DNA from: Vulcanimicrobiota bacterium
GTDB lineage: Bacteria; Vulcanimicrobiota; Vulcanimicrobiia; Vulcanimicrobiales; Vulcanimicrobiaceae
Assembly (NCBI GenBank): GCA_963812155.1
Contig: CAWETW010000001.1
Span: forward strand, 32,001-96,000
DNA length: 64,000 nucleotides
Direction: 5' to 3'
Shown: piece by piece, positions 1 to 64,000 of the stretch
Numbering within the stretch: position 1 is the stretch's first letter
How the letters are laid out: every line of letters starts with the position of its first letter
Translations under genes and position numbers: made by a program
The notes under the pieces: model-generated
Databases searched by the model: none
What the model saw: the letters and a program-made list of their open reading frames with translations, nothing else
What the model was told of the DNA's origin: nothing

Positions 1-624
1 AGCGCCTTTCGGCAGTTCGTAAAAGACAAAATCGTTGCTTGCGCTGATGCCGTCGACGTAAAGATTGCCGTTTGCATCGTACGTGCAAAAGAAGAAGTGC
101 GCGTCGCGCGTGACTTTATACGTCACGGGCGGATACTTCGGCGCGGCGGGAAAAACGACCACGTTTCCGGGATTGCGATTGCTCGTGCCGCCGCCATACG
201 TCGCTACCGCTAGGTCGCCGCTCGCCGGGTCGACGGAACATCCGCGAGGATTGTTGCCCGCGCCATTGATGGCCGCAAACGGTGTCGTCGCGCCGTGGGC
301 AAACTCGACGACCTCGGTTTCGTGGTCGCTGTATCGCGACGTGGTAAGCCAAACGTTTCCCTTGACGTCCGAGCACACTCCACCGACTTCCGCTTGCAGC
401 GTCAGTTGGCCGGCCGGCATGCCGCCGGGAAACGAAAACATCTCCGCGCCGTCTTCAGCAGTGGCGTACAGCAGACTATGGCGGTTTGGAGCAGATCGGA
501 AGCCCAAAGACGCGGACGACCTCGCGAGAGGCGTGCTCGACGCGGAACCCGCTCCGCCACATGCCGCAAGCGGCCCACATGTGGCGGCAGTAAGTGCGAA
601 CGACAGGAACGATCGTCCGGTCAT
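1..624 (-). CDS. Secreted lipoprotein with beta-propeller-like repeats (runs off the window's left edge; not in the ORF track)
   Basis: Manual minus-strand translation from ATG at 624: MTGRSFLSFALTAATCGPLAACGG (lipobox LAAC)...GVCSDVKGNVW...GCSVDPASGDLAV...FCTYDANGNLYVDG. The ATG overlaps the TGA of the upstream gene (ATGA at 621-624). Confidence 0.75.
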   Translation of the reverse strand, partial: MTGRSFLSFALTAATCGPLAACGGAGSASSTPLARSSASLGFRSAPNRHSLLYATAEDGAEMFSFPGGMPAGQLTLQAEVGGVCSDVKGNVWLTTSRYSDHETEVVEFAHGATTPFAAINGAGNNPRGCSVDPASGDLAVATYGGGTSNRNPGNVVVFPAAPKYPPVTYKVTRDAHFFFCTYDANGNLYVDGISASNDFVFYELPKGA

Positions 625-1622
625 TTTGAGAATACCGCGATGCTTTGGCCCGGACCCCAAACGTTGGAAAACGAGCGTCTCTCTTCGGCGCCGAGCGTGG
701 CGGTTTTCGGATCGTATTCGTAGATGTGGACGGTAGCGACCGGATAAGAGTTGAGCGCGAAGAATTCGCGCTCGTGCGACGCTAGTCCAACTCCGCCGTA
801 TTCGCCCGGGCCCGACGGATAAAAGAGCTTCGGAACGCCGGAACCGTGCGGAAAGACGGCAATCGAATCGTTAAAACTCCCCTTATATCCGTCAATGCTG
901 GTGAGGAGGTCGCCGTTGCGATCCGAGACCAGATAAAACGTGCCTGAAGATTTGCCCAGATTGGCAAAGAGGTGCGCGTGCGTGGAACCGCTGGAAAACT
1001 CGTCGATTGAACCCGTATACGTCGAAGGGGACGACCAAACATCGAAGACGTCGCCCTGCGGGTCGGCGACGAGACCCAAGATGCCATTACCGAAACGCTT
1101 GGCCCGTTCGTCGACGAGCGTTCGCAGAGGCTTCGGGCAAACGTTGCCTTTTGGAAGCGGCTCGGCGTACTCCGCAATCGATGCGCCTTCTCGGGAGAGA
1201 TACAACTTTCCGTTCCTGAGTGCGAGCGTGCCGGCGTGCGGATGCAGCAGACAGGTTGTGCTTGGAACGGTGGAACCGGGAGGAAACTGATAGAGCTTTC
1301 CGTCCCCGTTGTAAAAGAATTTCTCCGCAAAGAGATCGTTCTGCGCATCGACTGCGAGCAATCCAAAGCCCGTGTTACCCTCCGGCCGTATCGTATAGAG
1401 CGGCGACGGAGTCGGCCCGGCCGCTTGTGCGTCAAAAACCTGAATGTAAGGGGCTCGCGACTGTGGTTTACCGCCGAGCGTGTACAGCAGGTTGGGCGGC
1501 AGCGTTCGACCGGCGGTTACGGGAGCACCCGACGTCCCGAGTGAGTGGGGTGCCTTCGCGAAGGGAATCGCGGCGCTGCAGCCGGCGAGAAGCACGAGGG
1601 CGAAGGCGAGCCGCTGTATCAA
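621..1622 (-). CDS. Secreted lipoprotein, NHL/beta-propeller-like
   Basis: Lipobox LLAGC; repeated blades LAVDAQNDLF, LVADPQGDVF, LVSDRNGDLL; 4-bp overlaps with both neighbours. Confidence 0.7.
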   Translation of the reverse strand: MIQRLAFALVLLAGCSAAIPFAKAPHSLGTSGAPVTAGRTLPPNLLYTLGGKPQSRAPYIQVFDAQAAGPTPSPLYTIRPEGNTGFGLLAVDAQNDLFAEKFFYNGDGKLYQFPPGSTVPSTTCLLHPHAGTLALRNGKLYLSREGASIAEYAEPLPKGNVCPKPLRTLVDERAKRFGNGILGLVADPQGDVFDVWSSPSTYTGSIDEFSSGSTHAHLFANLGKSSGTFYLVSDRNGDLLTSIDGYKGSFNDSIAVFPHGSGVPKLFYPSGPGEYGGVGLASHEREFFALNSYPVATVHIYEYDPKTATLGAEERRSFSNVWGPGQSIAVFSK

Positions 1623-2641
1623 CTGTTATTCGGATGGGCGGTCGCGTAGCTGGTTACAGCGGCGTCCACGGCACTTTTATACGTGGAGCCCTTGCCGACG
1701 GCGTGATCGAGCTCGGCCCCGAAGCAGGTGTAGATCGAAAGCGTGAAGACGATTTCGGCGCGGCCGTGCTTGGGAACGTTCTGAGCGAGCGTTCCTCCGG
1801 CGATGGTGTTATTGCGATTCGCGCCGCAGATCGAATCGGCTTGCGCTATGGTTGAGCCCGGCGGCGCCATCGCTACGCGATAGTGGCGCTGCATCGAGAA
1901 AAAGAGTTCGTTGGTTGCGTTGGTGAGATCGGCCGCCGCAAACGGGGCGGTTGCCGTGATCGGCGCGACGATGACACCGCGGTCGGGCTTCACCAGCGGC
2001 GTAGGAGAGGGGCCGGCCGCGCCTTTGTGGTGGAAAACCGAATCGACGATGCTCCCGATGCCGTGAATCTGCATTTGAGCGCCGTTGGTGGAGCTTGGCG
2101 CGGGCGTGTTGGCCGACTGCGTCTGGATGTTCTGCGTTCCGCGACCGACGAACGCGAGAATCTGCGCGCGCGCCAGCAGCGATTGCGATGCCACGTCGGC
2201 GACGCTCTGTACCTGCGCGGTCTGCGAGAAAAGAATGACGCCGCTATCGACGCTGACGACTTGCTCGACGACGGCGGCCGTGTCGCCGACGGGCGTCACG
2301 TAACCGCTAATGTAGAAGTCGGCCTTCTGCGTGCGCGCGGTCTCGAGAAAATCGGTTCGCTTGACGCCGGTGGGGACCGCAAGAACGTTCAGGCCGCCGG
2401 CAGCGGACATCTCCTGTGCCAGGATCGACGCGATCGCGAAGCCGATTTTTGCGTCGACGCCGGTCTGAACGTCGAACGGGTAGATGAGTACGGTCGCCGT
2501 TGCGGCGCTGTTCGGCGCGACGAACGGTGTCGGAGAAACTCTGGGGGCGGGCGTCGCGGGCGTCGGCGTAGGCGGTGCGGCCGCAGCCGACAGTGCCGTC
2601 GCCGCAAGCAAGAGTGCAATCGTCCCTAGAAGCCGCCGCAC
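1619..2641 (-). CDS. Secreted hypothetical protein, possibly CsgG/TolB-N-like alpha/beta domains
   Basis: Signal peptide, Pro/Thr linker, then VLIYPFDV...ADFYISGYV pattern; second lobe starts VIVAPIT. Confidence 0.6.
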   Translation of the reverse strand: MRRLLGTIALLLAATALSAAAAPPTPTPATPAPRVSPTPFVAPNSAATATVLIYPFDVQTGVDAKIGFAIASILAQEMSAAGGLNVLAVPTGVKRTDFLETARTQKADFYISGYVTPVGDTAAVVEQVVSVDSGVILFSQTAQVQSVADVASQSLLARAQILAFVGRGTQNIQTQSANTPAPSSTNGAQMQIHGIGSIVDSVFHHKGAAGPSPTPLVKPDRGVIVAPITATAPFAAADLTNATNELFFSMQRHYRVAMAPPGSTIAQADSICGANRNNTIAGGTLAQNVPKHGRAEIVFTLSIYTCFGAELDHAVGKGSTYKSAVDAAVTSYATAHPNNS

Positions 2642-2699
2642 GAACCGTCCTTTCGAGAATCCATCCGGCCGCTATTCGCTGAGCCGGCTGGCGTATCCG

Positions 2700-3491
2700 T
2701 CAGCGCCGCGAGCTCGACGCCGCGCCGTATTCCGCGCCGAAGAGAAAAATCGAGCCGATGAAGTAAAACCAGAGGAGCAGAACGAGCGGCGCGGTGAGGG
2801 CGCCGTAGATGCGTGTAAAGTCGACGTGCGTGACGTACTGCGCGAAGGCCACTTGCACGACCGGCCACGCCACGGCGACGACGCCGGCGCCGCGAAACGC
2901 GTAGCCCCACGTGACGGAACGGTTGGGCAGCCAGCGATAGAGTACGACCGTCACGATGAAAACGAGTGCCATCGAAACGGCGTAGGCCAGCACGTGCGAG
3001 ATTGCATCGGGCTCGGCAACGCCGCCGATGCGGGCAACGACCGAGAACAGTGCGGGCAGCGCGATCGCGACGATCAGCGCGACGCCGACGACCGGCAACA
3101 TGACGATCGACAGGGCCACGTTATGGACGAGCGGGCGCCCTTTGGGAACGCCCAGCGCGCGATCGAGCGCGAATGCAAGCGCCATGAAGAGGTTCTTCCC
3201 CGACCATAGCAGGACGAGCAGCGCAATCGCGCTGGAGATGCCGCGTCCGTAGATGTACGTTTCGAGGTTCGCGGCGACGTAGTCGTGCAGCGTCGGCGAG
3301 AACGTGTCGAAGAAGGCGAGCATGCGATGCTGGGCCGAGGGCAACACGAGGGTCGCCGCGCTCAGCACCAGGACGCAGAGCGGAAACATCGCAAACAGCG
3401 CATTGAAGGCGATCGCTTGCGCGAGAAAAGCGCAGCCATCGCGGGAGAAGCGCAGCACGGCGTCGCGAAAGGCGGAAATGAATCGCCCCAT
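2700..3491 (-). CDS. YihY/BrkB family membrane protein
   Basis: AQAIAFNALFAMFP, LYRWLPN and YGALTAPLVLLLWFY...FLFGAE motifs; about 6 TM segments. Confidence 0.9.
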   Translation of the reverse strand: MGRFISAFRDAVLRFSRDGCAFLAQAIAFNALFAMFPLCVLVLSAATLVLPSAQHRMLAFFDTFSPTLHDYVAANLETYIYGRGISSAIALLVLLWSGKNLFMALAFALDRALGVPKGRPLVHNVALSIVMLPVVGVALIVAIALPALFSVVARIGGVAEPDAISHVLAYAVSMALVFIVTVVLYRWLPNRSVTWGYAFRGAGVVAVAWPVVQVAFAQYVTHVDFTRIYGALTAPLVLLLWFYFIGSIFLFGAEYGAASSSRR

Positions 3492-3513
3492 TCGACGCGG
3501 TATATCGTGCCGG

Positions 3514-3981
3514 GTGCTCGTATTCCCACCGGCTGCGGCGGTGACGGTGGCGCTCGACGGCCGTCCGGTAGCCGCGTACGTTCGAGCGCAGCTCGCAGGC
3601 GGTCGCGTTTACGCTCCATTGAGCCTGCTGCGAACGCTGGTCGACCGTTTATGGATCGAAGGCGGTGCGGTGTTCGTCGAGAGCGCCGGGCGGCGCGCTC
3701 GCGTTCCGCTCGAGGTGCGATTTTCCGACGACGGCGTCATCGGCGTGGAAGTGGCTCCCGTTTTGCGCGCGTTGGGCGACTCCGTGTACTATTGGGCGCC
3801 GTCGCGCACCCTAGAAGTACGCACGCCGCCGCCGCTGCCGGTGGCGCCGGGCCAACCGTTGCAAACAACGGTCGCTCCGCGCGAAGTCTTCACGCCGGAG
3901 CCGCGCGCAACCGTGCGGCCGGTGTGGAGCGGATCGCCGCAGCCGAGGCGAACGCCGCTGCCGGCGCCCCCATCAGGTTAA
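3514..3981 (+). CDS. Copper amine oxidase N-terminal (stalk)-like domain protein
   Basis: VALDGR...GRVYAPL...LRALGDSVYYW..RTLEV pattern. Start moved to GTG 3514 to avoid overlap with yihY; start uncertain. Confidence 0.55.
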   Translation: MLVFPPAAAVTVALDGRPVAAYVRAQLAGGRVYAPLSLLRTLVDRLWIEGGAVFVESAGRRARVPLEVRFSDDGVIGVEVAPVLRALGDSVYYWAPSRTLEVRTPPPLPVAPGQPLQTTVAPREVFTPEPRATVRPVWSGSPQPRRTPLPAPPSG

Positions 3982-4949
3982 CGAGGCGGCGCCGAAACGA
4001 GGTCTTGCGCGAGAACGAAGGTAATGCCGTCGGCTTGCAGTTCCGGAATCATCGCGCGCACGGCTGCGAGCGTCGTAGGGCGCGGATGCCCAATTGCAAT
4101 CGCGCTTCCGGTACGTCGCGCAATTGCGGCAGCCTCGCGTAACTGGGCTTCGGTATACGCGACCGACTCTTGGTTGTCGAGAAAGACGTCGCGTGCTGCG
4201 GTTGGAACGCCCGCCGCTTGGGCCGTCTGCTCGCCGAGCGACGATGGGCTCGTTCGTGAATCGATGAAGAAGAGATCGCCACGCTTGGCCAACACGCCGA
4301 TGACGTCGTGCATCACGCGTGAATCGGCAGAACCCTTGCTACCCTCGTGATTGTTCACGCCGCGCGCCAACGGCACTTGATCGAGATCGCTCTCCACTTG
4401 CGTCGTGATTTGCGCGTCGGACATTTCGGTCGTAACCTTTCCAGGGCCCGGATTCAGGCCGGAAATCGTCTCCATCGGAAGATGAAGCATGACGCCTTTT
4501 CCCGCGTCGGCCGCTTCGCGCGCAATCGTCCCGGTATAGTGCACGTCCGGCAGCACCGAAACCGTCAGCGGGACGTCGAGCGCGACGAAACCGCGCTCGG
4601 TATCGATCCACTGCCCGCAATCATCAACGATTAAGGCGAGGCGCGGGCCGCCGGATGCACCCGCAGCGGGTGTCACGCGCTGCAGCGGTGATGGGGACGG
4701 GGAGGGTATCGCCGGCGATTCGCTGGGAACGGCGGACGGCGCTTCGGTGAGCGCCGGCACCGGCGTCTCTTCCACTGCCGGCGACGGCGGCGCAATACTC
4801 TCCTGCGCCTGGCTACCAACGACGGTTTGCGTGGGCGGATGCTTGGCACGCGGGGCGAGCAGCCACCAGGCGGCTACGACCGCAAATGCAAGCACTGCAA
4901 GCAATCCAAGCGGCGACCGCCCGCGGCGCGCACGCGACGATTTCGGCAC
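3978..4949 (-). CDS. Divergent polysaccharide deacetylase family protein
   Basis: LALIVDDCG, MLHLPME, GVNNHEGS, FFIDSRT, RDVFLD, IAIGHP motifs; N-terminal TM and Pro-rich linker. Confidence 0.92.
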   Translation of the reverse strand: MPKSSRARRGRSPLGLLAVLAFAVVAAWWLLAPRAKHPPTQTVVGSQAQESIAPPSPAVEETPVPALTEAPSAVPSESPAIPSPSPSPLQRVTPAAGASGGPRLALIVDDCGQWIDTERGFVALDVPLTVSVLPDVHYTGTIAREAADAGKGVMLHLPMETISGLNPGPGKVTTEMSDAQITTQVESDLDQVPLARGVNNHEGSKGSADSRVMHDVIGVLAKRGDLFFIDSRTSPSSLGEQTAQAAGVPTAARDVFLDNQESVAYTEAQLREAAAIARRTGSAIAIGHPRPTTLAAVRAMIPELQADGITFVLAQDLVSAPPR

Positions 4950-5029
4950 GAGCGCTCATTCGGCGCCCTCGCATGCCTTCATCCCGCGGCGCGAAGGAGA
5001 GCGCGACGGAGCGCAGCAAAGCGGGTCGT

Positions 5030-5920
5030 GTGAAATCCATCTGGGCCATCGTCTTCGCATCGTTCGTCGCGGTTGCGTTTGTGGGGGCGCCCCGCGAACC
5101 AGTCGCGGCGAGCCCAGCGGCGACACCCGTTCCGCTGCCCTCTCCCGATCGTTTACTCTATCTCATCCGGCGACAATTCCGTTCGCATCGTCCGCCGCCG
5201 CCGTTCGTGACGTATACGTTGATTCGCAAACAAACGCTCGACGACGGCTTCCCCGATTTGGTGAACAGTTACACCTACCATGTTTGGTGCCGCACCTACG
5301 ATCGCGCGGCGCTCGGGCGCAAAGTCTACCGCGGCTCCGCTCGCGGAACGCTGGAGTTCTTGCGGCCCTCATTCAACGAGCCGTGGGACCCCGGGCCGCC
5401 GACCGCCGATTTGTTCGAATCGGCGCCCGTGAGACCCCACACGAACCCGCAAACCTTCGTACCGACGCCTGAACCCACCGGCAGCGTGCCGCCCCTGATC
5501 GCGAGCGTCAGCGTCATGGGCGAGTTCGACTATCGCATCACCAACATCGCCACGCAGGGAAGCGTCACGCACGTATCGCTGGTGCCGCGCCGCGACCCCG
5601 ATCGCAATCGCCTGCGCGAACTTTTCGTCGACTCGAAGACCTTGGAACTGCAACAAGTCGTCGCTACCGATAAACTCTACGACGAGGACAGCCACCACGT
5701 GTATCCGATGATGTTTACCGTGACGATGGGTTCGCTGCAGGGCATTCCGGTCGTAACGCACATTCACGGAACGCCGACGTTAGAAAGCGATGCCGACTAT
5801 CTCGGAAAGGATGCGACGGTCGATTACGATTTCAACGACGTCGTCTTCCCTGCGGCGCTCCCGGCGTGGTTTTTCGAACCGCGTTCGTACGCATCGCACG
5901 TAGACGATCCGCCCAGCTGA
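5030..5920 (+). CDS. Secreted hypothetical protein, possibly LolA-like fold
   Basis: GTG start at 5030 followed by a signal peptide; LVPRRDPDRNRLRELFVDSKT motif; beta-rich. Confidence 0.6.
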   Translation: MKSIWAIVFASFVAVAFVGAPREPVAASPAATPVPLPSPDRLLYLIRRQFRSHRPPPPFVTYTLIRKQTLDDGFPDLVNSYTYHVWCRTYDRAALGRKVYRGSARGTLEFLRPSFNEPWDPGPPTADLFESAPVRPHTNPQTFVPTPEPTGSVPPLIASVSVMGEFDYRITNIATQGSVTHVSLVPRRDPDRNRLRELFVDSKTLELQQVVATDKLYDEDSHHVYPMMFTVTMGSLQGIPVVTHIHGTPTLESDADYLGKDATVDYDFNDVVFPAALPAWFFEPRSYASHVDDPPS

Positions 5921-5938
5921 CGCGCAAAAACCCGATCG

Positions 5939-6548
5939 ATGCCGCTGCAAAATCGGGTAACGCCGTTCGGGGAAGTCGTCGCGCTGCCCGGGCGTGGGAC
6001 GATCATGGGAAACCGCGGTATCCTGCACGACGATGCGCGGCGCGTCGTGCGTCAATTTCAAGTGCGGCGCTGGATTGCGTGCCGTTTAGAGTGGCGCGGT
6101 CGCAAGCGCGCCGGTCATGGCGCCGCACCGCTACACCGAGTTGTTCTTCCTCGACGAAGCTGCGGCGTTCGCCGCCGGGCATCGTCCGTGTGCCGAGTGC
6201 CGGCGCGAAGACTACCGTTCGTTTTGCCGGCTGTGGGAAGGGTCGCGGTGCGGAGTGCCCGCCGCAGATGCGATCGATCTCGCGTTGCACGCGGAACGGT
6301 TGGACGGCCGCCGTAAACGGACGCATCGCGCTGCGTTCGCCGGTTTGCCGGACGGAACGTACGTCGCACCGGACGGACGGCCGTGGCTGGTGTGGGGCGA
6401 CGCGTTGCGCCTGTGGTCGGGGAACGCTTACGTCGAAACGGCGGCGCGTCCGCATGCCGGCGATGTGGAGGTGCTGACTCCGCCCTCAATCGTGCGCGTG
6501 TTTTCCGCCGGGTACCGTCCGGCCATTCATGTCAGCGCGCCGGCATAA
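5939..6548 (+). CDS. Conserved hypothetical metal-binding protein, frameshift near 6110
   Basis: Two ORFs join: MPLQNRVTPFG...MGNRGILH...WIACRL (5939-) and YTELFFLDEAAAFAAGHRPCAECRR...VLTPPS (6117-6548). Confidence 0.7.
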
Positions 6549-6593
6549 GTCCGCATGAGGTAGTCGCACCGGCTCGCGGCGGTATCGGCAGGC

Positions 6594-7217
6594 ATGACCT
6601 GGAGTGCGGTGCTCGATATCGTCTTTCCGCCGCAATGCGCCGGGTGCAACGCGCTCGGCAGCGGCTTGTGCCGCGTCTGCGCGCCACTTTCCGGTACCGC
6701 GATCCGTCTGGGTCTTCCGCACGTTGACGTCAGGGCGTACGGCAGGTATGAAGGCGTCGTGCGTTCGGCGATCTTGGCGTTAAAAGACGGACGGCGCGAC
6801 GTGGCCGACGCGCTGGGAGAACGCATCGCGCCGCTCGTCGCATCGCAAGCGTTGCTCGTTCCGGTGCCCACGACTGCGAGGCGCATTCGCGTGCGCGGCA
6901 TGGATGGCGTCGCGCTGCTCGCGTGCCGCGCGGCAGAGATTGCCGGGGCAACGGTCGTCGCGGCGATGCGCCAGCGGGCGGGGGACGCGCAGCGCGGGCG
7001 AACTCGCGAGGAACGTCTGGCCGCGCGCGGACGCTTCGTCTGCGACGCATCGCTGATCGCACGCCGCCGCGTCGTGTTGATCGACGACGTCTGCACGACG
7101 GGCGCAACGCTCGCCGATTGCCGCCAGGCGGTCGTCGATTCAGGCGGATTCGTCGCAGGGGCCGTGGTTGCGGCCGCGACGAAAAGCGGGGCCTCGTGGA
7201 TGTCCCTGCCCGACTGA
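6594..7217 (+). CDS. comF: ComF family protein (zinc ribbon + phosphoribosyltransferase domain)
   Basis: FPPQCAGC...LCRVC, LVPVP, PRPP-binding VLIDDVCTTGATL. Confidence 0.9.
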   Translation: MTWSAVLDIVFPPQCAGCNALGSGLCRVCAPLSGTAIRLGLPHVDVRAYGRYEGVVRSAILALKDGRRDVADALGERIAPLVASQALLVPVPTTARRIRVRGMDGVALLACRAAEIAGATVVAAMRQRAGDAQRGRTREERLAARGRFVCDASLIARRRVVLIDDVCTTGATLADCRQAVVDSGGFVAGAVVAAATKSGASWMSLPD

Positions 7218-8309
7218 CCGCGCGCGACCTCCTCTATTTAGAGCGCGCCTACGAGCTCGCCGCGCGCGGCACCGGTAGCACCGCACCCAACCCGCCGGTC
7301 GGAGCGGTCGTGGTGCGCGACGGCGCCATCCTGGGTGAGGGCTACCATCGGCGCGCCGGGTGCGCGCACGGCGAAATCGTTGCGCTCGAGCGGGCCGGGG
7401 CGGCGGCACGCGGAGCCACGCTGTACGTATCGCTCGAACCGTGCGTTCGACGCCGGGCGCGTGCCGGCGTGCGCGCCGCGCGTGATCGACGCCGGGATCG
7501 CGCGCGTCGTTTGCGGCGTCGTCGATCCCAATCCCGCAAATGACGGCCGGGGCATCGCGTATCTTCGCGAGCGGGGAGTGGACGTCTCCGTCGCCGGGGA
7601 CGCACGCGCGCGCGAACTCATCGAACTCTTCACCGGCTCGATCGCCTCGACGCGCCCGTATCTCGCGTTGAAGATGGCGATGTCGCTCGACGGCGCGATT
7701 GCGTCGCGTTCGGGCGTGCGCGAACAGCTCGGGTCGGAAGCCGAGCGGCTTTACGTGCGCGATCTGCGAATTGCCTACGACGCCGTGATGGTGGGTGCCG
7801 GAACCGTCCGTGTCGACGACCCGCAGTTGACCGTACGTCCGCACCACGACCGTCTGCGGCCCTATGTGCGCGTCGTCGCGTGCGAAACCGAAACCATTGC
7901 GGCCTCGAGCCGCGTTCTCGCTGCGGTGGATGGATATTCGCCGACGATCGTGCTGGCCCCGGCCGGCCTGCGCCGGCGGTTCGAGAATGTATCCGGTGCG
8001 GCCGACGTCAAGTTCGTCGGAAGCGCCGAGAGCACGCATCTCGACCTTCGCAGCGCGATGGAGACGCTGCGCGAGGCCGGCGTCTACAGCGTGCTCTGCG
8101 AGGGCGGCCCGACGCTGGGAGCGCGGTTGATCGTGGACGGCCTCGTCGAACGCTTTTACTGGGCGATCGCACCGCGGCTGATCCGAAGTGAAACTGCCGT
8201 TCCAGTTTTGGCCGGCGTCGATTTTGCGACCGTGCACCCGCGCCTGCAGTTCGATCGCGCGCACCGCGTCGGCGACGACGTCGTTATTTCGGGACGATTC
8301 GTTGTTTAG
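7196..8309 (+). CDS. ribD: Riboflavin deaminase/reductase RibD, frameshift near 7450
   Basis: PNPPVGAVVV, AHGEIVAL, YVSLEPC in ORF 6923; LKMAMSLDG, VGAGTVRVDDPQLT, VLCEGGPTL in ORF 7335. Confidence 0.92.
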
Positions 8310-8892
8310 CGGGATTGTAGCGCATCGCGGCGTCGTGGTGGCAAACGACGCACTGTCCGGCGGCGGAGCCCGGCTGTGCGTACGCTGCGATGCCGCCGCG
8401 GATGAAGGCGTCGAGCCGAAGGATTCGGTCGCGATCGACGGCGTCTGCCTCACCGTGACGAATGTCGATTCCGGCTTGCTCGGCTTCGACGTCGTGCCGG
8501 AAACGCTGGCGCGCAGCACGCTCGGCGACCGCGTGCCGGGCGACCGCGTGAATCTCGAGTTTGCGGTCCGGGCCGGCGACCGTATCGGCGGCCACTTCGT
8601 CTACGGGCACGTCGACGCGGTCGCGCGCGTGCTCGCTCGCGCACCCGAAGGACAAGGCGAGCGCGTGCGCTTCGAACTTCCCGCGGCACTCGCGTTCGGA
8701 ATCGTCGAGAAGGCATTCGTGGCGATCGACGGCGTGAGCCTCACGGTGGCCGCGGCCGGCGACGACTGGTTCGAGGTCGCGGTGATTCCCGAAACGCTCG
8801 CGCGCACGACGCTCGGCGAACGCGCCTCCGGCGGCATGGTAAACCTCGAAATCGATCCGATCGCACGCTACGCAGCCGGCAGACGAACGTGA
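8302..8892 (+). CDS. ribE: Riboflavin synthase (alpha chain)
   Basis: TTG start giving (M)FSGIV; SVAIDGVCLTV, VNLE, GGHFVYGHVD, IDGVSLTV, IPETL. Confidence 0.95.
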   Translation: MFSGIVAHRGVVVANDALSGGGARLCVRCDAAADEGVEPKDSVAIDGVCLTVTNVDSGLLGFDVVPETLARSTLGDRVPGDRVNLEFAVRAGDRIGGHFVYGHVDAVARVLARAPEGQGERVRFELPAALAFGIVEKAFVAIDGVSLTVAAAGDDWFEVAVIPETLARTTLGERASGGMVNLEIDPIARYAAGRRT

Positions 8893-9344
8893 GGTACCGA
8901 GAGGCGCTCGCGCCCGGAGCGCGCGTCTTCGAGTCGCGCGTGCGCGCACAATGGTGCGACGTCGACGTCGCGGGCATCGTCTATTTCGGTGCGTACTGGC
9001 GGTTCGTCGAACGCGCCGAGATGGATTTCTTCCGCGATCTCGGGTTTGCGTACGATCGCGTCTTCGAAGAGTACGATTTTTGGCTGCCGCGCGTCCGCTG
9101 CGAAGCCGAATACCACGCGCCGGCGCTGATGGACGACTGGCTGCGGCTGCGAACGCACGTCGAGCACGTCGGCGCGTCGAGCCTGCGCTGGCGAACCGTC
9201 GTGTTCAACGAACGCACGGGGGAGCCGGGCGCGCAGTTCGCTTTGACCGTCGCGTGCATCGATCGGGAGCGGAAGAAGAGCCGCCCGCTGCCCGAAGTTT
9301 TTCGCACGGCGCTGGCGGCGTGCGTGGCGCCGGCGACGCCATGA
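8889..9344 (+). CDS. Acyl-CoA thioesterase (4HBT/YbgC hot-dog family)
   Basis: DVDVAGIVYFGAYWRFVERA motif; GTGA overlap with ribE. Confidence 0.88.
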   Translation: MRYREALAPGARVFESRVRAQWCDVDVAGIVYFGAYWRFVERAEMDFFRDLGFAYDRVFEEYDFWLPRVRCEAEYHAPALMDDWLRLRTHVEHVGASSLRWRTVVFNERTGEPGAQFALTVACIDRERKKSRPLPEVFRTALAACVAPATP

Positions 9345-10375
9345 GCGCGACCGTGTCCCGCGTTGCTACGCTGGTGGCGCCGCGACGCATCGAGTTGCGG
9401 GAGGAAGCCGTGCCCGCGGCGCCCGACGGGGGCATGGTCGTTCGCGTCCGCGCCGCGCTCACCGACGGCACGGACCTCAAAGCATATCGCCGCGGGCATC
9501 CGAAGATGCCGATGCCCACGCGCTTCGGGCACGAGTTTTCCGGCGACGTCGTTGCAACCGGCGCCGGTGTCGAGCACGTGCGCCCGGGTGACGCGGTGAT
9601 GTGCACGCATACCGCGCCCTGCGGACGGTGCTTTTGGTGCCAACGCGATGAAGGGGAACTGTGCGAGCGCGTGATGCCCGACATGCTGCTCGGCGCGTAC
9701 GCCGATTACATCGCGGTGCCGGCACGCGTCGTCGCGGTCAACTGCTTTTCCAAGCCGGCCGGTGTATCGTATCCAGAGGCCGCGTTTCTCGAACCGCTGT
9801 CGTGCGTCGTCCATTCGATCGCGTTATTGGCACCGCGCAAAGGCGCGACGGTCGCCGTGATCGGCAGCGGCGCGTTCGGGATCCTGCACGCGCTGCTGCT
9901 GAAGCGCGAGGGTGTCCGCCCATTGCTGATTGGGCGCAGCCCCGAGCGCGCGGAACTGGCGCGAACGCTGGGAATCGAAACCGTCGAAGCCGACGCCCTC
10001 GCGGCAAACGACGCGCTCTTGGCGCACACGCACGGGCGCGGCGCCGACGCCGTCGTCGAATGCACGGGTAACGCGCAGGTCTGGGAGCGCGCGCCGGACT
10101 GGGTGCGCCGCGGCGGAACGGTGTCGTTTTTCGGCGGATTGCCGGAGGATGCGCGCGTCTCGTTTGTCGCGTCGCGCCTGCACTACGACGAGATTCGGCT
10201 GATGAGCCCGTTTCATTTTACGCCGCGCGACGTCCGGCGGGCGTACGACCTGATTTCGTCGCAGGCGTTGCCGCTGATGCGTTTGATAACGCGGATTTGT
10301 CGGCTCGAGGACATCGCATCGGCGTTCGAGGATCTCGATGCGGGAGTCGGCATGAAGGTGCTGTTCGAACCGTGA
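9341..10375 (+). CDS. Zinc-binding (MDR) alcohol/polyol dehydrogenase
   Basis: ATG 9341; GHEFSG, CGRCFWC..C, EPLSC, GSGAFG. Confidence 0.88.
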   Translation: MSATVSRVATLVAPRRIELREEAVPAAPDGGMVVRVRAALTDGTDLKAYRRGHPKMPMPTRFGHEFSGDVVATGAGVEHVRPGDAVMCTHTAPCGRCFWCQRDEGELCERVMPDMLLGAYADYIAVPARVVAVNCFSKPAGVSYPEAAFLEPLSCVVHSIALLAPRKGATVAVIGSGAFGILHALLLKREGVRPLLIGRSPERAELARTLGIETVEADALAANDALLAHTHGRGADAVVECTGNAQVWERAPDWVRRGGTVSFFGGLPEDARVSFVASRLHYDEIRLMSPFHFTPRDVRRAYDLISSQALPLMRLITRICRLEDIASAFEDLDAGVGMKVLFEP

Positions 10376-11416
10376 GCGTCCCGGCGTCGATGCGAGCGGC
10401 GATTCTTTACGATGCGGGCGACGTTCGCATCGAAGAGCGCCCCGTCCCGAAGTTGCGTGAAGGCGAAGTGCTCGTGCGCACGGCCGCCAGCGGAATCTGC
10501 ACGAGTGACGTGATGGCGTGGTATGTCAAGCGTAAGGCGCCCCTGGTGCTCGGGCACGAGCCCGCCGGCGTAATTGCCGCCGTCGGGCCGGGTGAGGTTC
10601 CGCGCGACGAAAACGGCCGGCCGTTCGCGCCTGGCGAACGCGTTTTCGCGCACCATCACGCGCCCTGCTTCGGATGCCGCTCGTGCGCCCGCGGCGATTA
10701 CGTGCAGTGCGCGACCTGGCGCGCGACGCGGATCGAACCGGGCGGTATCGCGGAATACTTTCGCGTGCCGCACGAAAACCTCCGCGACACGCTGCGGCTT
10801 CCAAGCGACGTCGCTTTTGCCGATGCGTCGCTGGTCGAACCGCTGGGCTGCGTCGTGAAGTCACTGCGCCGCGGCGGTGCCGAAAGCCGGCGACAGCATC
10901 TTCGTCGTGGGTCTCGGCGTCATGGGCTTGATGCACGTCGCAGCGGCGCGCGCGCTCGGCGCCGACGTCGTCGCGAGCGACTTCGTCGAGCAGCGGCGCG
11001 CCTTGGCCGCGTCGCTGGGTGCGACCGCGGTGCATCCCGCTGACGCACGCGATGCGCTCGGCGAGGGCGCCGACGTGACGATCTGCGGACCCGGAATGCC
11101 GGCGGCGATGGATGCGTCGGTAGCGGGAACCGGCCGCGGCGGAACGATCGTCATGTTTTCGCCGTTCGAGCCGGGGAATGCGCTGGCTCTCGATGCGGAG
11201 CGTTTCTACTTCGAAGATTTGCGCGTCGTTGCGAGTTATTCGTGCGGTCCTCAAGATACGCGCGAGGCATTGCGCTTGATTGCACGCGGTGCGGTGACGG
11301 CCGAAGCGCTCGGCGCGACGATGGTCTCGCTCGACGATGCCCCTCGCGCGTACGTCGATCTCGCGCAGGGACGCATCGTCAAGCCGATCGTTGTTTTCGA
11401 GTCACCTGCCGAATAG
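10372..11416 (+). CDS. Second zinc-binding (MDR) dehydrogenase, frameshift near 10875
   Basis: GICTSD, GHEPAG, CFGCRSC..C, EPLGC in ORF 10297; GLGVMG and KPIVVF in ORF 10877. Confidence 0.85.
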
Positions 11417-11427
11417 CCGGCAGCGCG

Positions 11428-12708
11428 CTACGGCGAACCCTCCACGTACGGCATCGGTGCGCCTTCGGGAATCGGCAAGACGACGTCCTTGTCCGCCGTG
11501 GTGACCCGCCACGCGACGATGAGCGCGACGAGATAGAGCATCGCCGCCAAATACCACGGGGCGCCTGGAACTCCGACATTTCGCCACGGGCCGATGAACT
11601 GCGCGAACACTGCGGTGAAGAGTCCGGGCCCGAGCAGCATGGAGATGCCGCGCAGCGAGCCGAGCGCACCTTGCAGTTCGCCCTGGTCGCTCGCGCTCAC
11701 GTGACGCGTCATCAAGGCTTGCGACGTCGCGTTGTACATCGGCAGACAGATGACGACGATTGCGACGAAAAAGAGAATTCCGTTGGCCGTGCCCGCGAGC
11801 GCGCAGCCGGCTACGGCCAAGGCGAGGCTGGCGAGCAGCACGCGGCGCTCGCCGAACCGGGCGACAACCGGCCCGACCAGCGTCGCTTGATTGATTGCGG
11901 TGATCACGCCGGCGAGTGCGAGCGTCAGTCCGATGCTTCCGGTGCTCCAGCCGAAGACCGCGATGCAGAAGATCACCCACACGTTCGGGAAGATTTCGTG
12001 CGCGAGATATCCGATAAAGTTTACCCACGACAATCCCCACAGTTCGTGGTGTGACCGCAACAGCGCGAGCGATCCGAGCGGATTGGCGCGCTTCCATTCC
12101 AAGCGCGGCGTGCGCTGCGCCGGCGCGAGCGATTCCGGAAGCACGAACAGACCGTAGAGCGTGTTGAGCAGGCTGACGGCCGCGGCAGCCCAGAACGTGA
12201 GGCGTGGATCCAGGTTGCCGACGAGCCCGCCGATGGCCGGTCCGAGAATGAATCCAAGGCCAAACGCGCTTCCGAGCAAACCGAACGCTTTGGCACGTTT
12301 CTCCGGAGCGGTTATGTCCGCAATGTATGCCCCCGCCGTCGACATGTTCGCGCTCGCCATGCCCGATAGCACGCGCCCCGCGAAAAGCCAGAGCAAATTC
12401 GGTGCCAGCGCCATGATGGCGTAGTCGACGACGCTAACCGCGTTCGAGAGCAAGATGACGGGGCGCCGCCCGACGCGATCCGAAAGCATTCCGAGCAGCG
12501 GCGACATGAAGAACTGCATCACCGCCCATGCCGTCGCGAACAGACCGATGACGGTGACGGCGTGCGCCATGTTTTCACCGACGAAGCCGGCGACGAGTTT
12601 CGGCAACACCGGTCCGATCATGCCGAACGTCAGCATGTCGAGCATGACCGTGATGAAGATAAAGGCGGTCGCCGCGCGGCGTCCGGACCCGGCGTTAGGC
12701 AACGTCAT
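11428..12708 (-). CDS. TCR/Tet family MFS efflux transporter
   Basis: Motif A GMLSDRVGRRPVIL, motif C GFILGPAIGG, QGELQG; 12 TM segments; ATG 12708. Confidence 0.92.
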   Translation of the reverse strand: MTLPNAGSGRRAATAFIFITVMLDMLTFGMIGPVLPKLVAGFVGENMAHAVTVIGLFATAWAVMQFFMSPLLGMLSDRVGRRPVILLSNAVSVVDYAIMALAPNLLWLFAGRVLSGMASANMSTAGAYIADITAPEKRAKAFGLLGSAFGLGFILGPAIGGLVGNLDPRLTFWAAAAVSLLNTLYGLFVLPESLAPAQRTPRLEWKRANPLGSLALLRSHHELWGLSWVNFIGYLAHEIFPNVWVIFCIAVFGWSTGSIGLTLALAGVITAINQATLVGPVVARFGERRVLLASLALAVAGCALAGTANGILFFVAIVVICLPMYNATSQALMTRHVSASDQGELQGALGSLRGISMLLGPGLFTAVFAQFIGPWRNVGVPGAPWYLAAMLYLVALIVAWRVTTADKDVVLPIPEGAPMPYVEGSP

Positions 12709-13297
12709 CGTGCGTCTCTTTCGTAGCGGAAACGTGATCGAGCGAGGAGAGCCAAAGATCCACGGCAAGGTTCACTCGCGCGCGGTCGCCCGTCGCGCAC
12801 AAGTCGAGGAGGAATCCGCGGAAGCCGGCGACCAGCAGCGTGGCGTGGGCGCGCCCCTGTTCGGGGGTGTAACCCGAGCGCATGCAACAGGGCTCGAGCG
12901 CCGTAAGCCAGTCGTCGACGGCGCGCTCGAGGAAACCCGGGAAGCGCGTGCGATCCTGCAGCGCGAGCGCGTAGACTTCGAAGAACAGCCGCATCAGCGG
13001 CAGCCAGCGAGCGTCGCTGAAGTGGTGCCATAGCGTGCCCGCGATCCCGCGCGGTCCCAGTCCGGCGGTCAGGTCGAGGTTCGCCATGGTGGCCTGCTGG
13101 CGCAGGCGCCCACGCCGGATGATCTCGACGACGAGAGCCTCTTTGGACCCGAAGTAGTAGAGCAAAAGCCTCGGGCTGGCCCCTGCGGCTTTAGCTAATG
13201 GGCGAAGGGAAAGTCCGGCTAGCCCCTTCTCGAGCACGTAGTCGAGGGCGCGGTCGAGCAGTTCTTCCCGGCGGGCGTCGTCGGCAGTGCGGGGCAC
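12695..13297 (-). CDS. TetR/AcrR family transcriptional regulator
   Basis: GLAGLSLRPLAKAAGASPRLLLYYFGSKEAL helix-turn-helix. Confidence 0.93.
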   Translation of the reverse strand: MPRTADDARREELLDRALDYVLEKGLAGLSLRPLAKAAGASPRLLLYYFGSKEALVVEIIRRGRLRQQATMANLDLTAGLGPRGIAGTLWHHFSDARWLPLMRLFFEVYALALQDRTRFPGFLERAVDDWLTALEPCCMRSGYTPEQGRAHATLLVAGFRGFLLDLCATGDRARVNLAVDLWLSSLDHVSATKETHDDVA

Positions 13298-13303
13298 GTC
13301 TCG

Positions 13304-13337
13304 AGGCTACCATACTTGAAACAGTCGTTTCAAGTAT
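13304..13337 (-). promoter_or_regulatory. tetR promoter with 11-bp inverted-repeat operator
   Basis: ATACTTGAAAC-AGTC-GTTTCAAGTAT at 13312-13337. On the minus strand: TTGAAA-18 nt-TAGCCT, ending 6 nt before the GTG start. Confidence 0.8.
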
Positions 13338-13425
13338 TAGCGCATTAGCTTGCCGATTCGAACGGCCCTTGGCCTACGGTTTCTTGCGCTCGAAGTACTG
13401 GGTCGTCGCGGTCTGAGGGCTTTGC

Positions 13426-13457
13426 GGTTGACAGTTGTCAACCAGCGGCCGTACGCT
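13426..13457 (+). promoter_or_regulatory. XRE-ribBA promoter with palindromic operator over the -35 box
   Basis: GGTTGACA-GT-TGTCAACC at 13426-13443; TTGACA 13428-13433, 18-nt spacer, TACGCT 13452-13457, ATG at 13465. Confidence 0.75.
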
Positions 13458-13464
13458 CACACAG

Positions 13465-14878
13465 ATGGAGACGTTTGCGGAGCGGCTGAGAGCCGCGATG
13501 GATAGCGCGGGCTTGAACCCTTCCGATTTGGCGGCAAGCAGCGGGTTGACGGAATCGGCGATCTCGCTGCTGCGCTCCGGCCGGCGGGAGCCGTCGTACC
13601 GGACACTCCAGCGGCTGGCACACGTGCTGCCCGAACTGGCGGCGCATCTCGCGGGCGCGACGAGTCCGTTCGACCCAATCGAAGAAGCAATCGCCGACGT
13701 TCGTGCCGGCAAGATGGTCGTCGTGCTCGACGACGAGGATCGTGAAAACGAAGGCGACTTAGTCATGGCGGCCGCCGCCGTCACGCCCGATGCGATCAAC
13801 TTCATGCGCAAACGACGCCGGCGGCTTGATTTGCGTGCCGCTGCCGGCGCGCCGGCTCGACGAACTGCAGATTCCGCAGATGGTGAGCGACAACACGGCG
13901 CTCCACGAGACCGCCTTCACGGTGTCGGTGGAGGCGCGCGGCTTGACGACGACCGGAATTTCCGCGCACGATCGCGCCGCGACGATCAAAAAACTGCTCG
14001 ACCCCGACGCGCGGCCGGCCGACTTTCTGCGGCCGGGGCACACCTTTCCGCTGCGCGCGCGTGAAGGCGGCGTGCTCGTCCGCGCCGGTCAAACCGAAGC
14101 CTCGGTCGATCTCGCGCGTTTAGCCGGGCTCTATCCCGCCGGCGTAATTTGCGAGATCATGGCCGACGACGGAACGATGGAGCGTTTCGACGGTCTGCGT
14201 GCTTACGCCGATCGCCACGGTCTGAAACTCGTAACGGTGAAAGATCTCATCGCCTATCGCATGCGCACCGAAAAACTCGTCAAACGCATCGCCGAGTTCG
14301 ATCTCCCGACCAAGCACGGCAGCTGGAAAGGCATCGCCTACGAAACCACCATTGACGCAAACACGCACGTCGCACTGGTGATGGGCGAGATCGGCGACGG
14401 CAAGAACGTTCCCGTGCGGGTGCACTCGGAATGCCTCACGGGCGACGCGCTGCATTCGATTCGCTGCGACTGCGCCGCGCAGCGCGACGCCGCGATGGAG
14501 ATCATCGCCGCCGAAGGACGCGGCGTGTTTCTCTATCTGCGCCAAGAAGGCCGGGGCATCGGCCTGGCCAACAAACTGCGCGCCTACGAGTTGCAAGACC
14601 GCGGCGCCGATACGGTCGAGGCCAACGTCGCGCTCGGCTTACCGGTCGATAAGCGCGATTACGGCATCGGATCGCAGATCCTCGTCGATCTCGGCGTGCG
14701 CGAGTTGCGCGTCATCACCAACAATCCGCGCAAGATCTTCGGCCTCGAAGGCTACGGACTGAAGATCGTCGATCGCGTGCCCTCGCAGACGGCGCCGACG
14801 AATTACAACCGGCGCTACATGCATACGAAACGCTCGAAGATGGGGCACATTCTCGACGACCCGGCAGCGGTATCGTGA
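13465..14878 (+). CDS. ribBA: XRE-HTH domain fused to bifunctional DHBP synthase/GTP cyclohydrolase II, frameshift near 13812
   Basis: FAERLRAAM...[31 protein letters not shown] is in frame with [18 protein letters not shown]; then [33 protein letters not shown] in ORF 13790. Confidence 0.93.
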
Positions 14879-15375
14879 AGACAAACGGGCCGGCGTCCTC
14901 GCTGCCGCACGGCGTGCCGGATTGCGCCGGCCGGCGCTTCGCGATCGTCGCCGCGCGTTTCTACCCCGAACTCGCCGAGTGGCTCGTCGACGGGGCACGG
15001 CGCGGGCTGCGCGCGTGTAACGTTGCCGACGCCGATATCGACGTCTACGATGTCCCCGGCTGCTTCGAACTTCCGCTGGCATGCCGCAATCTGCTCGACA
15101 CGCAGCGGTACCACGCCTTGATTGCGGTGGGAGCGGTCGTGCGCGGAGAAACGCCGCACTTCGATTACGTCGCGGGCGAGTGCGCGCGCGGCATCATGGA
15201 CGTGCAGTTGGCGACGGGTGCGCCGATCGGGTTCGGCGTGTTGACGACGGAAACGTACGAACAAGCGAAGGAGCGAGCGGATCCCGGCAACGGCGACAAA
15301 GGCTACCATGCCGCCATGGCGGCGGCGGCGTTGCTCGGGATGACGGCGCGCCTTCCCCGAGCAGGTCTTCGATAG
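14875..15375 (+). CDS. ribH: 6,7-dimethyl-8-ribityllumazine synthase
   Basis: IVAARF, VPGCFELP, GAVVRGETPHFDYV, FGVLT, KG..AA.AA. Confidence 0.95.
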   Translation: MKTNGPASSLPHGVPDCAGRRFAIVAARFYPELAEWLVDGARRGLRACNVADADIDVYDVPGCFELPLACRNLLDTQRYHALIAVGAVVRGETPHFDYVAGECARGIMDVQLATGAPIGFGVLTTETYEQAKERADPGNGDKGYHAAMAAAALLGMTARLPRAGLR

Positions 15376-15398
15376 GCGTCGCGCAGGAACAAGCGGGG

Positions 15399-16859
15399 AT
15401 GAAACGTTCGCCGCTCGCCATAGCGTTCGCCGTGCTCCTGGCGAGTTGCCACGGCGGAGCTTCGGGCGCTCCCGGGATCCCCGCGCCGGCAACGCGCGAT
15501 GCCGATTCGAACGCGCACGCGATGCAGCCCGCGACGGTGTTGGGAAACGGTAAGATCCAACACATCGTCGTGATCATGCAGGAGAACCGTTCCTTCGACA
15601 ATTTGTTTCATGGGTTCCCCGGCGCCGACACGGCGAATTACGGTTACGGACACGGGGTGAAATACGCGATGCAGCCGATGAGTCTGGCCGACCCGTGGGA
15701 CATCAATCACACCCACGACCAGTTCCTCGAAGACTACGATTCCGGCAAAGGCGACGGTTTCGATCTCGAGATTCGCGGATTTTCGACCACGTGCAAGTAT
15801 CCGCGCAACCATCCGTCGTGCTGGATCTTCTGGGACGCCGGACGCTACAAAACCGCGTTCTCGTACGTTCCGCAGAAAGAAATCAAGGCGTATTGGACGA
15901 TGGCGCATCAGTATGCATTGGGCGATCGCGCCTTCGCATCAAATAACGGTCCGAGTTACGTCGCGCATCAATACATGATTTCGGGCCAATCCGGACACGT
16001 GGCCGAAAATCCGTTGTTCGTGCCGCCGACCCCTCCGCCGCCGAATCCGTGGGGCTGCGACTCAGCGCCGACGACCGAGACCTACGTGCTTCAATACGGC
16101 CGAGCAAAACCGCCGGTGTTCTCCAAAGCGACCGGCGTCGAATCGCTCGGACCCTTCCCGTGTTTTTCGTACGCCACGGCCGCGAAGGTGCTCGACGGCG
16201 CGGGTGTTTCGTGGTCGTACTACGCACCGGCGATCGGCGGCGTCGACCAGGGTGAAATCTGGTCGGCGTTCGATGCGATTTGGCCGGTGCGGTTCGGGCA
16301 GGATTGGGTGCGCAACGTCAAGTCGCCGGAGACGACGATTTTCAACGACATCGCCGCAAAGAAACTGCCCGCGGTGTCGTGGGTCGTGCCATCGTGGATC
16401 AACTCCGACCATGCCGGTTCGCGCAGTTTGACCGGGCCCGATTGGGTCGGCTCGGTCGTCAATGCGATCGGCGAAAGCCCGTACTGGCAGCACACGGCGA
16501 TCGTCGTCATGTGGGATGAATGGGGCGGCTGGTTCGATCACGTCGTGCCGCCTCAGGTGCCCGATCCGCATACGCACGCGTTTGAAGGGTTTGGATTCCG
16601 CGTGCCCGTCATCGTACTGTCGCCGTACGCGAAACCCGGCTACGTCTCGCACAAGCGACACGAGATCGCATCCACGCTGCACTTCATCGAGGCGGTCTTC
16701 GGCCTGCCGTCACTGAACGGCGCCGATGCGCGCGCCGACCAGTTCGGTGACATGTTCGATTTTTCGCAAACGCCTCTGACATTTCGTAAAATCCCGACGC
16801 ATCTACAAACCCAGGATTTTCTGCGCCAGCCGCCGTCGTCGACGCCGCCCGACTACTGA
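15399..16859 (+). CDS. Secreted phosphoesterase / phospholipase C family lipoprotein
   Basis: Lipobox LASC; HIVVIMQENRSFDNLF, WDEWGGWFDHV, GFRVPVIVLSPYAK. Confidence 0.9.
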   Translation: MKRSPLAIAFAVLLASCHGGASGAPGIPAPATRDADSNAHAMQPATVLGNGKIQHIVVIMQENRSFDNLFHGFPGADTANYGYGHGVKYAMQPMSLADPWDINHTHDQFLEDYDSGKGDGFDLEIRGFSTTCKYPRNHPSCWIFWDAGRYKTAFSYVPQKEIKAYWTMAHQYALGDRAFASNNGPSYVAHQYMISGQSGHVAENPLFVPPTPPPPNPWGCDSAPTTETYVLQYGRAKPPVFSKATGVESLGPFPCFSYATAAKVLDGAGVSWSYYAPAIGGVDQGEIWSAFDAIWPVRFGQDWVRNVKSPETTIFNDIAAKKLPAVSWVVPSWINSDHAGSRSLTGPDWVGSVVNAIGESPYWQHTAIVVMWDEWGGWFDHVVPPQVPDPHTHAFEGFGFRVPVIVLSPYAKPGYVSHKRHEIASTLHFIEAVFGLPSLNGADARADQFGDMFDFSQTPLTFRKIPTHLQTQDFLRQPPSSTPPDY

Positions 16860-16942
16860 CGGGCGGGAGGAACTCGGGGCCCCGGGTCGCATCTATCGCG
16901 CTTCGGGATTTGCCTCTCGGAACCGCGTTGGAGAATCGGGCA

Positions 16943-17236
16943 TTGGAAGATAAAATCATTACATGCAAGGACTGCGCAGCGCAGTTCGTCTTCTCGGCGA
17001 GCGAACAGCAGTTCTTCGCCGACAAAGGATTCCAAAATCAACCGCAACGCTGTCGCGATTGCCGGCAGGCGCGGCGCTCGCAGGGCAGCGGCGAAGCACC
17101 GCGCGCGAACCGGCCGGCGTTCGAAGCCGTCTGCGCCGCCTGTGGGGTGGAGACGACGGTGCCGTTCCGTCCGCGCGGTGACCGCCCGGTCTACTGCCGT
17201 ACGTGTTACGCCGCGCAGGTGCCGGCCGGGGTTTGA
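16943..17236 (+). CDS. Zinc-ribbon / CxxC-x17-CxxC domain protein
   Basis: CKDC..FVFSASEQQFF..KGF..PQRCRDCR and CAACG..TTVPFRP..DRPVYCRTC. Confidence 0.9.
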   Translation: MEDKIITCKDCAAQFVFSASEQQFFADKGFQNQPQRCRDCRQARRSQGSGEAPRANRPAFEAVCAACGVETTVPFRPRGDRPVYCRTCYAAQVPAGV

Positions 17237-18240
17237 GCCATCCCGCGGTCGTCGCTTGGGAAGGCGACGCCGTAGCATTTCTCGACCAACGGCTGTTGCC
17301 GCACGAGGTGCGCGTCGAACGAGCGCGCACGGTGCACGAAATCGAAGCCGCCATTCGTGGGCTGGGCGTCCGCGGTGCGCCGTGTATCGGTGTCTTCGCC
17401 GCATACGGCGTCGCTCTGCTGCGACGCACGACTTCCGACGAGGAGACGTTCCGTGAAGCCGTTGCGCGCGTTCGCAGCGCGCGCCCGACGGCGGTTAATC
17501 TCGCCTGGGCCGTCGATCGCGTGCTGGCCGCCGGCGACATGCTCGCCGAAGCGCACGCCATCGCCGAAGAGCAAGCGCGCACCGATGCCGCGATGGCCGC
17601 GCACGGCGCGGATCTGATCCCCAAGAACGCTCGCGTCCTCACGCACTGTAATACCGGTCCCCTGGCGACGGCGGCGGGCGGCACGGCACTCGGCGCGATC
17701 GTCGAGGCGCACCGTGCCGGCAAGCGTCCGCGCGTGTTCGTGGATGAAACGCGTCCGCTACTGCAAGGCGCGCGTTTGACGATGTTCGAGTTGCGCGAGG
17801 CCGGCGTCGACGCCGTGCTGCAGAGCGACGCTGCCGCCGCCAGCGCGATGGCCCGCGAGCGCATCGATTTGGTGATCGTCGGCGCCGACCGCATCGCTCG
17901 CAACGGCGATACCGCCAACAAAGTCGGGACGTACGGTCTCGCAATCCTCGCAGCGCATCACGGCATACCGTTTTACGTAGCGGCGCCGCGCTCGACGTTC
18001 GATTTCGCGCTGGAAAACGGCGCGGCGATTCCGATCGAGCAGCGCGACGCCGAGGAAGTCGTCGCTTTCGGCGCGACGCGCGCCGCACCGGAAGGCTCGG
18101 AGGTCTACAATCCCGCGTTCGACGTGACGCCGGGGCATTTGGTTACGGCATTCGTGACCGAGCACGGCGTGCTGCGTCCGCCCTACGGAGAATCGATCGC
18201 CGACCTCGAGTTTCGTGAAGCTCTACGACTTTCTCGATAA
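17233..18240 (+). CDS. mtnA: S-methyl-5-thioribose-1-phosphate isomerase
   Basis: LDQRLLP, VRGAPCIG, RPTAVNL, LTHCNTG, ETRPLLQGARLT, GDTANKVGTY, NPAFDVTP. Confidence 0.95.
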   Translation: MSHPAVVAWEGDAVAFLDQRLLPHEVRVERARTVHEIEAAIRGLGVRGAPCIGVFAAYGVALLRRTTSDEETFREAVARVRSARPTAVNLAWAVDRVLAAGDMLAEAHAIAEEQARTDAAMAAHGADLIPKNARVLTHCNTGPLATAAGGTALGAIVEAHRAGKRPRVFVDETRPLLQGARLTMFELREAGVDAVLQSDAAAASAMARERIDLVIVGADRIARNGDTANKVGTYGLAILAAHHGIPFYVAAPRSTFDFALENGAAIPIEQRDAEEVVAFGATRAAPEGSEVYNPAFDVTPGHLVTAFVTEHGVLRPPYGESIADLEFREALRLSR

Positions 18241-19213
18241 ACAGCCCGCGATCGGCCGGCTGGTCGTCATCGAAGGCACGGAACGCGCGCTGGCGGAGCG
18301 TGCGCTCGAGGTGCTGATCGATCGGCTGCTACCCGCGGAAGCGCGCGATCTGAACTTGGAACGCTTCTCGGGCGACGACGCTGCGGACGCCGCGCGCATG
18401 CGCGAAGCGCTTCAAGCAATGCCGTTTCTGGCGGATCGTCGCGTCGTCGTCGTCGAGGACGCCCAGACGCTGAAGGCGCAGCCGCGTCGCGACCTTCTGG
18501 CGGTGGCGGAAGCGGCGCCCGAGGGAAACACGCTCGTGATCCTCGACCTGCTGTCGCCGCGCTCGGAGCGCCCGCAGGCGCTCGGCGCCGCGCTGGGGCG
18601 CGCTGCGCTGCGCGTAGACACCACCGCCTCCGAGGACGTACGCGCACGTTTCGTCGAGGAGACGTTGGAGCGTTTGGGCGCAAAGGCGGAGGCGCGCGTC
18701 GTGCACGCGCTGTCGCGCAGCGGTGCCGAACTCGCGGCCGTGCGCAGCGATCTCGAGAAACTCGCGCTCGGCGGAAAGACGATTACCATGCGCGACGTCG
18801 AGGGCGAAGCGCTTTCGATCGAGGATCCGAAGGCCTACCTTTACGCGAGTAATCTCGTGGAAGGGCGCGTCGCCGAAGCTATGGCGATCGCGCAGGAATG
18901 TTTCGACGCCGATGCGCGCGCGGGCGTCTCGCTCCTGTCGGCTCTCGCCAACGAATGCGGATATCTCTGGGAGTTGACGCGCCCCGGCGGCGCGCTGCCC
19001 GCGCGCTTACGCTGGCGCGAACGGAGCTTGCGGGGGCTCGCGCAGCGCGTCGGCGAGCGGCGTGCACGCTTGGCGTACGAGCGCGCGCTGCGCGGAATCG
19101 AGGCGATCGTGACGGGACGCGCCGGCAGCGATTCGGTGGATCAGCGAACGCTGGTCGAGCGCATCAGCGTCGAACTCTCCGGCTTGGCCGGCCGCCGTCC
19201 GGTCAGTACTTAA
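18215..19213 (+). CDS. holA: DNA polymerase III delta subunit
   Basis: LNLERFSG, QAMPFLADRRVVVV, DLEKLAL; length 332 aa. Confidence 0.8.
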   Translation: MKLYDFLDKQPAIGRLVVIEGTERALAERALEVLIDRLLPAEARDLNLERFSGDDAADAARMREALQAMPFLADRRVVVVEDAQTLKAQPRRDLLAVAEAAPEGNTLVILDLLSPRSERPQALGAALGRAALRVDTTASEDVRARFVEETLERLGAKAEARVVHALSRSGAELAAVRSDLEKLALGGKTITMRDVEGEALSIEDPKAYLYASNLVEGRVAEAMAIAQECFDADARAGVSLLSALANECGYLWELTRPGGALPARLRWRERSLRGLAQRVGERRARLAYERALRGIEAIVTGRAGSDSVDQRTLVERISVELSGLAGRRPVST

Positions 19214-19901
19214 GCAGTTTCAACTCGACGGTATCGTTATTGTAGACGCTGCGTTGCGGCAGGTGCGAGCGCTCGTCGAAGACATACACGGGCAGCTTCA
19301 GGGTCGGATCGAACGCAATGCGCATCTTGTCGTTGGCCGAGAGATAGCGTCCGCCTTGCTGCGTCAGTTTTCCGTTGTTCACGACGAGAATCGAGGGCGC
19401 GGCGCCTTTGATCGTGCCTTCGCCTTTCGCTTCGTACGCGGCGTTCCAGGTGGTAGACTCTCCCATGAAACCGTTGGCACCCGGAATGATCGCTGCGGTG
19501 ATCGTGTACTTAAGCGGCCAGGTCGCGTGCGCACTTCCCATCAGCGGGTGGAAATACTGGCGCGCCAGCAGCGGAAAGATGGTGAGTTGGATCGGAGAGA
19601 GCGCGAACGGACGCTGCGTGCATGCGACGTTGCCGTTCGGATAGAGTTCGCAGGTATTGGTCGCGCGCGGCCGCACGGTGTTCCACCACGAGTCGGTGCC
19701 GGTAATCATCACGCCGCCGTCGGCCGCTTGTGCGCCGACGTCCACCGTTTCCGTCCCGGTGCCGGTCCCCTGTTTCGCCGCTTTGGTGTTGTAGCCGAAT
19801 TCGTAGACGAGATGCCGTCCGGTAGCCGAGGCAAGGGCCGACGCCTGAATGCTCAGGCCGAAAATGACTGCGAGGAACAAACAAAACGCTTTCACGTGCA
19901 A
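19203..19901 (-). CDS. Secreted hypothetical protein
   Basis: Signal peptide; GGAGG SD upstream; LVYEFGY...GTETVDV...DGGV...TC......GNVAC. Confidence 0.7.
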   Translation of the reverse strand: MHVKAFCLFLAVIFGLSIQASALASATGRHLVYEFGYNTKAAKQGTGTGTETVDVGAQAADGGVMITGTDSWWNTVRPRATNTCELYPNGNVACTQRPFALSPIQLTIFPLLARQYFHPLMGSAHATWPLKYTITAAIIPGANGFMGESTTWNAAYEAKGEGTIKGAAPSILVVNNGKLTQQGGRYLSANDKMRIAFDPTLKLPVYVFDERSHLPQRSVYNNDTVELKLLKY

Positions 19902-20004
19902 ACCTCCAGGATAAGGAAGGAACGGCTTGTTCGCCGGAGACCGGCGCCGACCTGGGCGGCCGGCAGCCGGTCACGCTCCGGCGGGCTCGCGGGCTGTATC
20001 GAGT

Positions 20005-20733
20005 GTGGAAGCGCTCGTCGTGGCCGCCTGCCTTGCGCTGCTGCCTGGTCCGGCAGCGCGCGTGCTTCACTATTCGTATACGTATGAGACCGGAATGTCG
20101 GCGTCCACCGAAAAGGCGTATGGCCTCGACAAGATGGATCCCGGCAGCGGCGGGACCTTCATGTTTCATAACGTCAACCAGCACTATCTCGCCCCGTCGT
20201 TCGACGCGTCCCAAAGCCGGCGCGGTACGCTGACCGTGGAGGTCGTGCGCGAAGAAGCCGACGGCGGCCTCGTGCTGCGCGTAAGGGAAGCGGCGCCGGG
20301 CGCGGCGTCCTCAGGTTCGGCGCCGGGCGCAACTTGCGTTGCCTTCGGCGACACGACCGTGATCTGCGACCCCACTCAAAGCGTCTCACCGGAAGCCGTC
20401 GCGCTGCTGGGTCTCCTCGGGAAGAATTTCGTCGATGCATCGCAGCTGGACGCGTCACGGCATTGGCACGTCGTCGCTTCGGGCAGCTACGGCGGGAGCG
20501 CGGATTTCACGGTCGTGCGCAGCGACGCGGAGATCTTGACGATCAGCGAGCGAGGGGTTCGCGCGAAGGCCGGATCATCCGAGAAAACCGACGTGAGCGC
20601 GGCCATCCTTTACGATACAACTCGTTCGCTGCCGGTGTCGGTCGACGAGTCGGTGCGCGAGCGAGTCGCGCGCGGCGACGTCGTCTCCGAAACGCGCTCC
20701 TCGCACGTCACGCTGACCCTCGAGCCGCGCTAG
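20005..20733 (+). CDS. Secreted hypothetical protein, apparent paralogue of the divergent neighbour
   Basis: Signal-like N-terminus; LHYSYTY...GTLTVEV...DGGL...TC......TVIC. Start approximate. Confidence 0.65.
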   Translation: MEALVVAACLALLPGPAARVLHYSYTYETGMSASTEKAYGLDKMDPGSGGTFMFHNVNQHYLAPSFDASQSRRGTLTVEVVREEADGGLVLRVREAAPGAASSGSAPGATCVAFGDTTVICDPTQSVSPEAVALLGLLGKNFVDASQLDASRHWHVVASGSYGGSADFTVVRSDAEILTISERGVRAKAGSSEKTDVSAAILYDTTRSLPVSVDESVRERVARGDVVSETRSSHVTLTLEPR

Positions 20734-22361
20734 ATTTTCCACTTCCAGGCGTTCCACGACTCGACGACCGGATTGGGATCGAAACCGTGAAAATCGGTGC
20801 TGATCGCCTCTTGCTGACGATTCCACCAGATGAAGACGACCGGATTGTCGCGCGCGAGCAGCCGCTGGATGCGCGCGTAGGCGACCGCGCGCATCGCCTG
20901 ATCGTAAGTGTTGAGCGCATCGTGCTGCGCCGACTCCATTTCGGGAGTGCAGTAACGCGAGACGTTGTAGCCGCCCGGCGGCTCGTTCGCGCACGTGAAC
21001 TGCGATGAATCGTCGGGATCGACGCCGCCGTACCAGGGCCAGAACATCATGTCGAATTTCCCACCCTGCGCGATGCCGCCCAGCGACGCGGTCGCGTAGA
21101 GCAACGCTTCCGGATAATACTTCACTTCGACGGCGATGCCGATCCGGCGGAGCGCTTCTTGCACGAGCAAGCTCTCTTGGCGGTGCGTCGCGGTGATCGT
21201 GTCGGTGGCGAGCAGAAGCTGCAGTGGCCGGCCGCCCTTGCGCGCGATCCCGTCGGAGCTAAATGCGTAACCCGCCTGGCGCAGCAAGTTTCGCGCTTCC
21301 GCGACGTCGTAAGGATACGAATGCACGTTGGGATCGAAGGCCCACATCCAATCGGGAATATCTTCGGTCGCAACCGTGTTGCGACCGAACGTCAACCGGC
21401 GTACGAAGCCGGATTTGTCGATTGCATGCGCAATGGCCAAGCGAACCCGCGGATCGGAGACGACGGGGCGCGCGAGATTGAATCCCAAACCTTCGTAGGC
21501 GTTGGCGTTGACCCACACCAGCCGCACGTCTTTGAGATCTTTGAGCTCCGGATACGTATTGATCGACGGCTGATAAATGTAGTCGATTGCGTGGGTGCGC
21601 AACAGATTCGTCGCGGTGTTCTCGTCGGGGACGATACTGACGACGACGCGCTGCAGTCCCGGCCGCCCCTCGAAAAATGACGGATTCGCGGTGACGACGA
21701 TGTGGTCGCCATGCTGCCAGGAGTCGAACCGGAACGGGCCGTCGCTCACGTTCGGAGCTTCATTGAACGGAATCTGATTGATGTTGGTATACTTCGAAAG
21801 CACGTGCGAGGGCGCGACGCCGTACGGCTGATCGCTCTCGGCGAAGAAGGTGTTGACGAACGGCGCGAAGCGGCGCTTGAGGCGAACGACGACCGTACGA
21901 GCATCCGGCGTGCCGATCGAACGGACGATGTCGTACCCGTGACGCGAGATGACGTTATCGTTCGGATTGACGATGGCTTCCCAGGACCATTTCACGTCGG
22001 CCGACGTCACGGGGACGCCGTCGCTCCACTTGGCGTCGTCGCGTAAGCGGTAGACGATCGTGAGCCCATCACGACTGATGCCGCCGTTGGCCGTCGTCGG
22101 AACGCGCGCGGCGAGCATCGGAAGCGAATTTCCCCGCGGATCGGCGGTGATCAGCGGCTCGAACATGAGGCGGTCGACGAAGCCGTCGGTCGTCGTGGTG
22201 GCGAGCAGCGGATTGAGACTTTTGGGTTCCTGAACGACCGCCACGCGCAGCACGCCGGGCTGCGTCCACGCGCGGCGCCCGCTCGCCTCGCCGGGCGAGC
22301 CGGCTTTGGTGCATCCGGCCACAAGCACGGTGAGGAGGCACGCAATCGTACGGCGCTGCAT
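20730..22361 (-). CDS. Peptide ABC transporter substrate-binding lipoprotein (family 5)
   Basis: Lipobox VAGC; EPKSLNP, KWSDGVPVTSADVKWS, DGPF, RVRLAIAHAID. Confidence 0.92.
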   Translation of the reverse strand: MQRRTIACLLTVLVAGCTKAGSPGEASGRRAWTQPGVLRVAVVQEPKSLNPLLATTTTDGFVDRLMFEPLITADPRGNSLPMLAARVPTTANGGISRDGLTIVYRLRDDAKWSDGVPVTSADVKWSWEAIVNPNDNVISRHGYDIVRSIGTPDARTVVVRLKRRFAPFVNTFFAESDQPYGVAPSHVLSKYTNINQIPFNEAPNVSDGPFRFDSWQHGDHIVVTANPSFFEGRPGLQRVVVSIVPDENTATNLLRTHAIDYIYQPSINTYPELKDLKDVRLVWVNANAYEGLGFNLARPVVSDPRVRLAIAHAIDKSGFVRRLTFGRNTVATEDIPDWMWAFDPNVHSYPYDVAEARNLLRQAGYAFSSDGIARKGGRPLQLLLATDTITATHRQESLLVQEALRRIGIAVEVKYYPEALLYATASLGGIAQGGKFDMMFWPWYGGVDPDDSSQFTCANEPPGGYNVSRYCTPEMESAQHDALNTYDQAMRAVAYARIQRLLARDNPVVFIWWNRQQEAISTDFHGFDPNPVVESWNAWKWKI

Positions 22362-22445
22362 GCGCCGCCTTTCGCCCTTCGAGCGCAGGCCCCATGGGTT
22401 CCCCGGAGGCGCGGGGCGGCGGGGAGCGGAACGGAAACCCGACCC

Positions 22446-23888
22446 ATGGATTACCGCACCTACGCTTCGCCGTTCTCGTGGAGATACGGGCGCGCCGCAC
22501 TTCGCGCGCTTTTTTCCGAGCGGACGCGCCGGCGGCTCTGGCGCTGCGTGTGGGTCGCCCTGGCCGAGGCCCAGAGCGCCGAAGGATTGGTGACGGCAGC
22601 CGAACTCGACGACTTGCGCGCGCATGCACACGCAATCGACATCGAGGCGGCGCATGCGATCGAGCGCGAGATTCATCACGATCTGATGGCCGAAATCCGC
22701 GTCTTCGCGTCGCAGGCGACGCTTGGCGGCGGCAAGCTGCATTTAGGCGCGACCTCGATGGACATCGAAGACACGGTCGAGACCTATCGGCTTCGATTGG
22801 CCTTGTCGTGGCTGGGCGAAAGTCTGCGCGAATTGCTGCTCGCGCTTGCCGAACGCGTCCGCCGGCACGCCGACCTCGTCTGCATGGGTTTCACCCACTT
22901 GCAGCCGGCCGAACCGACGACGTTGGGCTACCGGCTTGCCGTGTACGCGCAAGATCTGTTGATCGACGACGCCAACTTGCGCTTCGTCTTCGAAAACGTC
23001 ACGACCAAAGGTCTGCGTGGAGCGGTGGGAACCGCCGCCTCGTACGAGAGTCTGCTCGACGGCTCCGGGCGCTCGTCGAACATCGAAGCCTTCGTGCTCG
23101 AGCAATTCGGCCTCGAAGCGCGCGAGATCAGCACGCAGACCTACCCGCGGAAGCTCGACTACCTCCTGCTCTCCGCGCTCGCCGGTTTGGGCGCGTCGCT
23201 CTCGAAGTTCGCCTTCGACGTGCGCGTGCTCAGCAGCCCGGAGTTCGGTGAAACCGCCGAGCCGTTCGGCAGCGCACAGGTCGGAAGTTCGGCGATGCCC
23301 TTCAAGCGTAACCCGATCCTCTGCGAGCGGATCAATTCGCTGGCGCGCCTGCTGGTCGCATACAGCGACACCGCATGGCAGAACGCGGCGACGAATCTTT
23401 TGGAACGGACGCTCGACGACAGCGCCAACCGCCGCATGATTCTTCCCGAAGCGCTGCTGTGCGCCGACGAACTGATCGCGCTCGCGCATCGCGTCGTTGC
23501 CGGTCTGCGCGTCGACGAACGGCGGATCGCACAGAACCTGCGGACGTACGGGCCCTTTTCGGGAACCGAAGCGGTGATGATGGAAGCGGTGCGCTCGGGC
23601 GGCGACCGGCAAGCACTGCACGAATCGCTGCGGCGTGCCTCGATGGAAGCGTGGGAGGCCCTGGCTCGCGGCCAAGACAATCCGCTTTCCCGGCTGCTGG
23701 CCGAGGATTCCGGCTTGACTGCGCTCGTCGACCCCGCCGAGATCCGGCTGCTGCTCGATCCGGGCAAGCATGTCGGCACGGCGCCGCAACGCGCGCGGTT
23801 GCTGGCCGATCGCATCGAACTGTTGGAGCCGTTCCCAAAGCAAACGGAAATCGTACTGCCACCCGAGGAAAACGACACGAGTGAATAA
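22446..23888 (+). CDS. purB: Adenylosuccinate lyase
   Basis: HLGATS, GFTHLQPA, signature GSSAMPFKRNP, LERTLDDSANRR. Confidence 0.96.
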   Translation: MDYRTYASPFSWRYGRAALRALFSERTRRRLWRCVWVALAEAQSAEGLVTAAELDDLRAHAHAIDIEAAHAIEREIHHDLMAEIRVFASQATLGGGKLHLGATSMDIEDTVETYRLRLALSWLGESLRELLLALAERVRRHADLVCMGFTHLQPAEPTTLGYRLAVYAQDLLIDDANLRFVFENVTTKGLRGAVGTAASYESLLDGSGRSSNIEAFVLEQFGLEAREISTQTYPRKLDYLLLSALAGLGASLSKFAFDVRVLSSPEFGETAEPFGSAQVGSSAMPFKRNPILCERINSLARLLVAYSDTAWQNAATNLLERTLDDSANRRMILPEALLCADELIALAHRVVAGLRVDERRIAQNLRTYGPFSGTEAVMMEAVRSGGDRQALHESLRRASMEAWEALARGQDNPLSRLLAEDSGLTALVDPAEIRLLLDPGKHVGTAPQRARLLADRIELLEPFPKQTEIVLPPEENDTSE

Positions 23889-25080
23889 GGGCATCGAAAT
23901 CGCGCGCGGCAAGACCAAAGTGCTCTACGAGCTGCCCGGGCAGCCGGCACAGCTGGTGGTCGCTCAGACCGATCAGATCTCCGCCGGCGACGGCGCGCGC
24001 CGTCACGTGATCGCCGGTAAAGGGCGGCTTGCCGCACAGACGACCGCGCGAGTCTTCCGGCTGCTCAACCTCTGCGGCCTACCGACGCACTACCTCAACG
24101 GCGGCGAAGACGACGACGACAACGAAATGGTCGTGCGCCGCTGCAACATGATTCCGCTCGAGGTGGTGACGCGCGGCGTGGCCGCCGGATCGTTCGTCAA
24201 GCGAAATCCCGCCGCCGCACGCGGCGCGCTGCTCGTGCCGCGCGTCGTCGAGTTCTTTCTGAAGGACGACGCCAACCACGATCCGCTCGTGACGCCGGAG
24301 CAGATCGTCGCGCAGAGCCTGGCATCCCCGCAAGAAATTGCGACGATGAGCGAGCTGGCGCGTTTGACGTTCGACATCTTGGCGCATGCCTGGCGCCGCC
24401 GCGACGTGATGCTCGTCGATCTGAAGATCGAATTCGGACGGCTGGCCAGCGGCGAGAACCAAGGGCAACTCGTCGTCGCCGACGTGATCGACAACGATTC
24501 TTGGCGCATCTGGCCGCAAGGCCGCGAAGATCTCATGCTCGATAAGCAGATGTATCGCAATCTGCAAACGGTGGACGACGAGGCGCTCGCCACCGTGAAG
24601 CGCGCCTACGAGCGCGTCGCCGAGATGACCGGCTCTTTTCCGGTGATGCGCCCTGGAATGATCGCCGTCATCGCCGAGACGCCGGCGCTCGTCGAGCGGG
24701 CCAACGAAATTGCGTTGGCTTTCGGGCAGCTCGGCATGCCGACCGTGCGTCACGTAGCAAATCCGGCGACCACGCCGTTGTACGTCCTGCAACTGGTGCA
24801 GCAGATCGAAACGACGTTTGCGCGCGTCGCATTCGTGGCCGCGGGCGAGAGCGACGTCTTGCGCGCGATGCTGGAAGCGGCAACCTCGTCGCCGGTGCTG
24901 GACGGACGCGCCGATGCGCCGCAGCTGGCGCTGCACTGCGCGAAAATCTTCGGACTCGAGGATACGGTGCTCTTCGGCCGCACGCTGTTGATGCTGGCGA
25001 ACGCGCGGACGAGCGTGGTCGCTGCGGACTCATCGCTTCAGCAACAAGCCGTGTCGGCGCAGGGAGTCGCCCTTGGTTAG
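23881..25080 (+). CDS. purC: SAICAR synthetase with C-terminal degenerate AIR-carboxylase-like domain (PAICS-like)
   Basis: GTG 23881; GKTK, IPLEVVTR..AAGSF, LVDLKIEFG, ADVIDNDSWRIWP, DKQMYR; extra about 145-aa domain from about 24646. Confidence 0.9.
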   Translation: MNKGIEIARGKTKVLYELPGQPAQLVVAQTDQISAGDGARRHVIAGKGRLAAQTTARVFRLLNLCGLPTHYLNGGEDDDDNEMVVRRCNMIPLEVVTRGVAAGSFVKRNPAAARGALLVPRVVEFFLKDDANHDPLVTPEQIVAQSLASPQEIATMSELARLTFDILAHAWRRRDVMLVDLKIEFGRLASGENQGQLVVADVIDNDSWRIWPQGREDLMLDKQMYRNLQTVDDEALATVKRAYERVAEMTGSFPVMRPGMIAVIAETPALVERANEIALAFGQLGMPTVRHVANPATTPLYVLQLVQQIETTFARVAFVAAGESDVLRAMLEAATSSPVLDGRADAPQLALHCAKIFGLEDTVLFGRTLLMLANARTSVVAADSSLQQQAVSAQGVALG

Positions 25081-27280
25081 CGGTCCGCCGCGCCGGCCAA
25101 ACCTCGCACTCTCCGCAAGCGAGCTGGAAACCATCGCGCGCCGGCTCGGACGCGACCCGACCGTCGTGGAGCAGCACGCGTTCGACGCGCAGTGGAGCGA
25201 GCATTGCAGCTACAAATCCAGCCGCCGGCATCTCGCAAAGTTGCCGTCGAGCGGATCGCGCGTCGTGCTGGGACCGGGTGAAGACGCCGGCATCGTGCAT
25301 TTGGGCGAACATGCGGGCGTGCGATACGGCGTCGTGGCGGCGCACGAGTCCCACAACCATCCTTCCCAGGTCGTGCCGTTCGAAGGCGCCGCGACCGGCG
25401 TCGGAGGGATCGTTCGCGACGTGCTGTGCATGGGCGCTGCGGTCGTGGCGGTGGGCGACGCCTTACGCTTCGGGCGCGTGGACGATCCGCGGTCGCACCA
25501 GCGATACGTGGCCCGGAGCGCCGTCGACGGGATCGGCGCGTATGGCAATGCAATCGGCGTACCGAATCTGGCCGGCGACGTCTACTTCGATGAAGGGTTC
25601 GACGAAAATTGTTTGGTGAACGTCGTCGCGCTCGGCATCGTCGACGAAGCGCAGATCGTGCACTCGTCGGCTCCGGCCGGCGCCGACGGCTGGGACATCG
25701 TGCTGGTCGGCAAGGCCACCGATGCCAGCGGATTCGGCGGCGCCTCGTTCTCATCGGTGACGCTCGATTCGGAGAACGAAGCCGCCAACAAGGGTGCCGT
25801 TCAAGTCCCGGATCCGTTTCTCGAAAACGTGCTCATGCGCGCGTCCTACCGCGTTTTCGAATTCTTGCGCGAGCGGAAAATCGGCGCGGCATTCAAGGAT
25901 CTCGGCGCGGGCGGCATCATGGGGTGCTCCGCCGAGATTACCTCGAGTGGCGGCTATGGCGCCGACCTCAACCTCGACGAGGTCAACGTCGCGTACGACG
26001 GCATGGCGCCGGAAGTGATCGCCGTCGGTGAGACGCAAGAACGCTTGCTCTGGGTGCTTCCGCCGGATGCCACCGCCGGCGTGCTGCGGATTTATAACGA
26101 TGAGTTTACGCTGCCACAGGTAGCGTTCAACGCGCGCGCCGTCGTCGTCGGCCGCGTCACCAACGAGAAGCGTTACGTGCTGCGCCATCGCGGCGCCATC
26201 GTGATGGACGTCGAGAGTGAGTTTCTGACCGGGCGGATCGATGACGAACTGCCCTACGTCGAAGCGATTCGTCACGAACCGTCCGCGCGCGAGCTGCCGG
26301 CCGTCGACGTCGAATCGGTTTTTCCGCGCGTGCTGGCCCATCGAGACGTCTGCTCGCGCGAGCCGCTCTTTCGCCGTTACGACTGGGTCGTGCGCGGCGC
26401 GACCGTCGTTCCGCGCGGCGCCGGCGATGCCGGCGTGCTGGCTCCGATTCCGGGAAGTCCGCTCGGACTCTCGTTAGCCGTTGCGGGAAATCCGCGCTAC
26501 GGCCGGATTGATGCCGGTGCCGCCGCGCAGCTGGCGGTTGTGGAAGCGGTGCGCCGCACGATTGCCGCCGGCGCCCGTCCGATCGGACTCACCGATTGCC
26601 TCAACTTCGGCGATCCGCACAAACCCGAGCGACTGGGCGAGTTCGTTGCAGCCACCGAAGGGCTGGCGCACGCGGCGCGCGAGTTCGGTTTGGCGTTCGT
26701 TTCAGGCAACGTCAGCCTTTACAACGAGTCGAAATCCGGCGCAGCGATTCCACCCTCGGCGATCGTCGCGTGCATCGGAGTCGTCTCCGACGTCGCGCGC
26801 ACGATCACGCCGGGCCTCAAACGCGCCGGTTCTTCGCTGTTGTGGGTGGGCAGTCGCGAACTCGCAGTCGGCGGGTCCGTGCTGGCCGAAGTGCTGGGCA
26901 TCGATGGGCCGCTGCCGGCGATCGACTACGACGGCGAACGGGCCGCAATCGGCATCGTGCAGTCCGCGATTTCGACGGGCGTCCTGCTCTCGTGCCGCGC
27001 CGTCGTGGACGGCGGCATGCTCACGGCGCTCGCGCGGCTCGCGTTCGACGCGCGCGCGGCCGGTCGCGAACTCGGCGCCGAACTCGATTTCGGCAATCCG
27101 CTGTGCGAAACCGGCGGATTCCTCTGCGAGGTGAGCGACGATAGCGAGGTCGACGTGTCGGGCGCGCTCAAAATCGGCGTGACGATCGCGCGGCCGGAAC
27201 TCGTCGTCAACGCAACGGTATTCGAGGTTGATGCGCTGCAGGAGATCTGGTCGAAGCCGCTCGCGGAGATTTATCCGTGA
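25073..27280 (+). CDS. purL: Phosphoribosylformylglycinamidine synthase subunit PurL (small form)
   Basis: WSEHCSYKSS, ESHNHPS, GAATGVGGIVRD, DLGAGG, ETQER, DCLNFG, GNVSLYN. Confidence 0.96.
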   Translation: MVSGPPRRPNLALSASELETIARRLGRDPTVVEQHAFDAQWSEHCSYKSSRRHLAKLPSSGSRVVLGPGEDAGIVHLGEHAGVRYGVVAAHESHNHPSQVVPFEGAATGVGGIVRDVLCMGAAVVAVGDALRFGRVDDPRSHQRYVARSAVDGIGAYGNAIGVPNLAGDVYFDEGFDENCLVNVVALGIVDEAQIVHSSAPAGADGWDIVLVGKATDASGFGGASFSSVTLDSENEAANKGAVQVPDPFLENVLMRASYRVFEFLRERKIGAAFKDLGAGGIMGCSAEITSSGGYGADLNLDEVNVAYDGMAPEVIAVGETQERLLWVLPPDATAGVLRIYNDEFTLPQVAFNARAVVVGRVTNEKRYVLRHRGAIVMDVESEFLTGRIDDELPYVEAIRHEPSARELPAVDVESVFPRVLAHRDVCSREPLFRRYDWVVRGATVVPRGAGDAGVLAPIPGSPLGLSLAVAGNPRYGRIDAGAAAQLAVVEAVRRTIAAGARPIGLTDCLNFGDPHKPERLGEFVAATEGLAHAAREFGLAFVSGNVSLYNESKSGAAIPPSAIVACIGVVSDVARTITPGLKRAGSSLLWVGSRELAVGGSVLAEVLGIDGPLPAIDYDGERAAIGIVQSAISTGVLLSCRAVVDGGMLTALARLAFDARAAGRELGAELDFGNPLCETGGFLCEVSDDSEVDVSGALKIGVTIARPELVVNATVFEVDALQEIWSKPLAEIYP

Positions 27281-28050
27281 CGGAGATGCGTCGCATTGCA
27301 GTGCTGGTCTTCCCCGGAACGAACTCGGAGGAGGAGACGCTGCGGCTGTTGCGCGATTGCGGCGGCGATGCCGAACTCGTGCACTGGTCGCGCGTGCAAA
27401 CGCTCGGCGCGTTCGACGCCTACGTTCTTCCCGGCGGGTTCGCGTACGAGGATCGCATCCGCGCCGGCGCCGTCGCGGCGCATGACGAGGCGATGGACGC
27501 GGTCGTGACCGCTGCTCGCTCCGGCAAACTCGTGCTCGGCATCTGCAACGGCGCGCAAATTTTGCTCGAGGCGGGGCTCGTGCCCGGCACCGGGACGGCT
27601 CGCCGTCCGACCGCCGCTTTCACCAACAACGCCCCGGTGCCGCACTTCGTCTGCCGCCACGTCTACCTGCGGCTCTCCGTGGCACCCGAGCGTTGCGCGA
27701 TCACTGCATCGCTGGCGCCCGCGGCGCTGATTCCGGCATACGCCGCACACGGAGAAGGCCGTTTGGCGGCATCCGGCGAGCATCTCGCCGAAATCGTCGC
27801 CGGCGATCATCTTGCATTCGTCTATGCCGATGCGTCGGGCCGCACCGAAGACTCCGCCGTTCCCAACGGGTCGGCCCTCGGCTGTGCGGGGCTGGTGAAC
27901 GTGGAGGGTAACGTGCTCGCGGTTATGCCGCATCCGGAGCGCGACGCGTGGAACTTCAATCATCTCGACCGGTGCGAAGGCGACGACGTGCTCGCGCCTT
28001 CCGGCGGCGCCGCGCTCTTCCGCAGTTTCGTCGCCGCGGTGAACGCGTGA
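27277..28050 (+). CDS. purQ: FGAM synthase glutaminase subunit PurQ
   Basis: FPGTNS, PGGFAYED, LGICNGAQIL, AHGEG, MPHPER. Confidence 0.96.
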   Translation: MTEMRRIAVLVFPGTNSEEETLRLLRDCGGDAELVHWSRVQTLGAFDAYVLPGGFAYEDRIRAGAVAAHDEAMDAVVTAARSGKLVLGICNGAQILLEAGLVPGTGTARRPTAAFTNNAPVPHFVCRHVYLRLSVAPERCAITASLAPAALIPAYAAHGEGRLAASGEHLAEIVAGDHLAFVYADASGRTEDSAVPNGSALGCAGLVNVEGNVLAVMPHPERDAWNFNHLDRCEGDDVLAPSGGAALFRSFVAAVNA

Positions 28051-28508
28051 TGCGCCGGACTGTCGCCATCTCGCTGAAAATTCCCGACAACGCCGCTTAC
28101 ACCGCGCTGACCGCATTACGCCGCATCGGCCTCGAACTCGGTGAGGCCGACCGGCGCGAGATTTGGCAGTTCGAGGATGCCGGAACGCCCGAGACGCTCG
28201 TCGATCGCATTTCCGCCAACGCCGCAATCTTCAACCCGAACAAGCACCGCATCGCCGTCTTGGAACATCAGCAACCCCAGGCCGGGGAAACGTGGGTGTC
28301 GCCGGCCGGGCAGCGCGACGAAGTGCGCGAACACCTCGGAGGCACCGGCATCGAAGGCATCCTGCGCGCGAAGCGTGCGGTAGGCTGGAGATTGCGCGAC
28401 GGGCATGGCAACCCGGCCGAGCGCGCGATGCTCGTCGCGGCCGTCGAAGGCCTTCTCTGCAATCCGGCCGTCGAAGAGGCGCGCTACGAAGGAGACTCGT
28501 CCGCTTGA
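28050..28508 (+). CDS. purS: Double-length PurS-like subunit
   Basis: Follows purQ with a TGATG overlap; two lobes ending IFNPNKH and LLCNPAVEEARY (PurS consensus LLxNPVIExY). Confidence 0.65.
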   Translation: MRRTVAISLKIPDNAAYTALTALRRIGLELGEADRREIWQFEDAGTPETLVDRISANAAIFNPNKHRIAVLEHQQPQAGETWVSPAGQRDEVREHLGGTGIEGILRAKRAVGWRLRDGHGNPAERAMLVAAVEGLLCNPAVEEARYEGDSSA

Positions 28509-29528
28509 ACCGTCCCTACACGATCGCTACGCTCGGCTCGCATTCGGCGCTGCAAATCCTCAAGGGCGCGCACGATGAAGGCTTCAAGACGCTGGCCATC
28601 TCCAATCGCGTGACCGAACGGCTCTACCGCTCGTTCGCCTTCGTGGACGAGGTGATCGCACTTGGAGACTATTCAGAGTTCATGAGCGTCGTCGACGAAC
28701 TGGCGCGGCGCAAGGTCATCATCGTCCCGCACGGTTCGTTCGTGGCCTATCTTTCGCTCGAAGAGCAGAAGAAGATGACGATCCCCTACTTCGGCAACAA
28801 GGCAGTGCTCGATTGGGAAGCCAGTCGCGAACTGCAGCGCCAGTGGCTTTCTCGTGCGGGCTTGACGCTGCCGCGCCAGTTCCGCAGCGGCGCAGAGATC
28901 GACCGGCCGGTCATCGTTAAACTCTACGGCGCGGCAGGCGGCAAAGGGTATATGTTCATCCAGGATGCGGCCGACTTCGAAGCGCGCGCGGCGCACCTGC
29001 AGCAAGACTACATCATTCAGGAATACGTCATCGGCGTCCCGCTCTACATTCATTACTTCTATTCGCCGCTCAATGACAAACTCGAAATCATGTCGATGGA
29101 TCGCCGCTACGAAACCAACGTCGACTCGCTCGGCCGCATCCCCGCGGCGGCGCAGGGCAGCATGGACGTCAACCCGTCGTACGTCGTCGTGGGCAACCAG
29201 CCGGTCTCGCTGCGCGAATCGATGCTCGCCGAAGCGCTGCGCATGGGCGACGATGTCGTGCGGATCAGCAAAGAGATTTGCGGTCCCAAAGGCCTCTTCG
29301 GCGCCTTCTGCATCGAAACGATCATCACGCCGGACATCCAGTTCTACGTGATGGAAATCTCGGCGCGAATCGTCGCGGGAACCAATCTTGTTCATCGACG
29401 GCTCTCCGTATTCGTACCTGAACTATTCCGAGCCGATGTCGACCGGCCGGCGCATCGCGCGGGAGATCAAAAACGCCCTTCTCACCCACAATCTCCGTTT
29501 CGTTTTCGATGATTCGAGCATTCTCTAA
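28505..29528 (+). CDS. purP: PurP, formate-dependent FAICAR synthetase (ATP-grasp), frameshift near 29390
   Basis: [61 protein letters not shown]; the shifted frame continues GSPYS...[12 protein letters not shown]. Confidence 0.9.
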
Positions 29529-30626
29529 CACCCTCACCGTTTTCGTTCTGCTGGTGTTGATGTTGCCGGCGGCGGCGAAAGCGGCGTTGGTTGCCGATCC
29601 GGCGGTGCTCTACCAGCAGATGAAGGACGCCTACGGCAAAGGCGCGGCGGGCGGCTGGAATTACCGGTCGCAGCAGTACTATCTGTCGACGATTTTCAAT
29701 GCGGGACGCGCCTACTCGCTGCAGTATCCCGACGATCCGGCGTACGGAGAGTTGGCGACGCTGACGGTACAAATCGGCGGAGGCCTGCACTACAATCCAC
29801 TGATCAATCACGATGCTGCGGCGTGGTGGGTACGCGAAGCGTCCGACTGGGTGATGAAGCACGGGCAGGATGCGTCGCTGATGGGCGAAGCCGCGCAGAT
29901 GCTGCAGCGCGTGAACTCCGAAGATGCTCCCGAGCAGCTGGCGCGTTTGGCCGATCAAGACGCGACGGCCAACCTGCAGACCTATCCGCGCGACGTCGAC
30001 GCACTGCTCGCGCAGGTCGAAGCCAATTGGCGGGGATGGCTATTGACGCGCGACGCCGCTTGGCGCTCGCTGGCATTCCAGCGGGCGGCGGCGGCGGACT
30101 TTCCGGTCGCGCATCTGCCGACGACGTGGGGAAACGACCTGGTGGCTTCGGCCAGTGCGGCATCGACCGAAAACGGCTACAGCGGACAGGACGTCGCAAA
30201 TGCCGGGATATTCCTGCGCCGACTGAAAGCCGTCGATCCGATCCGAGTCATCACCACCGTTACGGCGCTTCCGCACGACGTGTACATGACGACGCTCGCG
30301 CCGGCGGACGAGTACTTCGGGCGCATGGGCATGTCGATTCTGGGCATTCGAGAACCAACTCAAGCACATCAATTTCATGCTCGACTACAACTACGGCAAT
30401 CGCGAGAGCGGCGAGACGGTCTTGGTGGCCGAGTCGATCGACGACATGCACAAGGTCTATCCTCGCGATCGCGATTTACCGATGCTGCTCTACTGGTGTT
30501 ATACGACCTTGCAGCGGATGAGCGACGCGCCAGTCACGCACGGCTGCCGCGCATCTGCGGGCGATTCTCACGGTCGAATACCAGGACAGCCCGCAGGCCC
30601 GCAAGATTCTCACGGGAAGTTCTTAG
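29509..30626 (+). CDS. Secreted alpha-helical hypothetical protein, frameshifts near 30348 and 30545
   Basis: Signal peptide; [17 protein letters not shown] motif; continues in other frames ([14 protein letters not shown]...[20 protein letters not shown]) to TAG 30626. Confidence 0.6.
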
Positions 30627-30632
30627 GCACGC

Positions 30633-31962
30633 ATGCTCAACGCGGTGCCGGCCGACCGTTTGCAGTTTGCATTTACGGTCATGTTTCACTACCTCTTTCC
30701 GATCGGGACGATGGGCTTGGCGCCGTTCGTGGCGGCCTATACGTGGAAGGCGGCGCACACCGGCGACCCGGACGCCGCCCGCGCGGCGCGATTCTGGACG
30801 AAGATCTTTGCGATCAACTTCGCGGCCGGCGTCGTCACCGGGATTCCGATGGAGTTTCAGTTCGGCACGAACTGGGCGGAGTTTTCGCGGCGCACCGGCG
30901 CGGTCGTCGGCCAGCCGCTCGCGATGGAAGGCTTCTTCGCGTTTTTCCTCGAGTCGGTATTCCTGGGGATACTGCTCTACCGGCGGCGCGAGCAGCCGTC
31001 CCCGCTCGTCGCCTGGTCGGCGGTGCTCGTCTGCGTCGGCGCGTGGCTCTCCGGCTTTTTCATCGTCGCAACGAATGCGTGGATGCAGCATCCGGTCGGC
31101 TACTCCGTCGCCGCCAACGGCACGGTGCGTCTCGAGAGCATCGCCGCGCTGCTGCTGTCGCCGTGGACGTGGTGGCAGTTCGCACACGTGCTCACGGGCG
31201 CGTTGCTGGCGGGCGCGATGGTCGTTGCCGGCTGCGGCGCGTACTATCTGCTTGCCGGACGCGAACCCACGATCGGCCGGCGCTTCGTGCGCGCGGGCAC
31301 CATCGCGTCATTCATCTTTGCAGCGATGGCGGCATTTCCGACCGGCGACGGAAACGCGAAAGACGTGACCGCCTATCAGCCGGTGAAGCTCGCGGCGATG
31401 GAAGGACTCTTCGAGACGACGCGCAGCGCGCCGCTGGCGATTATCGGAATGCCCGATCCCGCCGGGCAGACGCTGATCGATCCGATCTACGTTCCGGACT
31501 TTCTGAGTTTTCTCGCGTACGGAAATTTCAACGCCAACGTCAACGGTCTCAGGGACTACGCGCGCGACCAGTGGCCGCCGGTCGAGTTCACGTATTACGC
31601 CTATCACGTGATGGTCGGTCTGGGGACGATCTTCGTCGGCGTCATGGGCATCGCACTGCTCGCGCTCGTCTTGGGCCGTCTCGAGCGGCGCGCGCTGGAT
31701 TTTGTGGCCGCTCATGCTGCTGATGCCGTTCCCCTATATTGCCAACGAGGCCGGCTGGATGGTGAGCGAGGTCGGTCGGCAGCCGTGGATCGTCTACGGC
31801 CTGATGCGCACCGCGCAAGCCGCGTCCCCGACCGTCAACAGCGGTGAGGTCGTCTTCACGACGATCGGATTCGCCGGCATGTACTTTCTCCTCGGCGTCT
31901 TATTCCTGATTCTCGTGCTGCGCGAGATCGGTCTCGGGCCGTCGCACGCGGAGCGAGCGTAA
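30633..31962 (+). CDS. cydA: Cytochrome bd ubiquinol oxidase subunit I, frameshift near 31700
   Basis: RLQFAFTVMFHYLF, GVVTGIPMEFQFGTNW, NAWMQHP, QPVKLAAMEG, GWMVSEVGRQPW. Confidence 0.95.
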
Positions 31963-32951
31963 TGCTCGCAACGGTTGCGTTCGCCGTCGATCGCGTTCAT
32001 GCTGACGGCCTACGTGCTGCTCGACGGCTACGATCTCGGCATCGCCACCATTTCACCGTTCATCGCACACACCGACCGCGAGCGCGCAGCCACGATGGCG
32101 GCCATCGGACCGTTTTGGAACGGAAACGAAGTGTGGCTCATCGCCGGCGGCGGCGCACTTTTTGCGCTCTTTCCGGCCGCGTACGCCTCGTCGTTCTCGG
32201 GATTCTACCTGCCGTTCATCGTCGTGTTGTGGATGCTGATGTTTCGCGGCATCGCGATGGAACTGCGCGATCATTTGGATTCGCAGCTCTGGCGCCAATT
32301 TTGGGACGCGGCTTTCTGGCTCTCGAGCCTGCTGCTCGTCGTGCTCTTCGGCGTCGCGCTGGGCAATCTGGTGCGCGGACTGCCGCTCGACGCGCACGGC
32401 TATTTCACTGGTACGTTCGCATTCTTGCTCAACCCGTACGCGCTGCTGGTCGCGGTGCTGGCGGTGGCGTCGCTGGCGCAACACGGCGCGGCATTCGCGC
32501 GGCTGCGTATCGACGGCGCGCCGGCGGAGCGTGCGGCGCAATTGATGGCACGATTGTGGTGGGTCGTGCTCGCACTCTACGTCGCGGTGAGCGCCGCGAC
32601 GTTCGCCGTGCGCGGAACTCCGGCGGCGGTGTGGCTCTTCGTCGTTCCCGCAATTTCGCTCGTTTCGTTGATCGCGCTGCGGTCGCGTCGGGGGCGGGTC
32701 GCAACGGCGTCGCCTTCGCGGCGTCGTCGCTTTTCATCGCCTCGCTGCTGGTCGAAACGGCCGGAACGCTCTATCCGTATTTGTTGCCCGCCTATCCGCC
32801 GGGCCGCGGGGGCGTTTCGATCGTCGATGCCTCGCCGTCGCCGGTCGCGCTCACGGTCGGCTTGAGCGTCGCAATCGGCGGAAGCGTCGCGGTGCTGCTC
32901 TACGCATCTGCGGTGTGGCGCGTGCTGGCGGGAAAGGTCCGCGTGGAGTGA
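31962..32951 (+). CDS. cydB: Cytochrome bd ubiquinol oxidase subunit II, frameshifts near 31985 and 32695
   Basis: YVLLDGYDLG, IGPFWNGNEVWL, FALFP..YA, FRGIAME, YPYLLP. Confidence 0.93.
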   Translation: MLATVAFAVDRVHADGLRAARRLRSRHRHHFTVHRTHRPRARSHDGGHRTVLERKRSVAHRRRRRTFCALSGRVRLVVLGILPAVHRRVVDADVSRHRDGTARSFGFAALAPILGRGFLALEPAARRALRRRAGQSGARTAARRARLFHWYVRILAQPVRAAGRGAGGGVAGATRRGIRAAAYRRRAGGACGAIDGTIVVGRARTLRRGERRDVRRARNSGGGVALRRSRNFARFVDRAAVASGAGRNGVAFAASSLFIASLLVETAGTLYPYLLPAYPPGRGGVSIVDASPSPVALTVGLSVAIGGSVAVLLYASAVWRVLAGKVRVE

Positions 32952-34081
32952 ACGATGCCGTTGCTCGCGCGCTCGCGTCGTACGATCGATCGCGCCTGAC
33001 CCTAACGTCGATCGGCAGCCATTCGGCGCTGGAGGTTGCGTCCGGTGCGCGCGCGCACGGCTTGCGCAATCTCGTCGTCACCGCGAAGGGCCGCGAGCGG
33101 ACCTACACCGAGCACTTTCTCGCCGGCGAATCGCCGCCGCGCGGCTGCGTCGACGCGGTGCTCGAACTCGACGCGTTCCCCGACATCCTCCGCGACGACG
33201 TGCAGCAGCGGCTGCTCGCCGAAAACGTGATTTTCGTCCCGAACCGTTCGTTCGAAGTCTACCTGCATCAGCGCTACTGCTACGACGAGATCGAACGCGG
33301 GATGCTCGTTCCGTTCTTCGGAAACCGCGGCTTGCTGCGCGCCGAAGAGCGCGACGAAGGGCGCAATCAGTACGCTCTCATGGAGCGCGCGGGCATCCGT
33401 TACCCAAGCGCTTTGCGGAGCCCGACAGAGATCGATCGTCTCGTGATGGTCAAAGCGCCGCACGCCACGGTGAGTTTCGAGCGCGCGTTCTTTCTTGCAT
33501 CGTCGCCGGCCGAGTACGAAGCGGCCGCCGCACGTTTGATCGACGCGGGCATGCTTGCTCGTAAGGGGCTTGGCGGCGCCGTGATCGAGGAGTATGCGCT
33601 CGGACCGTCGGTCAACCTCAATTTCTTTTATTCGCCGATCCTCGGCGAACTGGAACTGAGCGGCACCGACACGCGGCGCCAGACGAACCTCGAAGGCTTT
33701 CGCAACGTGCCGCCGTCGGCGCTCGCGACGCTGCACGACGTGCCGATGCGGCTCGAAGAGGCCGGCCACATCGCCGCGACGCTGACCGAATCGATGCTGG
33801 AGAAGGCCTTCGAGATGGGGGAGCGCTTCGTGGCGGCCGCGGCTGCCGAGTATCCGCCCGGCGTGATCGGGCCGTTCGCGCTGCAGTGCGTCATCGTCGC
33901 CGGACCGCCGAAGGAATTCGTCTGCTACGACGTTTCGCTGCGCATCCCGGGGTCACCGGGAACGCGGTATACGCCGTATTCGGCCTATCGCTGGGGCCGC
34001 GACGTCTCGGTCGGCGAGCGCATTGCCATGGAAATCGTCATGGCGCGCGACACCAATCGCCTCGAAGATGTTTTGACCTAG
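32948..34081 (+). CDS. purP: Second PurP-like ATP-grasp protein (DUF1246/DUF1297 family)
   Basis: SIGSHSALEV, PNRSF, ERAFF, DTRRQTNLEG, EAGHIAATLTESMLEKAF, PGVIGPFALQ, DVSLRIPGSPG, GERIAMEI. Confidence 0.85.
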   Translation: MNDAVARALASYDRSRLTLTSIGSHSALEVASGARAHGLRNLVVTAKGRERTYTEHFLAGESPPRGCVDAVLELDAFPDILRDDVQQRLLAENVIFVPNRSFEVYLHQRYCYDEIERGMLVPFFGNRGLLRAEERDEGRNQYALMERAGIRYPSALRSPTEIDRLVMVKAPHATVSFERAFFLASSPAEYEAAAARLIDAGMLARKGLGGAVIEEYALGPSVNLNFFYSPILGELELSGTDTRRQTNLEGFRNVPPSALATLHDVPMRLEEAGHIAATLTESMLEKAFEMGERFVAAAAAEYPPGVIGPFALQCVIVAGPPKEFVCYDVSLRIPGSPGTRYTPYSAYRWGRDVSVGERIAMEIVMARDTNRLEDVLT

Positions 34082-34138
34082 TATCCCGACTCGTGAGCCG
34101 GGACACTCACATACGACGATACCGTACGGAGGAAGAAG

Positions 34139-34677
34139 ATGACCACGCACAACGTCCAGGAGCGCACCGGGTTGGTGACCTTCAAAGGCAACCCGATGAC
34201 GCTGCACGGCCCGGCACTGCAGACCGGCGCGCCGGCGCCGGAATTTTTCCTCACCGCATCGGACATGGCGACGATGACGCTCGACTCGCTGGTAGATAGT
34301 GGGAACCGGGCCGCGATGCTCATCGTCGTGCCCTCGCTCGATACGAGCGTCTGTTCGCTCGAATCGCAGACGTTCAACCGGCGGCTCGGCGAGCTGCCCG
34401 CGGGCGTCAAGGCGTACGTCGTCAGCGTGGATTTGCCGTTCGCGATGGCGCGCTGGGCGGCCGCGCAAGGCGACGTGAACCTCGGGATGCTCTCCGACTA
34501 TCGCGATCACAATTTCGGTCTCACTTACGGTTTGTACCTCGCGAGCTCGCGCTGCTGGCCCGCGCGATCGTGGTGATCGGCAAAGACAAGAGCGTCAAAT
34601 ACGTCCAGATCGTTCCGGAGGTCGCGCAGGAGCCGGATTACGACGAGGCCTTGAAGGCGGCCGCCGCTGCCGCCTAG
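34139..34677 (+). CDS. tpx: Thiol peroxidase, frameshift near 34540
   Basis: VTFKGNP, VPSLDTSVC, SVDLPFA, LSDYRD; shifted frame gives LLARAIVV...YVQIVPEV..EPDYDEAL; GGAGG SD. Confidence 0.92.
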
Positions 34678-36231
34678 TTCGCCGTCACCGCGCACCGTCT
34701 TCATTCTGGATTTTGGCGCGCAATACAGCCAATTGATCGCGCGCCGCATGCGCGAACTCGGCTCGTACTGCGAAATCGTTCCCTACGATACGCCCTGGAG
34801 CGCGATCGCCGGCGCGCGAACCTGCCGCGTTCATTCTGTCGGGCGGCCCCGAGAGCACGCTCGTCGACGGACGCGCCCGACATCGACCCCGCAATGTCTC
34901 GCTAGCGGCGTGCCGATGCTCGGAATCTGTTACGGCATGCAGCTGATGGCGCGCGATTTCGGCGCCGAACTCGTGAAGCTCGAGCACGCCGAGTACGGAC
35001 CGGCGACGCTGCACGTGGACGATCGCTCGACGCCCGCTCTTCGTGGGCGTTGCCGGCGACTCGCGCGTGTGGATGTCGCACGGCGATTCGGTCGTAAAGC
35101 TGCCGCCCGGTTTCGCGTGCTTCGCGCTCGACCCAGCGCTGCGACGTCGCGGCGATGGGCGACCCGGCGCGTAAGATCTACGGCGTGCAGTTTCATCCCG
35201 AAGTCGTGCACACCGAGCACGGCACGACGATCCTGCGCAACTTCCTGCAAAGCGTCGCTGGGCTGGCGGACGACTGGGAGATGGACTCGTTCGTCGACCG
35301 TGCGATCGCGGCGATTCGCCGCAGGTCGGCAGCGACGACGTCATCTGCGCGCTTTCGGGCGGCGTCGACTCGGCCGTTGCGGCGACGCTCGTGTCGCGCG
35401 CGATCGGCGACCAGCTCACCTGCGTTTTCGTCGATCACGGGTTGTTGCGCAAAGACGAAGCCGAGCAGGTGCTGGCGGCATTCCGCGACGTGCTGCACCT
35501 CAACGTCGTCGTCGTCGACGCGCGCGAGCGGTTCTTGAGCAAGCTCGACGGCGTCGTCGATCCCGAGGAGAAGCGCGTCATCATCGGGCACGAGTTCATC
35601 CGCGTGTTCGAAGAAGAAGCCGAGCGGCTTCCGAACGTGTCACTTCCTCGTGCAGGGCACGCTCTATCCCGACGTCATCGAATCGAAGACGCCGCAAAGC
35701 AAGGCCGGCCACAAGATCAAGTCGCATCACAACGTCGGCGGCCTGCCCGAGCGGATGAATCTGCGGCTGGTCGAGCCGCTGCGCGCGTTGTTCAAGGACG
35801 AAGTGCGCGAGCTCGGGCGCGTGCTCGGCTTGCCCGAACATATCGTAAGTCGCCAGCCGTTTCCCGGACCCGGCCTGGCGGTGCGCATCATCGGCGCGAT
35901 CACGCCGGAACGCTTGGAGACCGTCCGCGAAGCCGATGCGATCGTTCGCGAGGAGATCGACGCGGCGCCGCTCGATCCGCATCCGTGGCAGTATTTCGCC
36001 GTGTTGACGCCCGTGCAAAGCGTCGGCGTGATGGGCGACGGTCGCACCTACGCAAATCTGGTCGCGGTCCGCGCGATCACGAGCGAAGACGGCATGACGG
36101 CCGACTGGGCGCGCCTGCCGCACGCCCTGCTCGAGCGGATATCCACGCGCATCGTCAACGAGGTGCGCGGCGTGAACCGCGTCGCGTACGACATTACGAC
36201 AAAGCCGCCGGCCACGGTCGAGTGGGAGTAG
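34667..36231 (+). CDS. guaA: GMP synthase (glutamine-hydrolysing), several frameshifts; start approximate
   Basis: [82 protein letters not shown] across several frames. Confidence 0.93.
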
Positions 36232-36242
36232 GTCTAAGCGGC

Positions 36243-37506
36243 ATGCGGATACTCGTCGTCGGAAGCGGAGCGCGCGAAGACGCGCTCTCGTGGCGGCTCG
36301 CGCAATCGGCATCGTGCGAAGCGATATTCGCCGCTCCCGGGAACGCCGGAACGGCTTCGCGCGGAGAAAACTGGACCGTCGCGGCGACCGACGGTAAAGC
36401 GCTTGCGGAGCGCTGCCTGACCGAACGCATCGATTGTGCGGTGCTCGGCCCCGAGACGGCGATCGCCGCCGGCGTCGGCGACCGGTTGCGCGAGGCGGGC
36501 ATCTCGGTCTTCGGGCCGAATCGCTCGGCCGGGCGGCTCGAATCGAGCAAGGTGTTCGCGAAGCGCTTCATGGAGCGTCACGGCATTCCGACGGCGCGCG
36601 GCGTCGTCGTCCATTCGCTCGACGGTGCCGAAAAAGCGCTCGAGTCGTGGAGCGGCGGCGTGGTCGTCAAAGCCGACGGCTTGCCGCCGGCAAAGGCGTC
36701 GTCGTCTGCGATCGTCCCGTCGAACGCCCGAGCCGTGCTCGCCGAGTGGTACGCGAACAACAAAATTCCGGGCGGCGGCTCCGACGTACTGCTGGAGGAG
36801 ATGCTGGCGGGTCGCGAGGTCAGCGTCTTTGCGCTCGCCGACGGCCGCGCGATGGTGCCGATTGCCGCCGCGTGCGACTACAAGCGCGCCGGCGACGGCG
36901 ACACCGGACCGAACACCGGCGGAATGGGCGCGTACTCGCCGCCCGCGGGTTTCCCCGACGATCTCGACGACCAGGTGCGCGAACGCATCCTCGCGCCGGT
37001 GTTGCGCGGCTTGCTCGCGGAGGGCGAAGAGTACGTCGGCGTGCTCTACTGCGGCCTGATGTGGACGGCCGACGGTCCGTACGTCATCGAGTTCAACGTG
37101 CGCTTCGGCGATCCCGAGACGCAAGTGTTGATGCCGCGCGTTCGACGGCGACTTCGCCGCGCTGATCAAGTCTGCAGCCGACGGAGCGATGGATCTGTCG
37201 CTCGCGACGTTCTCTCCGGAGAGTTGCGTCGGCGTCGTTTTGGCGACGAGCGACTACCCGCGCAGCAACACGCCGCTCAAAGGGCTCAACGCCGACGTCT
37301 CGCTCGGAGACGGCGTCAGGCGTTTTGGGGCGGCTCGACGCTCGTCGGACGGCCACGTCAATACCGGTGGCGGCCGCGTGCTCACCGTCACGGCGCTCGG
37401 CGACGATCTACCGCAAGCTCGTGGGAACGCTTACGCTGCGGTGAAAACGCTCGCGTCACGCCTCGGCACAAACGCGTTGACCTACCGCACCGACATCGGC
37501 ACCTAG
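36243..37506 (+). CDS. purD: Phosphoribosylamine-glycine ligase, several frameshifts
   Basis: [70 protein letters not shown]. Confidence 0.94.
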
Positions 37507-37529
37507 CGAGCGCATTCGATCGTCACGCA

Positions 37530-37560
37530 CAATCGCGCCCGCCGGTAGCGGGCGCGATTG
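37530..37560. terminator. GC-rich hairpin between convergent genes, probable terminator
   Basis: CAATCGCGCCCGC-CGGTA-GCGGGCGCGATTG: perfect 13-bp stem, 5-nt loop; no strong U-tract. Confidence 0.65.
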
Positions 37561-37611
37561 ATTGGAAGGGCATCCGTTTATCTCGTTGCTTGCCGCCGAG
37601 ACTTCGCCCCG

Positions 37612-38463
37612 TTACATGACGTAGAGTTGCAGCGATCCTGGATCGACGTAGTAGACGCCGCCCATGACGTACTGATTGGGATACGCGCACATCACGCCGT
37701 TGTTCGGCCCGTAGATGTATACGAGATCCTGCCGCCCGCACGCGACCGGCTGGAGGCCGTAGTTCTGGTACAAATACCATCCGGGGTACGCGTAGCTAGG
37801 CGCGGAGTAGTAGTTTTGGTCCCAGATCCCCTGACCGGCTAACAGCGAGACGGCCGCGAACGGACCCCAGAAACCGCCGCCCCAGTAGTTCGTCTGCGGA
37901 TACCACTGGTAGCCGCCGTTCCACGCCCAGTTGGACGCGTACGGACGCGGGTTGACCAAGACGTAGTTGGTCCGGTAGACCGTTGGGTGGTACCAGGCCG
38001 GACGCGGCGCGTAGGCCCAGGCGGGTCGCCGCCAGCCAGGTGCCGGCGCACGCCAATACGGCCTCCGGTTGGGATGCCACGGATTGAGCGTCGGCCTCGG
38101 CGTCGGCCGCTGACCTGGGCGCCTCGTCGGGGCAGGAAGCGTATGAACCGGGCGCGGCTTCATCGTTTCGATGGGTGGCTTCATGGTGCGTACGGGAGCC
38201 GGCTTCATCGTTTCGATGGGCGGCTTCATCGTGCGCATCGGTGCGGGCTTCGCGGTGTGCATCGGTGCCGGCTTCATCGTGTGAACCGGCGTTGGACTCT
38301 TCGGTGGCTTGGCTGCCGTATTCGGAGCCTTGTCGGGATTCTTGGGCGCGGGCGTCTGATCCGCGACGACTATGGAAGTGGGAATGCCGCGAGCGACGGC
38401 CGGGGCTGTCCCGGCGAACGCGACGGCGATGACGATTGAAGTAAGGCGAGCGTGCGTGTGCAT
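37612..38463 (-). CDS. Secreted Pro-rich repeat / Trp-Tyr-rich protein
   Basis: GGAGG SD, signal peptide, TMKP repeats, then YWGGGFWG and C-terminal CG...[12 protein letters not shown]. Confidence 0.75.
38130..38290 (-). repeat. Coding tandem repeats of 7-8 aa ([30 protein letters not shown])
   Basis: GGCTTCATCG recurs; GGCTTCATCGTTTCGATGGG occurs twice. Bounds approximate. Confidence 0.8.
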
Positions 38464-38674
38464 CTATTTAAAAACCTCCGTCCGGACTTCTAGATACCCA
38501 GGAAGCCCGCAGAGTATGCCGCTTACCGCACGCTTAGTCTTAAACGTTCATTAGGGGCGCTGGGTAGCTGAACTGCGCGTCGATCTGTTCGGGCAAATGT
38601 CACGAGAGGCTAGTTGCTTCGAATAAATCTTGAAGGATAAAATTAAAGGGAAGGGTGAGCCGAGCGCAACGACG

Positions 38675-39109
38675 TTATTTCGAAGGCTCCACGCCGCCAA
38701 ACAGCGCGAATCGCGTCCGCTCTCTGAGTGTACGCCGCGACATGGCAAGTTCTCGTTCCGGATCAACAGAGCCGCGTACGAAAGACGGTCCTAGAGGCAA
38801 GCCGCTAACTTGAACGGCGCCGGAGGCGATCTCCCGGAGCGCCGTCATTGCCGGCTTTTCAGGGTTCGCATTCATTATCAGCGGCGGAGCGCCGCCGAGG
38901 AGCTGACGGGAGCGTTTTGCAATGGCGTTGACCGCCGTGAATGGAGAACCGCTCTTGTGGACGGCCTGTTCCGCCGAGTTGCGAATGATTTGAGGCGCTT
39001 CGCTCGACTTGACGTTGGAAGGCGATTTTACCACACGCTTGACGGCCTTTGGAATGCCTTCGGCCAACCTCTCATCGGGTTCCGCGAGCACATCGAGCAT
39101 GTCAGACAT
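38675..39109 (-). CDS. RNA polymerase omega (RpoZ)-like domain protein with N- and C-terminal extensions
   Basis: EQAVHKSGSPFTAVNAIAKRSRQL...KPAMTALREIASG matches the omega pattern (F.LV..AA.RARQL...K....AL.EI..G); AAAGGGA SD. Confidence 0.7.
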   Translation of the reverse strand: MSDMLDVLAEPDERLAEGIPKAVKRVVKSPSNVKSSEAPQIIRNSAEQAVHKSGSPFTAVNAIAKRSRQLLGGAPPLIMNANPEKPAMTALREIASGAVQVSGLPLGPSFVRGSVDPERELAMSRRTLRERTRFALFGGVEPSK

Positions 39110-39219
39110 TGTGGGTTCCCTTTCAGTAAAAAAAGCTGCCTCGCGTCAGATACCCCTCAGAGAGCGGCAGTGACGATGGGCAGTCTTTTCATAGGTGCCG
39201 AGAGTTGCTGTGAGAGTTC

Positions 39220-39228
39220 AGTATAGCA
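39220..39228 (-). promoter_or_regulatory. Extended -10 promoter element upstream of the omega-like ORF
   Basis: Minus strand reads TGcTATACT, about 110 nt upstream of ATG 39109. Confidence 0.5.
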
Positions 39229-39285
39229 TACCTTGCGGGGTTATCGGTCAGTCGCTGAGCTTGACATTGGAAAAGCCCACGTAAC

Positions 39286-39528
39286 TCACGAGCGTGAAGC
39301 CGTTGAAGCCGGCTGCAAGCATCGAGGGCTTATCCGGACCGTAATGCGTGGTTCCGGTGCGGAACCGGCTGTCGAACCCGCGATCAGAACTTTAGCTTTG
39401 TCCAGGATTTCCTCGAGAGTAGCGCCCTCGACGATCGAGCGCAACTCGGCACACAAACCGATCAAACGTCCACTCTCACGGTGAACGTACAGTCCAAACG
39501 TATTGCTTGATTGGAGCAACGTTTTCAC
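39286..39528 (-). CDS. Small HicB-like protein
   Basis: GLCAELRSIVEGATLEEILDKAK resembles the HicB N-terminal pattern (G.T.EEA); strong SD GGAGGAGGTGA before the GTG. Confidence 0.5.
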   Translation of the reverse strand: MKTLLQSSNTFGLYVHRESGRLIGLCAELRSIVEGATLEEILDKAKVLIAGSTAGSAPEPRITVRISPRCLQPASTASRS

Positions 39529-39553
39529 CGCATCACCTCCTCCGAGTTCAGCA

Positions 39554-40468
39554 TTAGGCGGGCGCGTGGGTTGCTTTCCCCTGCGGCGCTTTTCCCTGCG
39601 CTGACTTAGGTGCAGGTGCGGCCTTGCCGTTAGACTGTGCGCCGGGTGGTTTCATCGCGTGTTGTGGAGGCGCGGCAGCCTTCCCGGATTTCGCATTCGG
39701 TACCGACATATGTGCCGGTTCGGAAGCAGGCTTCGAGTACGTTCCGTGGCCGATCGATTTGAAGTCGGCCGGCCGATTCGTCGAGCTGAACGCGTGCGAG
39801 GTTACCACTGCGGCAGGTTTGCCGTGATTGACGTTCACGTATAGGTTGCGGTCCTGTTGGGCTTCGGCGATGTGCGCTCGCTGCATTGGGGTAGCACCAA
39901 TGTGGGGTTCGTGTGCCCACGCAAGCTGTTGCGCGTCGGGGTGCATGCGAACGCCGCCCGGGCCATTGTAGCCGTACCGATTGACGTTATGCACGACGAC
40001 CGTTTTGTTCACGTACACGTTTCGTATATAGCGCGAATTGACGCTCGTGACGGCAGTGTTATATCGGAACGCGTTGCCGTGCCAACCGCCGCCGACGTAA
40101 CCGGTACCATAGTATCCGGCTCCGTAGTTGACTCCGCCGTAGTAACCAACGTTACGTCCCCAGTAGCCGTCATTCCAGGCATAGTTGTTCTGCTGTTGCT
40201 GGTATCCCCAAAATCCGGGCGTCCAGAGAAGGCCCGCTTGCGGGGCGGCCATCCACGTGCCGGGTACCCAGTAGTAGCCGTCTTGGCCCTCGCCCCAGTA
40301 CCCAGGGATCCACTGGTAATTCGGGTCGGAAACCGGTGGTTGCTGATATTGGGGCATCAGCGGTGGAGCAGAGAAACTCACGTACACCTGGGCGTTCGTC
40401 GCCACGGGAAGCGCAAGCGAGGGAATAAGCGCGCAAATCGCGAGAAGTGACAGCTTGAAGAGCCGCAT
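39554..40468 (-). CDS. YXWGXW (WxxGxW) repeat secreted protein
   Basis: Signal peptide; YQWIPGYW, YYWVPGTW, LWTPGFW, YAWNDGYW, VGYYGGVNYG. Confidence 0.9.
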   Translation of the reverse strand: MRLFKLSLLAICALIPSLALPVATNAQVYVSFSAPPLMPQYQQPPVSDPNYQWIPGYWGEGQDGYYWVPGTWMAAPQAGLLWTPGFWGYQQQQNNYAWNDGYWGRNVGYYGGVNYGAGYYGTGYVGGGWHGNAFRYNTAVTSVNSRYIRNVYVNKTVVVHNVNRYGYNGPGGVRMHPDAQQLAWAHEPHIGATPMQRAHIAEAQQDRNLYVNVNHGKPAAVVTSHAFSSTNRPADFKSIGHGTYSKPASEPAHMSVPNAKSGKAAAPPQHAMKPPGAQSNGKAAPAPKSAQGKAPQGKATHAPA

Positions 40469-40659
40469 GGGGTTTGTTCCTTAGACTTTATCCGAATCGC
40501 CGCAAAGGCGAATTAGCTCGGGAGCGAGCTTGTGTTCTCAAGAGCATATCCGAACCCGTTGACCAAAGTCGGCACGCTTTCGCACCAGGAGTGCACTCTG
40601 GACTCGAAAAATGCTTTTCCGACACGCCGGCGATCAGGAGTCAGGAAGTATCCAAAAAC

Positions 40660-41394
40660 ATGAAGGCTGAGCGCGCTCTCCAACCGACCGAGACCATACT
40701 CAAGCAAAACGCGATTTTCGCTGGGTTGAGCGCGTCCATGATCGCAGAGGTCATGGAGGTCGGAAAGCTCATCGAGCTCGATACGCCGCAGCAGATTTAC
40801 GAGGCTGGGCGTCCGATACGAGAAGTCTATTTTCCGATCGACGCGGTGCTCTCAGTCGTAACGCAGATGCGCGATGGCGGCTCGATCGAGGTAGGAACGG
40901 TCGGCCGCGAGGGCGTGTCGGCAATTCCGCTACTACTCGGTGCGACGACCTCGGCCAACGAGAGTTATTGCCAGGTTCAGGGCCGCGCCGTGGTCATTAG
41001 CAGCGACCATTTCCGCCGGTTGCTTAGCGCCGGCGACGAGCAGCTTCGTAGCGTAATGGATCGATTTTTGCAAGCCTACGTGAATATGTTGGGGCAACTC
41101 GCCGCTTGCAACGGTATGCATAGCATCTACGAACGCTGTGCTCGCTGGCTGCTGCTAACCCACGACCGCGTAAATTCCGACGAAATCGCGCTCACGCACG
41201 AATATCTGGCGATGATGTTGGGAACACGCCGTTCCGGCGTTACCATCGCGGCCGCCACGCTTGCGCAAGCCGGATTCATTCGCTACGCTCACGGGCACAT
41301 CGTGATCTTGAATCGCGAAGGCCTGGAAAACGCCTCATGCGAGTGCTATGCCGTCGCGCGCGAGCAGTTTGGCACACTGCTGAACGTGCAATAG
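40660..41394 (+). CDS. Crp/Fnr family transcriptional regulator
   Basis: VYFP, EVGTVGREG, ERCARWLL, LTHEYLAMMLGTRRSGVT, LENASCECY. Confidence 0.93.
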   Translation: MKAERALQPTETILKQNAIFAGLSASMIAEVMEVGKLIELDTPQQIYEAGRPIREVYFPIDAVLSVVTQMRDGGSIEVGTVGREGVSAIPLLLGATTSANESYCQVQGRAVVISSDHFRRLLSAGDEQLRSVMDRFLQAYVNMLGQLAACNGMHSIYERCARWLLLTHDRVNSDEIALTHEYLAMMLGTRRSGVTIAAATLAQAGFIRYAHGHIVILNREGLENASCECYAVAREQFGTLLNVQ

Positions 41395-41465
41395 AGTCGA
41401 GACTAGCAACGAGTGCGCGAAAGCGTACAGATTCGTGCGCTAGACCCGTGTTACGGTAAACTTTC

Positions 41466-41876
41466 ATGCATGCACTACGGACGGCATTCGCTGCAGCAAC
41501 GATCGTCGCAATCACTTGCGCCGTGGCTAGCGCTTACCCGTCAACTCTGAAGGTTCAACTATACGCTCAGAATCGACCGGGCGAAACCGGCACGGCGACC
41601 TTCGAGCAGATCCCAGGCGGCGTCCAGGTCGTCGTCAGAATGGCCGGCGGTCAAAACGGCACGCAGCCCATCCATATCCATACGGGTTCATGCGCAAACC
41701 TGAACCCGATACCCGCGTATACCCTAACCAACATCGTCCACGGAAGCAGCACGACGACGATATCGGGCATCGACCTCGGCGATCTACTCAAGGGCAATTA
41801 CGTTATCGACGTTCATGAGGGCAGCGCCGACATAGAAAAGTATGTGGCCTGCGCGGCAATTGCAATCTCGAAGTAA
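41466..41876 (+). CDS. Secreted CHRD / Cu-Zn SOD-like small protein
   Basis: Signal peptide; GTATF, QPIHIHTGSC, IDVH, YVACAAI. Confidence 0.65.
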   Translation: MHALRTAFAAATIVAITCAVASAYPSTLKVQLYAQNRPGETGTATFEQIPGGVQVVVRMAGGQNGTQPIHIHTGSCANLNPIPAYTLTNIVHGSSTTTISGIDLGDLLKGNYVIDVHEGSADIEKYVACAAIAISK

Positions 41877-42077
41877 GCGACTGCCACGTGAGAATGCCGG
41901 CTAAGCCGCATTTCTCGGCGAAGGGCCGCGCTCGATAGTCGAGATAGTTGGTTCCGACCGCTCGAGCAGTTTGGTTCCTTTGCCCGCCGTAGCGGGCATG
42001 CCGCCGGCTCCCGGGCCGAGGGCTCGCCCGCTGGTCGCGTGGAACTCCAACGCCGGACGGAGGTTCTCAAGCAGCGT

Positions 42078-42755
42078 ATGGCCTTTCGATTTCAGCAGCC
42101 GCCGCGCGCACCGTATGGCGGAGCGCTCGCACCCGCGATTCCAACCCATTCGCTGCTCGCCCAAGTGCTCGGCATCACCGCGCTCGGGCTCTGCATTACG
42201 GCGCTGGCTGCCTACGTCGCACAGGGCGTGTCGCCGGCCATCGGCCTCGTGGCGATGGTGGTCGGGTTCATTCTCCTGTTTTCCATTTATGGAACGCGTT
42301 CGAACGAAGCGCTATCCCTGACGTTGTTCTACGCCTTCACGTTCTGCGAAGGCGTGGGCATCGCGCCGGTGATCGGGCAGTACGTCCGGACCGTCGGGCC
42401 CGGCGTCGTCGTCAATGCGGCGATTACGACGGGCTTGGGCATGTTCGCGCTCGCGGCAATCGTCTATGCCACCGGTCTCGACTTGCGGCGATTCCAGGGA
42501 ATTCTGACGATCGCACTGCTCGGACTCGTGGTCGTGGGAATCATCTCGCTGTTCGTACGCTTCATTCATCCCGAAGTGTACGCGTGGATCACGCTCGTCA
42601 TCTTCGCGGGACTGGTCCTGGTCGATTTCGCTCGGATCCGTGCCGGCGGCGACGGGCTGACGCCGGTGCTGATGGCGGTCAGCATCTACCTCGACGCGAT
42701 CAACATCTTCCTGGCGCTGCTGCAGATCTTCGGCGGCCGGCGTTCGAGCGACTGA
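42078..42755 (+). CDS. Bax inhibitor-1 / YccA family membrane protein
   Basis: 7 TM segments; FYAFTFCEG, AVSIYLDAINIFLALLQIFG. Confidence 0.92.
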   Translation: MAFRFQQPPRAPYGGALAPAIPTHSLLAQVLGITALGLCITALAAYVAQGVSPAIGLVAMVVGFILLFSIYGTRSNEALSLTLFYAFTFCEGVGIAPVIGQYVRTVGPGVVVNAAITTGLGMFALAAIVYATGLDLRRFQGILTIALLGLVVVGIISLFVRFIHPEVYAWITLVIFAGLVLVDFARIRAGGDGLTPVLMAVSIYLDAINIFLALLQIFGGRRSSD

Positions 42756-42782
42756 CGGATCGTACGTGAAGCCCGCCGGGAC

Positions 42783-42791
42783 TGGTATACT
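42783..42791 (+). promoter_or_regulatory. Extended -10 element just upstream of purF
   Basis: TGgTATACT ends 8 nt before ATG 42800. Confidence 0.55.
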
Positions 42792-42799
42792 GTAAGGAC

Positions 42800-44173
42800 A
42801 TGTGCGGGATAACGGGGGTCTATGCGCCGGGGCGCGATGCGGCCCGGCTCGCATTCTTTGCGCTCTACGCACTGCAGCACCGCGGCCAGGAGTCGGCGGG
42901 CATCGCCGCCGCGGACGGCGGCACGATCCGCTCCCACAAAGAGATGGGCCTGCTGGGGGCTATCTTCGATGAAGAGATCCTCGCCCGGCTGAGCGGCCAC
43001 GTCGCGATCGGGCACACCCGCTACTCCACGACCGGTTCGTCCATCGTCGTTAACGCGCAGCCCCTACTCGAGCGCACGGAACTCGGGGATTTCGCTTTCG
43101 CGCACAACGGCAATCTCACCAATACCGACGAGTTGCGCGAAACCTTGTCACCCACGACCGTGCTGCAGGCCTCGTCGGATTCCGAGGTCGTGGCTAAACT
43201 GCTGGTCGAGTCGGGCGGTTCGATGGTCGACCGGATCAAAGCCGTGCTGGCCGTGGCGCGCGGGGCGTACTCGGTCGTTCTTTGCACGCAAGACGAACTC
43301 TACGCTTTCCGGGATCCGTGGGGCGTGCGCCCGCTGTGTTTGGGATCGCTCCCCGAAGGCGGCTACGTCGTCGCCTCGGAATCGTGCGCGCTCGGTACCG
43401 TCGGGGCGCGCTACGAGCGCGAAATCGGCCGCGGCGAAATCGTGCGGATCGGTCCGTCCGGTCTGGAAAGCATTCAGACCGACGTGAGCGACGTCTCACC
43501 CGCGCTGTGCATGTTCGAATACATTTATTTTTCGCGGCCGGATTCGAAGTTCAGCGATCGATCGATCTACATGGCTCGCTACGCGATGGGGCGCGAACTT
43601 GCGAAGGAACATCCCGTCGAGGCCGACGTCGTGATGGCCGTTCCCGACTCGGCGGTGCCCGGCGGGATCGGGTATGCCGCCGAGAGCGGATTACCGTATA
43701 TCGAAGGACTCATCAAAAACCGCTACATCGGCCGCACGTTCATCAGCCCGGATCAGGCGATGCGCTCGCGCGGCGTGCACTTGAAGTTCAATCCCGTCGT
43801 CGAAAACCTCGCCGGACAGCGTGTCGTCGTGGTCGACGACTCGATCGTGCGCGGCACGACGACGCCTCGAATCGTGACGCTGCTGCGCGAAGCCGGCGCC
43901 ACCCAAGTGCATCTGCGCATCACGTCGCCGCCGATCAAGCACCCCTGTTATCTCGGCGTCGACATGGCAACCTACGATGAACTCATCGCAGCAAACTACA
44001 CGGTGGATGAAATTCGGCAGCGCACCGGTGCCGATTCGCTCGGCTATCTGAGCCTCGACCGCTTGATTTCGGCAGTCGGGCGCAACCGGGACGAAACCTG
44101 CCTCGGCTGCTTTATCGGAGAGTATCCCAACGTGCCAGCAGCCCGCGAAATCCGCAAAGTCGCATCATCCTAG
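42800..44173 (+). CDS. purF: Amidophosphoribosyltransferase
   Basis: MCGI, LQHRGQESAG, GHTRYSTTG, AHNGNL, VVDDSIVRGTT, Fe-S cysteines (CMFE, PCYLG, CLGC). Confidence 0.97.
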   Translation: MCGITGVYAPGRDAARLAFFALYALQHRGQESAGIAAADGGTIRSHKEMGLLGAIFDEEILARLSGHVAIGHTRYSTTGSSIVVNAQPLLERTELGDFAFAHNGNLTNTDELRETLSPTTVLQASSDSEVVAKLLVESGGSMVDRIKAVLAVARGAYSVVLCTQDELYAFRDPWGVRPLCLGSLPEGGYVVASESCALGTVGARYEREIGRGEIVRIGPSGLESIQTDVSDVSPALCMFEYIYFSRPDSKFSDRSIYMARYAMGRELAKEHPVEADVVMAVPDSAVPGGIGYAAESGLPYIEGLIKNRYIGRTFISPDQAMRSRGVHLKFNPVVENLAGQRVVVVDDSIVRGTTTPRIVTLLREAGATQVHLRITSPPIKHPCYLGVDMATYDELIAANYTVDEIRQRTGADSLGYLSLDRLISAVGRNRDETCLGCFIGEYPNVPAAREIRKVASS

Positions 44174-44188
44174 CTGCGCGGGTTACGC

Positions 44189-45040
44189 TCAGCGTGAGAG
44201 GTCGTGTGCCGGCGCCGGCGTCGAGGCGACGTCGCCGGGCGGGAAGATGCCTTCTTTAACTTCGCGCGCGTAGGCGCTCAGCGCTTCGGTTGCGAGGCGG
44301 CCGATCTCCGCGTAGCGTTTGGCGAATGAGGGCGAATGGCCGTACATGCCGAGAATGTCGTGCAGCACGAGTACCTGCGAATCGCAGTGCGGTCCCGCAC
44401 CGATGCCGATGGTCGGGATCGAAAGCAGTTCGGTGATTTCGCGCGCGATGCCGTGATCGACGACCTCGAGCACGATGGCATAGGCGCCGGCGGATTCGAT
44501 CGCCTGCGCGTCGGCGACGAGCCGGTCGCGATGCGTTCGCATTTTGAACCCCGGTCCAAGACCGGCGGTTTGCGGCGTGACGCCGATGTGTCCCACGACC
44601 GGAATGCCGGTGCGCGCGATCGCGCGCACGCGGTCGGCCTCGTAGACGCCGCCTTCGAGCTTCACCGAACACGCGCCGCCCTCTTTGATGCAGCGTATCG
44701 CCGCGCGAATCGCATCCTCGTTACTCACTTGATACGATCCGAACGGCATGTCGGCAATGACGTGCGCGCGATTGGAACCGCGAACGACGGCTTGCGCGTG
44801 GTGAATGATCTCGTCGAGCGTGACGGGCGTCGTCTCGTCGTAGCCGAGAACGACGTTGCCGACACTGTCGCCCACGAGAATGACGTCGATTCCCGCGTCT
44901 TCCACGAATTGCGCGAAGGGAGCGTCGTAGGCGGTGGCTACCGCAAAGGGCGCCTTCCCTTTTCGCCGTTTGATCGCGCCCGCGGTGAGGCGGCGAATCG
45001 CCGGGTTCTTCTCGGGTTCGTAGGAGCGGGCATCCGACAT
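44189..45040 (-). CDS. panB: 3-methyl-2-oxobutanoate hydroxymethyltransferase
   Basis: TAYDA, ILVGDSVG, ADMPFGSY, VKLEGG, GHIGVTPQ, IGIGAG, QVLVLHD. Confidence 0.96.
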   Translation of the reverse strand: MSDARSYEPEKNPAIRRLTAGAIKRRKGKAPFAVATAYDAPFAQFVEDAGIDVILVGDSVGNVVLGYDETTPVTLDEIIHHAQAVVRGSNRAHVIADMPFGSYQVSNEDAIRAAIRCIKEGGACSVKLEGGVYEADRVRAIARTGIPVVGHIGVTPQTAGLGPGFKMRTHRDRLVADAQAIESAGAYAIVLEVVDHGIAREITELLSIPTIGIGAGPHCDSQVLVLHDILGMYGHSPSFAKRYAEIGRLATEALSAYAREVKEGIFPPGDVASTPAPAHDLSR

Positions 45041-45109
45041 GCCGTTGCGCGCTCTCTTGCCTGACGTGTACACGGGAATGCGCTTCGCTAGCGCCTCTTC
45101 AAGGCCCCG

Positions 45110-45679
45110 CTACTGAAAGGCCATCGGGGCGGTCGTCGATTGTTTGTGCGATCCGCACGTGACTTTGCCAGTCAGCGTCGCCGGTCCGGAATACGTTTCG
45201 GGGTTGCGATTGGTGCCGTAGAGATACCATCCGCCGGCTTGCGGGATTTTGACATTGGCACTGAACGTGTCGATCGTTTTGGCGCCGTTGGCGATCGTCC
45301 ACGTGAGCGTGCACGATCCTTTGTAACTCACGTCGGTGAACGCCAAAGTGTATTGCCAGGCAACGTGCTTCGGAACCAGATTCGACGGCCCGGTCAATCC
45401 GATGCTGTCCCGACTGGACACGCCTTCGACGCAGCCCGTGCACGGCACGCCGCTTTGTGCCGGTCCGGTCGCGACGAAGTCGAGCAAAATCGCTTGAGTA
45501 GCGTGCGGCGTAAAGGCGAGCGGATGGAACAAGATGCGGCTGGGCGCCGCGAACGATGCGCCGGCGACGGGCGCGGCAACGGGAACGGCCGCCGAGCCGG
45601 AATTTTGGGCGGTCCCGTAGCACGCGCCGAGCCCAAAGAGCGGCAACGCAAGAACGCCGAGGCGAGAGAATAGACGCAT
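45110..45679 (-). CDS. Hypothetical lipoprotein
   Basis: Lipobox LGAC; PCTGC motif; beta-rich C-terminus. Confidence 0.65.
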   Translation of the reverse strand: MRLFSRLGVLALPLFGLGACYGTAQNSGSAAVPVAAPVAGASFAAPSRILFHPLAFTPHATQAILLDFVATGPAQSGVPCTGCVEGVSSRDSIGLTGPSNLVPKHVAWQYTLAFTDVSYKGSCTLTWTIANGAKTIDTFSANVKIPQAGGWYLYGTNRNPETYSGPATLTGKVTCGSHKQSTTAPMAFQ

Positions 45680-45715
45680 GACACCTCACTGACGGAAGTG
45701 GAAACGCGTCGAGGA

Positions 45716-47254
45716 TTACTTTGCGGTTAGGGCCGCTCCTGCGCCATTGCCTGCCGCCGAGACCACCGGCGTGCCGGCGAGCGCTTCGGTGAGCGCGACG
45801 AAACTTCGCACCGGAATTCCGGTCGGTCCCTTCGCTTGCCAGCCCGACTCGCCGTCGAGATAGGCCGTGCCGGCGATGTCGAGATGCAGCCACGGCGTTT
45901 CGTCGTCCACGAACGCGCGCAGAAACGCGGCTGCCGTGAGCGTTCCCGCGGCGCGGCCGCCGGTATTCTTGAGATCGGCGATATCGCTCTTCATCTGCGT
46001 CGAGTAATCGTCGTAGTACGGCATCTGCCAGAAACGCTCGCCCGCGGCTTTCGCGGCCGCGAGGAATTCCGTCGCAAACGCGTCGTCGTTCGAAACTGCC
46101 GCTGCGGCAGCGTGTCCGAGCGCGATGACGACCGCGCCGGTGAGCGTCGCGACGTCGACGATCTTCGTGGCTCCTAGTTTTTTCGCGTAGCACAGGCCGT
46201 CGGCGAGAATCAGGCGGCCTTCGGCGTCGGTGTTGATGACCTCGATGGTCTTGCCGTTCATCGCTTTGACGATGTCGCCGGGTTTGGTGGCCTTTCCGCC
46301 AGGCATGTTCTCGGTCGCCGGCACGATGCCGACGACGTTGAGTTTCGGTTTGAGTTTTCCGATTGCCGACATTGCCGCGATCACCGCAGCGCCGCCGGAC
46401 ATGTCGTATTTCATCTCTTCCATGCGCTCGGCCGGCTTGATGGAGATACCGCCGCTGTCGAACGTGATGCCTTTGCCGACGAGCGCCAGCAGTTCTTTGC
46501 TGCCCGGATCCCCTGCGTAACGCAGGACGATGAACTTCGGCGGCTGCGCGCTGCCTTGGGCGACCGAGAGGAACGATCCCATACCTTCGCGGCGCGCCGC
46601 GTCTTCGTCGAGCACTTCGATCTGCAGCGATGCGTCTTTCGCAGCCTCCGTGGCGCGCTCGGCCAAGATCGCAGGCGTCATGTCGTTGGCGGGCGTGATT
46701 GCCAAGCGGCGCGCGAGGTTCACGGCTTCGCCGATCGCGGTGCCGCGCGTTACGCCGCGCTCGAGCGCAGCCGTGTCGAAGCCTTCCGACAACACGGTGA
46801 CTTCCGAAACGGCGATCCGCTTTTCCGGCGAATCTTGATAGACGGTCGTTTCGAACGATCCGGCGATGGCGCCCTCGGTAACGAAGGATGCGGCTTCGGT
46901 TTCACGGCCGCGCACGCAGTCGGGCAACACCAGCGCGAACGAACGAACGTTGCGACGTCCGAGCTGGCGAACGGCGATGGCCGCGTAGCGCGCCAGCGAG
47001 GGGATTTCGAACTTCGCCGCCGTGCCCAGCCCGATGGCGAGCACGCGCCGGAACGGACGATCCGCCGCATACGCCAGAACGGTTTCTCCGAATTTTCCCT
47101 TGACTTCACCCGCGGCGAGCGCGCCCGAAACGGCGGAGCCGGCCAGGCCGTCGATGCTTTTGGCCGTTCCGTCGACGGCCCCGTCGAAGAATGGAACGAC
47201 GAGGGCTTCGGTGCGCACGTCCCGCGGCGCATCGTGGGCTAAACGTATTTGCAT
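45716..47254 (-). CDS. pepA: Leucyl aminopeptidase (M17)
   Basis: VGKGITFDSGG, MKYDMSG, NTDAEGRL, ATLTGA, WLHLDIAG. Confidence 0.96.
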   Translation of the reverse strand: MQIRLAHDAPRDVRTEALVVPFFDGAVDGTAKSIDGLAGSAVSGALAAGEVKGKFGETVLAYAADRPFRRVLAIGLGTAAKFEIPSLARYAAIAVRQLGRRNVRSFALVLPDCVRGRETEAASFVTEGAIAGSFETTVYQDSPEKRIAVSEVTVLSEGFDTAALERGVTRGTAIGEAVNLARRLAITPANDMTPAILAERATEAAKDASLQIEVLDEDAARREGMGSFLSVAQGSAQPPKFIVLRYAGDPGSKELLALVGKGITFDSGGISIKPAERMEEMKYDMSGGAAVIAAMSAIGKLKPKLNVVGIVPATENMPGGKATKPGDIVKAMNGKTIEVINTDAEGRLILADGLCYAKKLGATKIVDVATLTGAVVIALGHAAAAAVSNDDAFATEFLAAAKAAGERFWQMPYYDDYSTQMKSDIADLKNTGGRAAGTLTAAAFLRAFVDDETPWLHLDIAGTAYLDGESGWQAKGPTGIPVRSFVALTEALAGTPVVSAAGNGAGAALTAK

Positions 47255-47289
47255 GGTGAACCTTTCGCGTGGTGAACTACTGCCCAACG

Positions 47290-48363
47290 ATGGACGAGCC
47301 CTGCGAAGGCACGCCGGCGAACGACGGCGGCCGCCCATCCGACGCGTATGCGCGCGCCGGAGTCGACATTGCCGCCGGTAGTGCGGCAGTTGCGCGCTAT
47401 CGCGACGTACTAGGCGCCTGGCGGCATCCCGAACAGCTCGACGCAATCGGCGGCTTCGGCGGCGTCTTTCGACTACCCGGCGATGAATGCCGGGCGTTGG
47501 TCGCTTCCAACGACGGCGTCGGTACGAAGCTGCTCATCGCCGCCGAACTCCGGCGCTACGATTCGGTCGGCGCCGATTTGGTGAACCACTGCGTGAACGA
47601 CATCTTGGTCGTGAACGCGTCGCCGCTGTTCTTTCTCGATTATCTCGCGGTCGGCAAACTCGATCCCGACGTCGCCGCGCAAATTGTCGCGGGTTGTGCG
47701 CGCGCGTGCCGCGCGCACAACTGTGCGCTGCTGGGCGGCGAAACCGCCGAGATGCCCGGCCTCTACGCGCCGGAGCATTTCGATCTCGCCGGAACGATCG
47801 TCGGCATCGTCGACGTCGCACAGCTGCCGGATCCGGGGAGCGTCGCGCCGGGTGACGCGATCGTCGGCTTGCCGGCGGTCGGGCTGCACACGAACGGTTA
47901 TTCGCTGGCGCGCGCGCTCGTCACACGCGACGAGTGGGATGCACCGCTTCCCGGGACGGCTGGCACGTACGCCGACGCGCTCTTGTCGCCGCATCCGTCG
48001 TACTACCAAGCGGTACGCGCCATTCAAGCCGTCGCGCGCGTAAAAGTCATGGCGCACGTTACCGGCGGCGGCTTACTCGAAAACGTGCCGCGCACGCTGC
48101 CGGCCAACATGAAGGCGATCTTCGAGCAACGGCGCTGGTCCATCCCGGAAATCGAACGGGTGCTGGTATCGCGCGGCAAACTCGGGGTCGAAGAACGCTA
48201 TCGCACCCTGAACATGGGGGTCGGATACACGCTCGTCGTTCCGCTTGCAGATGCCGAACGCGCCGTCGCTGCAGCGCCGGGCGCCGCGGTCGTCGGTTGG
48301 ATCGAAGCGCGGGAAGGCGACGAGCCGCAGTCGATCGTCCATCCGGAGCGCGACGCGGCGTGA
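47290..48363 (+). CDS. purM: Phosphoribosylformylglycinamidine cyclo-ligase (AIR synthetase)
   Basis: YARAGVD, DGVGTK, VNDI, PLFFLDY, GGETAEMP, GLHTNGYSL, HVTGGG, NMGVG. Confidence 0.96.
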   Translation: MDEPCEGTPANDGGRPSDAYARAGVDIAAGSAAVARYRDVLGAWRHPEQLDAIGGFGGVFRLPGDECRALVASNDGVGTKLLIAAELRRYDSVGADLVNHCVNDILVVNASPLFFLDYLAVGKLDPDVAAQIVAGCARACRAHNCALLGGETAEMPGLYAPEHFDLAGTIVGIVDVAQLPDPGSVAPGDAIVGLPAVGLHTNGYSLARALVTRDEWDAPLPGTAGTYADALLSPHPSYYQAVRAIQAVARVKVMAHVTGGGLLENVPRTLPANMKAIFEQRRWSIPEIERVLVSRGKLGVEERYRTLNMGVGYTLVVPLADAERAVAAAPGAAVVGWIEAREGDEPQSIVHPERDAA

Positions 48364-48764
48364 GCGAGGCAACGCTGCACGATATCGCGGCGTCCCTCGA
48401 CACCACCGACATGCGCGACGTGCGCGCGCGCCGCGCGCTGGAGATCGTGCGCGCCGGGCGCGACTTCCGGTGGGCCGGAATTTACGACGTCGACGACGAT
48501 CGGATCGAATCGATCGGACACAGCGGCGTGCAGGCACCGGTCTTCATCGAGCTTCCCGCCGATCGTGGGACGATCGGTGAGGCGGTGCGAACGCGCGCGA
48601 CCGTGATTCGAAACGCACAAATGATCGTCCCGATTCTCGGCGCGGAGAGCGGCGTTCCGATCGGTACGCTCGTCGTGGAGCGCGACGCAACCGCCCGCTT
48701 TACCGAGGAGGACCAAGCCTTCGTCGAGCGCTGCGCGATCGCGCTGATGCCGCTCTTCGAATAG
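48360..48764 (+). CDS. Small GAF domain protein
   Basis: WAGIYDV, GTIGEAV, IVPI...IGTLVVE..FTEEDQAFVE; GTGA overlap with purM. Confidence 0.8.
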   Translation: MSEATLHDIAASLDTTDMRDVRARRALEIVRAGRDFRWAGIYDVDDDRIESIGHSGVQAPVFIELPADRGTIGEAVRTRATVIRNAQMIVPILGAESGVPIGTLVVERDATARFTEEDQAFVERCAIALMPLFE

Positions 48765-48773
48765 ACGGCGCGC

Positions 48774-49874
48774 GTGGCGGAACTGCTCAATCTCGTCGTC
48801 GATCTGGACGAGGCACTAGCGCCCGCGCCGGATGCAGGCCTCGAGGTGCGCGCGTCCGGCGATGCCGGAGACCGGACGCTGGCGTGGATCGACGAATGTT
48901 TCGGCGGCTGGTGGAGTTCGGAAGCATACGCCGCGCGCACGGTCGTCGCGCTTCGCGGCGACGCTCCGGCCGGCTTTGCCGCATTCGACCCGAGCGGACT
49001 GCGTTTTCGCTGGCTGCGCGGACTGGCGCGCGAACCGGGCATCGGCCTCTTCGGACCAATCGGCGTCGCGCCCGCGGCGCGCGGCCGGCGCTTGGGGCGC
49101 AGGCTGCTGCAACGGGCGCTTTGGGAGTTACGGACGCGCGGCTATGCGCGCGCGCTCATTCCGGCCGTCGGCGAACGCATTGCGCCGTTCTACGTTTCCG
49201 CCGGCGCGCGCGTCGCGGAACGGTTCGATCGCGCCGCCTTGCTCGCGCCGGCGCCACGCACGCTCGTGTTAGCGTCCGGAAGTGGAAGCAATTTCCAGGC
49301 CGTCGCCGAGCGCGCCGCCGCGGGATCGCTTCCCATCCGATTGCTCGGCGTCGTGACGAATCGTTCCAACGCAGGCGTCGTGGCGCGCGCTCGCGATGCC
49401 GGATTGGATGCCGTCGTGCTGCCGTGGAAGCGAGCCGAGGAAACGCGTGACGCCTACGACGCGCGCTTGCTGAAAACGGTTTCCGAGATGGCTCCCGAGC
49501 TCGTCCTGCTGCTCGGATGGATGCACCTGCTCGACGAACGCTTCGTGACGGCGTTTCCAAATCTCGTCAACGTGCACCCGGCATTTCTTCCGCTGGATCC
49601 GCAGCGCGACGAGGTCGGGCTTCCGGACGGATCGAGGATGCCGGCCTTTCGCGGCGTCGCCGCCGTTGCGGACGCACTGGCCGCCAATCAGGGATGGATC
49701 GGCGCCACCGTGCATCTCGTCACGCCGCAAACCGATCGCGGACCCGTGCTCGCGCGGCGCCCGCTGAAGTTGCGATTAGGCGAGGACGAAGCCGGCGTGA
49801 TGCAGCGCCTCCATCCGTTGGAACACGAACTGGTCGCCGCCGCGGTGCTGCGCCGGCTCTACGAGCGCGAGTAG
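48774..49874 (+). CDS. purN: GNAT acetyltransferase fused to phosphoribosylglycinamide formyltransferase
   Basis: N-terminal FGPIGVAPAARGRRLG...FY; C-terminal LASGSGSNFQA, NVHPAFLP, GATVHLV..DRGP, LEH. Confidence 0.88.
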   Translation: MAELLNLVVDLDEALAPAPDAGLEVRASGDAGDRTLAWIDECFGGWWSSEAYAARTVVALRGDAPAGFAAFDPSGLRFRWLRGLAREPGIGLFGPIGVAPAARGRRLGRRLLQRALWELRTRGYARALIPAVGERIAPFYVSAGARVAERFDRAALLAPAPRTLVLASGSGSNFQAVAERAAAGSLPIRLLGVVTNRSNAGVVARARDAGLDAVVLPWKRAEETRDAYDARLLKTVSEMAPELVLLLGWMHLLDERFVTAFPNLVNVHPAFLPLDPQRDEVGLPDGSRMPAFRGVAAVADALAANQGWIGATVHLVTPQTDRGPVLARRPLKLRLGEDEAGVMQRLHPLEHELVAAAVLRRLYERE

Positions 49875-49878
49875 CGGC

Positions 49879-50352
49879 GTGGCAATCGAGGTGCAGCGAG
49901 CGACCAACGCCGAGGAGTTCGAAGCATTTCGCGCCCTCGCGGAAGAGTACGAAGCGACCCTTCCCGACGATCTCAAACACGCCGACTTCGCCGCGCAGTA
50001 TGCCGATGTCGCGGCGCATTTCTCGTCGCCGCACGCGGCCTTCGTCGCTCGCGCCGGCGGCGCGCCGGCGGGGTGCGTCGCCCTGACGGCGCACCCGGCC
50101 GACCGCACCGCCGTCGTGAAGAAGCTGTACGTCGCACCGGCTTATCGCAAGCGCGGCGCGGCGCGCGCGCTCATGAACGCGCTGATCGCTTACGCGCGCG
50201 AACGCGGCGTCGCACGGCTCGTGCTCGACACCGAGCGCGCGCGAATGGCACCAGCCTATGCGCTTTACCTCGCGCTTGGATTCCGGGAGTGCGCGCCCTA
50301 CGGCGAGGTTGACTACCGGTGCGCGACGTTCATGGATCTGCAGATCGAATAA
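49879..50352 (+). CDS. GNAT family N-acetyltransferase
   Basis: GCVAL, KKLYVAPAYRKRGAARAL, LDT..M..A..LY..LGF. Confidence 0.92.
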   Translation: MAIEVQRATNAEEFEAFRALAEEYEATLPDDLKHADFAAQYADVAAHFSSPHAAFVARAGGAPAGCVALTAHPADRTAVVKKLYVAPAYRKRGAARALMNALIAYARERGVARLVLDTERARMAPAYALYLALGFRECAPYGEVDYRCATFMDLQIE

Positions 50353-50355
50353 GCG

Positions 50356-53300
50356 ATGGTTCAGGTTCAGATTTTTCTTCCCGAACTCTGGAGTCTGCTC
50401 GGCGGCGTTTTGGCGCTCCAGGGCCACGTCTATCGCGAAGCACTTTCGTTCGAGGGCGCGATTCCAGCTGCAATCGCGATCGTGCTGGCCGCCGGTCTGA
50501 GCGAAGCATTCGGGCAGAGCATCGTTCTCTTCGCCAACCGCGTCAAGCCGGCGCGATTCATCTTCAGTCTCTTCGTCGATGCGCTGCTGTTCGCGTTCGG
50601 TTACGTCTTTCTCGTGCTCAGCACGTGGCTCGTGTGCCGCTTACCGGGCGCGCCGCACCTCTCGCTACGCGATTTCGCGCTCGTGCTGGCGATGAGCTAC
50701 GCGCCGGTGCTGTTCGCGTTTCTGAGCGCGCTGCCGTACCTCGGCTCGGCGGTGATCAACGGGCTGCGCGTATGGCACTTGCTCGCAATGGTCGTCGGCG
50801 TTGCCGCCGCCGGCGGCATCGACGTGTTCGCGTCGGCGACGTACGTCTGGCTCGGGTGGCTCGTGATGATGCTCGTGCAGCGCAGTTTCGGCAAGCCGAT
50901 CGTGGCGCTCGGATCCAAGGTGCTCGATGCGGTCGCCGGCGTTCGCGTGATCGACGACGCACAAGTCATCGTCGGCCGCGCCGAATCCGGAACGGCGAAT
51001 GTGTCCGACGCGCCGAACGTCGAGGTCGCACAGAAGGCCCGCGCGCATCCGCGCGGATGGATGGCGCTCGCTGGGATTGCCGGCATGGCGCTGCTCGGCG
51101 TCATCGTCGCGCTGGCGCTCGAACCGGTGCGGCGCGGCATCTTCGGATGGCAAGAACATCTTCCCAAGCTCGTGCAACTTCCGTTCGATTTGCTGTGGAT
51201 CGGCGTCATTGCGATCATCGTGGCGGCGTTCATGGCGCCGCTCGAAACGCTGGGCTGGTGGGCGGGCTGGTATGGCGACGAGATCGACACGAGCGACGAG
51301 ACGCGGCCCGAAGCCGCGGCGCCGCGTACCGGCGTCGCGCGTTACGTGCTCTATCTGGACGGCATCGCGCAATCCAGCGGCTCGTACACGTCCGACATCG
51401 AAACCTTTCTCGACGCGTTGTCGCCCGAACTTCCCGCCAACGTGATCCTCGTCCGCGGTGTAATGGCCTATTCCGTGCTGAACCGGCCGCTCGAAGACGA
51501 TCCGATTCTCTCGCGCTTTTGGAAACTCGTGGACGCGCAGCGCAGCCGCAGCCTCAACTCGCTGCTCGGATGGTTCATCAACATTCGCAACGTCACGATC
51601 GTCGCCGTGTCGGCCGATCCCCGTTACGGTCCGATGTATAACTTCGGCATGGCCGACGTCATCTATCGGTCGTTGCTTGCGCAAGGGTATCGCAAGGGCA
51701 GCGGCACCCCCGTGACGCTCGTCGGATACAGCGGCGGCGGACAGATGGCGTGCGGAAGCGCGTCGTTCCTCAAGCGCGCGCTCGACGCGCCGGTCGACGT
51801 GATCTCGCTCGGCGGCGTAATCAGCGGGACCGATCCGATCTTGCAACTCGAACATCTCTACCATCTCGTGGGCGATCGCGACAAGGTCGAAAAAATCGGC
51901 CCGGTCATGTTCTCGTCGCGCTGGCCGATTGCGGTGCTCTCGTATTGGAACCGGGCGAAGCGACTGGGATCGCTTACGCGCGTTTCGCTAGGGCCGGTAG
52001 GGCATCAAGTGCCGGGCGGGATGCTCGATCCGGCAGCGACGCTGCCCGACGGCCGCACGAATCTCCGGCAAACGCTCGATTACATCGGCAGCATCGTCCG
52101 GGATCGTTTCGTTCCCAAAGACGAACCGCCGCGCTTGCCGACCAATTACGCCCGATACATAGAAGCCACTGGTGCACTCTGGGCATTTCTCGCGTCGAGC
52201 GCGAGCGATCCGGGCGAACGTGAGCGCGCGAGCGGCCGTTACGCCGCCGCGGCGCCGTGGATGGGGCGCCTCATTCTTCCGGCACGCAAGGAGCGGTTCG
52301 GGGGCGCCCTTTTCGAGGTCGGCGGAACGCCGCCCGAACGTGCGGATCTGCTCGGGAAAACAGTGCGCCTGCGCTGGAACGACGAGACCGACGTGCGTAA
52401 CCGCGTGCGCACGGCGATCCGCGACGTCAACTTTAGCGCCGAAGCGGCGTCGGCCGGCATCTACGGCGGACTCGTGATGCCCACTCGCCTCAACCGATGG
52501 CGTTTGGTCGATCCACTGGAATCCCTCGCCGGCGCACATCCCATGGACGACGTCGTCGTAAAACTCGACGGCGACGTGCGCGTCGTTGACGCCGGCAACA
52601 CCGTGGAGTTGCGCGTCGACCGCGAGCCCGTGCAGATCACCGGCCGGTTTCGCGCGCTGCTCACGTTCCTCGGGCGCGCGCCCGAGAAAGACTGCTATCG
52701 CGTCCTCCACTTCGACCGGGCGACGCGCACGTTCGCCGGCGATGAAGATGTCGTGGAGATGCCGGCGATCGCCGACGACCTCGACGGGCGGCCAAACTCG
52801 ATTGCCGAGGGCATCGAGCGTTGGCCGCTCAATGCCGGCGGATGGTATGCGACGGGCGCGTTTCGCGACGGTCGATTCGTCGTGCAGTCGCTCGCTCCGC
52901 GCGATCTGCTGAGAGCCGATGCGGCGCGTACGCCGCTCGATAGCGCGAAGACCGCGGCGAAGTACGTCCGCCGCGACGCGTGGCGCGACATCGTCGCGGC
53001 ACGCGGGGGAATCGCCGCGGCGCAGATGGTTCCTTGGAAAACCGGCGACACCGGATTGGTCGTGCACAGCTACGGCGGCATCGGCGGCCCCAATCGAGAG
53101 AAGGCGGCATCCGGTCCGATCTATTTCGGCCATTTCGCGTACGGCATGGCCGAGGTCGTTGACGATCCGCTCGGCGACGAACCGCGCTTCGAGATCACCT
53201 ACCATCAAGTCTACACGCAAAATGGCGACGGCCTCGTTGCCGGAGCGCTCGACTGGTCGCGCTACATGGGCGACCGGCAATACGGCTGGTCCGGCGTGCG

Positions 53301-53787
53301 CCCGGTCTGCGATGCGCTGCTGCGCCTGGATACCTTTCCGCTCGACGCGCTGCGGCGGCAGCTCGAAGTGATGACCGCGCGCTACCGAATCGGCGATGGA
53401 ACGGGCGGCACGTTCGTCGGCGCCGCGAACAACTGCTCGCAGGACTCCAATCGCGCGCTCTTCGCAGCGCTTTCCTCGGCGAAGTTTTCGCAATCCGATG
53501 CGCTGCGCGCGCTGGCGAAAGACTTGCGAAAGAAGCTGCAGCTGTTCGGCACGTCACGGCGCGACTGGAGTCCTAACGTCTACAATCTCGGCACCACGAT
53601 GGAAGACGCGCCGCTGCGCAATCTCGTTTCCGCGATTGGGAGCTGGCGATGCATCTTTCCACGCGTCGCGTTCAACGCGATCGTCGGAACGTTTCTGCGC
53701 CACGGCGCCACGCTGACCGTGCTCGGAACCGATCAAATCGGCGGTCCGCGCGACGACGTTGCGCCGGTTGCGCCGTCGTCGTTTTAA
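50356..53787 (+). CDS. Large membrane-anchored multidomain protein (TM domain + alpha/beta-hydrolase-like domain + uncharacterised C-terminal domain)
   Basis: Uninterrupted 1143-aa ORF; about 7 N-terminal TM segments; LVGYSGGG nucleophile elbow; C-terminal GHFAYG...NNCSQDS. Confidence 0.7.
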   Translation: MVQVQIFLPELWSLLGGVLALQGHVYREALSFEGAIPAAIAIVLAAGLSEAFGQSIVLFANRVKPARFIFSLFVDALLFAFGYVFLVLSTWLVCRLPGAPHLSLRDFALVLAMSYAPVLFAFLSALPYLGSAVINGLRVWHLLAMVVGVAAAGGIDVFASATYVWLGWLVMMLVQRSFGKPIVALGSKVLDAVAGVRVIDDAQVIVGRAESGTANVSDAPNVEVAQKARAHPRGWMALAGIAGMALLGVIVALALEPVRRGIFGWQEHLPKLVQLPFDLLWIGVIAIIVAAFMAPLETLGWWAGWYGDEIDTSDETRPEAAAPRTGVARYVLYLDGIAQSSGSYTSDIETFLDALSPELPANVILVRGVMAYSVLNRPLEDDPILSRFWKLVDAQRSRSLNSLLGWFINIRNVTIVAVSADPRYGPMYNFGMADVIYRSLLAQGYRKGSGTPVTLVGYSGGGQMACGSASFLKRALDAPVDVISLGGVISGTDPILQLEHLYHLVGDRDKVEKIGPVMFSSRWPIAVLSYWNRAKRLGSLTRVSLGPVGHQVPGGMLDPAATLPDGRTNLRQTLDYIGSIVRDRFVPKDEPPRLPTNYARYIEATGALWAFLASSASDPGERERASGRYAAAAPWMGRLILPARKERFGGALFEVGGTPPERADLLGKTVRLRWNDETDVRNRVRTAIRDVNFSAEAASAGIYGGLVMPTRLNRWRLVDPLESLAGAHPMDDVVVKLDGDVRVVDAGNTVELRVDREPVQITGRFRALLTFLGRAPEKDCYRVLHFDRATRTFAGDEDVVEMPAIADDLDGRPNSIAEGIERWPLNAGGWYATGAFRDGRFVVQSLAPRDLLRADAARTPLDSAKTAAKYVRRDAWRDIVAARGGIAAAQMVPWKTGDTGLVVHSYGGIGGPNREKAASGPIYFGHFAYGMAEVVDDPLGDEPRFEITYHQVYTQNGDGLVAGALDWSRYMGDRQYGWSGVRPVCDALLRLDTFPLDALRRQLEVMTARYRIGDGTGGTFVGAANNCSQDSNRALFAALSSAKFSQSDALRALAKDLRKKLQLFGTSRRDWSPNVYNLGTTMEDAPLRNLVSAIGSWRCIFPRVAFNAIVGTFLRHGATLTVLGTDQIGGPRDDVAPVAPSSF

Positions 53788-54791
53788 TCGAAGGAGAAGG
53801 GAAGATCCGGATCGGCCGTGAGGGCCAGCGGATCGGCGCGCGTTGCGTCGAGTTGGTGAAAGGCGGCCGCGGCAATCATCGCGGCGTTGTCGGTGCAGTA
53901 CTTCGCCGGCGGAATAAAGGCGTCGACGCCGTGGCGTGCGCTCCACTCCGTAACGGCGCGCGCGAGGCCGGAGTTGGCCGCCACGCCGCCGGAAAGCACG
54001 ACGGCCCGATAGGGCGCGCCTTCGTAGGCCATCCCCAATCGAGCCATCAGAACGTCGACGACGGCGGCCTGAAACGACGCCGCGACGTCCTCCGGCGGTG
54101 CGTCGCGGCCGGCGGGAGATTCGAGGAAGTACCGGACCGACGTTTTCAGCCCCGAAAACGAGAGATCGAGCGTGCCGGGTGCCGGCTTGTGGCGCGGAAA
54201 GGCGTAGGCCCGCGGATTGCCGGCGAGTGCCATGCGGTCGAGTTCGGCGCCTCCGGGGTAGGGAAGCCCGAGCAGCCGCGCCGTCTTGTCGAAGGCTTCG
54301 CCCGCCGCGTCGTCGCGGGTGCGTCCGACGATCCGCAGTGCCGTCGCCGACTCCACGGCGACCAGTTGGGAGTGTCCGCCCGAAACGAGCAACGCGAGAA
54401 AGGGATAGGGCGGAGCCTCCGGACGGTCGAGAAACGGCGCGAACAGGTGCCCGTGAAGGTGGTTGATGCCGTAGAGTGGCTTGTTGAGGGCGAAAGCCAG
54501 CGCCTTGGCGGCCGCGACGCCTACGACGAGACTGCCGATCAGCCCCGGCCCGCGCGTGACCGCGATGCCGTCCACGGATTCGAGGCTCGCGCCGGCTCGA
54601 GCGAGCGCATCCTCGACGGCGGCCGAAAGCAGGGCGACGTGGCGGCGCGACGCGATCTCGGGGACGATGCCGCCGTAGCGTGCGTGAAACGCATCCTGAT
54701 TGGTCGAAACCGACGAGAGGACGTCGCGGCCGTCACGCACGACCGCGGCGGCCGTGTCGTCACACGAGGTCTCGACTCCCAGCAACATCAT
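53784..54791 (-). CDS. tsaD: tRNA N6-threonylcarbamoyltransferase
   Basis: ETSCDDT, GGIVPEIASR, HLHGH, VSGGHS, DDAAGEAFDK, SFSGLKT, GGVAAN, CTDNAAMIA. Confidence 0.97.
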   Translation of the reverse strand: MMLLGVETSCDDTAAAVVRDGRDVLSSVSTNQDAFHARYGGIVPEIASRRHVALLSAAVEDALARAGASLESVDGIAVTRGPGLIGSLVVGVAAAKALAFALNKPLYGINHLHGHLFAPFLDRPEAPPYPFLALLVSGGHSQLVAVESATALRIVGRTRDDAAGEAFDKTARLLGLPYPGGAELDRMALAGNPRAYAFPRHKPAPGTLDLSFSGLKTSVRYFLESPAGRDAPPEDVAASFQAAVVDVLMARLGMAYEGAPYRAVVLSGGVAANSGLARAVTEWSARHGVDAFIPPAKYCTDNAAMIAAAAFHQLDATRADPLALTADPDLPFSFD

Positions 54792-54853
54792 AGGGTCGGG
54801 CCTTCGCTTCCGGCGCGCCAGGAACCGCGTCGAGGCCGCGAAAAGCGTTGCGC

Positions 54854-55498
54854 ATGCACGATGTCAACGAAACGATGCGCCTGCCGTCACCGGCGCCACG
54901 GCCCCAGTCGATCGCGTTCGACGGTGAAAAACTTTGGATGGGGTCGATTGAAACGAGCCGTATTTATGCGATCGACCCGCATCACTGGACGGTCAGCGAA
55001 GAAGAGCGCGCCCCCGGCAAACCGTGGGGCATGACCGTCGTCGGTGACGAGTTGCGCGTCATTTGCGGCGAAGGCGATGACGATTCGCGGGTGATTCGGC
55101 GCTTCGTGCCGGGCCACGGTTTCAAAGGAGCCGATGCGATCGGCTGTCCCGACGATACCGGATCGCAACTCAGTTACGACGGCGTGCGCCTCTACGTAAG
55201 CCAGTGGTATAACAAGCGCATTCTCGGCATCGACGAGCACGGCGCGGTCGTGCGCACCATCGACGTTCCCCGCGGGATTTGCGGGCAGTGCTATTCCGAA
55301 GGCGCCTTCTACATCCTCAATACCGACGACGAAGACTCGAACGAGTATTTCCTCACGCGCGTCGGCGTCAACGGCGGGCAACCGCACTGCGAAGACTTGG
55401 CCCGCGTGCCGTTCGCGGCGCGCGCGCTGGCGAGCGACGGCACGCGCTTTTGGACGAATCACCGCGAGCACAACGAAATCGTCGCCTTCACGGTGTAA
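54854..55498 (+). CDS. Small beta-propeller protein (glutaminyl cyclase-like repeats)
   Basis: Repeats IAFDGEKLW, LSYDGVRLY, LASDGTRFW. Confidence 0.65.
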   Translation: MHDVNETMRLPSPAPRPQSIAFDGEKLWMGSIETSRIYAIDPHHWTVSEEERAPGKPWGMTVVGDELRVICGEGDDDSRVIRRFVPGHGFKGADAIGCPDDTGSQLSYDGVRLYVSQWYNKRILGIDEHGAVVRTIDVPRGICGQCYSEGAFYILNTDDEDSNEYFLTRVGVNGGQPHCEDLARVPFAARALASDGTRFWTNHREHNEIVAFTV

Positions 55499-55505
55499 GC
55501 GCGTC

Positions 55506-56531
55506 ATGCCGCTGCGGCAAGCGGTGGCCGTTCTTGCAACGGTTGCCGTACTGGGAACCGGGCCGAGCGACCTCGAGGCCACGTTGCGCTCGACGGCCGC
55601 AACGTACTACGCGCACGCCGGGCAGGTCGCCATCGTCACCGGCCGCGACACGACGATGGACTACTATCAACGCCTGCTCGACGATGCCGACGCGGTCACG
55701 CAAGTGCCGCCCGAAGGCTATGCGCCCGACGTCTGGCACGGTGCGCTGAACGCGACGGCGCAACTCGACATCAGTCTGGCGCAGCAACTCCTGCAACGCT
55801 CGTATCGTCCGATGGCGTCGATTCGCGGCCTGGGCGAAACGCTGATTCGCTCGTCCAAAGACGGTACGATGCAGCCCGTGGCGGTATACGTGCCGGCGAC
55901 CTACGTACCGGGACGCAAAGCGCCGCTGCTCGTTTTCCTTCACGGCCACCCGCAGTCGGAGACGTCGCTGATCGCGCCACCGTACCTCGACGATCTCGCC
56001 GAACGCAGCGGAACGATCGTCGTAGCGCCGTACGGGCGAGGCTACTACGATTTCCAAGGCTCGCAGAGCGACGTCTACGATGCGCTGGCCGCCGCGGAGC
56101 AAGCCTTTACCATCGATCCGCGCAAACGTTATCTCGCCGGCTACTCGATGGGCGGGTTTTCGGTGTTCCTCGTCGCTCCGATGAAGCCGAATGCGTGGTC
56201 GGCGGTCATGTCGATTGCAGGTGCGCTGCTCGGTTCCCGGGCGCGCGAGGTCACGTCGATGCTGCCGAACACGCCGTTCTACATTCTCACTGGAGTTCGC
56301 GACGAAAGCATCCCCACGCAGTATCCCGCCGCCACCGCCGTCTTCCTACGCAACTCCGGGGTTCCGGTGACGTTCTACTCCGATCCCAACGCGACCCACC
56401 GTCTCTACACGCTGCGCACGATTCTCGCGCAGGCGTGGAGCGACATGGAGAACGGCGTCGTGCGCACGCCGTGGACGTTGAGCGTCACGACACCGCTGAT
56501 CGGGGCGCCGCCGCAGGGATTAAAAATCTAA
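55506..56531 (+). CDS. Secreted alpha/beta hydrolase (esterase/peptidase)
   Basis: PLLVFLHG, IDPRKRYLAGYSMGG, G.RDE, H. Confidence 0.82.
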   Translation: MPLRQAVAVLATVAVLGTGPSDLEATLRSTAATYYAHAGQVAIVTGRDTTMDYYQRLLDDADAVTQVPPEGYAPDVWHGALNATAQLDISLAQQLLQRSYRPMASIRGLGETLIRSSKDGTMQPVAVYVPATYVPGRKAPLLVFLHGHPQSETSLIAPPYLDDLAERSGTIVVAPYGRGYYDFQGSQSDVYDALAAAEQAFTIDPRKRYLAGYSMGGFSVFLVAPMKPNAWSAVMSIAGALLGSRAREVTSMLPNTPFYILTGVRDESIPTQYPAATAVFLRNSGVPVTFYSDPNATHRLYTLRTILAQAWSDMENGVVRTPWTLSVTTPLIGAPPQGLKI

Positions 56532-56534
56532 GGG

Positions 56535-57164
56535 TCAGAGGTTGGGCGCGCCCGGTTTGACGAGCGTCGGATATTTCGCGCGCAGATGTTGCAGTTTGGG
56601 GACGTCGTTCGCCGCGATGTACGGATTGTTGGGATTATGCACGGCGAAATCTTGATGGTACGCCTCGGCAGCGTAAAAGCCGTGCAGCGGGGCGACGACC
56701 GTGACGATCGGCGAGGAAAAGACGCGATCGTGCTCGAGCTTTGCGATCGCGGCCAGCGCTTCGCTGCGTTGTTCGCCGGTCGTGTAGAAAATCTCGGAAC
56801 GGTACTGCGTGCCGTCGTCGGGCCCTTGACGGTTCAACTCGGTCGGGTCGTGCGCGACGCGAAAATAGACGTCGAGCAGTTGCTTGAACGAGACCACCGA
56901 CGGATCGTACGTAATGTCGACCGATTCGGCGTGTCCGGTCGTGCCGGTGCTCACGATCTCGTAGTGCGCCGTTGCGGCGTTGCCGCCGGCATACCCGGCG
57001 ACCGCGGAGCGTACGCCTTTGACGGACTGGAAGACGAGTTGCATGCCCCAAAAGCAGCCGCCCGCTAAAACGACGCGCTCGGATTGGGCCGCCGCGGCCG
57101 GAGACGCGGTCGCCGGAGCGGCGACGGCGAGCAGCGCGATGAGGAGCGCGAAAAAACGTGTCAT
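56535..57164 (-). CDS. msrA: Peptide-methionine (S)-S-oxide reductase with signal peptide
   Basis: AGGCFWG, TGHAE, HDPT..NRQGPD.GTQYRS, FYAAEAYHQ. Confidence 0.96.
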   Translation of the reverse strand: MTRFFALLIALLAVAAPATASPAAAAQSERVVLAGGCFWGMQLVFQSVKGVRSAVAGYAGGNAATAHYEIVSTGTTGHAESVDITYDPSVVSFKQLLDVYFRVAHDPTELNRQGPDDGTQYRSEIFYTTGEQRSEALAAIAKLEHDRVFSSPIVTVVAPLHGFYAAEAYHQDFAVHNPNNPYIAANDVPKLQHLRAKYPTLVKPGAPNL

Positions 57165-57201
57165 AAACCGTATAACGCTTTGCGGCGTAAAATGGATGAC
57201 C

Positions 57202-59250
57202 TCAGATTTTCAGGTGCTCGTCGAGCCACCCAAGCCAGAAGCGCGTCAGGTCGGCGGTTTGCACCGGGTTCTCCGGTCCGTGCGTCGAGGCCGGGAAGAC
57301 GAGGAATCGCACCGGCACGTGATTGTCGGTAAGCGCGTGAAAAAGCGCGTACGACAGCGGAATCGGCACGGTCGAATCCAGCGTCGTACCCCAAATGAGG
57401 GTCGGCGTCGTGATGTCCTTGTAATACGTGATCGGCGATTGCTCGGCGTAAATCTGCGCGCCGTTGCCGACGTAGGGCGACGCGAGCAAATAGTACCGGT
57501 TCTGCACGTTGGAGATCGAGAGATTGTACTCTTCGGTCTCGTCGTTCACGGCAGCCCCCGAAACTGCGGCCCGCCAGGTGTGATAATGACCGATCAGCCA
57601 CGTCGTCAGCAGTCCGCCGTACGACCATCCGGAAACGGCGACCCGCTGGGCGTCGACGTAGGGCTGCTTTTCGAGCTCTGCAAGCCCCGCCATGATGTCG
57701 TTGGCCGGTCCTTGCGCGGTGTCGCCGACAATGGCAACCATGTAGGCGTTGCCGAGGTTGTCGCTGCCGCGGTAGTTCGGCTGGAAGACGATGTATCCGT
57801 GCGACGCAATCGTTTGTGCGAGCGGCCACTGTTCCCAGACGAAATCGAGCGCGTTCGAGAGGCCCGGGCCGCCGTGAATGAGCAGCACGACCGGGAACTT
57901 CGCGTCCGGATGCGCGGCCCGCACCGCGTCGAAATGCGGCGGATACGTGACGACGCCGTCTTCGGCAAAGCCGTTCGGACCGTTCCAGTCGAGCGTCGTC
58001 ATGCGTCCGACGGATATGCCGCCGATGAAGTCGTTGAAGTGTGTGAGCCGGCGCGGGGCGGTCGAGCCGGAATCGAGATAGTAGAGTTCGCGCGCGTGCC
58101 GGGCGTCGGTTGCCACAAATGCGATGTCGCCGCGCGCGTCGATCGACCCGGCAATACCTGCATCGAACGTGCTGCTCGAATACGGATCGCACACGACGTT
58201 CAGGTCGCCGAGTTGGAGTTGCGTCAGGCGCCCGGACGTCACCTCGAGACTCCATGCGTTCACGCGCGTCCGATCGCTCGCACAGAGCAGCAGCCGCTTT
58301 CCGTCGGGGAACCACAGCGATGCGGCAACGTTGCGGTCGAGGGAAGGTGCGAGCAGGTCGTCGCGCGTGCCATTGAATGCGTGCACGGCGTTTTCGGCAA
58401 GGTAGTTGCCGTCGCGAGGATACCAGTAGATGAGGTCGTCTGCGCTGCGGCCGTAGGCAGGACTCAGTTCGAAACGATCGTGCCCGGTGACGAGCTTCAC
58501 CGGCGTTCCGCCGTTGGACGAGACTTGCCAAAGCGTCGAGTTTTCGTCGTTTCCGCCAAACGTATCGGCGACCCGCGTGAACGTGATGTGCCTGCCGTCG
58601 GGCGTCCACGCGATTTGCGGAGAGAAGATGCCTCCGGGGTCGGTCGGCGCAATCGTCCACGAGCCCTCGGTGAGACGGCGCTCGCGCCCGTCGCTCAGAT
58701 TGACCACCCACAAGTGATCGGGCGGCGTCAGCGCCGTGGCCGTGTAGTCGTTGTTGCCCGCGAAAAAATAGTCGTGATGGTGCGCGAGCGCCTCGCGATT
58801 GGCAGGCAGATCGGCGGCGACGAAGGCAAGCCGGCGACCGTCCAGGCTCCAGGCGGCATCGATGACGTCGGCGGGTACGTGCGTCAGTTGCCGCGTCGTG
58901 CCGCGTGCGTCGCGGAGGTAGGCTTGCATGACGCCGTTGGACGCTCGCGCAAGGTAGGCTAAGAGCCGCCCGTCCGGCGACCAGCGCGGGACGGCCACGT
59001 CGCGTCCGCGCACGAGGACTCGCAGGCGCCCGGTCGAGACGTCGAGGAGTTCGAGCGAATCGACTTCCGTCGCCGCGGCCATGTTTTGCCGGACGGCAAT
59101 CAGCGCGACCGATCGGCCGTCGGGCGTTATCGCTGGTTCCTCGAGATTGACGATGCGACCCATATCGGCAATTTGCAGCGTTCGCGCCGGCGAATGCACC
59201 GGTGTGAACGCGACGAGCGCCGGTAGCAGAACGGCCGGAAGGATGCGCAT
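57202..59250 (-). CDS. S9 family peptidase (secreted)
   Basis: WSPDG propeller repeats, IHGGP, PNYRGS, GWSYGG, D.TVP, H. Confidence 0.93.
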   Translation of the reverse strand: MRILPAVLLPALVAFTPVHSPARTLQIADMGRIVNLEEPAITPDGRSVALIAVRQNMAAATEVDSLELLDVSTGRLRVLVRGRDVAVPRWSPDGRLLAYLARASNGVMQAYLRDARGTTRQLTHVPADVIDAAWSLDGRRLAFVAADLPANREALAHHHDYFFAGNNDYTATALTPPDHLWVVNLSDGRERRLTEGSWTIAPTDPGGIFSPQIAWTPDGRHITFTRVADTFGGNDENSTLWQVSSNGGTPVKLVTGHDRFELSPAYGRSADDLIYWYPRDGNYLAENAVHAFNGTRDDLLAPSLDRNVAASLWFPDGKRLLLCASDRTRVNAWSLEVTSGRLTQLQLGDLNVVCDPYSSSTFDAGIAGSIDARGDIAFVATDARHARELYYLDSGSTAPRRLTHFNDFIGGISVGRMTTLDWNGPNGFAEDGVVTYPPHFDAVRAAHPDAKFPVVLLIHGGPGLSNALDFVWEQWPLAQTIASHGYIVFQPNYRGSDNLGNAYMVAIVGDTAQGPANDIMAGLAELEKQPYVDAQRVAVSGWSYGGLLTTWLIGHYHTWRAAVSGAAVNDETEEYNLSISNVQNRYYLLASPYVGNGAQIYAEQSPITYYKDITTPTLIWGTTLDSTVPIPLSYALFHALTDNHVPVRFLVFPASTHGPENPVQTADLTRFWLGWLDEHLKI

Positions 59251-59256
59251 GCACCG

Positions 59257-60624
59257 TTGAGTTCGAATGGACTCGACGTGCCCCTTCGCGCCTCACCCTC
59301 GCGACTGGTTACCGTTGCGACCGTCGCGTACGCCGCGGTCTTTTTCGCGCTTGGAGCGGATCGCTATCTCACCTATCACGCGGGCGCGGATCTCGGGCTC
59401 TTCACACAGAGCATCGCAAGCGCGTTCCACGGCTTCGACAATACCGTGGAGCGCACGTCGCATTTCGCATATCACTTTTCGCCGATTTTGTATCTGCTCG
59501 CGCCGCCGCTGTGGCTCGCGCCGTCGCCGCTCGTGCTCGTTTTCGTCCAAGCGCTCGCCACGGCGCTGGTCGCGCCTGCAATCTACGCGATCGCGCGCCG
59601 CCGCACGGACGATTGGGGCGCTGCGGCCATCGCGTGCATTGCGCTGCTGTATCCACCGCTGCAAGGCGTCACGTTCACGGATTTTCACGAAACCGCGTTC
59701 TTGCCCGCGACGATCGCGTGGCTGCTGTGGGCGCTCGACGCGCGGCGGTTCGGCATCGCCGCAATCCTCGTGCTCGTCGCGCTCGCGACGAAAGAAGATC
59801 AAGCGCCCGCGATGGCATTTCTCGGCGCGGTTGCGTTTGTATATTTCGGCCGCTCGCGTGCGACGCGCGGCGTGCTGTTCGGGGCTGCCGCCGTCGTCGT
59901 CTCGGGGCTGACCATGTGGGGTTACTTCTTCGTGGTGCGGCCGCTCGCCGGCGCACCCGAACACTGGGTGCCGAGTCACTTTTACGCCTGGCACGGTTAT
60001 CCGGTGCGTTCCATCGGCGTCGAGCTCGCCGGTCGCCTAACGTATCTGCTCGAGGCCTTTTTGCCGTTGGCATTCCTTCCGCTGCGGACGCCGGTCGTGC
60101 TGTTGGCGCTTCCGGGATTGGTCGAGGTGCTGGCATCGCGCGAGCCGCTGACCTATACCATGGGACAGCATTACGCGGCGGCGTGGGTGCCCTACGTGCT
60201 GGTCGCGTTCGCCGTGGCCGGTGCCCGCGTGTGGTCGGCGGGCACCCTTGCGGCGCGCCGGTGGATCGGCGCGGCCGCGATCCTCTGCGCGCTGACGCTC
60301 GCGTTCTTCAGCCCGCTGCACCTGGGGCATTTTTTGGGCATGCCGAGCCGAGCCGATGCCGCGGTAGCCGCCTTGGCGCATGAGATCCCGCCGAACTCGA
60401 GCGTCGGCACGTACGACGAGATTTATGCGCACCTGGGCTTTCGTCCGCGCGCGCAAATCGGATTGCGAGGCATGCCCGAGTACGTGCTGTACGACCGCCG
60501 CTATGTGTCGGCGGCGTGGAACGCGCGTATGCTTCCCGCCATCCGGGCCGGACTCGCCGGCGGGACGTATCGCATCGCCGACGTGCGCGATGGAGTCTTT
60601 CTGCTCGAGCGCGCGAAACCGTGA
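59257..60624 (+). CDS. DUF2079 membrane protein (GT-C glycosyltransferase-like)
   Basis: DLGLFTQ, HFSPIL, DFHE, KED, QHYAA; multiple TM segments. Confidence 0.85.
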   Translation: MSSNGLDVPLRASPSRLVTVATVAYAAVFFALGADRYLTYHAGADLGLFTQSIASAFHGFDNTVERTSHFAYHFSPILYLLAPPLWLAPSPLVLVFVQALATALVAPAIYAIARRRTDDWGAAAIACIALLYPPLQGVTFTDFHETAFLPATIAWLLWALDARRFGIAAILVLVALATKEDQAPAMAFLGAVAFVYFGRSRATRGVLFGAAAVVVSGLTMWGYFFVVRPLAGAPEHWVPSHFYAWHGYPVRSIGVELAGRLTYLLEAFLPLAFLPLRTPVVLLALPGLVEVLASREPLTYTMGQHYAAAWVPYVLVAFAVAGARVWSAGTLAARRWIGAAAILCALTLAFFSPLHLGHFLGMPSRADAAVAALAHEIPPNSSVGTYDEIYAHLGFRPRAQIGLRGMPEYVLYDRRYVSAAWNARMLPAIRAGLAGGTYRIADVRDGVFLLERAKP

Positions 60625-60648
60625 CCCGACGACGATAGGAGTCTACCG

Positions 60649-62691
60649 ATGCACTTTTTACTCGGCTTGCTCTTCACGCTGCGCCAAGCGTTGAGTTTCC
60701 CGTTACCGGCCGCGTTGGCCGCAAGCCCCGACGGTTCGGCGGTTGCCTACGTGCTCGACGAAAGCGGCATTCGAAGCGTGTGGTTCGCGCGCGCGCCCGA
60801 CTTCGTTCCCCGGCGGCTCTGGGCGTCGGCATCCGACGACGGGCAGGAGCTGACTAACCTGCACGTTTCGAAAGGCGGCGCGTACGTCGTATACGTTCGC
60901 GGCGGCGCACACGACGCGAACTGGACGACGCGTCCGTGGCCGGATCCCGATTCGGGAACCAAGGACCCGGCGATGACGGTCGTGGCGATTGCAACGCAAG
61001 GCGGGGCGGCGCCGGTCGTGCTGGGCGAAGGCGACGCGCCGGCGATTTCACCCGACGGCGCGCGCGTCGCGTTCGTTCACGATCCGGACGACGCGATCTG
61101 GTCGTCGCCGGTCGACGGCAGCAAGCCTGCAGCGCAACTGTTTTTCGATCGCGGGAAAGACGGCGATCTGCAGTGGTCCCCCGATGGGGCGGCGCTGGCA
61201 TTCACGTCGGACCGCGACGATCATTCGTTCGTCGGCATCTATCGCAACGACGCGACGCCGATTCAATACCTGGCACCGTCGACGTCGCATGACTCGTCGC
61301 CGCAATGGTCGCCGCAGAGCGACCGCGTCGCGTTCGTCCGTTCGCCGGGAGATGGCGGCCCGCCGCAAGATCCGCTCCTGCAATATCCGCAACCGTGGCA
61401 GATCGTCGTCGCCGACGCGGCTACCGGTGCCGGGCGCACGGTTTGGCAAAGCGGCAACGGACTACGCGACTCGCTTCCCGGCATCAACGGGCCGCAACTG
61501 CGCTGGATCGCCGGCGAACGCCTTGCGTTTATTTCGGAACGATCGAACTGGCCGAATCTGTATTCGGTCGCGGCAAGCGGCGGGAATGCGAGCGTGCTCG
61601 CGGGCGGTCCGTTCATGATTGAAGACACGACGATTTCGCCCGATTTGCAAACGCTGTACTATACGGCCGATACCGGCAACCGTGCGGGCGACGACGCCCG
61701 GCGGCACATCTTTCGCGTCTCCGCGAGTGGCGGAACGCCGTCGCAAGTGACCGAGGGCGAGAACAGCGAGTGGTGGCCGGCAGCGACCGGCGGCGGCGTC
61801 GCCTACGTGCAGGCCGGCGCCAAACGTCCGATGACGATCGCGGTCGACGGCCACACGATCGATGCCGATCAAATTCCCGCCGACTTTCCGAGCGATGCCC
61901 TCGTAACGCCGCGCGAGGTCACGTTCCGTGCGTCGGACGGACTGCTGATCCACGGTCAGCTCTTCGACGCGCCCGGCGGCCCCGCGAAGAAACCGGCGGT
62001 CATCTTCGTGCATGGCGGCCCCGAACGGCAGATGCTGCTCACCTGGCACTATATGGATTACTACTCGTACGCGTATGCCACCAACCAGTATCTAGCCAGC
62101 CGCGGGTTCGTGGTGCTTTCGGTGAACTACCGGCTGGGAATCGGGTACGGTCACGACTTCCAGAATCCCGACGCGGCCGGACCAGCCGGCGCGAGCGAGT
62201 ACCGCGACGTGCTTGCCGGCGCAGCGTTTCTCGGCTCGAATCCGCGTGTGGACGCGCAGCGCATCGGCATCTGGGGCGGCTCGTACGGCGGCTATCTCAC
62301 GGCAATGGCGCTGGCGAAAAACTCGAACGTCTTCAAAGCCGGCGTAGACTTTCACGGCGTGCACGATTGGTCGATGTTTCCCGAATGGTTCGAAGGTCAA
62401 GTGAAGCGCTACCAAACGATCGATCAAAAGAAGTTCTTGAAAATCGCGTGGTACTCGTCACCGGACGCGTACGTCTCGACGTGGCGATCGCCCGTGCTGC
62501 TCATTCAGGGTGACGACGACCGCAACGTCCCGTTTCATCAAATGGTCGATCTCGTGGAGCGCCTGAAGCCGGCGCACGTCCCGTTCGAGCAGATCGTCAT
62601 CCCGAACGATATCCATGGCTTCTTACGCTGGCAGTCGTGGCTCGAAGCCGATCAGGCGACGGCGGAATTCTTCGAGCGCCATCTGCACTAG
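60649..62691 (+). CDS. S9 family peptidase (DPP IV-like)
   Basis: SPDG repeats, VHGGP, VNYRLG, GGSYGG, GDDDRNV, H. Confidence 0.93.
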   Translation: MHFLLGLLFTLRQALSFPLPAALAASPDGSAVAYVLDESGIRSVWFARAPDFVPRRLWASASDDGQELTNLHVSKGGAYVVYVRGGAHDANWTTRPWPDPDSGTKDPAMTVVAIATQGGAAPVVLGEGDAPAISPDGARVAFVHDPDDAIWSSPVDGSKPAAQLFFDRGKDGDLQWSPDGAALAFTSDRDDHSFVGIYRNDATPIQYLAPSTSHDSSPQWSPQSDRVAFVRSPGDGGPPQDPLLQYPQPWQIVVADAATGAGRTVWQSGNGLRDSLPGINGPQLRWIAGERLAFISERSNWPNLYSVAASGGNASVLAGGPFMIEDTTISPDLQTLYYTADTGNRAGDDARRHIFRVSASGGTPSQVTEGENSEWWPAATGGGVAYVQAGAKRPMTIAVDGHTIDADQIPADFPSDALVTPREVTFRASDGLLIHGQLFDAPGGPAKKPAVIFVHGGPERQMLLTWHYMDYYSYAYATNQYLASRGFVVLSVNYRLGIGYGHDFQNPDAAGPAGASEYRDVLAGAAFLGSNPRVDAQRIGIWGGSYGGYLTAMALAKNSNVFKAGVDFHGVHDWSMFPEWFEGQVKRYQTIDQKKFLKIAWYSSPDAYVSTWRSPVLLIQGDDDRNVPFHQMVDLVERLKPAHVPFEQIVIPNDIHGFLRWQSWLEADQATAEFFERHLH

Positions 62692-62714
62692 TGACACGAC
62701 ACTAGCGGCCTCGA

Positions 62715-64000
62715 TCAGGGCGCCGGCGACGCGAGCGACCACGCGCCGACGTTCCAAAATGCTCCCGACAGCGACGTCGTCTGATTGCGCAGCTGGTCGG
62801 TGAACGCATTGATCTGCGTCCGGCGGTAGATCAGCGCGATCGGAAGCTGCCGATAGAGCAGCGCTTCGAGCGCGTGGTAGGTGACGGTACGCGCGACGGG
62901 ATCGTAGGTGCTCAAACCGCGCGCGAGCAGCGCGTCAATTTGCGGGTTGCAGATGCGCGATTTGTTATAACCGCGCGGCGGAACGTTGGCGCAGGCGAAC
63001 TGATCGGTCGTATCCGGATCGTCGCCGTTTTCGAACGAGTAGAGCGCCATCTGAAAGTTGCCGCTATAGACGGGGCCGTGCTCCGAGGCCGGCGCGACGA
63101 ACTGCGTGATGTTAAACTGCTTGAGCGTCACGCGGACGCCCACGGCACTTTCGTACTGTACGACGTTATCGGCGACGATGGCGTCCCCTGGCGTAGCGGC
63201 CTGCAGAATGAGCAGGAGATCGAGAGGGCGCCCGTCTTTCGTACGAATGCCGCCGGGGCCAACGTGCCACCCGGCGAGATCGAGCAGCCGTCGCGCCGCG
63301 GCCGGGTCGTAAGGAATATCGGGATACGCATGCGGGTCGTATGCCCAGAGAAAGAGTCCCGCGCCGGCCTGGCGGCTCGAGAGCGCACCGCGATACGCCT
63401 TCGTAATGAGTGCCGGAATGTCGATGGCCTGTGCGAGCGCGTGCCGAACCCGCGGGTCCGCCGTTAACCGGTCTTGCGTGTTGAAGATGATTGCGCCGAC
63501 GGCGTTCTGCACCGTGCTCGTGACGCGGTAGCCGCGCAGCGTCAGCATCTGAGCGTACGTCGCATAGTCTTGGGCGTCGAAGTATCCGTCGACTTCGTGC
63601 GTTTGCAGCAGGTTGAGCGCGGTTTGCGAGTTCGCGATGAACTGCACCGTCATGCGCTTGATGGCGACCGGTCCCTTCCAGTAGTAGGGGTTTGCGCTCA
63701 ACTCGACGCGATCGCCCCGCAGCCAGCGATCGACCCGATACGGCCCAGATCCGAACGGAGCGCCGTTGAAAGGCACTTGGTTGAAGTTGGGAAACGTCGC
63801 CAGCGCGCGTTTGGGAAAGATGGGGAATCCCTGCGGCGCTTCCACCACGACGATCAACGGCGGAAACGGCCGTTTGAGGTGAAGAACGAGCGTCGTCGGC
63901 GTGGGCGCCTCCGCCGCGGCGACGTCGTCATAGGCAAAACGGCTCTGCACGTTGTTGTTCGGATTGTTTATCGCCTCGATCGACCAGGCGCAGTCTTCGG
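62715..64000 (-). CDS. Peptide ABC transporter substrate-binding protein (5' end beyond the window)
   Basis: GSGPY, ANPYYW, DPRVRHALAQAID, GWHVGPGGIRTKDG; similar to the 20730-22361 product. Confidence 0.9.
   Translation of the reverse strand, partial: EDCAWSIEAINNPNNNVQSRFAYDDVAAAEAPTPTTLVLHLKRPFPPLIVVVEAPQGFPIFPKRALATFPNFNQVPFNGAPFGSGPYRVDRWLRGDRVELSANPYYWKGPVAIKRMTVQFIANSQTALNLLQTHEVDGYFDAQDYATYAQMLTLRGYRVTSTVQNAVGAIIFNTQDRLTADPRVRHALAQAIDIPALITKAYRGALSSRQAGAGLFLWAYDPHAYPDIPYDPAAARRLLDLAGWHVGPGGIRTKDGRPLDLLLILQAATPGDAIVADNVVQYESAVGVRVTLKQFNITQFVAPASEHGPVYSGNFQMALYSFENGDDPDTTDQFACANVPPRGYNKSRICNPQIDALLARGLSTYDPVARTVTYHALEALLYRQLPIALIYRRTQINAFTDQLRNQTTSLSGAFWNVGAWSLASPAP

Follow-up and report, generated by a model that had tools for sequence, protein, structure and literature searches.

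The window, i.e. the whole stretch of 64,000 nucleotides from a Vulcanimicrobiota bacterium that was analysed, carries a gene in which a helix-turn-helix (HTH) domain of the XRE/Cro type and the riboflavin enzyme RibBA are joined in one open frame, which runs without any stop from an ATG at 13465 into the N-terminus of RibB. The original prediction had read this junction from the letters, and both the frame-1 translation and Pfam confirm it: HTH_3 covers aa 8-55 (E 1.5e-8, above the cut-off), DHBP_synthase starts at aa 73, and the remainder of DHBP_synthase together with GTP_cyclohydro2 is found in a second frame. The locus is composed as follows.

13426..13443, no strand: candidate palindromic operator, core TTGACA-N2-TGTCAA at 13428-13441, family consensus cTTGACAnnTGT(T/A/C)AAg
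13428..13457, plus strand: predicted sigma-70-type promoter, leaderless, with -35 TTGACA (identical with the left half-site) and -10 TACGCT
13465..13632, plus strand: XRE/Cro-type HTH domain (aa 1-56), from Pfam HTH_3, predicted fold and conservation
13633..13662, plus strand: variable linker (aa 57-66), of low conservation and low pLDDT
13663..14269, plus strand: RibB (DHBP synthase) domain, a predicted dimer module, with a metal-ligand His replaced by Gln class-wide
13813..13815, plus strand: one extra base, absent from L002, L003 and the X1 contig
14273..14878, plus strand: RibA (GTP cyclohydrolase II) domain with the zinc motif HSEC-x-TGD...CDC
14875..15375, plus strand: ribH (lumazine synthase), from Pfam and TIGR00114, overlapping the ribBA stop

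The change of frame inside ribBA is caused by one extra base at about 13813-13815, hence downstream of the junction, as had been proposed, at a point where the passage from HTH to RibB is already continuous. As this base is missing in the two closest relatives (L002 and L003) and in a read-derived 316-nt contig of run X1, a possible source sample whose contig has three other differences, it is likely an assembly error. Intact frames of 466-486 aa are found in relatives.

Upstream of the ATG lies the inverted repeat GGTTGACA-GT-TGTCAACC (13426-13443), which includes the hexamer TTGACA (13428-13433); TACGCT (13452-13457) follows after a spacer of 18 nt, and the ATG comes 7 nt later. All of these positions and spacings check. 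A promoter had been predicted to overlap the palindrome, and of this claim the arrangement TTGACA-18-TACGCT stands, whereas a consensus promoter scanner called no promoter at the fusion because TACGCT fits TATAAT only at 3/6 positions; the promoter call thus rests on the conservation in relatives that is described below.

With an HTH_3 score of 34.9 bits at a cut-off of 23, the N-terminal domain belongs to the XRE/Cro-C1 group, and the predicted fold of its first 65 residues matches P22 c2 (Z 10.4, rmsd 2.5, 65 aligned), with which C.AhdI, ImmR and DdrO tie at Z 10.2-10.4. Its recognition region follows the pattern GLTE[SA]AIS[LY]LR.G.REP with nearly invariant residues, and among 93 full-length proteins this region (aa 27-43) has a mean conservation of 0.91, as compared to 0.89 in RibB and 0.86 in RibA. 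The linker (aa 57-71) reaches only 0.53 and differs in length by 5 aa, and in a structure predicted from 100 aligned sequences (mean pLDDT 77.8) residues 63-66 are below 50. Such a variable, low-confidence linker argues against a tight allosteric coupling of HTH and RibB. No stand-alone donor of the HTH could be identified, as other XRE proteins share at most about 50% identity with it, and close short matches, which were considered as free-standing HTH proteins, turned out to be fragments or pieces of frameshifted fusions wherever their sequence was visible. In 10 of 105 loci, the window's copy not being one of them, there is a start codon inside the linker. The Met just ahead of RibB helix 1 in L036-L040, L171 and L189 is likely the ancestral start, and an HTH-less isoform may possibly arise there from internal initiation.

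The intact relative L002 scores 620 with PRK09311 (NF006803; cut-off 569) and exceeds the cut-offs of TIGR00506 and TIGR00505. Both sets of catalytic motifs had been regarded as intact. This holds for RibA, where among 33 full-length proteins HSEC-x-TGD...CDC is found in 32 and QEGRGIG in all 33, so that these are not RibBX proteins, but in RibB one residue deviates: DRENEGD, the Cys, TGISA-x-DR and PGH are kept, and the His of R-x-G-H-T-E is Gln (RAGQTE, about 14081-14092). This metal ligand, His154 in Vibrio cholerae, has been exchanged for Gln in 90 of 93 fused proteins and also in 17 of 17 RibBA proteins of the sister family (seen across L043-L062); the five copies of the outgroups and two extra ones (L041, L063) retain His. 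In V. cholerae RibB, activity is reported to be lost in a His154Ala exchange (PMC5228156). No second ribB was found in the window's genome, which is 84% complete, and because this is the sole copy found and the other motifs are invariant, the Gln variant is probably active. The idea of RibB as a dead sensor domain was abandoned, since the same exchange occurs in the unfused enzymes of the sister family and is hence unlinked to the fusion.

RibB is described as a homodimer whose active sites lie at the interface and whose loops close on the substrate (PMC10366380). Two copies of aa 1-268 are predicted to dimerise with a score of 0.87 (best of three controls 0.00), in which contacts agree in at least 98% between runs at a pLDDT of at least 89; 20 of 30 solved pairs and one of 23 single chains attain the mark used for this score, and the value probably reflects a likeness to solved RibB dimers. 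All named interface residues of the model belong to RibB and none to the HTH, which speaks neither for nor against contacts between the HTHs, since residues that the prediction leaves unnamed are uncertain. A pH-dependent monomer-dimer switch has reportedly been found in the RibB domain of Mycobacterium tuberculosis. A search of the ESM Atlas returned DHBP synthase clusters only. Seven of 11 clade-specific RibB positions lie in the predicted interface (nominal p 0.002), and they were not counted as fusion-specific because HTH-less copies, e.g. L041, have them too and several match the RibBA of M. tuberculosis or Acinetobacter.

Fused loci belong to Candidatus Eremiobacteraeota/Vulcanimicrobiota, namely to Vulcanimicrobiaceae and Baltobacteraceae (best 80 of 224 matches, one HTH pattern). 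A stop between HTH and RibB in relatives would have spoken against the fusion, and what is found is an in-frame fusion in 105 of the 106 distinct loci among 121 HTH-bearing ones, the exception being a contig end. Among 61 relatives, a combined HTH and RibB match is present in 35 of the 37 that belong to the own family (the other two are cut by contig ends), in 5/5 from the order's second family and in 0/19 from the other family of the class. Order-wide, 326 of 353 genomes match, about 315 of them with E <=3.3e-28, which was read as a continuous HTH-RibB match, given that single-domain matches do not go beyond 1.6e-23 among the best 150 places listed. The remaining 11 comprise three genomes that truly lack the HTH (G129, G182, G196), four cut at contig ends, the unclassified G419, and three (G334, G418, G447; 63-88% complete) whose frame is broken at or close to the HTH-RibB linker, one with further breaks, which we read as sequencing errors. 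In a sample of the phylum, nothing above RibB-level scores was obtained for all 22 sister-family genomes and for 13 from two other families, and five of these 13 outgroup genomes that were read directly have no HTH. Judged from these comparisons, the fusion is a mark of one order of the Vulcanimicrobiota (Eremiobacterota) and not of the phylum. The suggested search for the HTH plus DHBP_synthase architecture was also positive: 427 of 1131 candidates in a protein database match, and among the 120 listed proteins all have PF00926 and 115 have an HTH label as well. Their names are those of plain RibBA, and also the source names shown for fused proteins ignore the N-terminal HTH. A few fused records are labelled as other phyla, with 70-75% identity and identical layout, and these labels are taken as errors. 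The tallies of range include the unpublished genomes G033 (one of the contig-end cases), G035, G048, G059, G235, G277, G312, G400, G406 and G417, with no claim resting on unpublished genomes alone.

The palindrome was expected to be conserved wherever the fusion is, and this could be examined without circularity by anchoring on TTGAC[AG] 33-39 nt upstream of the start, after which the opposite half-site was scored (two unpublished loci are left out of the anchored and matrix counts). Anchoring succeeds in 97 of 101 loci, of which 89 have a perfect right half TGT-N-AA and the other eight deviate from it by one base; the four unanchored loci have a variant palindrome 29-31 nt upstream of the start. 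As a control, 79 pairs of -35 and -10 elements in the window's genome contain a perfect right half only once, which is the ribBA site itself. A forward -10 (TAnnnT at 16-19 nt) is present in 90/97 anchored loci, usually with a spacer of 16-18 nt. With the start codon mostly 6-8 nt 3' of the -10 and no AGGAG or GGAGG in any of 99 loci, the ribBA mRNA is predicted to be leaderless, beginning at or beside the ATG.

The site is also largely unique. The window's genome contains 205 TTGACA hexamers, and only the one at ribBA is followed two bases on by TGTCAA (both strands); no single-mismatch version of TTGACA-N2-TGTCAA was found among them. A search for other operator copies had been proposed, and a matrix scan of this genome finds none that reaches the training minimum of 16.1 bits, as the ribBA site scores 23.6 bits and the runner-up 15.4. 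Matches to the strict palindrome pattern, almost always a single one per genome, were obtained in 44 of 60 genomes of the own family, 5/5 of the second family and 6 of 32 of the sister family, and those own-family genomes that miss it include genomes with variant sites and HTH-less ones; the reversed pattern gives 7 matches in 101 genomes. One strict site per genome, located at ribBA, is thus the rule, and 15 extra pattern matches gave no hint of a wider regulon, with none beside a gene readable as a rib gene. L033 and L032 have a degenerate second palindrome about 30 nt upstream of the first. In L148 and L149 (G015:C129, G034:C41) a second operator has the upstream flank seen at many ribBA promoters and no ribBA behind it, in one case preceding an aldo-keto-reductase-like open reading frame, and these operators may be relics of rearrangements or captured targets.

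A predicted contact of HTH and site may have left a trace in their sequences. At HTH residue 42, which may be the counterpart of E44 in P22 c2 (a residue covered in PMC4267663), E or Q goes with A/T at operator positions 6/9 at a ratio of 84:3, and other residues do so at 5:7; these counts come from kin and not from independent events, and the covariation is a lead only. Where E42 is exchanged for S, T, K or M (L026, L028-L030, L032, L082, L133), the operator tends to carry G/C at these positions.

Loci that have no HTH serve as natural controls. All 101 fused training loci have matrix scores of at least 16.1 bits, and 12 of 15 further fused loci score 15.4-27.4 bits (three were not scored), as opposed to 1.0 bit or less in 28 of 29 HTH-less loci (one not scored), so that the palindrome is absent from all 28 scored HTH-less rib loci. 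The clearest such locus is G129, where the HTH is missing and the promoter is retained as TTGACA-17-TAGCCT-6-ATG, with GTTTGC where the right half-site would be, and in G182 and G196 both HTH and site are absent. No HTH of the fused type was detected elsewhere in these three genomes, with one weak unrelated XRE match in G196. A quick tree of 72 enzyme sequences nests the HTH-less copies of G182, G196 and G041 among the fused ones (SH-aLRT 96-100); it omits G129, and L175, labelled HTH-less in it, is merely truncated. One gain of the fusion followed by three or four losses can be inferred from these sequences, and as the genomes are kin, the counts reflect about that number of events and not 100 independent ones. 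Outside the order, in sister-family and outgroup genomes, ribBA lies directly after ribE in most cases and has no HTH. Within the order, a promoter of its own precedes the gene and ribH follows it, and promoter and site move with ribBA while the upstream neighbour differs widely. L041 (G041:C136) and L056 are extra HTH-less ribBA copies, one of them a fragment, whose genome carries the fusion besides, and the gene end ahead of them reads like a flavin oxidoreductase.

From the comparison of these loci it appears likely that the fusion represses its own operon, ribBA-ribH, by binding to the predicted operator over the -35. The dimerisation of RibB would pair two HTH domains, the fusion dimer on the palindrome would cover the -35 and keep sigma region 4 off, and ribBA-ribH would thereby be shut down by its own product, which would result in a homeostat on the first committed steps with a feedback set mainly by the amount of enzyme. 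Whether more than the level is sensed can be stated with much less certainty. Repression by level-sensing only is a fair contender at somewhat below even chances, and it is slightly favoured in view of the apparently loose tether and the single operon covered; also, no flavin site on RibB or RibA is known to us. The other version, in which RibBA would be a metabolite-gated transcription factor and occupancy of the RibB interface site by substrate, metal or proton would switch the HTH pair, is tentative and yet kept close behind because of the precedents and the active site at the dimer interface. The gating by a flavin, GTP or Ru5P that the original prediction had added as a possibility gains no direct support from these loci.

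Other readings of the same locus have to be weighed against autorepression. The fusion might bind the site and activate transcription, which we regard as unlikely. Some Cro/C1-type proteins do activate beside a -35, and the -10 of the window is only a 3/6 match; also the archaeal RbkR activates when unliganded (PMC5397151), and wBmxR1/R2 activate a ribA reporter (PMC3518464). The left half-site, however, is the -35 hexamer itself and near-consensus, and the promoter design persists without the HTH in G129. Moreover, the spacers have an ordinary length of 16-18 nt, unlike those of MerR-type activated promoters, which are long. Still somewhat less probable is that a separate factor, e.g. of the CRP/FNR type, binds the palindrome and that the HTH does something else. 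CRP/FNR-type boxes indeed resemble TTGAC-N4-GTCAA, and similar 14-mers occur at other promoters in a few genomes, where 3 of 15 that were examined adjoin genes that are ArsR-like by translation, but TTGAC-N4-GTCAA is found only once in the window's genome, one strict site per genome at ribBA is the rule, and the site is gone in every scored HTH-less copy. The three ArsR-like cases (L145, L147, L153; sister and own family) probably represent an unrelated operator.

The right half-site could also be the -35 of a divergent promoter or an element of promoter strength, with the HTH as a mere passenger, and for this speaks that TGTCAA is TTGACA on the minus strand, that a divergent tetR lies upstream in the window, and that the called upstream open reading frames are divergent in 43 of 88 loci. 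A minus-strand -10 at the right spacing exists, however, in only 2 of 97 loci as compared to the 90 with a forward -10, the right half reads TGTTAA or TGTAAA in 68 of 99 loci, tetR has its own palindrome at 13313-13336, and a passenger HTH would hardly keep its recognition residues nearly invariant; a divergent promoter is thus already largely refuted, and we consider this reading very improbable. That the fusion is an artefact of assembly or chance, or the gene a pseudogene, is suggested by the frameshift in the window's ribBA and the apparent one in its ribD, but with the intact 466-486 aa frames of relatives, the 115 of 120 listed database proteins that combine an HTH label with PF00926, and the X1 contig that has no extra base, it can practically be dismissed.

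The control of riboflavin synthesis in bacteria is known mainly through FMN riboswitches. The predicted leaderless ribBA transcript has no room for this usual device, and no Rfam family has a match in the window and RF00050 none in two overlapping sets of 61 and 41 genomes, with 7 of 14 control genomes being positive. The contrast to riboswitches that the original prediction had drawn holds insofar as fused genomes have none, but it is weak, as RF00050 is also missing in the fusion-less sister family (0/19). A replacement of the riboswitch by the fusion was therefore rejected as evidence, RF00050 being missing with and without the fusion.

The closest known system, which the original prediction does not name, is RbkR of archaea. 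It also has a DNA-binding HTH on a riboflavin enzyme, in this case the CTP-dependent riboflavin kinase that ends the pathway, and it senses FMN, activates rib genes when unliganded and is released by FMN, with a regulon of multiple genes (PMC5397151). In contrast, the fusion is bacterial, has an XRE HTH on the first committed enzymes RibB/RibA, and is linked to one operon by a site with the geometry of a repressor, and as its domains are HTH_3, DHBP_synthase and GTP_cyclohydro2 with no kinase domain, it does not belong to the RbkR family. From plain RibBA (PRK09311) it differs by the extra 66-aa N-terminal HTH and the His-to-Gln exchange at one RibB metal ligand. The N-terminal HTH of NadR is likewise XRE-like. 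NadR, BirA and PutA are enzyme-repressor fusions in cofactor and amino-acid metabolism (PMC5397151); their catalytic domains are unrelated, and ligand control has been shown for these three. The Wolbachia proteins wBmxR1 and wBmxR2 are HTH proteins that bind a ribA promoter and activate a ribA reporter, and they differ in being separate proteins and activators with another site, which act also on type IV secretion genes (PMC3518464). That no XRE-RibBA regulator has been described agrees with our search of the openly accessible literature, which found no description of an HTH-RibBA fusion; RbkR-type surveys could mention one in subscription journals, regulon databases or supplements. A review of riboflavin regulation from 2025 treats riboswitches for bacteria, and the terms 'helix-turn-helix' and 'autoregulat' are absent from its text (PMC12542839).

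HTH-RibBA thus appears to be a conserved and apparently undescribed enzyme-repressor fusion with a predicted operator that is well supported by comparison. It combines an enzyme with a regulator, and its predicted operator at pathway genes tracks the HTH on comparative evidence, so that, by analogy, it is like a trigger enzyme, with a new pair of domains. If this is correct, the short list of trigger enzymes gains a new enzyme family, with a parallel to the archaeal RbkR that is made from unrelated parts, and the proteins behind hundreds of database entries with the plain name RibBA would turn out to be bifunctional. The regulation of rib genes in lineages without riboswitches is largely open, and where many bacteria use an RNA switch, the fusion offers a concrete protein-based answer for one order of soil bacteria. 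The predicted circuit would consist of one protein and one site, with feedback on the first committed enzyme and with natural loss variants that serve as controls. The origin of the regulator by fusion would be recent and traceable, and with it a new promoter would have separated ribBA-ribH from ribD-ribE. In case of gating, this would make it the first regulator of riboflavin synthesis to sense pathway entry, i.e. the supply of Ru5P or GTP, or the pH in these acid-soil bacteria, rather than FMN.

As to the neighbouring genes, ribH follows the fusion in 66 of the 72 loci with a called downstream open reading frame and is likely co-transcribed with ribBA as a target of the control. About 4.6 kb upstream (window about 7200-8892), behind a ComF-like gene, are ribD and ribE, and ribD appears to be frameshifted near 7450, probably by another assembly error. 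No copy of the operator was found at ribD-ribE in the window's genome, and hence the proposed control would cover only part of the pathway. Between them and ribBA, at 11428-13336, there are a divergent gene of the TetR family and an MFS efflux gene that is TetA-like and below all tet family cut-offs. The palindrome of tetR, TACTTGAAAC-N4-GTTTCAAGTA at 13313-13336, is predicted to be a conserved TetR operator, and its core pattern occurs in 34 of the collected loci, duplicates included.
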